DNA of 63,733 nucleotides, counting the filler, from Octopus bimaculoides (Eukaryota), in NCBI RefSeq assembly GCF_001194135.2. It is 9 parts of 7 records of this genome, joined end to end, with 100 filler letters (N's around TTAATTAATTAA, not from the genome) between each part and the next. Parts side by side here need not be neighbours in the genome. Positions count along the whole stretch, not along the records: positions 14,709 to 33,983 come from NC_068981.1; 8 more parts are not named here. One strand, 5' to 3'. The notes beneath the pieces were generated by a model, which ran no database searches, was not told the DNA's origin, and worked only from the letters and a program-made list of their open reading frames with translations. Shown piece after piece: positions 1 through 63,733 of the stretch. The translations under genes and the position numbers were made by a program. How positions within the stretch are numbered: the stretch's first letter is position 1; every line of letters begins with the position of its first letter.

Positions 1-2025
1 GAGTGATTATCAGATGACATTTTGAAATGGGGTTACATGCCCGAACCGCTAGGCCTCTTCAGAGATTCACAAAGGGTTTCATACAAATGTAGAGCAAGAG
101 GCAAAAACAGAAGTGTGGTAGAGACCAGAAGAAAAACAACAGCAAAAATAAGATAGAAATAAAAATAAAAAATAGAATTAAAATCAAAATCAAAATAAAA
201 ATAAGGGTACAGCAGGAAAAAAAAAATATAATAATAAAGAATACATAAATGAAAAATGAAGGTATAGCATGTGAGACATGCAAAAATATAAAAAAGTTAT
301 ATGTAAAAAAACCCTTAAAAATACAAGGCACACAAAGAGCCTACAAACTGTAACCTAAATACCGGACTACATGAGCCGTATATAATAGAAAATTCTAATA
401 TAAGGTATATAAATAGTTCTAGTAACCACCCCCCGCAAATGAAGAAAGCACTTCTTCTGAATATAAGCAAAAGGATTTCTCCTCCAATGAAGAGATATTC
501 AATAAACATAAAGATAGATACAATGTAGTGCTAAAAAATGCAGGGTATAGGGATAGGATAAAATACATCCCCAATGGCAATAGTAACCAGAATGATATAG
601 ATGAAACAACCACACCTGAGAGAGGGTGCTATGCAAAATGTAGCACGGCCAATAGCAGGGATAGCACGGCAAATGGCAGGGATAGAGACAAAAGTATAGG
701 TAATAATAATGGTTGTCGTAATAATAGAAATACTTGGTACGCCAATAGTAGGGGTGATGGTGATGTTGGAGGCGGCAATAAGAAAAACATCATGTATGGG
801 CTGAGACAACCAGTGCGGAATGGTGGTAACGGAGACGGTGGGAATAAAATCATTACTGATAGAATTGCTAGTGATAGAGATAATATAGATGGCACGGATG
901 TAAACGATAGTGAACGAAATAATAACTTCAAAAACAATAATTGTAATAGGAATAACAGCGGCAGAAACGGTAACGGGAAGAGTAATACTAATTCCAATGT
1001 TAGCAGTTATAATATTGGTAGATCCACATATAGCATAGGCAACCCTTATAAAGACAAAGCTGGGGAGGACACCCTATGGCTAATAATTCCCTTCGCCATG
1101 CAGATTAAAAACGACATAGTAAAAAGTATCTTTAATATAATCAATAAACACTTTGTAAAGGGAAAGAATAAATATTGGGAGTCAATCAATAAAAGGACAA
1201 TAAGAATAGGATATAGCTTAACGCACAACCTGGCTGCAATAATCTCCTCAATTAACAATAAGAAGTTGGATAGCTTCTATACAAGTAGGAAAAATGGAAT
1301 AGACAACACAACCTTATATGACAACTGTGTTAGCCATAGGACGGATAATCAGGACGATAACAATGTGGATACTAATACCCACACTGGAAACATTGACTGA
1401 TGATAGGAGCAGTAATGATAATGATATGAATATCACAAGTAGCAATAGAAGTATTAGATATAGCGGAGGTAAGAATCCTAACACTGCTAACAACAATAGT
1501 AATGGGAATAACAGAGCCCTGGGGTTAAATGGAAGCACAATAAATGGCAGTAGCATAACAAATCCTAACACTAATCACACTAACTATGGGCACCTAGGTA
1601 GAACTTGCAATTGTAGAGTAAAGGAAAGCTGCATGTTCGGAAATAGCTGCATGAGAAGGGAAGTGGTATACCAATGTGTGGTAAACACAAAATATGAAAA
1701 CAGGGCATACGTGGGTACGACTAAAAATAGTATGAAACAAAGGTTTAATTATCACAACTACACATTTAGGAACGGGAACAGAAGGAATTCTACCGGATTA
1801 AGTAGCTACATATGGGAACTAAAGGATAAGGGCATCAACTTTAACTTGCACTGGAAAATATTAGCATCCACACATGCATATAATAACAAAAATAGGAAAT
1901 GCTTATTATGCATAAATGAAATCTTTTTCCTAATTAGGACCAAAATCCCAATTATTAATAGTTTGAAGGAAAGAAACGTTTCATGCCTTCACAGAATTGG
2001 ATGTACTTTCTCTAAATTCAAGTAG
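1..2025 (+). mobile_element. Penelope-like retroelement (RT C-terminus, thumb, linker, GIY-YIG endonuclease), frameshifted; 5' end lies outside the window
   Basis: Translations give LGLFRDS (~50-70; decayed GLYRDD RT motif), LNTGLHEPYIIENSNIRYINSSSNHPP and ISKRIS/SSNEEIFNKHK..LKNAGY (thumb), and WLIIPF..IINKHF..NKRTIRIGYS..NLAAIISSINNKKL. They continue with CNCR..C..GNSC..VVYQC..AYVGTT..KQRFNYH..LSSYIWELKDK..WKIL..C..C..E..INSLKER..C.HR (PLE GIY-YIG). Frameshifts near 478 and ~1390. Confidence 0.9.
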
Positions 2026-3054
2026 AACTCAGGTCTAGATACTGCGCATGTTTTAAATAATACATATTTAAGTTAACCACTATTCTTATGCTAGGTTATG
2101 GCATATGTAATTCTGTTTTCTACATACATATATCTAATATAAGAAAATACCTAGTACTAGGACACCGCTTTTCGCTAGCGATAACTAATTATACCCTGCT
2201 GACATTGGGATGGCTAACACTTGATACTTAAGTGAACATATATGTGGGTACATAGATGTGCATGTGTATGTATATATATATATGTATATATATGTATATT
2301 TGTGTATGTGTATATGTGTGTGTATGTATGTGTGTGTGGGTGTGTATTTATATATAGCTACAGAAATTAGGAGGNNNNNNNNNNNNNNNNNNNNNNNNNN
2401 NNNNNNNNNNNNNNNNNNNNNNNNNNNNNNNNNNNNNNNNNNNNNNNNNNNNNNNNNNNNNNNNNNNNNNNNNNTAATCAGATTTAGATTCAGTTGAATT
2501 ACGTACTTAAATTGAGGCACTTTGTTAGGTCACAATAATTTGCACACCCAAACAATATTAAGTGAATATCAAACTTGGTAGAGAAATGCCAGCACCTGAT
2601 ATTTTTGCAGCGTATGCAGATAATACGACCCAGCTGAGTAAAGAGATCTGCTCTTGGCTATTCAGATATGCACTTTATATTAAAATACTTTTTATAATAT
2701 TTCCAAAGCGCAGATTCCAGGATAGGTGAATAAAATATGAATGAGTAACATAGGGGTAAAGGTATCAATTCATTATGATCATTTCAAGCAACTCCTTTAA
2801 CTGATAAATGAAAACATTACATCATTGCAAAGAAACTGTTTTCATCAAATGACTGCATGAACTTCAGACATAAAGGACAATTCAACTGATTAACATGGTC
2901 ACAATTCTACAGAGTCAAATATTTACACTGATTCTGCTGCTATTTCGTTGGCAGAATGAATTCACCAAATATTTTGTATCTTGTCAGAACAAATAGAATT
3001 TAGAGAATAGTAGAGGTTATAGTAGGGGGAGGGAGTAATTGAAATCAATGACCC

Positions 3055-3177
3055 AGTTACCCATACCTCAAAAACAATTGAGGGCGGATTCTCTCCAACT
3101 GTCTAGAATACATGTACAACTCCCCTAAGACAGTTGGAGACAATCATCCCTCTGTTATTTTTGAGGTATAGGTAACT
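3055..3177. repeat. Short palindromic (hairpin/MITE-like) element
   Basis: Arms of ~50 nt (GTTACCCATACCTCAAAAACAATTGAGGG..TCTCCAACTGTCT / AGACAGTTGGAGA..CCCTCTGTTATTTTTGAGGTATAGGTAAC) are imperfect reverse complements around a ~23-nt loop. Confidence 0.75.
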
Positions 3178-3489
3178 TTCCTCTGTAGCAGAAAACTCTC
3201 ATACCTCCACCACTAGCGCCAGAAGGCTCTCATAGCTCTCACTACCGGTAGTCTCATCCACATTACTGCATGTTCAAAAGGAGACTGTATTACTTATGTA
3301 GTCAATTAACAAACCCCCTATTTCCTCGCTACTTATAACAAATTAACCAATTTGCTGTTTTAGTGAATTACTTATCCATTTATATTTGTATCAATAGTGC
3401 TTATATTAACAATGCTTGAAATTACATTCACCTCCAATAGGAGCTGCAAATTTTTACATGAACGAATCTTTTTCCACTTCCTCAGTGTT

Positions 3490-3591
3490 GGCACTGTCAA
3501 TGTAGGCACATTGAAAGGTAGGTCTGGTGAGATTGTTGAGATGCTTGAACAGAGGCATATTGATGTTTGCTGAATTCAAGAAGCAAGGTGG
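3490..3591 (+). mobile_element. Fragment of LINE apurinic-endonuclease N-terminus (RTE-type)
   Basis: GTVNVGTLKGRSGEIVEMLEQRHIDVC*IQEARW matches the APE motifs 'NVxTL' and 'D(I/V)xxIQExRW'. Confidence 0.75.
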
Positions 3592-4962
3592 CCAGCCCAG
3601 CACAATTGTGATTGTATAAGGAAGCTCTCAATTCCATCGATCTTACACTTGCTAAACAAGCTGGCATTTGAAACTCTGTCTTTTAGTGAATAACCGCAGT
3701 CTTTGTAGAAGATGTCTAGTTGATTAATGTGTTGTCTATAGGATATCCACAATTCTGAGCCATACAAGAAAGTACTAAGAATGGCTGCTTTATAGACCTG
3801 TATTTTGATGTCAAGTTTGATGCCCCTTTTATTCTATAGGTAATGACAGAGTTTGTCAAATGCGTTGGTTGCCTTTGCAAGACTGTTGACGATTTCATCA
3901 TCAAGGGAAGCACTCAAATTCACTTTACTACCAAGATATGTAAATGACTTCACATAATTTTGGCTTTTCCCATCAACCTGTATAGGAGTGTCAGGAAAAT
4001 TGTGAACTGGTAGCCTCTGCTTGACACGTCGAATTTGTTTAGGAGTAGGGTAAGGTTGGTGGATTACTTCTGTCTTCTTTATGCTGATGGTCAAACCAAA
4101 GGCTTTACATGCAGCAGAAAACCGGTCTAGAAGTTCCTAAGCATCCTCTGGAGAGGTTGCTACTAGTGCAGCATCATCTGCAAAAAGTAGATCATGAATG
4201 TACTTGTGCATATCAGTGTTCTGGCTTTGAAACGCTGATTATTGAATAGTCCACTTGTTCAAAACTGGAATTTGACCCCACTTTGTATGTTGCCAAAAGC
4301 ATACCTCAGTATCACTGAAAAGAAGAGTGCAAACAAAACAGAAGCCATAACACAGCCTTGGTTTGTTCCATTTGTGATGTCGAAGGAAGCCAAAGATTGC
4401 CCACTGGACATGACAGCAGTCTTCATTCCCTCATGAAAGGAGATGATAACATTCAACATCTTGTCAGATATACCAAGCTATTTCAGAACTTTTCAAAGTG
4501 CTTGCCAATTAACAGTGTTGAAGGCCTTAGTAAGGTCAACAAATATCAAGAACAACTCTTGATTTTTCTCACGGACCTTCTCCATGACCTGTCGGAGGGA
4601 AAAGATCATGTCGATAGCACCACAACCAGAGCGAAATCCACACTGATTCTGGATAGATATCATTTACAACATGTTTGATGATCCTGTCAAGAATGAGTCG
4701 AGCAATGATCATACCAGCAATAGACAAGCGATATTCTATGGCAACACTTCTGTTGCCTTTGTTCTTATACAGATGTTGAATTGAGGCATCCTTGAAGTCC
4801 TGTGGTACACGGCTTACCTTCCAGATGTTTATGAAGAGGTCATGCAGTTTCTTAAAAAGCTTCTGTCCACCATGTTTGTAAATTTTAGGAAGAATAGCAT
4901 CCTTGCCAGGTGCCTTACCAGAAGTCATCTCTTTAACAGAGTTTACCACTTCCAGAAAGGTT
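3592..4962 (-). mobile_element. RTE (BovB-like) LINE reverse-transcriptase remnant
   Basis: GKAPGKDAI, IWKVSRVPQDFKDASIQHLYKNKG, QCGFR, FVDLTKAFNTV, GTNQGCVMASVLF, FADDAAL, FGLTISIKKTEV, FTYLGS and QLCWAGHL are present in broken frames. Confidence 0.92.
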
Positions 4963-4979
4963 GGCTCCAGAGACATATG

Positions 4980-5350
4980 TATGTATGTATTCTTCTGCGT
5001 ATTCACATGTCTGCTTATTCACGTGTGTGCGTGCCTGTGTGTTTGTGTATGTATGTATGTGTGTGTGTGTGCATATGTTTGTGTATGTACTTCTGCTTTC
5101 TTGTGAATGCTTGAGTGGGTCTATGTGTATGACTGTGTGTGTATGCATGTGCACCTGATGTGTATGCATGTGTGCCTATATATATGTCTGTATGTGTATA
5201 TGTGTATGTGCGTAGTGTCTGTGGGTATAATCATGTGTTAATGTGTGTGTGCTTTTCTGTGAATGTGTACTACCTATGTACCTACCTACCTACCTACCTA
5301 CCTACCTATTTACCTACTTATGTACCTACCTATGTACCCACCTATCTATC

Positions 5351-5392
<42 letters not shown>

Positions 5393-5750
5393 CTTACTTT
5401 CTTATTTACCTACCTATTTGCTTGCCTATCATCTCACCTATCTACTTACCTACATAATTAACTGAATAACTAACAATCTATATAACTAAGCTAACCACCT
5501 AAAACCTTTCTACTTACCTATCAACCTTCTTACTTATTTACCATACACACACACACTCCACGCACACATGGATACACAGACATATATGGGCACACATGCA
5601 TACACAAAAGGTACATGTGCATACACACACAAACTCATATACATAGATACACACAAGCACGCACGTACACACAAGGAAACAGAAACATACATACACAAAC
5701 ACACAAGCATGCACCCACACACACATATGAATACACAGAATACATACACA
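4980..5750. repeat. Inverted pair of complex GT/AC-rich repeats around (CCTA)n/(TCTA)n microsatellite
   Basis: 4980-5225 and the reverse complement of 5545-5750 share ordered non-periodic motifs (GTATGTATTC..GTATTCA.ATGT; TGTGTATGCATGTGTGCC.ATATATGTCTGT). Confidence 0.6.
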
Positions 5751-7012
5751 CAGGGGTTGGACAAAATAATGGAAACATCTAGCATCATCGCATCATAATT
5801 TTGAAATATCTATAAAACCGTCACAAGCTCATTTATTTTTATGTTTTTTGATTTATTATTAGTGCTGCTTAATATGTCTTGCTAAAATTGCTGTTTTTTT
5901 CCAGATATCATCAGAAAAAGGTAATTAAAATTCATTAAAATGACAGAGCTATTGGACTTTCAAAGAAGTCAAATTGTTGGTGCTCATGTAGCAGGTGCTA
6001 GCATAACAAAAACAGCCGAAATGTTTGGTATATCAAGAAGTACTGTCTCAAAAGTAACAACAGCCTTTGAGAAAGAGGGAAAAACCTCCTCATAGAAACA
6101 AAACTCCAGAAGAAAACCAAGACTTTCAGTTAGGGACCATCAAACTCTTACCCAAATTGTTAGAAAGGATCACAAAAGTACTGCTCCCAAAATTACTGCA
6201 GAGCTTGAGAACCCAGTTTCCACAAAAACTGTTCACCGGGACAAAGCCAGATTTCATGGAAGGGCTGCAATCAGAAAAGCACTACTTTCAAAAAGAAACA
6301 TTGCAAAGCATTTAGAGTGGAGTAAGAACCTACAGAATTGGTCCCTAGAGCAGTGGAAGAATGTTATTTTCTCAGACAAGTCATCCTTTACCTTATTTCT
6401 GACCACTGGCCAAGTATATGTGTGGAGACAGCTAAAAGAAGCATTTGACCCAGATTGCATTCTTCCAACTGTTAAACATAGAGGAGGATCTGTGATGATC
6501 TGGTGGGGGGGGGGCTATGTCTTGGAAATATGGCAGCCTAATGGTTTTCCTTCATGGCAGAATTAATAGTCAAAACTATTTAAGCATTTTTATCTGATCA
6601 AATTCATCCTATGGTTGCAGAACTGTTTCCGGAGGGAAACACAATCTTTCAGGATGATAATGCACCAATTCACACAGCTAAAGTTGTTACTGAATGGCAT
6701 GAGGAACATTCTAGTGAAGTTGAACATCTTATCTGGCCACCACAGTCCCCATATCTCAATATTATTGAACATTTATGGTGCATTTTAGTAAAACAAGTAA
6801 GGAGTCAATATCCTCCACCATCATCACTACAAGAACTGGAGACTGTTTTAGCTGAAGACAGGACAAAAATTCCTTAGGAAACAATTCAAACTTTGTATGA
6901 GCCCATACTTTGTAGAATTCAAGCTGTAATTACTACCAAAGCGGTCCTACCCCATATTAAAATAAATTTGTTTGAAATTTTAAGGTGTTTCCATTATTTT
7001 GTCCAACCCCTG
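5751..7012 (+). mobile_element. Full-length Tc1-like DNA transposon (1262 bp), inactivated
   Basis: 27-bp perfect TIR CAGGGGTTGGACAAAATAATGGAAACA at 5751-5777 and 6986-7012. TA on the right flank, CA on the left flank. Transposase remnant inside. Confidence 0.95.
5940..6960 (+). pseudogene. Tc1-like transposase pseudogene, DD36E spacing
   Basis: MTELLDFQRSQIVGA..TKTAEMFGISRSTVSKV (HTH), WKNVIFSDKS, TVKHRGGSVMIW, IFQDDNAPIH..WPPQSPYLNIIEHLW. Contains internal stops and frameshifts. Confidence 0.9.
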
Positions 7013-7404
7013 TACATACATATATACATGCATACACAAGCAAATGCACACACACACACACACACACACACAAAACAAGGTCTCAAACAGACAAACAAGG
7101 CCTCTGTAACAGACTAAGATGAAAGTCATTGAAAAGGTAGCAAGTAGCAACGAAAGAGTTTTGACAAACAAAAACAAAACAAATGACATACTGTTTAATC
7201 AAATTAAACAAACAATCAATTAGTTGGACATTTAACCAATTGACTAATAATAAAGGAGTAGAATTGAACCAGTTTCACATATGCACTGTAATATTTGTGC
7301 CTTCATTGACTTGTCTGTGCCTACTCAGCTGTTTTCCTGACTCAATGCACATCAGATGTCTAATCATGTTCTCTACACCCTGCAACTTAAACTCTGTTCG
7401 ATCC

Positions 7405-7421
7405 CAGTATCATCATCATCA

Positions 7422-7466
<45 letters not shown>

Positions 7467-7505
7467 TCGTCTAACGTTCTCCTTCCATGCTGGCATAAGT
7501 TAGAC
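7405..7505 (-). mobile_element. SINE 3' tail with expanded (GAT/GAC)n tract
   Basis: Reverse complement reads ..CCAGCATGGAAGGAGAACGTTAGACGATG(ACG)n(ATG)n, the same tail as the copies at 14940-14990 and 28000-28085. Confidence 0.65.
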
Positions 7506-7879
7506 ATAAAACAATGAATCATGCACTGATAGCTATATAGGAAAACAACAGAATGCTCCTGCCTACCTTTTGCATCATGCTAAGAAAAGTAATTCAAATA
7601 TTATGATAATTAGCAGTGTTTGTTGTCATTAGTTTAGGTAACAGTGGCAGTAGTGACAACATCACTTGATGGCAATTGCTCACATTAATACATCAAATCA
7701 TAGAGTATATTTTGTTATTTTTAATATCAATCCATAAACATATCGTTTACCATCAACTCCTTACTACAAACAACTACCACCATCCATTAACTGACACCTT
7801 ACCAACATTATTGCCATTACAGATCTCAAAGTTGGTAAATGTGTGTGTATGCATGTCACAGTTTCCTCTTCCCCCCCTC

Positions 7880-7898
7880 TTCTCTGTCTGTCTGTCTT

Positions 7899-7942
<44 letters not shown>

Positions 7943-7962
7943 ACTATCTCTCTATCTATCTA

Positions 7963-8007
<45 letters not shown>

Positions 8008-8020
8008 GTCTGTCTATCTG
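7880..8020. repeat. Compound (TCTA)n/(TCTG)n microsatellite
   Basis: Directly visible tetranucleotide arrays. Confidence 0.95.
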
Positions 8021-8769
8021 CCTGCCACTCATCATCATCTTCACCATCACAACAGGAAACAACTAGAGTTCTCATCTTTCATGAGCAAAATCTATGGAAA
8101 TTCCATACATAATTACAATATATAATTACAATATGCCCATGAATTCTGTCATTTCATTTTATCATTTCTTTTAAACAAATCCTGAATCACTAATTAACAG
8201 TGCTAAGGTAGATGGTACTAGAATTGATATGTTTGGAAGTCAAGTGGGAGATTAATGCTTCAAATTTTCTGTTACTGATGATGTGTTCTAGCTAAGATAT
8301 TTAACTTTAAATGGACAAGTTCACCCATATAATGCAGGTTGTTGTTGCTATTGTTGTTTAGCCCCTAGGTCAGATCTATGATCAAAAGCATTTCAGCTAT
8401 GGCTACCCAATCATTTTCCTTTGTACAAGGATCCTTGGGTCATATCTTTTAAGATTGTAAGGATGTGATTTGAGAAAATTTGGTTATTTCTTGCAGGTGA
8501 TGGCTTCCTCATTATCTCATGGAAAGCTGGTGTCACAAGGTTGTATGACAATTCATCATTGCAAGCAGTGGTAGCACACTGGTTTATAACTGGTGTTTCT
8601 TTTGACTTGCAAATCCAAGCACACTTCTTCACTTAGAGAAATTTAATTATGATGTCCTAGGGAAGATTTGTCTCTCATTTGTTTAACACTAGGGCAACTG
8701 CAGATAAACAGTAGCTCATAAATCCTTGCTATCAGAGAAGGATTATCTAGTGACACCATTGCTGAAGTA

Positions 8770-10080
8770 TGTAACTGATATAATTGCTTTTTATATTTCC
8801 CGATAAGTCTGTGTAACCAAATGGAGAGGATACTGGATAAATAGCTTCATCCTCATCATAAATCTTTTAGATTGAGTGTTTTTTAGTGGATCTTCTCTGG
8901 TCCACCACTTCATTGTTTATAGATATTTCTTTCCCTCTCTGATACGATTTTCTTAGATGTTTGGCATCACTGTTGATTATCTTCAGTTTCCTTAGACTTT
9001 TTTTATCATTTTTCAGTTAATTTTTTTTGATAATTTTACATCCTGGGATGGAGGATATGTAAGTAGATTGCATGACAATCTTCAATGATGAGATGTCTAT
9101 CTGGCCTTAATTATCCAGATATTCCAGCACAGTCAAAAATAATTTAGAAACAGTCAGCTAGCAAAAGCAAGTTGGTTGAATGTGATAATTCTCCAGACAT
9201 GGTATACTTGTAATCCAGTGAAGATAACCCATTTTAAAGATTTCCAATTTATGTAGTTCCCTCTGGAGCAATGTTTAGTATTCCATACCATGCAACAAAC
9301 ATACAATTTAATGTCATGGAGTCAAAGTTAGGTACTGACTCCACCCCATAAAATAATGCCCCAGAGATAAAGAGATATATATTACTAGTACTTAATTTAC
9401 CAATTTATCAAACTGAGAAGTTGAAGATAAGAACAGCAAAATTTGAACTTAGAATTTCCAATTAATGAACAAAATAGCATCAACAAAAATAATAGCAACA
9501 ACAACAACTTCAAACAGCAACAACAATTACAACAGTAATGGATGAAATCAGTAATAATCTACATTAATGAACTCCACCCTGCCACCTTATTAAGAAGCAG
9601 GGTGTATTTCAGATCAAGTCTTCTGTCATGTAATCCAAGGGCAACAGGTATGCTGGTAGTAATTGTAGCAATGTGTTGGTTACAGCAGTAGTAGTAATAG
9701 TTGTGTAGTAGAGATAATTGTAATAATATCAGTGGTATGATAGTTATTGTTGCTGTTTGGCAACAATAAGTGCTGAATGATGCAGTTGTTTGACCTGCTA
9801 AAGATAGCAGCCAGATCCCCATACCATAAAAAAGAAAGGACACACTGGATAATGTAATCCTAGTTATACTATGCCTAAAAAAAAAAGCAAAGGCTTCAGC
9901 TGGTATACCTTTAATCCAGATTACAGCTGACCTGAAGATAAACGACATCATAAGAGAGGTGACATAAGGAGTCAAAATGATCCACCAAATAACACTCTAT
10001 TTAAAAGATTTATGATGAGGATGAAGCTACTTGTATCCTCTCCATTTAGTTAGACATAAAAAGCAATTATATCAGTTACA
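8770..10080. repeat. Inverted repeat pair (~100-120 bp arms, ~1.1 kb spacer)
   Basis: Reverse complement of 8770-8892 aligns to 9979-10080 (GATCCAC.AA..AACACTC.AT.TAAAAGATTTATGATGAGGATGAAGCTA..GTATCCTCTCCATTT..ATAAAAAGCAATTATATCAGTTAC) with two indels. Confidence 0.8.
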
Positions 10081-11904
10081 TTATATCACTTCCTAGGTAG
10101 AAGTGATAGACAGTTCAGCTAGATAGTTCAGAGGAATTGAAGCCATTGTAGTAGAGTAGGAAATCAGTGTGAAATGTTTCAGAATTAGTCTAGGATATTT
10201 CTATGTGTGACACAAACAGTACTTCATAAACAGCTTATTTATTTATTTATTTTGCTCAAAAAGTGTAAAACACAGCATGTAGGATTACCTTGAAGGTTTA
10301 ATTGCTTATTCTTCAACACAAGAAGGAATGAGGAATAGGATCCTTTCCTTGATATGAGTGTCTCTATGCTGTGAAAGGGACTAAATTGTTACATCATCCT
10401 TGAAAGATGTTTCAAGGCCTTTGTTTGTAGAGGATGTGCGGATTTGACAGGCAGTGTCTACCTTGCATTTGGATTGTGCTTGTGAGTCTTTCCTTATCAG
10501 GAAGGACAGAATCCATAATCCTTTACAAGGCCTCCAAGACAGGTGTATAGTGGAAGGTTAAGGGTAAATGAAGTGTGGGATCATCTTCATAAGAGTGAGC
10601 ATAGTTAGAAGTGACAACAAGTAGGCTGTTAATGAGATTTTGCAAAGATGAAAGTTAACTTTAGGACAAAGTGTTTGAGAGTCTTGGAAAAGATGTGGAC
10701 AAGATGGTGGCCCTGATGATTTGAAGGGACTATAACCATTTTCAGTTACCACGTATGTGCTAGTAGACTGGAGAAAAAAATATTTGAGTGTGTTCAGTGG
10801 GAAGTGGGAAGGAAAGTGGGTGGGAGTACTACTTCTTTGAGGACTGTCAAGTACCAAGGATTTGATAAAGTTGGTAAGAGGCTGAGAGGTGTTGGTATTT
10901 AAAATGTTAGTAATGAGGAAAGTGGATGACAGTGAGTAGGTTGTGGTTGTGTACATAGCTAATAATGAAGCTAGAGGAGATAGCTATTAGCTGTAGTGAT
11001 GGTGGCAGAATCATGTAAATAATACTATTTCCACCTCCACCCCACCCCTGGTTACCTCAAATACCACCACCACTAGCACATCAACAACACCAACACAATC
11101 ATTATTATCACTGTCTAGTAAGCAACAAAAGATAAACATCAAGTGATAGTTTATGGATTAAATATATCCAGATCTAGATTAAGCTGATTTCTGACAAAGT
11201 CATTCACGTGTTGTATTAAAAGCTATTCCTAAACATGTGTACATTTGTATGTGTATATATGTCTGCATGTGTGTATTTGCATTTGTGCACATGTACATAT
11301 ATATATAATTATATTAACATGCATGTATTTATATATAATTATATAAACATACACTCACACATAATTACAGAAACACACCCATCATGCATATATAATTATA
11401 TGTATCGTTTGATCTTGCTAGTGTCATTTTGCTAATAGACTCATATGCACTTTTTAGAATGTGTGAAAGTGAGTGTGTGGACATCTGAGTGTTTCATTTC
11501 GATTTAAGATTTTATTTTATTACTTGGTCAGTGTCTATGGGCACTGGTTGTGTGCATGTCTATGTGTTTGTGGATGTGTGTATGCACATATGTGCACGCA
11601 TATATATGTACAAACATGCAAGTGTCACTTTTTCATGTGCATTAGCTTTATTTTCAAAATCTAAGCATGTCATATTTGCAGGTTTGTGTATTTTACATAC
11701 CTTCTTTTACCTCAAGGAGATTCTAAATTTATCTACACACACACACATTTTCTCACACACCCCATAAACATACAACATATACACACCATGAACACCTCTT
11801 ATATAAATATAGGTGAATGTAAGTATATGTGGATGTAGGTGTGAAAATAAGTACATACCCTTTCAAGCTTTAATTAACAGTTCAAACATATTACATATGA
11901 AAAG

Positions 11905-12830
11905 TAATTATTCATCAAAATATATCCCATCATATTCTATTGCTTGTTGCCATCATTATGCCAGAAGTTCAATTCCACGCTTATACTATTTAGAAATTTC
12001 AGAGGCAAAAATACCACCCTGCACCTATTTTCAGTTTCATCCACATTATTGAATTTCTGTCCATGCAGGAAATGAACCATGGCTTGAAAAAGGTAATCTG
12101 ATGATGCAAGGTCTGGACTGTAGGCAGGGTGAAGCAGCACTTCCAACTCCTCAAGTTTGCACTCGGTCACATTGGCACTGTGTGCTGAGGCATTGTCATG
12201 CTGTAGGAATGCACATCTTTGATTGACTGATGTCAAGTAGCAGGCTTGCAAAGCATCATATACTCACTGCAGTTGTTGAGTATAAAGGTTAGTGTTCACA
12301 GCATGACCATCTGGGACAAGCTCAAAGTACAACACCTCTTTGAAATTCCACCAAACACACAACATGACCTTCTGTTTAAACCGCCCCTGTTTGACAACAG
12401 GTTTTGAAGCCTGGCTCAAACAAAGCCACTGATTTCTCCTATTAGGATTATAAAAATGAATCCATTCTTTGTCCCCAGTTACAATTCAATGCCAAGAATG
12501 AATATCTCAAACATCTGTTCACAAGGCTGAGCTTGTGGAGGTATCAATTGATGGTGTTTTGTGAAGGACTAATTTCTGCCTATAATGTACAAATGCTTCT
12601 GTTTGGCTGTTGTTCAGCCATTTCAAGCAAGGCCTCATATTCTACAACAAAAGGTCCCCCTGAACTTGGTTTGTCTTCAAGGCTGGTGTCACCTTCCTTG
12701 AAACATTTGAACTAGATTTATGCCATATATTCAATGACAGTTCCTGGGCCTTCCACATCATTAATTTCTTTTGCTGCTACACTTGCACTCAGTCCTTTCT
12801 CCACAGGTAGCATAAAATGACTCTAATTGT
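11905..12830 (-). mobile_element. Degenerate mariner (DD34D-type) transposase remnant
   Basis: N-terminus YLWRKGLSASVAAKEINDVEGPGTV..FKEGDTSLEDKP; C-terminus LQHDNASAH..LLHPAYSPDLASSDYLF..LHGQKFNN. TIRs not confidently located. Confidence 0.85.
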
Positions 12831-13077
12831 GATTTTTTTATTACCCATTATCAAAGTTGTAAAATAAAGAATAAGTAATTAATGCTTATATGTTACATAG
12901 GAAAATAAAGAATAAACAATTAATAATATAATACAAGTTACCAAATCAGTGAAAATTCAAAAAACATTTTGACTTAACCTAGTATATGTGTGGACAGCTT
13001 TATATATATTTATAAGCAACAACACATATGATACTGAATTTAAAACATCTGTTTACACGGTATTTCGAACAGATGTC

Positions 13078-13465
13078 TTATTACCTCCGCCAAGGAAGGA
13101 AGTTATGTTTTCATTGACGTTGATTTGTCCGTCTGTCTGTCTGTGTGCAAAATAACTCAAAAAGTTGTGAACAGTATTTGATGAATCTTGCAGAAAAAGT
13201 TGGTAATGACACAAGGAATAGATGATGAAATTTTGGTAGTGATCCAGGAATTCTTATGGAGTCTTGAAGGATTTTTCATTTGTTATATTTACTTTACATG
13301 AAGTATTACAATGTTACGTTCTTTGATTATCTCCCTTGAAAACACGTTCATCGTTTCCACGTAACCTATGGTGACGTTGCTGTTTCCAAACTTAATTTTC
13401 GTTTCTCTATTAGTAATTTTATTCGCGTATCTATCTTAAAAATGAGCTGCTTGGTGGAGGTCTGC
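13078..13465 (+). mobile_element. Non-autonomous Helentron-associated (HINE/DINE-1-like) element
   Basis: Subterminal inverted repeats ACCTCCGCCAAG (13083-13094) and CTTGGTGGAGGT (13450-13461; 11/12 match), with a (GTCT)n tract near the 5' end. The 3' end is cut by a CR1 fragment. Confidence 0.65.
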
Positions 13466-13930
13466 GGAGGATGACATGACAAGCCTTGACTATTGGGATC
13501 GACTAAAAAAACTCATTCTTTGCTCCCTCCACCGCCGCTGTGAGTTCTATATCATCTGTATGATGTGGAAAACAATCCATCAACATCTTTAAAATTCATG
13601 CGAGGCCATCTGTTCACTGCAGAAATGTTTGTGTCGTATCACAACACTATGACAGAACTATTTCACCTCAATTGGCCCTGCTCTCTTCAACATCGTATCA
13701 GACACACATAAAGGAGGAAAGTGACTTCACGGCATTCAAATGATCCTTAAATGATTACCCACAACAAATACCAGATAAACCACCCACACCCAGATATGTC
13801 TCTGAAAACAATAACCCTCTGCTTGAATGGGCTACAGTTCCCCAGAGTTGACTGTGTATCTCTTCCAGGTGGTGCTATTAAATTAGACATGGCTGAGTCA
13901 ACTTCAGCTGAAACTTATCTAAGTAATCTA
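13466..13930 (+). mobile_element. CR1/L2-group LINE 3' fragment
   Basis: LDYWDRLKKLILCSLHRR..FYIICMMWK, IGPALFNIV and QQIPDKPPTPRYVSENNNPLLEW resemble CR1-group C-termini. Confidence 0.7.
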
Positions 13931-14317
13931 ATCGATGCTGTAACCTTTTAATTAAAGCATGACAATGTGGGTAGAGGCTAATATCTTAATATTTCTGATG
14001 GTCTTAGGTATAAAAAAAAATTATTAAAGATTTATTTAGAACTACATTCAGAGTATGTCTATAAGCTATTATGTTTAGACCTGGTTTCTATCCTCAAACT
14101 GTTCTGTTTTGTAGATGCAATTTTTTTGTCTGTTTTTAGGTATTGTATACTTTTCTCTTTTCCTTGCTCTCTTAATCCTTTTTCTTGTTTTTAGTATCAC
14201 TTTATAACACTTGATATCACTTGAAACATTAGATTTTCTTCTGTTTCTTCCTTTGGCATATTTATCTTCATTGTGCACTATTTTTTTTTTTTTCTATTTC
14301 TACACTTTTTCTGCTAC

Positions 14318-14608
14318 AGGCTCTGTTCAAGATGATGGAAATCTTGATACGGAAATACACCTGCGAATTCAAAGGGCAGCAAAAGCATTTGGTGGCTTGG
14401 AGTCACGCGTCTGGCGCCAGCGACATATAAATAACAATACAAAGCTGGCTCTTTACAAATCATTTGTCTTAACATCCCTATTGTATTCCTGTGAAACTTG
14501 GACCTGTTATGAAAGGCATTTTAAAATGTTAGAAAAGTTCCACCAAAAATGCCTTCGTCATATTTTAAGAATTAAATGGAATTCTTTTACTCCAAACACA
14601 GATATCCT
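14318..14608 (+). mobile_element. RTE LINE fragment (post-RT region)
   Basis: GSVQDDGNLDTEIHLRIQRAAKAFGGL..RVW..TKLALYKSFVLTSLLYSCETWT..LEKFHQKCLRHILRIKW. Confidence 0.9.
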
Positions 14609-14708
14609 NNNNNNNNNNNNNNNNNNNNNNNNNNNNNNNNNNNNNNNNNNNNTTAATTAATTAANNNNNNNNNNNNNNNNNNNNNNNNNNNNNNNNNNNN
14701 NNNNNNNN

Positions 14709-14990
14709 GCTGGACTGGATCTTGTGCGGGTGGCACATAAAATACACCATTTTGAGCGTGGCCGTTGCCAGTACCGCCTGACTGGCCTTCGTGCCGGTGG
14801 CACGTAAAAGCACCCACTACACTCTCTGAGTGGTTAGCGTTAGGAAGGGCATCCAGCTGTAGAAACTCTGCCAAATCAGATTGGAGCCTGGTATAGCCAT
14901 CCGGTTTCACCAGTCCTCAGTCAAATCGTCCAACCCATGCTAGCATGGAAAGCGGACGTTAAACGACGACGATGATGATGATGATGACGT
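14709..14990 (+). mobile_element. SINE-like element with ~60-bp internal repeat modules and (GAT)n tail
   Basis: Two GGTGGCAC.TAAAA.CACC modules, then GGCGTTAGGAAGGGCATCCAGCTGTAGAAA-like and CCAACCCATGCTAGCATGGAAAGCGGACGTTAAACGACGACGATGATG segments. Related copies at 7405, 27750 and 62550. Confidence 0.75.
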
Positions 14991-15274
14991 CCAGGAACAT
15001 TCAGAGAAGATGCACAAATCTACCGCGGCATATCATTCACTTTTAGTTGATGTAGAATCCAGTTTTGTTGATGTAAGTTGATTCCTTATTCTGAACAAAC
15101 AAACCAACGGAATGAACAGCTATACAACAAATTTGACAATAGCGAGTAGTTACATTTTTCAAGGGGAATAACTCTTTGACAGTATGTCACAGTTTTTCCC
15201 CTTGAATTGCTATACTTTCGACGACGAACTGTGAATGAGGCGGAGGTTACGGCCAACTAAAGTAAGATGTACAA

Positions 15275-15425
15275 ATAGTATTAATGATTTCTAATTTAGG
15301 AATGAGGCCAGCAATTTTGAAGGGAGGCGGTGAGACGATTTCATCGACCTTAGTACTACACGGTAATCCCAAAAGAGGAAAAGCAGAGTTGATCTCCGTT
15401 GGATTTCAACTCAAAATGTAAATAG
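15275..15425 (-). mobile_element. Degenerate tRNA-related SINE fragment
   Basis: Similar to the family at 27225, 58185 and 59715 (GAGTT.AAATCC..CGGAG..CAACT..GCTTT..TC.TTT.GGG..GTCGAT.AAATCG). Confidence 0.55.
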
Positions 15426-15859
15426 CTGCATAAAATGTCGTAAGGCCCTTAATGGAGACGCTTTTACGATTCTGCTAATACTGGGACTTAGGGAAAAGTA
15501 ATGACAGAAATAACGAAAGGGAATCATAGAGGGAGGAAAAGGTGGAAGATGTGANNNNNNNNNNNNNNNNNNNNNNNNNNNNNNNNNNNNNNNNNNNNNN
15601 NNNNNNNNNNNNNNNNNNNNNNNNNNNNNNNNNNNNNNNNNNNNNNNNNNNNNNNNNNNNNNNNNNNNNNNNNNNNNNNNNNNNNNNNNNNNNNNNNNNN
15701 NNNNNNNNNNNNNNNNNNNNNNNNNNNNNNNNNNNNNNNNNNNNNNNNNNNNNNNNNNNNNNNNNNNNNNNNNNNNNNNNNNNNNNNNNNNNNNNNNNNN
15801 NNNNNNNNNNNNNNNNNNNNNNNNNNNNNNNNNNNNNNNNNNNNNNNNNNNNNNNNNNN

Positions 15860-16135
15860 GCCACCATTGCGATGGCAGCATGAACGAGCAGAGAAACACA
15901 AAACGATACAAAATCCGGTGCTTGTGCACCATCGCCTCAATGCTCAAGAGATCAGCTTTTCTCAAGACCTGTGTGTCTGGAGTTTTTAAGGTCCAGCCTA
16001 CATTCAGAATGTCTCTTAGACATCTCAGATGGAAGCGTTCAAGGACTTTTACATGATGTTTGTAAAGGGTCCATGTTTCACATGAGTAAAGAATCGTTGT
16101 CAGTACACATGCACGGTACACAGCAATGTTTGTTT
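15860..16135 (-). mobile_element. RTE LINE fragment
   Basis: YRACVLTTILYSCETWTLYKHHVKVLERFHLRCLRDILNVGW..PDTQVLRKADLLSIEAM. Confidence 0.9.
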
Positions 16136-16230
16136 ACCTTGTGATGCCATGCTGGGACCAGACACGCGACTGAAGGGACCGGAAGGAATCCGTTGCTGTC
16201 TGCATCCTGAAAGATATTTCATCATCCACG

Positions 16231-16492
16231 TATAGCTTTGTTAAGCTATACGTAAACAAACAAGTGGAGACGAGTAAGCATTTACTAAAGGTTTATTACT
16301 TTAGGTACAATAGGGCGCAAGTCGTCAGTTGTTTTTGTATAGTTCCCTCAGATTCGTTTCACGCACCCTGCTGTTATTCTTCTGTCATCGTTCTTCGCCC
16401 GGAAGTCCTTTTTTTTCCTGCTGACCAATTTTCTAGCTTGCCCGCAGCGAAGTATCTGCTTACAGTTTGTCTGCCACGAATCCTACTCTACA
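16231..16492 (-). repeat. 3' LTR (262 bp)
   Basis: Starts TGTAGAG and ends GCTATA on the minus strand. Preceded by the purine tract GGATGGGGGAGC (PPT, ~16495-16506). Confidence 0.95.
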
Positions 16493-16699
16493 TAGCTCCC
16501 CCATCCAGAACTGTAGACTGTCACTGGAAACGGGATGGCGTTTTAGTTGTCCTGCCCTTGCGTGTGGTTACATGATTCTTTGGTGACCGTTGCTTGTCAA
16601 GAGTTCGTGTGATCTGTCTAGGACGGCACCCGTTTGGTGGTTGGGCTACCTAGACGGGGCTGTCAATATTAAGATGTGCCGATTTCAATCTACCAATGG

Positions 16700-17640
16700 A
16701 GACTGTATCTTGTCGTCCACCAATTAGGAGTTGGAATGTTTTATCCCCTAGATGTATGACTTGATATGGACCGTCGTAGGGTGACTGGAGAGGTCTTCAT
16801 CGTGTGTCACGTCGAACGAACACAAAGTTAGCTGTGCAGAGGTCATTTGGTACGGATGATCTGGATGTACCGTGTGTCGACATGGGAATAGAGCGCAACT
16901 GGCCCACGCTGTCTCTTAGTCGAGCGAGGTACCTTTTGACATCCGAGTCTGAATTCGTATTCGGAAGGAACTCTCCTGGCACTATAAGGGGAGCACCGTA
17001 CACCATTTCCGCGGAGGAAGTGTTGAGATTTTCTTTTGGGGCAGTGCAGATTCCCAGCATTACCCATGGTAGTTGGTCGATCCAATCTGGCCCGTTAAGT
17101 CTGGTTGTCAGGGATTCATTCAAGTGGCAGTGAAATCTCTCCACTAATCCGTTGACCTGTGGGTGGTAGGCTGTTGTGCGGTTCATTGTGATTCCGAAAA
17201 GGTCACACATGTTATTCCACAACTTTGAGGTGAATTGTAAACCCCGATCGGATAAGATGCTATCTGGGACACCGAAACGGGCGACCCAGTTTGCGATGAA
17301 AGCTCGGCTGACTTCTTGTGTTTCTGTACAGCGGAAAGGGATAGCTTCAGGCCAACGGGTGTAGCGGTCGACCAAAGTCAGTAAGTACGAGCAACCCTGT
17401 GAAGGTGGTAGGCCGACAAGGTCGATGTTGATATGACTAAATCGGGCCTGAGGTGGTTCATAGTTGCCGAGGGGTGCTTTGGTGTGTTGATGGACCTTGG
17501 CTTGTTGACAGGGGATGCAGGACCTGGTCCAGTCCCCAATTTGCTTGGCCATACCGTGCCAGATAAACTGGCTTGACAGCAGCCGCCGTGTGGCTTTAGT
17601 ACCGGGGTGGGAGAGACCATGAATGATGTCGAAAGCTTTC
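16700..17640 (-). pseudogene. Gypsy integrase (HHCC, DDE core, GPY motif)
   Basis: HGLSHPG..CIPCQQAK, HINIDLVG, LLTLVDRYTRWPEAIP, WVARFGVPDSILSDRG, TTAYHPQVNGLVERFH, PYDGPY. ORF 16797-17552 is open; stop codon before the GPY motif. Confidence 0.92.
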
Positions 17641-17899
17641 TTGCGCCAGGCTGATTGGACGATTGGTCATGGCTTGCCAGTGGCTATGCCGTTAGAGCCA
17701 AAATGTACAGCCTGCAAAGAAAGTGACGTGATGGCAGTGCGGTGGGCTTTGATCTCGTCATCTGTCTGTTGGGTTGCAGCCATAGCTTCGTAATCCAAGT
17801 CTTCCGTTATTGGTGCTAGGTAGGTGTGAGAGCGGGTAGGAGCACGAGAGAGTGCGTCGGCAACTGGGTTGCCCTTGCCAGCTATGTCTGTGGTGTACT

Positions 17900-19085
17900 C
17901 AGTAATTGCCGATAGCTGTCGTTGTTGGCGTGCAGATCAAGGCTCCGAGAGCTTGCTCATAGCAAGGGGGAGTGGTTTGTGGTCTGTGAACACTGTAAAC
18001 GTGCGGCCTTCAAGGAAATACCGAAAGTGGCGGACACCTAGATGGACAGCCAGTAGTTCCCTGTCAAAAACTGTATTTCTGTTCAAGAGGTCGTAGTTGG
18101 CGGCTGAAGAAGGCGATTGGTCGCCACTGACTGTTGATGTATTGTTCTAAAACGTCCCCAATAGCTGTGTCGGATACGTCAACTGTGAACGCAGTGCGAG
18201 CTGACATATGAGGATGGGGCACCATCGTTGCTTGGACCAGGGCTTGTTTTGTGGATTCGAAGGCTGAAGTCATTGTACTATCCCACACCACCTGTCTTTT
18301 TGCACCCTCTTTTGACAGTGCCTTGTATAGGGGTCTCATCGCTTTTGCTGCAGAAGGGATGAAGCGATGGTAAAAGTTTACCAAGCCCAGAAATTGATGT
18401 GGAGCCTTGCTTGTGGTGGGGCGTGGCCAGGATAGGATAGCTTTTACTTTACCTGGCAAGGGTGTAGCGCCGGCACTTGTGATTCGATGTCTCAAGAAGT
18501 CGATTTCTGTGGCACCAAAAACGCACTTGGCAGGGTTGATTACTAAACCATTTTGTTCCAGCCTCTCAAAAATAGTCACTAGCTGCTTCTTATGTAGCTC
18601 TGCGTTTGGGTTTGCAATGAGGATGTCATCTAAGCATGGAAAGACAAAATCGAGACCTCTGCACAGTGTCCATCAAGCGTTGGAAGGATTGTGCCGCGTT
18701 TTCAGCCGAAAGGGTGTACGTAACCTTGGAGAAAACTGAGCATCCGACTAGCTGGGCTGAAACATCTTGTATATTTGGAATGAGGAAGCGGTCGGGTGTC
18801 GTATCCGCGTTGTGACGACGGTAATCTCCGCAGGGTCGATAACCTCCGTTGGATTTGGGGGCCACGTGCAGGGGGGATGACCAGGGACTGCTTGATCAGC
18901 GAACAATACCCTAGGCCTCCATATTGCCGAATTCGGCATTTGCGATTGCAAGTTTCTCTGGTGATAGACGACATGTGCAGCTGTGCACTGGGGGGGGGGA
19001 TGGTGGTGGAGATGTGGTGTGTCACCTCGTGGCGGTCTGTAGGTTTGGAGAATGTCGGAGTGGTGAGATTGAGGCGACTAACAAG
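17900..19085 (-). pseudogene. Gypsy RT/RNase H remnant with internal deletion
   Basis: SSPWSSPLH.APK..GGYRPCGDYRR.NA.TTPDR..IP, AAQSFQRLMD, GLVINPAKCVFG..IDFL, QFLGLVNFYHRFIP, TVDVSDTAIG.VLEQ..WRPIAFFSRQL..EQKYS. The segment after FSK (IDL..AY..TA..TPFG) is missing. Confidence 0.9.
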
Positions 19086-19211
19086 NNNNNNNNNNNNNNN
19101 NNNNNNNNNNNNNNNNNNNNNNNNNNNNNNNNNNNNNNNNNNNNNNNNNNNNNNNNNNNNNNNNNNNNCCCCGCAAATCCACCAGTCGCAAATGTGCTCG
19201 AAGAAAGGTGT

Positions 19212-19895
19212 TCAACGATGTCCGGCCCTGGAGTTTCCCTGGTTCGCTGGTGAAGGGATCCTGAAGCTACATGTTTGTTTACATTTTATCGCCTTTTTAC
19301 CAAACTTTGCATGGTAGAAGCATAGGTCATCACGCTTAACCTTACCCCGTCTCGAAGCCGACCCTATGGCGTTGGCCAGGACACCACTGGATAAAAAATG
19401 CCTGTCAACTGCTTTTGCTAATTGCCGCAGGTCCTTGATTTCGGTTTGAATTATGAGGGCCTGGACCTGGGGTGGCAGCTTGCGGAGGAATATTTCTTTA
19501 AACAAAAAAAAGGAAGGTGACTCACCGGGGGGAGGGTACTAATGCCAACATCCTGTCCATCAGTTCTGACGGCTTGGAATCGCCTAATTCCTCCACCAGT
19601 ATCCTGACTGCCACTTCTCTTTCACTGCGTCGGAATGTATCCACTAGTGTATCTTTCAATATGGCGTATTTGTTCGTTGGTGGGCGATGAGTTAAAATGT
19701 TCAGCACCTTCGTTGCCGTGCCTTCGTCTAGTGCCCCCACAACGTGCGAGTACTTCGTTTGGTCGGCCGTTATCTTGTTTATATCGAATTGAGCTTCCGC
19801 CTGCACGAACCACAACTCAGCCCTCTTAGACCAGAACTGTGGCAACCTCAGTGGTGTTTTGTAGGATTAAGCATGATGACCTGTGCTTCTACCAT
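19212..19895 (-). pseudogene. Gypsy gag remnant
   Basis: PQFWSKRAELWFVQAEAQF..ITADQTKYSHVV.AL..LGDSKPSELMDRML, FLRKLPPQVQ, CFYHAKFGKKAIKCKQTC (C-x2-H-x9-C-x3-C). Frameshifts near 19850 and ~19505. Confidence 0.9.
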
Positions 19896-19927
19896 GTTTG
19901 TTTCGGTAGCGGGAGTTGTTGTTCGAT

Positions 19928-19941
19928 CGTCGGGGTCACCA
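19928..19941 (-). promoter_or_regulatory. Primer-binding site complementary to tRNA-Trp 3' end
   Basis: TGGTGACCCCGACG, 2 nt after the 5' LTR, matches the first 14 nt of the known tRNA-Trp PBS (TGGTGACCCCGACGTGAT). Confidence 0.9.
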
Positions 19942-19943
19942 GT

Positions 19944-20214
19944 TATAGCTTTGACAAGCTATACGTAAACAAACAAGTGGAGACGAGTAAGCATTTACTA
20001 AAGGTTTATTACTTTAGGTACAATAGGGCGCAAGTCGTCAGTTTTTTTTTTTTTTTTTGTATAGTTCCCTCAGATTCGTTTCACGCACCCTGCTGTTACT
20101 CTTCTGTTATCCTTCTCCACCCGGAATTCCTTTTATTTCCTGCTGACCAACTTTCTAGCTTGCCCGCAGCGAAGTATCTGCTTACAGTTTGTCTGCCGCG
20201 AATCCTACTCTACA
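19944..20214 (-). repeat. 5' LTR (271 bp)
   Basis: Homologous to 16231-16492, with a longer poly(A/T) run. Confidence 0.95.
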
Positions 20215-20779
20215 CACGGAGCAAGAACGGCTGAGTGTGCTGCTATATATGTATATATGTACGTATACATCTAGGTATTGATCTTACCTGTACCTACCTG
20301 ATATGTAGGTATGTATGTATGTATGTATGTATGTTTGTGTGTGTGTGTGATTTTTTTTATATGCAGATACAGACATGTATATTAATATGAATGTGTGTAT
20401 CTGTGTATGTATGTATGTATGTATGTATGTATGTTCGCATACATATATATATGCTATTTATTGTACGTGTGTATTTACATGTATATGTGTGTGCCCTTTC
20501 TTTTTGCTTATATATGGGTATATATTGTACAGTTTTTCTAGGTGTACCTTAATCGTATATCTACACGAATTCCGCAACTACATTTTACTTTAATTGTAAT
20601 ATTAATTAAATTCAAATTACGATAAACGTAAACAAACAAACGAAGTTTGCTTTTAGAAGCGTTTAGATGTCTTAGAAAGTTAAAGAAGTGATTTTAAATT
20701 CTCAATCGGAGGATAATGCTAATAATATAGCTTGAACAGGATAATCTACCCCTATTTTGCAGAAAAAAGTGTTGGCGGC

Positions 20780-21180
20780 CAGTACGACCACAAACCCGAA
20801 GGCGTCATCAAAAATGATAATGCAAAGATCCTGTGGGATTTTATGATACCATGAGATTTTATGATACCATGAGATAGAGAATAGGAAGCCAGACAGTATT
20901 AATTGAGAAAGAAAACAAACTATGCTGGATCATAGATATAGCATTCCCAGCTGACAACAAGGTATGTGATAAGGAAGAAAGAAAAGTCGATAGGTGCTGC
21001 AATAAGATTACTGCAATGAGGATGGTGCTCTTGCAGAAAACAGCACTGCTTGGAACCGCTCGAATACTCCGGAAGGTGCTCGAAAAATAAGAGGTGTTAC
21101 CTTAGTTCACTGGTAGTGAAGAGCTGACACCGTAGTATATCTCCATCATTAGAAGCTGTGCAAAGGCAATGATAATGATA
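20780..21180 (+). mobile_element. R4/Dong-clade non-LTR retrotransposon 3' fragment (restriction-like endonuclease)
   Basis: DHKPEGVIKNDNAKILWDFM..RKPD.VLIEKENKLCWIIDIAFPADNKV.DKEE.K..LQKTALLGTARILRKVLEK*, then a short 3' UTR ending in TGATAATGATA. Confidence 0.88.
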
Positions 21181-22539
21181 CACACACATACAGACACACA
21201 TATATATAACAAGATTCTTTACTGTGTGGCATATTTTGTGAGCTTATCAGTAGGTAGTAATAAAAATTAGAAAGAGATAAGCTGTTATGACTGGATTTGG
21301 TTGCTGCAGATACATGGGAAGTCTTGATAAGATTGTTGATTGTCTTTAGCTTCAGATTAAGCTGATCTTTTGATAAGAAACATTCCTCCCGTGACTATCC
21401 CATAGTTTTGCTTGTGTACGTAGTAGCCAGCATAACATTTTCTGATGTGTTAACTTTAGGTTGGCTGAGTTTGATATGAGGGAACTTTCTCAGCTACTTC
21501 TTGTAGGTAAAGCCTTCTTTTTGAACTTTCTTTAATTTTTTTTCTGAATTCTTGAAACAGGTGATGGAGCTACAGACCAACCAGTTGCTATCTGACTCAC
21601 AGACTTCTACACTTTTTACCAAATTTCAATCTGAGGTCGCTTCGCATGCTCTTCCTTGTCATTTTTATTTGGCATCTGAAGATGAAATAGAACATGACTG
21701 TCAACAGAAATGCTTATACAGACATGATTTTTTGAGTTTTCTAGTGATAAACATTACATTTTGGAAAATCCTATTTACTAAAGATAATAATGTGAAGGTA
21801 TCACTAAAGTTTCTCTGGTTACTGTACATGCATGTATGAAGTTGAGTTATCCGCATGAATGATATTAATGTATTCTTTACAGATATTGATTTACAATTTT
21901 ACACATACATGTGTATCTTTCACATGCACAGGAAATACTCAACCCCTGTTCAAGCATAGTTATGATAATACAGTCTGTCTACCACCACTTGGGTTCTGTT
22001 TTGGTCAGGAAAGCACAGAGGAAAGTAGTTTTGTTGGCTGAGAAATATTATTGATGCTTTTAAGAAATTGACTTACTTTTTGTCTCCCAGTATTTGTTGT
22101 GCGTACATCATTCAAACCGCGACAGACTCGGAAAAGGTAGGAGAATTATTATTTTTGTAGTTTAGTAATATGTCTGTCTTGAGGAAGTAGATCTATGATA
22201 CAAGATATTCTAACCTTGAACATCACCCTTTCTATTGACATGCAGTATCCACCAATGTATTTCCTTTCTAAGAATTCAAGGAATGATNNNNNNNNNNNNN
22301 NNNNNNNNNNNNNNNNNNNNNNNNNNNNNNNNNNNNNNNNNNNNNNNNNNNNNNNNNNNNNNNNNNNNNNNNNNNNNNNNNNNNNNNNNNNNNNNNNNNN
22401 NNNNNNNNNNNNNNNNNNNNNNNNNNNNNNNNNNNNNNNNNNNNNNNNNNNNNNNNNNNNNNNNNNNNNNNNNNNNNNNNNNNNNNNNNNNNNNNATCTT
22501 ATTTTATTTTTCTCACTGATTTAGGAACTCCTATAAATG

Positions 22540-23250
22540 GTGTTGCCATACGTTTCCTGTTTGTTGTTATTTTTGTGGTTTCACACATTTTCCTCCAGAA
22601 GAAGTTTATGTCTTCTCATGAAGAAGTTCCTGTGATGTTCACTGCTCCTCCTCTCATGTCTTTGTCTACTGCTGCCAGGTCCTCGATAAATTTTTCGTTT
22701 ACTGTTTTTCTCTTGGTTATTCTCTTCTGATTTTGGGGTTTCTCACTGACAGATTTTAGCTCCTGCTTGAGGGCGAGCAGTTCGTAATTGAGTATTATCT
22801 TTTTGTTATCTACAAACATCACTTCTATCTCCTTCTTCAGTTTTCATTGGTGAGCTTTTAATACCGTGTCTGGTAGTCTTTTGCTTACTTTCATGTAGAA
22901 TACTCTCTCTTCGAGAGAGCGCTTCGAATTCACAGTTATTTTTTTCTTGGAAAATCTTAGCAAGAGCATACTTCACCGCTATATAACACTGACTACTATT
23001 ACAACTACTACAATAATAGTTGCGATTTTGCCTGCTATTTACCATAGTCGTAGTAGAGGGACAATGGTCAGTTATTTTAGCTTGTAATGTAGTCTGGCTG
23101 ATGGATGGTATAGTATCTGTTGGAATGTTGTTAACTGCGAAACCACGTAGGATTCCAACACCGTCCACGTTTTCGTTTATATTGTTTGAGAGAAGGTTAA
23201 TTTCAGATCTTTTTCCAAAATATCTCCTTCATTGAAAATAATACTGAAAC
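22540..23250 (-). mobile_element. Probable R4/Dong-clade ORF N-terminal (pre-RT) remnant
   Basis: ELLALKQELKSVSEK..KRITKRKTVNEKFIED..EDINFFWRKM resembles the 'LKQ..N..F..FW..IW' pre-RT block of R4 elements. Degenerate. Confidence 0.5.
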
Positions 23251-23764
23251 TCTGTATTTTAAACAATAGTCTTGATTATTCCATAATATAAGTTTTTACA
23301 AAAGAAAGACAAAGAAAAGAAAAAATATAAAGGGAAGAAAAAGAACGAGAAACATCAATGCAGCTCCAATTATTTCAGTTCGTTGCATACCACAAGGCTC
23401 AACGGAACCTACTAAAGCAAGACAACACTTCGCAGCATAACCACGGTCGATGGCGAGGGTAAGGGGTTTGAAAAACCAAGCGCCCACACAGGCATCACCT
23501 AACAGAATGTCCTAGCTGATGAGACGACCTGTTGACTTCACTGCTGATCAACTGAATTTCTTTGTCTGTCTTCACAATCACACGAAGAAAAACAACATCC
23601 TAACTCTCCACAGTTTCGTCGTTCGTCCTAACGATATCTTTCCTTGTAAAACGAAGAAAATAAATACCTCCTTAACTGAATATCCCTCGACCAGGTTTAC
23701 GTCTTTATCACTAATCCATCTTCGTTACATATATGTTTCTCTCTCTTCTGTTTTTAATCATTAA

Positions 23765-24156
23765 GTCCCAGGGTACTAAAATTTCAGAATATTACTTTAA
23801 AATTTTCAAAGATGATGGAAAAAAAAAGGGTAAAATGAAAAAAATCAATTATCAAAACTGCTTTACTCAAAGTAAAAATGGAAATATACAGGTGTCCTAT
23901 AAACAGGACCCATGGGCAATGTGATATTCTTTTATTCTTTTATTTGTTTCAGTCATTTAACTGCGGCCATGCTGGAGCACCACCTTTAGTAGAAAAAATC
24001 GATCCCAGGACTTATTCTTTGTAAGCCTAGTACTTATTCTATCGGTCGTCTTTTGCCAAACCGCTAGGCGATGGGGATGGAAACACACCAGCATCTGTTG
24101 TCAAGCGATGGTGGGGGACAGACACAGACACACAAACACATACACACACATACACT

Positions 24157-24210
<54 letters not shown>

Positions 24211-26963
24211 ACAGGCTTGTTTTAGTTTCCGTCCACCAAATCCACTCACAAGGCTTTGGTCGGCTGAAGCCTATAGTAGAAGACACTTGCCGAAGGGACT
24301 GAACCTGGAACCATGTCGTTGGGAAGGAAGCTACTTACCACAGAGCCACTCCTGCGCCTATATTCATAAATTCAAAATCCGTCATATGTTATCTATTAAT
24401 ATATTCTATTGGTATTAAAGTTTATATATAAAATAGCTAAAGTTTTTGAAAGAATACAGTGAAATACAAAACGTACAAAAAATAATGTATTGAAGGAAAT
24501 CCATTGAAAAAACTAAGCCTTGTGGAAATGAGCAAAAGCAGTCTAGACACAGGGTTAAGTTACTCTTTTCACAATGATTTTGTGGTTTACCGCTGTAAGA
24601 CTTATTCTGACAACGTCGTTGCTGATCTCGTTTAGCTATTATATGGACATTCATATCAAATTTAACGTCAGCAATGGGTGTGGATTGTGTGATCATCTTT
24701 GTTTATTGTCCAGATTGCTTAGCAGTGGAGAGATTTAGATATGAAACACATAGATATCTCCTGAAATCGAGTACATTTTTATGTTTCCTCCTTTACCTCG
24801 TGAATCAGTTTATAAATAGTCCATGCATTTACAACAGTCATATCAATAACTCTAGTCAACAATGGCCTGTACCACTTTATGCCTCTAATTGAGGTTGCAT
24901 ATTTTGACGCCAACCAGTCCGGCTTGTCAACTTCACCCACGTAGGTGTTATATGAGTCCCAAAGATGTGGTCGAGTCACATTGCTTTTGCTTTTTCATCC
25001 TCACTCTAGCGTTGTACATCGCAAATATGGTTCGACTGAATCATAATTAGTCCCAATTGTCACACATTTAGTGTCAAGCCACCTAACTATAAGGATTTCA
25101 AATCTATAATCATATGAACTTTTTGGCCCCTCTTTCATCAATGCTGTTTCCTTTAGAGGACATCTCTTGAGACGATTATCTCTCGTAGCAGTTGCTTCAA
25201 ACCCCATTTGCCCGAGGTGCACTAGCAGATCAAACTTTGTGAATAAATTATCAAAATATACGGAATGTGACCGAGGACCATCTACCACTCCAAGCAACTA
25301 TATTTGCAAATGAAAGATCGTCTTGAGGTCCTTCTTGAATACTCTTTCCACAATACAGATCAAGGTTGTAACAAGATCCTGTAACACCGCACAATGCCCC
25401 AAATTTGTAATGAAATTCCTTTTATGAATTGTTTCAGTGAATTATGTCCATAGTATTTGACCATCATTATATCGACTGACAGACTCTTTTCAAAAATTCC
25501 GAATTTCTTGGAGGAACTCTGGTAAAGACAGAACGAACTACGTAACCTTTATCATCTTTATTCTCCTCCCAATTTTAATTATTGTGAAAGTGAATGGTGC
25601 TTTTCAGATGCTGTAATTGATTTTTTGTAATAGCAGTATTGATTAGCGGCACACCCAAATATTCCTCATTTGACCAGTGGTTTCTTGTGGAGGGTGACCT
25701 AACATAATTGGAATACATTAGAACTCTCAGAATTTGTTTTCAATTCACCTATAGAAAAGGTCTCCATTTTAGCCTTCTTGGCCGCAGAATATGGAATAGT
25801 TTCTTTCGCTATGTAGTCATATATTTCTACGGTTAGCACTCCCTCAGACATTTCAACAGCGCTGCGTTATTGCATTTTTCTATTCATGTTTCTAATACAT
25901 TCTGAATAATTCTCAGTTCTGCGCTGAGCTTTTGTATAGTCACGTATCTTTTTCGTCCAAAGAGGTTCTGAACAACTTAATTTTTCTTTCTTTGTAGGTT
26001 TTGTTGTTCGTTGCTCTTTGCCCTCCTTCTCTTCGGCAATATTAGTTTCATTTTCCTTCCCAATAATATGTAATTCCAGTGGTCCGGGGACATCGTTGAC
26101 AGTTGACTCACCGGTGTCGTTGTCGTTCGCTACGTCCTCATCAGTGAGATTGTGTGAGTCCGGGGGGTACGAGGATCACGTCGGTTGTCTCAATATTTTT
26201 CTCCTCATCAAAATACTCTTCTAGCAGTTGTTGTATCTCCTCAATTGTCAAAGCATGAGAACATTTCCTCGACATCTAAGGGTAAACACCATAAAACGAT
26301 ATAGTTAACTCTTTATTATTGGTTTTATAATTAATTACTAGAAAACAATATTACAGTCACAGCGTCGCATTACGTAAATCATAACAGTATAGTTCACAGC
26401 ACTTTCAAATGTTCATGATACTAACGTTGAACAAATTTATGAAGAAGCGTCCTCTCTCCGAAACAGCTTCTTCACTTTTGGATGTTGTTGCATACTTTCT
26501 GTCAGTAATTAAAAAAGCATGTTTCAACTTGTCATAACAATACAGCCTCACGTCACCACATGATATTGTTCATGTATCTCTGAGTACCAGCTCACATCGC
26601 TACACAATCACCCAGTGTCATATACATAAGACAGTAATGCTCCAGCATATATTATATAATAAATGTAACATTAAGAAATTTTGTTTTGTAAAATGGTTCT
26701 TACAGAATCATATTTTGATGTTAGATTTATATTGAATCTTTTTAGTCGAATGTTAAAGATCGAAATTTGTAAGCAACCCCACTGACAATATTTTCGTCAT
26801 ATTTGCAATCAAATTAATGATATTTTTAATTATATCATTACTTGATTTAGTAGTAATAAGAGTGCATCATTTACTTAGCATTCACATAAAAAATATACTA
26901 AAATTCGAGCGTATAGCTTATTAAATGTTATCATTTAGTGTCTAATTTATAGGACAGTGGGAC
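23765..26963 (-). mobile_element. Degenerate piggyBac-family DNA transposon with candidate termini
   Basis: Transposase remnant ~24490-26275: acidic N-terminus MSRKCSHALTIEEIQQLLEEYF; VYFDNLFTKFDLL; RWLDTKCVTIGTNYD; YNTYVGEVDKPD..KWYRPL..IDMTVVNAW; Cys-rich C-terminus. TTAAGTCCCA (23761-23770) and TGGGACTTAA (26958-26967) are inverted. Transposase call is strong; termini are less certain. Confidence 0.8.
23927..24358 (-). mobile_element. Near full-length tRNA-derived SINE with internal (TA)n/(TG)n tract, nested in the piggyBac remnant
   Basis: Head GGCGCAGGAGTGGCTCTGTGGTAAG (A box) ..GGTTCAGTCCC (B box), CORE-like GGCAAGTGTCTTCTACTATAG, tail GGTGCTCCAGCATGGCCGCAGTTAAATGACTGAAACAAATAAAAG. Confidence 0.85.
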
Positions 26964-27224
26964 TTAATTTGTAAAATTCTTCCTCTGAAGAAGGAGCTGC
27001 TTTCTGACAAAGAAACAAAGCTCCATCATTGGAAAGGAGATGACTGAAATGACGTCACATTTTAAACCTGAGAAAAGTCTTGCATAGTTTTACTGTTCCA
27101 CTTACAGATTGTATTTGCAATGTGAGAGTCAGTTGATTTCTTGTTCTGAAAATCCAGCCTTATCCAGACTGAGAGTTAAGTATTTGCTTGCAAAACCAAG
27201 GGCTTTTATTATTATTGGTATAAA

Positions 27225-27375
27225 TAGTACTTACGTTCTGAGTTCAAATTCTACCGAAGTCGGCTTTACTATACATACTTTCGGGGTCGATGAAATAAGG
27301 ACCAGTTACGCACTGGGGTCGATGTAATCGACAAGCCCCCTCCCCCAAATATTCCAGGCCCATAGAAGAAAGGAT
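27225..27375 (+). mobile_element. SINE fragment (second tRNA-related family)
   Basis: TTACGTTCTGAGTTCAAATTCTACCGAAGTCGGCTTT..TTCGGGGTCGATGAAATAAG.ACCAGTT..CACTGGGGTCGATGTAATCGAC; homologous to 59715-59912. Confidence 0.7.
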
Positions 27376-27749
27376 TGTTATTGGTATAAATGCGAATTTG
27401 TATCTGGATATAGAAACCGGAAGTTACAATGCATTTGTCCATAATTCCCTTCTTTGTTTTTGATTTTCAAAGAGATATTTCCATCAGAAGGGCAACCGAT
27501 CTGTATGGGAGTACCTACTATTTCTTGTCTATCCCAGCTTGTTACGCTTACCTTGGCATGAATGCACACCTGTTTCTGTCCTCATTCATGATCTCTCTCT
27601 CCACCTCTCTCTCCCTCTCTCTTTCCCCCTTCTCTCTCTCTAACCGGACAACCACCTACCTCCTCTACAGTAACCCTGCTTGTTTCTACCTATTTCTATC
27701 TCTCTGTCACACCAACCTCTCTTCATCTGGCAAAGTTCACAAATTACTT

Positions 27750-28085
27750 GGTGACCCTGCAAATGTTGGTGCCACGTAAAGAGCAACCAATCCACACTGT
27801 AACGTGTTTAGCGTTTGGAAGAGCATCCAGTTGTAAAAATCATTCCAAAACTGACTTAGCCTATGCTGGTGCCATGTAAAAGACACTCTTCCAGGTTGTT
27901 GGTTAGGAAGGGCATCCGTCCCTAAAAACCATGCTAAAACATACACTGAAGCCTTGTGCAGGCTTTTGCCTAACCAGCTCCTGTCAAACCGTCCAAACCA
28001 TGCCAGCGTGAAAAGCAGACGTTAAATGATGAGGATGATGATGATGATGATGACGGCGACGACGATGATGATGATGGCGATGATA
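27750..28085 (+). mobile_element. SINE-like element with (GAT)n tail and duplicated internal module
   Basis: Two TGGTGCCA.GTAAA..GGAAG.GCATCC modules, then CCAAACCATGCCAGCGTGAAAAGCAGACGTTAAATGATGAGGATGATG. Confidence 0.7.
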
Positions 28086-29759
28086 CATCTATATTTTCAG
28101 CTGCACCTTAGAACACCAATGGTTTTGATGTCTCTTTTGTGGATTAGGTATTTAGTAGCAATCTCCCGTTCTTGGACTGTAAATGCATAGCTTACGAAGC
28201 GTAGTGTGACGTAACGGTCTTAAGTCCAAGAGAAGCTTCGTTTCACGTCTGTGTTACTCTCATTTTCAAGTCTACTAGAAACATACTCATATATGGTCAT
28301 TTTTTCTGCTATGCTGAGCGTTCCATTTTTAATCTGTGTGAAATGAAATTCATACTCATTTCGCATATCTTTGATTTCTTTTCCAAAAATCTGAATCAAC
28401 TAAGATGTCGTTACTAGACCTAGAGTACTTTTCTGTAAATATGAAGATGAATTGTAAGCCTTGTCTAGCACTTTACTCCAAAATACAAGAGCAACCCAAG
28501 AATTCATAGTGACTTAGTGTTTCCAGTATACCCTTTGCCTTACGTGCTGCTTTGGGGCGCAGTTTTATTATCCCACCATCCACACTTCTGTGTAGAGCAA
28601 CTACTTGTGCTGATAAATTCTGCAAGACTGCCTCTGCTGCCGACTTTCTAAATGTCCATATAGCATTAGAAAGTTTGTTTAGAGTCACTGTGAAAGGTTT
28701 GATCTGACTGCGTTATTCTACTTTCAGTACTGAAAGACGAGATAAGTTGCCGGAAGAGAAAGGTATAGGCACATTCTAGAGTTCCAAAATTGATTAGAAC
28801 CAAAATATAAAAAACAAAAGACGCTGAAACTTGTTTTTGCAAAGTATAGTTGACAGTAGGCTGTTGCTAGACTATTGTAAACTTTAGGCAAGTGTTTTAT
28901 GAAGTTGCTGTTCTGTACTAGAAGTTGTGTGTTGAAAGGTTATGACGTCAGGGTTTGTTTTGGTTCTTCAGATGTTGGAAACCACCAACATATCACTGGA
29001 GAATGAGAAAACAGTTCAAAAACCATGGAAGGCTGATGAAATAAAGTAATGACTCCAGACAGTTCTTCCAAGACCAAGCGATGAACAAAGGAGAAATAAA
29101 AAAAAATTCGACTTTAATCGCACAAGTGATCTAAATAGTTTTTTTTTAATTGTTGAACAGGCGCCAATTTTGGGAAATGTGCTTGCGGGAAAGGATCATT
29201 CCCTCGCTTCCTTATTAGCAAAACCAATGGAATTATACAAGAGAGAGAGAGAGAAAGATTTACATCAGTAAGATTTTTAACATTTAATGAGTTTCCTACG
29301 CTAGAGTTGATCAGAGCGACTGTAAGAAAGCTAACTTACTTCTATATCAAAAGTTGATCTGAGATTTATATATTAATAACCTAGAACACTGAACGCTGGT
29401 TATTGCAGATAAAAAAAACACATTTGTTCCATTCTAGTATTGAGGAGTTTCACAATCTCGTAGAATATGATGTTAATCGACTGAAATAAAGAGAACTTTT
29501 TTTATGCCATCTATTTTCAAACATCCGTATTTTCAGTTCAAATATAGCTTGATTCAGTTATGATGCTAATTTTAATATTTTGAACTAGGTAGCATCTAAT
29601 TCCATAGAATATCTGTCATCTCTTGCATCCAGTGAATAGTAAATATTAACCTTGAAACGGGGATATGTTTAAACATAAAAGAGATAGGTACTCGGCAACA
29701 GCAAAATGCATTGTTTTCTCAGCTACATTGACCGCAACATTTATGTTTATTTCGTAACA

Positions 29760-29982
29760 TTTGAAATATCTACGAAATAAAGAAACGGAATTGAATCTTC
29801 ATTATTTCATATGCTTCGTTTTCTATATTTTTACAGATAACCAAATATGGCTGCCGTACAGACGACACTAACAGCAACCAGTTCTCTTATTCTTTCAATC
29901 ATTTTTATTATCACACTGACATCACTAAACATCGATGCGAAGGAGCTCGACAATAATTGCGAAATTAAAATTCCTCCCAATA
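29760..29982 (+). pseudogene. Upstream duplicate of the 5' end of the membrane-protein gene (ATG at 29847), truncated by an N gap
   Basis: 29847-29982 is identical to 30371-30506 (136 nt). The upstream intron/acceptor sequence is homologous but diverged. Confidence 0.7.
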
Positions 29983-30370
29983 NNNNNNNNNNNNNNNNNN
30001 NNNNNNNNNNNNNNNNNNNNNNNNNNNNNNNNNNNNNNNNNNNNNNNNNNNNNNNNNNNNNNNNNNNNNNNNNNNNNNNNNNNNNNNNNNNNNNNNNNNN
30101 NNNNNNNNNNNNNNNNNNNNNNNNNNNNNNNNNNNNNNNNNNNNNNNNNNNNAGTTTCTGCCTTCTCCTTCAGTTTTTACATCCGGTTTAAAATAAATCT
30201 TCTTCATTTCGAATAGTTACAGAAAAATGTAACTAAAATGATTCTTCATTAGTTACTTTCAGTTTTATAAAGAATATTTTCTGTTTGAAATATCTATGGA
30301 ATAATTAACCTAAAACGAATCTTCATTATTTTATGTGTTCTATTTTTTTTATTATTACAGATAACGAAAT

Positions 30371-32560
30371 ATGGCTGCCGTACAGACGACACTAACAGCA
30401 ACCAGTTCTCTTATTCTTTCAATCATTTTTATTATCACACTGACATCACTAAACATCGATGCGAAGGAGCTCGACAATAATTGCGAAATTAAAATTCCTC
30501 CCAATATCAGTGAGATTTTATCTCGTTTAGTAAAACTGGAAAAAAAAGTTTTCAATTTTGAAGTCCATTTATCAAACAAGTCACTTGATGACCTTCTTAA
30601 TCCTGTACCATTAGATTATTTTGCAAATGCGAGGCATTTTACGTGGATTCCAGATAAATCAGGCGCTGTAACTCTATATAAAGCTTTCCCCTATGATTTT
30701 TCAATGCACACTTTTAATATGTTAGGCGTTTACGTTGCTAAACAAAGGATTGATATGAATATAACTTGTGGAAAACAAAATATTCAAAGACACGATTTAA
30801 TATATTTGATATTCGAGGAATTGAAAAGAATCATATTTATTGACAAATTGCACATGGGAGAATCTGGATACATGTGTTTTTTTATAAATTTGTCTTATGA
30901 TATGAAGAAGAACAGCCCTGGCACATTTGAAGCTCAGAAAAGAATTGGTATAAATCGAGAGATACTGAAGAACTATTGTTGCAGGATCTATAAAAACGGA
31001 AGCCATGTTTATCACTCCAAATCTATTTGTTCAGGAAAAATCATTGAGAATGCTATGTTTCAGAATTATACACGTATCGTCGGAGCCGTTTTGTGGGCTA
31101 TATTACCATTAATTATTAGTTTCGTATCAAAAGCTAAATTACCTTCACATTCCCGTCAACTCAATCTGCCACTGTTTGCTCACGATGAATTCTTATTTAC
31201 AATTATAAACACGTTGCCAAACAAATCCGAGTGGATCAATGGAAAACATAATATTTACACATTCTCTCATTTTGTGTCTTGGATATTTTGTTTCCACAAT
31301 TCCTCTTTCTTTGCCTCAAGACTAAGAAGATTCCTGTGTATTCTATTCTCTCTTTCAGTAATTGTTCTGGATCTTTTGATGCATTACTTCTTTTTATATG
31401 ATACAATAAAAATACTATTCCAAGATGGTATACCATTGGGCTATCGCGCTCTAATATTAGGAATCCCAGAAAGTTATGAGAATACAGATGGCTTCTTCGG
31501 GGGTCCCTTTTTGTGTTTGATTGGCTACATATTTTTCAGTTTTATTCTTTTCGTTCTTCCCAGTCGTTTAAGTGAGACTATCGCTTATAATACATTACAT
31601 CAAAGATCCACTTGCACATTTCTCATACAAAATATGAGTTTATTAGAGAAGTATGGCAGTTTGAATGTTTCTACACTACAGGATTATGATCTACTCTATG
31701 CAATAATGAAAGCTAATATTTCTACTGCTTTAAACCCAAATTTCTGGCATTTAATAATTTATACTTGGTTTAACCGTATAAAGAAAATTTGGTTGTATTA
31801 CTACGAAAGAAATATTTTCTGGCAATTCATTACACTTTGTCCCTTTGTTTCCATTACAATTTTATTTGCAGTATTTTCTGTCTGTGAATTATTTCTGTGC
31901 CTCTTGTATTATGGAATCCCAATTCTTTATTTGGTTTTAACTTTACCATTAAGTTATTTCAGAGTTTATATTTTCCCTCTGTATTTGAATCCTAACTATA
32001 TTTTCAAGATTATTGCTTTCATTTTAACATTCATATCGTTTCTATGTTTTCTAATTTGGGGAATTTATTCAATCTATATATTTCTTACAAGTCTTGATAT
32101 CCTTTGCGAGTATATATTTTCAATAGCTGTTGCAGTACTTGCTAAGCCTGGTACCGTTGGTGAAACATGGTTCGTTTCCATGTTTCTTGTTTATGGTATT
32201 GCAATTATAAAAGCTGTTCAGAAACAGTATGACTTTATTCTGCTTGAATCTATAAAGCTCACCAAAATTCTTCGTCCAAATTTAGTAAAGTCAAAATATG
32301 GGGAGGAATTCATAAACGCCAAGTTGTTCAAGACAATTATTAACCATCATTTTCCATTGAGATTCGAGATTGGTAAATCTATTGTAAAACTGTTTCTAAT
32401 TGTAACCTTTTTCTTTGCTTGCAACAATATAATAAGTCTAGAAATCTTGGGCTTATCAACATTCACAAAGATTACTTTGATGTTGATGACGTCATTGATA
32501 CCTAAATTTTTGTCTATAATAAATACAGATCGTAGTTTAACACTAACCATGTTAGATAAA
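30371..32560 (+). CDS. Uncharacterised multi-pass membrane protein (signal peptide, ~200-aa Cys-containing ectodomain, ~9-10 hydrophobic segments); 3' end in gap
   Basis: 730 uninterrupted codons in very AT-rich DNA. Hydrophobic N-terminus (LILSIIFIITLTSL), ectodomain with six Cys and sequons NIS, NKS, NIT, NLS, NGS, NYT, then repeated long hydrophobic stretches. Splice acceptor (T-rich..TTACAG, 30360) 10 nt upstream of the ATG. No transposon motifs. Confidence 0.88.
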
Positions 32561-32971
32561 NNNNNNNNNNNNNNNNNNNNNNNNNNNNNNNNNNNNNNNN
32601 NNNNNNNNNNNNNNNNNNNNNNNNNNNNNNNNNNNNNNNNNNNNNNNNNNNNNNNNNNNNNNNNNNNNNNNNNNNNNNNNNNNNNNNNNNNNNNNNNNNN
32701 NNNNNNNNNNNNNNNNNNNNNNNNNNNNNNNNNNNNNNNNNNNNNNNNNNNNNNNNNNNNNNNNNNNNNNNNNNNNNNNNNNNNNNNNNNNNNNNNNNNN
32801 NNNNNNNNNNNNNNNNNNNNNNNNNNNNNNNNNNNNNNNNNNNNNNNNNNNNNNNNNNNNNNNNNNNNNNNNNNNNNNNNNNNNNNNNNNNNNNNNNNNN
32901 NNNNNNNNNNNNNNNNNNNNNNNNNNNNNNNNNNNNNNNNNNNNNNNNNNNNNNNNNNNNNNNNNNNNNNN

Positions 32972-33030
<59 letters not shown>

Positions 33031-33289
33031 ATATATTTCTCCGTGAGTTAGATTTTGGGAAACCAATTAAGCACCTACACACCCATCCAGTTTTATAGCA
33101 AATCTGTTTATTTGCTCATTTGCTCCTCTGCTCAATTGATCATTTATTCCTATATGCTTATATGCTTATATGCTTCCACATCCTTGTTCTTGCAATTACC
33201 AACTCTTTCTGCTTGATAATCTGTACCATTAATACATGTATGTGTATCCATCGAATACATTGGGATAAATAAACATACTGGAATGTTTA

Positions 33290-33745
33290 TCGGCTGATAT
33301 TTATATTTGTCTGTATTCGGTCTATCTATGTACAGGGGCCATCCTGACTTCTGTCTTAGCTGTGAAGAGGAATTAATCTTTTCCATTCATTCTGTTGCTC
33401 CTCATGTTCTCAATTCGCCACTTCTCTTCATCTGAATCTCAACCCACACAGATTACCACACACTTCCCATATTCGACTGCCCCTCTCCTCCACCTACACA
33501 CCTGCACACCGGCTAACTCGGTACCCTCACCACACACCACTCTACACACAGCGCACACAGAGGCCTATGCGTTTACACACACATAATAGCTCTACACACA
33601 AGTTCATACGCACAGACATACACACACCAGTACATGAAACACACATCACTCCACATTATTCTTTTCTCATTCTCTCTCGCTTTTTTTCCCTTTCAATCTT
33701 TTCTGTTGAAAAGTATACGCTCGAAACATCAAAAACTTCTCGATA
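33290..33745 (+). mobile_element. Penelope-like element 3' end (GIY-YIG C-terminus) plus downstream pLTR-like sequence
   Basis: 33310-33435 reads SVFGLSMYRGHPDFCLSCEEELIFSIHSVAPHVLNSP, similar to the PLE C-terminal 'E.ELIF.L.T..P.GLN'. Hammerhead-like motif at 33703-33735. Confidence 0.6.
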
Positions 33746-33754
33746 ATAATAATA

Positions 33755-33855
33755 ATAATCCTTTCTACGGGAAACACAAGGCCTCAAATTTGTGTGGTGA
33801 TCAATAGTCGACTATATCGATTCCAGTGTGTCACTGGTATTTAATTCATCGACGT
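33755..33855 (-). mobile_element. SINE 3' fragment with (TAA)n tail
   Basis: Reverse complement GTCGATGAATTAAATACCAGTGACACACTGGAATCGATATAGTCGAC..GGCCTTGTG..GTAGAAAGGAT matches the 27225 family. Confidence 0.6.
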
Positions 33856-34084
33856 ACATGTACACACACGCACGCACGCACACATGCATATGCACTCACA
33901 TACGCATACATATACAAATATAAAGAAATGATCCTTCAAAACATTCATAAATAATGTGTGTATATATATATATATATATATATNNNNNNNNNNNNNNNNN
34001 NNNNNNNNNNNNNNNNNNNNNNNNNNNTTAATTAATTAANNNNNNNNNNNNNNNNNNNNNNNNNNNNNNNNNNNNNNNNNNNNC

Positions 34085-34320
34085 ATATATGTATGTGTTT
34101 GTGTATATGTTTGCGTGTCTGTGTTTGTCCCCCCAACATTGCTTGACAACCGATGCTTGCATGTTTACGTCCCCGTAACCTAGCGGTTCGGCAAAAGAGA
34201 CCGATAAAATAAGTACTAGGCTTACAAAGAATAAGTCCTGGGGTCGATTTGCTCGACTAAAGGCGGTGCTCCAGCATGGGCACAGTCAAATGACTGAAAC
34301 AAGTAAAAGAGTAAACGCAG
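34085..34320 (+). mobile_element. SINE 3' half (23927 family)
   Basis: GTTTGTCCCCCCAACATTGCTTGACAACCGATGC..AATAAGTACTAGGCTTACAAAGAATAAGTCCTGGGGTCG..GGCGGTGCTCCAGCATGG..GAAACAAGTAAAAGAG. Confidence 0.85.
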
Positions 34321-35019
34321 GTGCCCCCCACACACACGCATACAAACAAAAACGTGTACTCACACACATACACAAACTCAGAAACAGACTCACACATATA
34401 CACACAAGCACACGCATACACATACGTATGCACACAAAGACAATGATACACAGGTACATGCACAGACGTACAGACAGGCACACAAATGCACACATATATA
34501 TACACACGTTGAAACACACACAGAAACACACACACACACACAGATACCACCTGAAAAGTACATATACAAAAGGCACATACACGTACAAAACACGCACACA
34601 TACACACACACACACACACACGCCCTTCCTCTTCCCTGCACACACATAAACATGAATACACGCTGACATACATACAAACACACATACCCACACAGATACA
34701 CTCACACAGAAATACACACATATACAAATCACACACACACACGCGCACACAACCTCGAGTTGCGCAGGCGTAGGTCACGGAAAACATCTTCAAACCTTTG
34801 ACATTCTGGGTTCAAAATTCTACTCTTATAGGTCCCATACCTACAGATCATTAACATGATAAAATCAATAATTCAATAAGTAGCAACGATACACAAGAAT
34901 TAATTAATTTAAACATAGATCCTTATCTTAAAAATAGCGACAACAAAAACAACCACAACAGCAGTAATCAATAAGGGATCTTCGATCATTGGGTAGCAAA
35001 ATGATTTTTAACAAACTTG

Positions 35020-35174
35020 TGGTGCAGACGTAGCTTTATGGTAAGAAGTTTGCTTCTAAAGCATTTTGCGTGGAACGCGGGGCAAGTGTCTTCTACTATA
35101 GATCCAAATCAACCAGAGCTTTGTGAGTGAATTTGGTTCACAGAAAGTGAAAGAAGCTCGTCGTGTGTGCGTGC

Positions 35175-35205
<31 letters not shown>

Positions 35206-35350
35206 TGTGTATGTGTGTGTGTGTGTATGTGTGTGTATATGTGTGTGTATATGTGTGTGTATGTGTGTGTATGTGTATGTGTGTATGTGTGTGTGTATGT
35301 GTGAATCCTCACATATATATGTATATATATGTATACATATATATATGTAT

Positions 35351-35395
<45 letters not shown>

Positions 35396-35400
35396 ACCAC
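35020..35400 (+). mobile_element. SINE 5' half (23927 family) running into a (TG/TA) microsatellite
   Basis: GGTGCAGACGTAGCTTTATGGTAAGAAGTTTGCTTC..GGGGCAAGTGTCTTCTACTATAG..GCTTTGTGAGTGAATTTGG..GAAAGAAGCTCGTCG. Confidence 0.75.
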
Positions 35401-49839: not shown

Positions 49840-50875
49840 TTCTCTTCCTCTTTATCACAGGTTTTGTTGGAGCTTCTGGAGCCTTGCATGCATATCAACT
49901 ATATAGCATATATGGTGCCCCTTGTCCACCACCACCTGGTCTAGTCTGGTCTGTTATGCTCTAGCACCTGATCTGTTTGGATTGGGAAATTCCAGAAGAT
50001 TTTGCTAGTCTCCGACTCCACCACTCTTTGCAGTTTGTGCAAATACCATATCTTGCCTCTCTCTAGCCCCCACTTCTCACAATTTCCAATGTAGCACTTT
50101 CACTACTTGATTGTGTCACCACAACTTGTAGTGGTTTTAGGCAAGTTTAGGGCATTCGTTTGTGATACAGGCAATGGTTTCATCCACTCTGTTGCAGATG
50201 CCGCATAGCAGATACACTTGCTCATTCCTAAGATTGAACTTCCAGTTTGTGGCCAAAGCTTGGTCCTGCACTGCCAGTATAGTGCTCTCAGTCTCTTTTT
50301 TTAGGGTTCCTTTCATCAGCCAATCCTATCTATTTTTTCCAGCATCTTCTATTGTGGCTACATGGAATTGAGTGTGTAGTCCCTTGTTGTGTAATTCTTC
50401 TCCATGTCCTTTTTGCACTTCTTTTGTTTTTTCCTTTTTCTCTGCTCTCAACATTCCCTCATTCCTAACTGTAACTATCAAAGTTTCCTTACATTGGGCT
50501 TGGTATCTCATTAAGCTCTCGAGTTCAATATCCATGCGGTCTTCCACACTTATCAGTCCTCTTCCTCCACTTGCTCTGTTCATGTTTAGGTGACCAGTAT
50601 CTGCATGTGGATGATGGGCTCAATACAGCTTTAGGAGCTTTCTTGACTTCCTGTCCATCTCTTTTAGCTCCTCCTCAGTCCACTTCAGGATTCCAGTGCC
50701 ATACTAAACTGCTGCAATTGCACATGAGTTTATTGCTGAAATTATGTTTCTGGCAGTCAGCTTTGAAGCCAGTATTTTTCTTACTCACTGCAGATACTCC
50801 CCTTTTGCCTTTTCCTCCATGTCATTTTATTTGATTCCGTCTGCCTCAAGTATTTCCAGATATTTATAGCTGGAT
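49840..50875 (-). mobile_element. Second R4/Dong-clade copy (RT thumb to RLE start), different subfamily
   Basis: YKYLEILEADGI..YLQ.VRKIL.SKL.ARN.I.AINS.A..YGTGILKWT.EEL..MDRKSRKLL..HP..GGRGLISVED; WLMKGTLKKETESTILAVQDQALATN..C..C..ETI..I..C. Overlaps the 48899 copy in homologous coordinates, so it is a separate insertion. Confidence 0.88.
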
Positions 50876-51329
50876 TGAAAAGGAAAATAAAAGGAATGTT
50901 AATGGTGAACGGTGATACTAGCAGTAATGATGATGCTAGCTTTTTTGTTGGTTAGGCTATTTCTTTGTTGTTTGTAGTCATTGTAGTGACAGTGATAACA
51001 TTGCTGAATGGCAGTCACTTGCATTAAGGTGTTTGTATTAAATTGTATGCTATCATTTTAAAATTTCAGTCTACAAAAATATATAGTGCTTGTCCTCAGC
51101 TCTCTTATACTTTTTACTCTTTTGTAACACACCAGACTCAGAGGTCTGCAAAAAGAATAATGAATGAATAGATAAGTAAATAAATAAATAAATATTGATG
51201 CTAACCCTTTCATACATCTAGAGTAAATCATCCGTCACAGGTTCATCATTATCATGATCATCAACACCACTGCCACCACCACCACCACCACCACCACCAT
51301 CACCATCACCACCACAACAGGAAAGACTA

Positions 51330-51590
51330 AACCGTTGGACATTGAAGAGTACCAGTTCCAGGTTGTATGGGGAAATGGTGTACCACTTCACTTGTCCTAT
51401 TTGCCTATTGCCTGATTTCTTGGCATGCATTGTCATGGTAAATGTGGCTCATTTTCAGCTTCTTGTCTACCCTCCTTCTCCCAATGGCATCTCTAAGCTT
51501 TTCAACTGTCTCAATGTACTGCTTGCTGTCCTGCCAGGAAATCTGTGTTCTCAAATTATCAAGAAGTATGCTGACCACTGGTTGAAATTG
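51330..51590 (-). mobile_element. Highly degenerate mariner transposase fragment
   Basis: ILLDNL..SKQYIETVEKLRDAIGRRR..IYHDNA resembles mariner 'Y..TL.KLR.AI..KR..LHDNA'. Confidence 0.55.
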
Positions 51591-52437
51591 ATATTATTTA
51601 ATAATATTAATTTCTACTTTTATTGTGTGTGTGTGAATGAAAGCATATGTGTGTGTGTGTATATGTGTATACATAAAATAGCTATCAAGACTAGTGTAAA
51701 TAGAAACAGACGATAGTTTGATCAAAAGTAAAAAAAATAAATAAATAAATACAATAAAAAAATATAAGATATAAGACAATGGAATCAGTTTGGGTTTTGT
51801 TGTGATTCAATGTTCCCCTTTCTTTTCTTTATATAGTTTTCAATAAAAGTCTGCTCAAAAACTTCAGTGCCTTAATGCAGATAGGTCTCCTACCATGATT
51901 AGCTGCTGAATAGGTGGAGGAAGTCACTGCTTTCCTCATATGATATATCTTTAGACTTCAAATTCAGAGTTGTGCGCCAGCAAAATGCTTATCTCTTGCA
52001 AACTGGCCATAAAAGACTGTTTAAAGAATGTATTTCTTTTGCATCTGAGCCACATGAATGCACTAGGAAAGCAGATATCTCATTAGTAATGCTTGTATAC
52101 CACAGATTCTAATAGAGCAAGATAGGACATGTCCTAGCATAAATCTTCGTCTTGAAACTGCTCAACTAGAACATCACTATTAAAACTCATACATATCTCT
52201 TTCAGCCAAGATTTGTGACAGTTTAATAGCACTTCTAGCCAATAGCTTCTCTATGAGTGTTTTGATTTTAATTTTCATTCAAACCCTAACATTCTTCTGA
52301 AGGGAAGATGCAAATGGAGTGCAATAAATTGAGCTGCAGTTTTTCTTAAATATAATGGCAAAGTGTGCATGAGGAATGAATTAATTTATATGTATGTATG
52401 TTAAAACTAACGTAGGCAAGAAAAGAAATTCCTCCCT

Positions 52438-53000
52438 CTTCTAGATAAGCATTTCCCAGTAAACCACAAATACAGGAAGAATTTTAACAGATGCTTGATA
52501 AAAATATCATACAACTGCTGCCCCAATATGAATAACATTATCACTTACAAGCATCACTAAGAGCCCACTCTCAGTTGTACTGCCAAGTCCCTGAAGCTTG
52601 CTCACTTGACCAAGCATGTATGATAAACTCTGTCATATATGAGGCAGAAGTCACATCAATGCTTCAAGATAACCTAACTATACAGAAAAATTACATTGGG
52701 TTATACGAAAGCAATTTTAAAAGATCCATCTATCTTCTTCCCAGCACAACAACAAAATTAAAGCCACTAAGATGGCTTGCCATGTATGGGGTTTGAAGAC
52801 CACATATAATCAAATATATAATCAGAGAAATCCATGTTATTTTTAATAGATCTAAGAAATGTAAATAATGCATTGCTGAAAGATCACATATACTTTTCAG
52901 ATCTAAGAATCCTACTATGTTTTTGAATTCCAGATCTGAAATTTTCAGCAAATGCAAACATAAGGACAAATTTCTTTTAGCAAACTGGAGGATTGAGCAG
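52438..53000 (+). mobile_element. Penelope-like element fragment (linker plus GIY-YIG)
   Basis: LLDKHFPVNHKYRK..KISYNCCPNMNNII; CQVPEACSLDQACMINSVIYEAEVTS..KNYIGLYESNFKR; LNSRSEIFSKCKHKDKFLL. Confidence 0.85.
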
Positions 53001-53690
53001 ATTCTCTCACAGACTTTGGTCCTCTCTCCTTTAAGTTTTTTTGTGACAATTAGCTTAATTATGGCTTTACGATTAAAGGGGACATAACTCTAATTTTTCT
53101 TTCCTCTTTCTTGCACCAGCATCCTTTTCTGTAATTTGAATAGACCATGTTTTCAGAGACTGGAAATTGCTTGGAGACACAAGGTGGGTTATAAAAACCT
53201 GCCTCAACCTAAGTCTCTAAAACAAGATACAATTAGTCGTTTGCAAATTATACTGTATACATTAAATGATATTTATCTCTCACTTGATGGAGTACTTTTT
53301 ATGTTGATCTTACCTTCATGAAACAGTAAACTACACACACATACATACACATACACACACACACACATACACACACATGCATACATCAGTGCATGTGTAT
53401 ACACTTGTGCTGCCTTTGGGACATGAACTCGCATATTCTGCACAAAAGGCAGATGTTCTACCATTGGACGAAAGAAATCCTTTGAATTTCTCTATCCATT
53501 TTAGTAGAAACTTCATTCATACAAGCAAGAATTTATGTTATTGGTGCCATAAGAATATATATGCACACATGTGTGCACACACACGCACACACACACACAC
53601 ACACACATGTCTCTTTGTTTGTTTGTCCCTCTTTCTGAATGTCTGTCTTTCTATCTGTTTGCCTATCTGTCTGTCTATTTCTCTCTCTCT

Positions 53691-53732
<42 letters not shown>

Positions 53733-53879
53733 GAGTAAGCACATAAATGCAAAACAAGGTTGATAAAAATGATATTTGAATAACAAAGATAGAGTAATAC
53801 GCTACATAACAACTGTTCAATGTACAGAAACAAGTAACAGTTTTTTTTTGTGATGTTTTTGCAACTTTAATAAAATATA

Positions 53880-53938
53880 TTCTTTTATTCTTTTATATGT
53901 TTCAGTCCAATGACTGTGGTCATGCTGGAGCACCGCCA
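53880..53938 (-). mobile_element. SINE 3' tail fragment (23927 family)
   Basis: Reverse complement GGCGGTGCTCCAGCATGACCACAGTCATTGGACTGAAACATATAAAAGAATAAAAG. Confidence 0.75.
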
Positions 53939-53959
53939 TTGTGATCATCTTTCCACTCT

Positions 53960-54420
53960 CCACCTTTGTCGGAGCGGCTTTTGATGAAGGATGGAGTTCG
54001 ATGTTACTGTCCTCTTTTGAGTTTCTTGCCTAGATATTGGCTAATCCGGGATCTCGGCGAGCCAGAGGTCAAGTTCACCTTTGTTAACGTCTGCATCCAC
54101 TCCATGGAGGCTCCTCAAATGCTTCGGCAGACAGTTAAACACCTGTGAGCCATTGAAACCCAAGCTGTTGCAGTACATCGTCCTTGCCCGAGATGAAGCA
54201 GTCGGCACAGTGGGGACAGCACAGTGACGTCCTGTTCATGGTCTGGTCCTTCTAGTATCTTCCATATATATATATCGCCGTATACCTCTCCCGCCTTCAT
54301 TCCAGGGAATAGAGTTGTAGTTCTTTCAATCTGTCCCTGTAGCTCAGTTGTTTCATTGATGCAATTTTCTTTGTGTAAGGTCGTTGGACTGCTTCAAGCT
54401 CTGCTATCATCCTTGTAGTA
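53960..54420 (-). mobile_element. CR1/L2-group LINE 3' fragment
   Basis: ER..IYIWKILEG.. and FN.LPKHLR.LHGVDADV..GELDLWLAEIPD-like translations in broken frames. Confidence 0.65.
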
Positions 54421-54619
54421 TAAGTTAACCATAACTGAGAGCAGTGGTCCATATTTATATGTATGCATGTACTTATGTATGTATAAATGTATGTATGTAT
54501 TATGTTTGTATGTATGTATNNNNNNNNNNNNNNNNNNNNNNNNNNNNNNNNNNNNNNNNNNNNTTAATTAATTAANNNNNNNNNNNNNNNNNNNNNNNNN
54601 NNNNNNNNNNNNNNNNNNN

Positions 54620-54650
<31 letters not shown>

Positions 54651-54879
54651 GAAGGAGATATATTTAAGAATTTACAAAAAATTGGAGAGGAACTGTCCTG
54701 TCTTTTTACCATGTCTTCTCTCTTTGTGTAGCTAGGGAATGTTTGCTATTTTAAGAGACAGTGTGGGAGGCTGGTTGGGGTGGGTGAAGGAAGAGCAATG
54801 TAGAATTAAGAGGATTTTTTTGGTTTCTGGGCTAGTCTGTCATGGTTCAGTTGCTTTAGGACTGGTCTTAGAGGTCAGA

Positions 54880-55680
54880 ATGTGTGTCAGAATGTATGTC
54901 TTTGTGCACATCTCTATGTGTGTGTATGTGTGTGTGTGTGTGTGTATACGTGTGTTTGTGTGCATGGGCCGCTTTTTGCTGGTCCCAGAGTTTATTGTGA
55001 TATGTGTATATGGGTGTGTGTGTTTAATATTTGGTAGGATGGTGTGTGTATATGTATGCACGTTTGTGTGTGTGTACGTGTGTGATTAATATTTGTTAGG
55101 TCGTTGTGTGTGCGCATGTGTGTATATGTTTGTTCGCGTGTATGTATGTGTGCGTCTGTGGGTGCGTGTGTATGTACCATTTGTGTTTTGTGTTGGTGGG
55201 GATGTTATGTGTGTGTACGTGAGTGTGTGTGTACATGAGAGTGTGTGTGTGTATGTTTGTGTGCTTTGTGTTGGTGGGGACGTTATGTGCGTGTACATGA
55301 GAGTGTGCGTGTTTCTGAGTATGTTTGTGTTGTTTGAATTGTCCTTGTGGTGTGTGTGTGTGTTAGAGCAACTGTATGTGTGTATGTGATGAGTGTGTAT
55401 GTGTGTGTTGTATTTATCCGTGTGTCCGTGTTTGTTGGGTTTATCCGGGTGGTGTGTATATGTGTGCATGTGCGTTTTGTATATATTGGTACTGAGTATG
55501 CGTTTGTGTGTGTTTGTGCATATATGTGGGTATGGTTTGTGTAGTTTCCGGGTGTGTGTGTGTGCGTTGTATTTGTGAGTGATAAGTTTTGTTTGAATTG
55601 TTAGTGCAGTGTGTGTATACGTGTGTGGGTGTAGTTGTGTGAGTGCGTTTATGTGACTTGTATTTGTCGGGGAGGTGTGT
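54880..55680. repeat. Complex degenerate GT-rich satellite-like tract
   Basis: Cryptic (GT)n with a repeated TTTGTGTTGGTGGGGA(T/C)GTTATGTG motif at ~55185 and ~55266. Confidence 0.7.
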
Positions 55681-56119
55681 CATGATATTTCTTCCTTGCC
55701 TCGACTGCCGGCCGCGAAGCATCTCTTATATTCCTGGCGTTTACATTCATCTTCTAGGTTCCTGCCTCAAGGCTTTCATTCTACACACGCCAGCTCAAAC
55801 TGATTGGTCTTTATTAGTCGAAATACATCTATTGTTATTTTCTTGTTGCTTGTATTTGCAATTGTGTAACATTCACTAGTTATCTCTCCTAAAAGTCAGT
55901 GCTCTTAGCTTAGATTTGGGGTGTGGGAAGCCAGATTTGAACAGTTTCACATGTAACTGCCCGAAAATGTAAATATAATTTGGTAACTTGACTGATGAGA
56001 GGAGGCTGCGAATGGCCCGTCATTGTTTTTCCAGTCCGACTTCGCATCGTCTGTCTGTCCGGATGTTTTATTGTCGTCTGCTGCGTTCTTTTTCCATTTT
56101 GAGGATTTATATATATACT

Positions 56120-56328
56120 CTTTTACCGTTTTATTTGTTTCAGTTATTTGACTGCGGCCATGCTGGAGCACTGCCTTTAGTCGGGGACGTAAACACACCA
56201 GCATCGGTTGTCAAGAGATGTTGGGGGGACAAACACACACAAACAAACAAACACACACACACACGCACGCACACACACACACACACACACACACGCACAT
56301 ATATATATATATATATACATATATATAT
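56120..56328 (-). mobile_element. SINE 3' half (23927 family) ending at a (TA)n-flanked gap
   Basis: TTTGTTTCAGTTATTTGACTGCGGCCATGCTGGAGCACTGCC..ACACCAGCATCGGTTGTCAAG.GATGTTGGGGGGACAAAC on the + strand. Confidence 0.8.
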
Positions 56329-56600
56329 NNNNNNNNNNNNNNNNNNNNNNNNNNNNNNNNNNNNNNNNNNNNNNNNNNNNNNNNNNNNNNNNNNNNNNNN
56401 NNNNNNNNNNNNNNNNNNNNNNNNNNNNNNNNNNNNNNNNNNNNNNNNNNNNNNNNNNNNNNNNNNNNNNNNNNNNNNNNNNNNNNNNNNNNNNNNNNNN
56501 NNNNNNNNNNNNNNNNNNNNNNNNNNNNNNNNNNNNNNNNNNNNNNNNNNNNNNNNNNNNNNNNNNNNNNNNNNNNNNNNNNNNNNNNNNNNNNNNNNNT

Positions 56601-57140
56601 TGGACATAATAATGGAAACATCTTAAAATTTTAAACAAATTTATTTTAATAAGGGGTAGGACCGCCTTTGGCAGTAATCACAACTTGAATTGTACGAGCT
56701 ATGGACTCGTACAAAGTTTGAATTTTTTCCAAAAGAATCTTTGTCCATTTTTCAGCTAAAACAATCTCCATTTCTTCTGGTGGTGTTAGTGGAGGATATG
56801 GACTCCCTAATTGTTTTACTAAAATGCACCATAAATGTTCAATAATTTTCAGATCTGAGGACTGTGGTGGCCAGATAAGTTGTTCAACTTCACTAGAATG
56901 TTCTTCGTGCCATTCAGTAACAACTTTAGCTGTGTGAATTGGTGCATTATCTTCCCGAAAGACTGCGTTTCCCTCCGGATACCGTCCGTAATCATAGGAT
57001 GAATTTGATCAGATAATATTCTTAAATAGTCTTGACTATTCATTCTGCCATGAAGGGAAACCATTGGGCCGGTGGATTTCCCAGATATAGCCTCCCAGAT
57101 AATCAGAGATCCTCCTCCATGTTTAACAGTTGGAAGTAGG
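56601..57140 (-). mobile_element. Second copy (3' half) of the DD36E Tc1-like family
   Basis: Reverse complement aligns with ~6440-7000, including the TIR remnant (TGGAC.TAATAATGGAAACATC). Translates FREDNAPIHTAKVVTEWHEEHSSEVEQLIWPPQSSDLKIIEHLW. Confidence 0.9.
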
Positions 57141-58184
57141 TAGTCTTTGCTCTACTCTCTACGTTCTGTCAGTTCTTTGTAATTGGTGTCGCTAATGACT
57201 GACCTCATGATTGAAGGGATTTGAACGTTTGACCTCGATCTAAAAATAAAAGACCTTTCAAGGAAGATTCTTTGCCAGATAGATCGGTTCTGGCATTCAA
57301 AACCAAAGTTTTGCCAACAGAGCAAAATTATTTATTTTCACTTTGATATTTAATGTCCATTGTTCGATTGCAAGACGTTTTTTTTTTTTTGATTATATGT
57401 TGAAATTTCTCCATTTTGACCGTAATCTTTCGTTGCTTCGTCGCTTTATTAAGATTATTTTTCGCTTTATTCAAATCGAGTTTTAATTCACACACACATA
57501 CACACACACCCAAACACACACATACACACACATACAGACATATTCACACACATGTGCCTATTTGTATAAAATCCATACTTTCCAGCAGGTAACAAGATCG
57601 CGAGACTGACTAAGTTTGGAGGTATTTGGCATATCTTCAGTTGCCATCACCTGCCCAATAGAGCGATAGCCAAGATCCGCCACCACTAACAATATATTGT
57701 AAACAACGTGACCATCGGTTACTAATTTTTAACAAGTAAAGTAGCTAGTTGTAAAATCTCAAGAGGAGATAGAGTAGTAATGTATAATAAAATGTAAGGG
57801 TCAGTCCCCACATCAAAGTCGTTGTTGAATGTTAGTACTAGTTTAGCCCCAGGCAGATTCTGTGGCAACTGGCTTTTTTTTCACGCTATCTACCGTTTAT
57901 TCGAGTCTGTTCACGATTTTTCACGGTTCGCATATCCAAACACAACATTCACAGAATGAAGCTTTCCATGATTATCTGTGACATACCCAATCAATTGACT
58001 TATTTTGGGCAGTAGCACAATCTCAAACGCAGTTATGACGCAGTGATTGAAGAGACTGTCATGCATATTCGCGTCCAACCCATCAGCACATTGTGTTAGA
58101 ATCTCTCCAAATTATTTAACCTCATGTCTTAAAACAATAAATTCCAGATTGCTCGAGATTGTGGCATGAATACGGGTTTCATAT

Positions 58185-58355
58185 TTTGGCACAAAGTATG
58201 TCGAATACACTATTCAACTAGTACTTATTTTATCAACATCAAAAGCATGAAATACAAAATCTGCCTCGGCAGCATTTGAACTAAGAACATAAAGACGACG
58301 AATTGCTGCTTAGCAAATTGGTTGGCATGCTAAGGTTTCTGCCATCTCGCCGTTT
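58185..58355 (-). mobile_element. Degenerate SINE (27225 family)
   Basis: Reverse complement: CGGCGAGATGGCAGAAACCTTAGCATGCCAACC..CTTAGTTCAAATGCTGCCGAGGCAGATTTTG.. Confidence 0.6.
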
Positions 58356-59714
58356 TAAAAACTAATTAACATACGATTTGCATATGTTATCATGCTCCTC
58401 GTAGAAACCATGAATCAGTAACAGACCCCATGCTGACAAAGCCATACACTCAAAATAGGCAGTTGGTCTCAAATGGAATTGCGTGAAGGTACATACAATA
58501 CGAAGTAACACAAATCCAAAATAGTGATGGGAAGTGATTAAACTGACTAAATGCAAGCCTCAGCTTAGACCAGAGAGTAAATATGTGGAGACATATATGC
58601 TAAAGGAAAAGCAGAATGCAGTTTCTTCGTGTGTATGTTGATGTAGACATATCCATCCATTTTTCTTTAACTGAGTATCACATAAATTGGAGATGTTAGA
58701 GTTTACATGAACAATTTTAGTGCAGTATATAGTCTACCAATGTCTAAATAGCAATTCTTCTCCAACAAATTAGTATTCTTCGTGTATAACGCTTCACATA
58801 TGAAATAAATCATTCTGTATCTCGTATGATGCTATGCCCATATAGATTTAGGATTGAATTTTATAGCTGAAACTTCGTATTTCCCTATAGGTTGAAGTAT
58901 TCTAACATATTGTGTTCAATACCCTAGATATACAAGTAAATTCTGCATACCTTATATTTTAAATCTATATTTTAGTTAGTTGGTTCTTAATTGTATACAC
59001 CTATCATCGAAATTTATTCCTATTTGATTCAGTAAGACCTGTGAATGTAATATACTCTGATATAGTTTAAGATCTAGTATTAATGATTCAAAATTTAAGC
59101 CTTCGTGTCATTTTAGGTTCAAACTAATGGCGGATTATATAGCCTCACTTATTCTTTGCACTCAAAGATTATCGTCCCCTACTGATATGTGATACTGTGT
59201 AAACTATCATACTTCAATTCGCTTCAACCTATAATAGTAGCAACACCTTGAAGAAAGCTACATAGGTGAACAAAGTGGATGCAAATGTAAACCACATTGA
59301 GAAATATCCATGCTGCAGAAACATATGTCAGACTAAGATTTAATTGTAATAATAAAAACAGTGCAATATAAAATTCTCCGAAATTCGACATGGGTCATTT
59401 ACACATATGGTCAACTTAAGTCATTACCATTTGGACATTATTACTATCATGCATAGTAGGTTAATTGTATAAAAAAATTAATGAAATATCAGAAGTAATC
59501 ATATTATGATGGAGATGGTAAGAAAGCTTTAGTTAGCTAGGATCTAAATTAAAGGAATTTGAAAACTTAAACCCTTAAATACAGTACGGATTAAAATTTG
59601 AACTAAAATTAGACTTTATAATATTAACATTAAAACACACTAAAAACGAAAAGAATTAAAAGTATTTTGAGAATACTAAAACAACAACAACAATAATAGT
59701 AAGAATAATAATCT

Positions 59715-59912
59715 ATTAAAAGCCTGAAGTGTTGGGGGAGGAGACGAGTCGATTACATCGAACCCAGTGTTTCACTGGTACTTAGTTCATTGACCCCAAA
59801 AGGATACAAGGCAAAGTCGACTCTAGCGGAATTTGAACTCAGAACGTAAAGAGAGACAAAATGCCGCTAAGCATTTTGCCTGGCGTACGAAAGATCCTAC
59901 CTGCTTGCCGCT
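59715..59912 (-). mobile_element. SINE (27225 family)
   Basis: Reverse complement: ..AAATGCTTAGCGGCATTTTGTC..ACGTTCTGAGTTCAAATTCCGCTAGAGTCGACTTTGCC..GGGTCAATGAACTAAGTACCAGTGAAACACTGGGTTCGATGTAATCGAC. Confidence 0.75.
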
Positions 59913-59993
<81 letters not shown>

Positions 59994-60594
59994 GTCAAAA
60001 CGAACAGTGCGATTTTAGATGTTTTATTTTTTGAACGACATTTCGACAGAACGTCTGTCTTTCTCAAGTTCAAACCAAAAGGTGACTGAAAATTCAAAAT
60101 TTCAGAAACCAAACGTAAACTATGAACGTGAGTAACCAGCGTCCATACGGTGATAGAATGACATCATCAGCTTTTGTCAGTTTTTTAATAAGTAGAAAGA
60201 AAGANNNNNNNNNNNNNNNNNNNNNNNNNNNNNNNNNNNNNNNNNNNNTTAATTAATTAANNNNNNNNNNNNNNNNNNNNNNNNNNNNNNNNNNNNNNNN
60301 NNNNATATATATATATATATATATAAGTATATATGTACATACATACTTATATACGTACACGCACACACACGCGTGCACACAAACACATCTATGTATATAT
60401 AACATGAATCCATTAACTCCGCAGACAGTATATTTAGATATTTATTCTTATTACCAACGACACACACGCACACACATTTAAACACTTATATACATACATC
60501 TATATACTCACATACACGCACGCTCATGTGAGCTCTACGTCATATATCTTTTCCTTAGCTTATATATACATACATATATATATATATACATACA

Positions 60595-60632
<38 letters not shown>

Positions 60633-62383
60633 NNNNNNNNNNNNNNNNNNNNNNNNNNNNNNNNNNNNNNNNNNNNNNNNNNNNNNNNNNNNNNNNNNNN
60701 NNNNNNNNNNNNNNNNNNNNNNNNNNNNNNNNNNNNNNNNNNNNNNNNNNNNNNNNNNNNNNNNNNNNNNNNNNNNNNNNNNNNNNNNNNNNNNNNNNNN
60801 NNNNNNNNNNNNNNNNNNNNNNNNNNNNNNNNNNNNNNNNNNNNNNNNNNNNNNNNNNNNNNNNNNNNNNNNNNNNNNNNNNNNNNNNNNNNNNNNNNNN
60901 NNNNNNNNNNNNNNNNNNNNNNNNNNNNNNNNNNNNNNNNNNNNNNNNNNNNNNNNNNNNNNNNNNNNNNNNNNNNNNNNNNNNNNNNNNNNNNNNNNNN
61001 NNNNNNNNNNNNNNNNNNNNNNNNNNNNNNNNNNNNNNNNNNNNNNNNNNNNNNNNNNNNNNNNNNNNNNNNNNNNNNNNNNNNNNNNNNNNNNNNNNNN
61101 NNNNNNNNNNNNNNNNNNNNNNNNNNNNNNNNNNNNNNNNNNNNNNNNNNNNNNNNNNNNNNNNNNNNNNNNNNNNNNNNNNNNNNNNNNNNNNNNNNNN
61201 NNNNNNNNNNNNNNNNNNNNNNNNNNNNNNNNNNNNNNNNNNNNNNNNNNNNNNNNNNNNNNNNNNNNNNNNNNNNNNNNNNNNNNNNNNNNNNNNNNNN
61301 NNNNNNNNNNNNNNNNNNNNNNNNNNNNNNNNNNNNNNNNNNNNNNNNNNNNNNNNNNNNNNNNNNNNNNNNNNNNNNNNNNNNNNNNNNNNNNNNNNNN
61401 NNNNNNNNNNNNNNNNNNNNNNNNNNNNNNNNNNNNNNNNNNNNNNNNNNNNNNNNNNNNNNNNNNNNNNNNNNNNNNNNNNNNNNNNNNNNNNNNNNNN
61501 NNNNNNNNNNNNNNNNNNNNNNNNNNNNNNNNNNNNNNNNNNNNNNNNNNNNNNNNNNNNNNNNNNNNNNNNNNNNNNNTAAACACTTATATACATACAT
61601 CTATATACTCACATACACGCACGCTCATGTGAGCTCTACGTCATATATCTTTTCCTTAGCTTATATATACATACATATATATATACACATATATATATAC
61701 ATATATATATATGCGTGTGTATATAAATATATATTGATCTCATATAAATAGATAGACACACAGGATTTTGCTTAAAGAGATAACATTGAAGGCAGATTCT
61801 CAAATAGACTCAACCAAGCACATATATTCTCACACGCATGGCTATATCTCTAAATATAGATGTGCGCCCTCTACGCACTGATAAATCACATAAAAATAAT
61901 CTAAACGTTAACGCACGTATACACGCACACATATTATTTACACCCACGGAATCATGTCAATGCAATCATTCCAACCAATTTAGATATACATTCATACTTA
62001 TTCTTGTTTTCCCGCGTACAGACACAAACACACGCACACATACACACGCGTGCGCGCGCGCTCACACACACACATGCACACATACACGCACGTGCGCGAG
62101 CGTGCGCTCAAGCATTTATATAGAATCAAACTCACGATAGAGTATGAACCATTGCTTTTACTCATTCGCAGATGTAGACATATCTGCACACATATGCATA
62201 CTTGGACAAAACCACGAGATTGCCATTTTGTTGTTGCCAGACATGATACAAAATGGCAGCCAATTTTGCTTCAAGCCTCGCACTGCCACCTTGAAAACGA
62301 AATCGCGTTCGAATGAAAATTGAACAAACATACATGGCTCTTTGATTATAAACCTGCACTCTCTTTTGCTCCTTATATAGTCA

Positions 62384-62444
<61 letters not shown>

Positions 62445-62549
62445 NNNNNNNNNNNNNNNNNNNNNNNNNNNNNNNNNNNNNNNNNNNNTTAATTAATTAA
62501 NNNNNNNNNNNNNNNNNNNNNNNNNNNNNNNNNNNNNNNNNNNNAAAAT

Positions 62550-62790
62550 GGTGCACCTCATGTGTCACCCGCACATGAGCCAGTCCAGTGGCACTAGCAA
62601 TGATCTCGCTCGAAAATCCTATGACGGCCCCACACAAGAGCCAGTTCAGGTGCACTGGCAACAATCTCGCTCGAAAAATTTCATGTGTCACCCGCACAAG
62701 AGCCAGTCCAGGGGCACCGGCAACGATCCCGCTCGAAAATCCTACGACGGCCCCGCACAAGAGCCAGTCCAGGCGTACCGGCAACGATAT
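62550..62790 (-). repeat. GC-rich tandem array of ~59-bp units (alternating A/B, ~118-bp higher order)
   Basis: Four copies of CCC(G/A)CACA(A/T)GAGCCAGT(C/T)CAG..(A)C(C/T)(G/A)GCAA..AT..CGCTCGAAAA with alternating spacers. Reverse complement matches the 5' modules of the element at 14709. Confidence 0.85.
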
Positions 62791-62965
62791 ATATATATAA
62801 AGAGAATCAAAGGAGAAATGGAAGTATAAACAATTAGAAAATAAATGACAAATGGATAAAAACGACAAAGGAAAGAATTAGAGGTATGGGATAAAACAAT
62901 AAAGATCAAGTTGCAGATATTAGGTAAGAGGGCAAATATTATTTGAAATAGCTGAAAGAGCACTT

Positions 62966-63366
62966 TTACCGATGTATACAGCTGTAAACAGATTCTTTAT
63001 AGGCGTTAACCAGTGTGAGTTTGGAAAAATGGATACATAGTTGTTTGTCCATACAAAGAGAGCAAAAAGATTTCCCTTTATCATAGAGAAAAAATCTTGA
63101 CAAAATTTTCCAATCCAAAGAAAATTGTTTATCACAGTCTTTGAGATGCAAAATTGGATAACTAAGACCTGTAGGATTACGTTTATGAATATATTTAAAT
63201 GTAAAAAGCAATTCCTGTTGAGAATGCAAGTTTTATTTGGACCACAATTACAAAGACTATTGCTATTGATACTATTATTTAAGGAGGGATTATCATTATT
63301 ATTATTAATCTTAATACAGTTATTAAGTGAAACCCTTTTACCATTAAGAATATAGTTGTTATACAA
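62966..63366 (-). mobile_element. Degenerate Penelope-like GIY-YIG fragment (type similar to 1-2025)
   Basis: Asn-rich linker, then CNCGPNKTCILNRNC; second frame LHLKD..FSLDWKILSR..YDKGKSFCSLC..LVNAYKESVYSCIHR*. Confidence 0.7.
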
Positions 63367-63487
63367 AGATGATGAGGGAGTTTCGCCGTCTTGGCTGTTT
63401 GAAAAAGGAAGGGTTTAGAGAGTGAACCAAGGGAGGTAATGGGTGTCAAGGGGAATAACTGATTCCTTAGGATACTTTCTAAGGTTG

Positions 63488-63640
63488 TCAGATTTGAATA
63501 TTGAAGTGTGGTTTATATTTTTGAATGAATAAGTTCTCTTTATTTAGTCGTTCTTGCACTGAAATTGTATCTTTGCACTGGTACAAGGGGAAGATAAGGA
63601 AATTCGGCATTTTATCACCTACACATCTGTTAATATGTCC
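63488..63640 (-). mobile_element. C-terminus of a different Penelope-type GIY-YIG endonuclease
   Basis: ASGHINRCVGDKMPNFLIFPLYQCKDTISVQERLNKENLFIQKYKPHFNIQI* resembles the PLE 'H..C..F.IFPFY..R..KE..FI.K.KP.LN' end. Confidence 0.6.
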
Positions 63641-63733
63641 GCTAGCAAAAACAGGTTGGATTTTGCAACACCCATATATGTAAATATTTATATAAAAAAA
63701 TATTAAACTATGTGAAACGAAGGCATTTTTCTT

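What the first reader, a model, noticed from the sequence alone, without database searches (positions are those of the whole stretch)
30371..32560. Orphan single-exon-type receptor/channel-like membrane protein: best candidate for an undescribed system
Seen: 730 open codons in a TE desert, a signal-peptide-like start, a ~200-aa ectodomain with six Cys and six N-glycosylation sequons, and ~9-10 hydrophobic segments including two very long ones that probably hold two helices each. Established: cephalopod chemotactile receptors are Cys-loop/4-TM proteins and rhodopsin-class GPCRs have DRY/NPxxY motifs; neither signature is present. Inference: an ectodomain plus polytopic core, no intron in the visible CDS and evidence of local duplication fit a lineage-expanded sensory receptor, channel or transporter family. 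I have an unverified impression of similarity to uncharacterised mollusc/cnidarian membrane proteins.
Basis: partly seen in the sequence, partly recalled or inferred. Interest (0 to 1): 0.75.

Follow-up and report, generated by a model that had tools for sequence, protein, structure and literature searches.

The report
Uncharacterised spiralian multi-pass membrane glycoprotein gene
This is a real, intact octopus gene for a large membrane glycoprotein from a family found across molluscs, annelids, brachiopods and ribbon worms that nobody has characterised and that resembles no known protein family or solved structure, so its function is still open.

Summary
Positions 30371-32560 (+) are 730 open codons (chance about 1e-23). 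They encode a signal-peptide-like start, a roughly 200-aa ectodomain with six Cys and six N-glycosylation sequons, and a 9-10-helix membrane core. An assembly gap hides only the last 1-17 codons.

It is not an orphan. The closest relatives are octopus 'uncharacterized' proteins (83-85% identity; at least 10 paralogues, and the four located are single-exon genes within 3.6 Mb of one O. sinensis chromosome). A profile search found 132 clusters (mostly 750-880 aa). Every named member is uncharacterised and comes from bivalves, a gastropod, an annelid, a brachiopod or a nemertean.

No Pfam family matches any of about 80 members scanned. No PDB chain matches by sequence or profile. A confident AlphaFold2 model (pLDDT 85, pTM 0.82) has no Foldseek match in PDB or BFVD.

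The only public functional label, UniRef's 'Receptor for retinol uptake STRA6', fails every test: Pfam PF14752, hmmsearch, hhalign (probability 2% or less) and fold. GPCR and Cys-loop signatures are absent. dN/dS of about 0.4 indicates a constrained, functional gene.

Best reading: an undescribed spiralian-wide family of surface or secretory-pathway polytopic glycoproteins. It is probably a ligand-binding ectodomain coupled to a transport or channel-like core. That mechanism is inferred, not shown.

The parts
30371..32560 (+). Coding sequence, codons 1-730, of the membrane glycoprotein. It is truncated at its 3' end by the assembly gap.
   Evidence: Open frame. 83-85% aa identity to octopus proteins of 731-747 aa. 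89.3% nt identity to the O. sinensis LOC118765918 CDS. dN/dS about 0.4.
30371..30463 (+). Signal peptide or N-terminal hydrophobic anchor (aa 1-31). The likely cleavage site is after NIDA31.
   Evidence: Hydropathy. Helix 7-26 followed by a low-pLDDT linker at 25-34 in the model. Cleavage is inferred from the -3/-1 rule and was not run through SignalP.
30464..31066 (+). Extracellular or luminal alpha/beta ectodomain (aa 32-232) with six Cys and six N-glycosylation sequons.
   Evidence: C38, C133, C169 and C203 are 96-100% conserved and C204 and C220 are 84-89% conserved across 93 family members. Sequon density is 2.1 per 100 aa here against 0.4-0.8 in the longer loops. pLDDT is mostly 85-96.
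31067..32524 (+). Helical membrane core (aa 233-718). Helices: TM1 233-253, TM2 313-351, TM3 375-395, TM4 482-515, TM5 517-539, long helix 543-591, 593-634, 663-688 and 697-718. Two basic helical inserts, presumed cytosolic, lie at 399-481 and 618-665.
   Evidence: AF2 secondary structure. Family-averaged hydropathy and K+R counts. Conserved S316-R317..R320, G377-G378-P379, P397, F458-W459, R469, E506, P517, P593, Y608, Y620, P662, P711.
30335..30360 (+). Polypyrimidine tract plus AG splice-acceptor-like site, ending 10 nt before the ATG. It implies an upstream non-coding 5'UTR exon.
   Evidence: The motif (y)n-(t/c)ag|a(t/a)aac(c/g)aaatATG is conserved in both window copies and in four O. sinensis paralogues. 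Use as an acceptor is inferred.
29847..29982 (+). Second copy of the first 45 codons (100% identical) with its own acceptor-like flank. It is cut off by the N gap 29983-30152.
   Evidence: Its upstream flank (29392-29846) is collinear with the flank of O. sinensis LOC118765918 at 86.6%.
32561..32971 (.). Assembly gap (411 N) that hides the last roughly 1-17 codons, the stop codon and the start of the 3'UTR.
   Evidence: The homologue alignment shows the C-terminal tails.

Best explanation
Positions 30371-32560 hold a functional octopus gene with its whole CDS in one exon and a 5'UTR intron just upstream. It encodes a member of an undescribed protein family that is widespread in Spiralia (cephalopods, bivalves, gastropods, annelids, brachiopods, nemerteans).

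The protein enters the secretory pathway through an N-terminal signal sequence. It displays a disulfide-bonded, N-glycosylated alpha/beta ectodomain of about 200 aa on the extracellular or luminal side. It is anchored by a core of nine long helices, most likely N-out/C-in, with two basic helical inserts that are probably cytosolic.

The mechanism I consider most likely is a 'receptor-transporter' or gated pore. The ectodomain would capture an extracellular ligand or substrate. The helical core, which carries one near-invariant acidic residue (E506, in the CxxE...YYGxP turn between TM4 and TM5) and conserved Gly/Pro hinges, would pass or gate a small molecule or ion.

Shown: gene integrity, family membership, architecture, purifying selection, and the absence of similarity to any characterised family. 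Inferred: signal-peptide cleavage, the 9-TM topology, surface localisation, and the transport or gating function. The confidence given (0.55) covers the whole statement: the identity part alone I hold at about 0.9, the transport or gating mechanism alone at about 0.35-0.4.
For: Integrity and selection: the frame is open. dN/dS is 0.37-0.47 against four O. sinensis paralogues, and 0.30 for the ectodomain against 0.43 for the core.

Family: 19 octopod hits. 132 representative clusters, 111 of them at E<=1e-10, most 750-880 aa and aligned end to end. Named members are all 'uncharacterized' and come from Mytilus, Ostrea, Mercenaria, Haliotis, Owenia, Lingula and Tubulanus.

Architecture: it is conserved in distant members. 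The AF2 model built from 93 sequences has pLDDT 85 and pTM 0.82. Sequons are enriched in the ectodomain, and K+R is enriched in loops 399-481 and 618-665 and in the C-terminus, which fits N-out/C-in with nine passes.

Conserved residues are mostly Cys, Pro, Gly and aromatics, plus R317, R320, N455, R469 and E506. There is no His/Asp/Ser constellation of the kind seen in membrane enzymes.

Genomic organisation: single-exon CDSs at 205.03, 205.12, 205.33 and 208.6 Mb of O. sinensis chromosome CM016859.1.

No known relative: Pfam is negative for about 80 members. PDB sequence and profile searches are negative. Foldseek against PDB and BFVD gives no hit better than E=0.28, with TM-scores of at most 0.11 normalised to the query.
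Against: No functional, expression or localisation data exist for any member (literature searches). The 49-residue hydrophobic helix 543-591 could be two passes rather than one, which would change the topology. The N-terminal segment could be an uncleaved anchor. Divergence between paralogues is even along the protein, so nothing marks the ectodomain as a diversifying ligand-binding site. No internal repeat typical of many transporters was detected. Remote homology that only HHpred against full profile libraries, or Foldseek against AlphaFold DB, could detect was not testable here.
Confidence: 0.55

Rival explanations
1. It is a lineage-expanded chemosensory or environment-sensing receptor, for example a ligand-gated channel used in suckers, skin or olfactory organ.
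For: Octopods have at least 10 paralogues. The four located are intronless CDSs spread over 3.6 Mb of one chromosome. Selection is moderately relaxed, with dN/dS about 0.4. The identity pattern among paralogues is mosaic, which suggests gene conversion. Bivalves carry many divergent clusters.
Against: The ectodomain diverges no faster than the core and has the lower dN/dS, 0.30 against 0.43. The family is ancient and its architecture is conserved across four phyla. I could obtain no tissue-expression data. There is no similarity to any known chemoreceptor class: no Pfam hit, no Cx13C, no DRY/NPxxY.
Confidence: 0.15
2. It is a membrane-embedded enzyme or processing factor of the secretory pathway (for example a transferase with a luminal domain), not a surface receptor or transporter.
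For: Known ER and Golgi enzymes also combine a signal sequence, a luminal glycosylated domain and a polytopic core; this comparison rests on my own knowledge. Long helices and conserved Arg residues at the presumed cytosolic face (R317, R320, R469) could bind a charged donor substrate.
Against: No conserved His, Asp or Ser catalytic set was found. Conserved positions are mainly structural: Cys, Pro, Gly and aromatics. There is no Pfam match to any transferase, MBOAT, acyltransferase_3 or GT-C family in about 80 members. There is no fold match in the PDB.
Confidence: 0.15
3. It is a divergent STRA6-type retinol-binding-protein receptor, as UniRef names two O. bimaculoides paralogues.
For: The UniRef label 'Receptor for retinol uptake STRA6' sits on P0005 and P0007. 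Length (about 700 aa) and the probable 9-TM N-out/C-in topology are comparable (the STRA6 topology is from my own knowledge of PDB 5SY1).
Against: PF14752 matches none of the family, including the two labelled proteins, at E<=1. It does match every genuine STRA6 retrieved. hmmsearch of the family profile against human and zebrafish STRA6 gives negative bit scores. hhalign probability is 0.6% against 2 STRA6 sequences and 2.2% against 13. 5SY1 does not appear among the listed Foldseek matches.
Confidence: 0.03
4. It is not a host gene: a transposon- or virus-derived ORF, a decaying pseudogene, or an assembly artefact.
For: The CDS is intronless and multicopy. Two assembly gaps flank the ORF and its 5' end is duplicated. 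Retrotransposon remnants lie in the same piece.
Against: There is no RT, integrase, transposase or capsid domain in it. The frame is intact, with dN/dS about 0.4. The flank is collinear with that of the O. sinensis gene. The splice acceptor upstream of the ATG is conserved in paralogues. The full-length architecture is conserved across four phyla.
Confidence: 0.03

Closest known systems
Octopus 'uncharacterized protein' LOC118765918, LOC115211026, LOC115232508 and LOC115209402 (O. sinensis), LOC106875165, LOC106877666 and LOC106877664 (O. bimaculoides), and an Argonauta hians homologue
   Same: Same family and same architecture end to end, with 53-85% aa identity. The O. sinensis paralogues located are single-exon CDSs with a conserved acceptor 10 nt before the ATG. 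LOC118765918 is the likely orthologue: 89.3% nt identity, collinear flank, dS 0.22.
   Different: The window copy differs by 15-17% at the protein level from every database entry, so it comes from another species or is an unannotated paralogue. Its immediate 5' flank resembles a different paralogue, LOC115232508. None of these proteins has a known function.
Uncharacterised spiralian homologues (Mytilus, Ostrea, Mercenaria, Haliotis, Owenia, Lingula, Tubulanus)
   Same: A hydrophobic N-terminal start in many members, a roughly 200-250-aa Cys-containing ectodomain, and the same order of hydrophobic segments. Shared motifs include SRxxR, GGP, FW, CxxE..YYGxP and several invariant Pro.
   Different: Only 15-24% identity to the octopus protein. 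Usually 50-130 aa longer.
STRA6 / RBP_receptor (PF14752; PDB 5SY1)
   Same: A polytopic protein of about 670 aa with nine TM helices and N-out/C-in topology (own knowledge of 5SY1). Two octopus paralogues carry this name in UniRef.
   Different: No Pfam, HMM, profile-profile or fold similarity. STRA6 has no signal peptide followed by a 200-aa Cys-rich N-terminal ectodomain (own knowledge).
Choline-transporter-like SLC44/CTL family (yeast Pns1, PDB 9f63; human CTL1, PDB 7wwb)
   Same: About 10 TM helices, with a glycosylated, Cys-rich extracellular domain of roughly 200 aa following the first hydrophobic segment (own knowledge). Pns1 is the top Foldseek hit.
   Different: The hit is not significant: E=0.76, TM-score 0.07-0.11, rmsd 27.7 A. 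PF04515 does not match any of 60 members even at E<=10.
Transmembrane domains of type IV ABC exporters (PCAT1, TmrAB, McjD, CydDC)
   Same: Very long helices that probably extend beyond the membrane. These proteins make up most of the weak Foldseek hits.
   Different: All hits have E>1 and TM-score about 0.1 or less. There is no nucleotide-binding domain and no ABC_membrane Pfam match.

Membership tests
Unnamed spiralian SP-ectodomain-9TM family (this family) | Full-length, significant profile match to other members | tested here: met
   Octopod hits with E=0 down to 1e-126. 111 clusters at E<=1e-10, most aligned over positions about 30-740 of the profile.
Unnamed spiralian SP-ectodomain-9TM family (this family) | Conserved ectodomain cysteines and core motifs (SRxxR, GGP, FW, R469, E506, YYGxP, P593, Y608, Y620, P662, P711) | tested here: met
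   All are present in the window protein and 90-100% conserved in the 93-sequence alignment.
STRA6 / RBP_receptor | Match to Pfam PF14752 | tested here: not met
   No hit at E<=1-10 in 11 octopod and 60 diverse members. Genuine STRA6 proteins all carry PF14752.
STRA6 / RBP_receptor | Profile-profile or HMM similarity to STRA6 sequences | tested here: not met
   hmmsearch bit scores are negative. hhalign probability is 0.6% and 2.2%.
STRA6 / RBP_receptor | Fold similarity to PDB 5SY1 | tested here: not met
   5SY1 does not appear among the listed Foldseek PDB matches for a pLDDT-85 model.
STRA6 / RBP_receptor | Binding of holo-RBP and calmodulin; retinol transport | not testable with these tools
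   Needs biochemistry.
Rhodopsin-class GPCR | Seven TM helices with DRY and NPxxY motifs; 7tm_1 Pfam match | tested here: not met
   No [DE]R[YFH] or NPxxY motif. Nine to ten helices. No Pfam match.
Cys-loop receptors, including cephalopod chemotactile receptors | Cx13C loop in a beta-sandwich ligand-binding domain followed by four TM helices; Neur_chan Pfam matches | tested here: not met
   No Cx13C. The ectodomain is mixed alpha/beta and is followed by nine helices. No Pfam match.
SLC44 / choline-transporter-like | Match to Pfam PF04515 and fold similarity to CTL1 or Pns1 | tested here: not met
   No Pfam match. Foldseek E=0.76-8 with TM-score 0.13 or less.
Transposable-element or viral ORF | RT, integrase, transposase, capsid or envelope domains; terminal repeats | tested here: not met
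   No such Pfam domain in the ORF or its homologues. BFVD fold search is negative. I did not search specifically for terminal repeats around the gene.

The most novel reading that the evidence does not exclude
The gene represents an unrecognised, spiralian-wide superfamily of polytopic membrane glycoproteins with a fold absent from the PDB. It would be a new class of receptor-coupled transporter or channel that has expanded independently in octopods and bivalves.
Probability: 0.4. Interest if true: 0.7.

Novelty: categorically new. Interest (0 to 1): 0.55.

Why it matters
A protein family that spans at least four spiralian phyla has more than 100 clusters at 50% identity, a confidently predicted architecture and clear purifying selection. 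Yet it has no Pfam entry, no solved relative, no literature, and one misleading database name (STRA6). That is a concrete gap in membrane-protein knowledge.

If the fold and function are new, it adds a class of surface transporter, channel or receptor specific to a major animal clade that includes commercially and neurobiologically important molluscs. It would also give a tractable target: an intronless CDS that is easy to clone, with many natural variants.

The practical lesson is narrower. The 'retinol receptor' annotation on octopus paralogues should not be propagated.

I chose 'categorically new' in the sense that no characterised relative was found with the tools at hand. It does not mean a new biological system has been demonstrated.

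Tried and rejected
- **AF2 with only 11 octopod sequences.** This gave a useless model (pLDDT 42.6). It was superseded by the 93-sequence run.
- **Word-index homologue search with the deep profile.** It returned only the same 19 octopod proteins and added nothing.
- **STRA6 hypothesis, prompted by the UniRef label.** Rejected by Pfam, hmmsearch, two hhalign runs and Foldseek. My human STRA6 sequence was recalled from memory. I validated it first against 5SY1 (E=2.6e-169) and against primate STRA6 (96-98% identity).
- **SLC44/CTL and ABC-exporter TMD resemblance, from the top Foldseek rows.** Rejected as non-significant.
- **Viral origin.** The BFVD fold search was negative.
- **Internal duplication of a four-helix unit (TM2-5 against TM6-9).** hhalign probability below 1%.
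- **Domain fusions in longer homologues (P0056, P0065, P0084, P0100, P0133).** No Pfam domain in their extensions. The gelsolin fusion P0019 looks like a gene-model artefact.
- **Consistent weak Pfam hits across 60 members.** No family was hit by more than one member.
- **Organism of unnamed relatives via run accessions, and literature by LOC or accession numbers.** Nothing found.
- **Further family fragments in the piece.** tblastn found only the 45-codon duplicate.

Full report
**Observation.** The frame from 30371 to 32560 (+) is open for 730 codons and then runs into a 411-N assembly gap. At 32% GC the chance of such a run is about 1e-23.
- a hydrophobic N-terminus ending in NIDA|KE;
- an ectodomain (aa 32-232) with six cysteines (38, 133, 169, 203, 204, 220) and six N-x-S/T sequons;
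- a series of hydrophobic segments, two of them about 50 residues long.

DRY, NPxxY and Cx13C motifs are absent. The first 136 nt of the CDS, with an acceptor-like flank, are repeated at 29847-29982, directly before another gap.

**Close relatives.** The first homologue search returned 19 proteins, all from octopods (O. sinensis, O. bimaculoides, O. vulgaris, Argonauta hians). They are 53-85% identical and most are 731-747 aa long. NCBI calls them 'uncharacterized', and none has a precomputed Pfam domain except one fusion gene model. The alignment shows the window protein lacks only the last 1-17 residues.

In O. sinensis the four paralogues I located are uninterrupted CDSs of 2196-2223 bp. 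They lie at 205.03, 205.12, 205.33 and 208.6 Mb of chromosome CM016859.1.

The window CDS is 89.3% identical in DNA to LOC118765918, and the flank upstream of the duplicated start is collinear with that gene's flank.

All copies keep a pyrimidine tract and an AG 10 nt before the ATG. This indicates a 5'UTR intron with the entire CDS in the last exon.

Pairwise dN/dS is 0.37-0.47. The genes are constrained but evolving fairly fast.

**Family breadth.** A profile of 11 octopod sequences, scored against 1.84 billion representatives, found 132 clusters (111 at E<=1e-10). Most are 750-880 aa and aligned nearly end to end. Cluster look-ups gave names for members from:
- bivalves: Mytilus (four species), Ostrea edulis, Mercenaria mercenaria;
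- a gastropod: Haliotis asinina;
- an annelid: Owenia fusiformis;
- a brachiopod: Lingula anatina;
- a nemertean: Tubulanus polymorphus.

Every one is 'uncharacterized' or 'hypothetical'. No cnidarian, arthropod or vertebrate member turned up among the 30 clusters examined. Simple hydropathy shows the same order of segments in distant members. So the gene is not an orphan: it belongs to an old spiralian family with independent expansions.

**Architecture.** With the 93-sequence alignment, AlphaFold2 gave a confident model: pLDDT 85, pTM 0.82, and 376 residues at or above 90. The octopod-only alignment had failed. The model shows:
- a helix at 7-26 followed by a disordered linker;
- a mixed alpha/beta ectodomain (aa 38-225);
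- TM1 at 233-253, then a disordered loop at 260-284. Some paralogues carry tandem-repeat insertions in this loop;
- long helices at 313-351, 375-395, 482-515, 517-539, 543-591, 593-634, 663-688 and 697-718;
- helical inserts at 400-478 and 636-660.

Across the family, sequon density is 2.1 per 100 aa in the ectodomain against 0.4-0.8 in the longer loops. K+R is enriched in 399-481, 618-665 and the C-terminal tail. By the positive-inside rule this fits an N-out/C-in protein with nine passes, provided 543-591 crosses the membrane once.

Conserved positions are the ectodomain cysteines, W92, many Pro, Gly and aromatic residues, and a few polar residues: R317, R320, N455, R469 and E506. Divergence is spread evenly over ectodomain and core. 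I found no internal repeat.

**Comparison with known families.**
- Pfam-A matched nothing credible in the window protein, in 11 octopod members, in 20 further members, or in 60 diverse members scanned at E<=10. In that last scan no family was hit by more than one member.
- phmmer and two profile searches against all PDB chain sequences were negative.
- Foldseek of the confident model gave no PDB match better than E=0.76 and no BFVD match better than E=0.28. TM-scores normalised to the query were about 0.1. The top rows (Pns1/CTL1 and ABC-exporter TMDs) reflect only long helices.

**The STRA6 label.** The one functional name attached to this family, UniRef's 'Receptor for retinol uptake STRA6' on two O. 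bimaculoides paralogues, was tested directly. I validated a recalled human STRA6 sequence against 5SY1 and against primate STRA6 proteins, all of which carry PF14752. The family HMM then scored human and zebrafish STRA6 with negative bits. hhalign gave probabilities of 0.6% and 2.2%. 5SY1 did not appear among the listed Foldseek matches. The label is unsupported.

**Interpretation.** What is shown: an intact, selected, intronless-CDS gene of a spiralian-wide polytopic glycoprotein family with no characterised relative detectable here. What is inferred:
- signal-peptide cleavage;
- 9-TM N-out/C-in topology;
- surface exposure of the glycosylated ectodomain;
- function.

Two observations bear on function. 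Conserved residues are structural plus a single near-invariant acidic residue at the outer TM4-TM5 turn. No catalytic-looking constellation is present. I therefore favour an ectodomain-coupled transporter or gated pore (about 0.35-0.4) over a dedicated chemosensory receptor (0.15), a secretory-pathway enzyme (0.15), a true STRA6 relative (0.03), or a TE or artefact (0.03). The remainder is unassigned. No paper in the searchable library mentions these loci.

**Limits.** AlphaFold DB, HHpred libraries, SignalP, DeepTMHMM and expression data were not available, so remote homology to a characterised family remains possible. 'Categorically new' here means that no known kind was found by Pfam, by PDB sequence or profile search, or by PDB/BFVD fold search. 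It does not mean a new system has been demonstrated.

Noticed in passing
window 29392-29982 versus 30153-30506: The gene's first 136 coding nt occur twice and are 100% identical, but their upstream flanks differ. Copy A's flank is collinear with O. sinensis LOC118765918 (86.6%). The 220 bp before copy B are 88-92% identical to the flank of a different paralogue, LOC115232508. Identity along the CDS is mosaic among paralogues. This suggests either two adjacent paralogues with one hidden in the 170-N gap, gene conversion, or a chimeric join.
   Followed up: partly
window 16797-19845 (- strand): Degenerate LTR-retrotransposon remnants: integrase core (rve, E=9e-14), an RT-linked RNase H domain (RT_RNaseH_2, E=1e-17) and a DUF7041 domain. 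They lie in a block of raised GC (0.47-0.52, against about 0.3 around the gene) and are broken into separate ORFs with an N gap at 19086-19168.
   Followed up: partly
window 15860-16121 (- strand): An ORF fragment (MYRACVLTTILYSCETWTLYKHH...) that looks to me like the C-terminal part of a LINE reverse transcriptase. It has no Pfam hit and abuts the N gap 15555-15859.
   Followed up: partly
window 21186-23499, and L001 5915-7785, 17207-17742 and 19596-21125: An interspersed repeat upstream of the gene is present at least three times within 22 kb of the O. sinensis locus (77-88% identity). Part of the apparent synteny is therefore repeat-derived.
   Followed up: no
window 32972-33027: A (CA)n microsatellite lies immediately after the 411-N gap, probably the reason the assembly broke there. 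Nothing after the gap matches the 3' end or downstream flank of the O. sinensis gene.
   Followed up: partly
P0016, P0011 and P0017 (octopus paralogues), loop between TM1 and TM2: Some paralogues carry tandem repeats of about 24 aa (NEEVHLEILPSSPNSLEPNHQQST...) inserted in the disordered loop that is short in the window protein (low pLDDT at 260-284).
   Followed up: no
P0019 (O. vulgaris 'cytoplasmic-like', 1010 aa) and P0005/P0007 (UniRef 'Receptor for retinol uptake STRA6'): Two database annotation problems. First, a gene model fuses a protein with a gelsolin-repeat domain (PF00626) to fragments of this family. Second, the STRA6 name on two paralogues fails every test made here.
   Followed up: yes
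L005 (ENA ERZ21867824 contig, 267 kb), L006 and L007 (Logan contigs from runs ERR14857108 and ERR3431203): The nearest non-octopod-annotated relatives are P0020 (33% identity, single 2247-bp ORF) and P0023 and P0024 (23-24%). They come from unnamed assemblies. They may be other cephalopods or molluscs, but I could not identify the organisms.
   Followed up: partly
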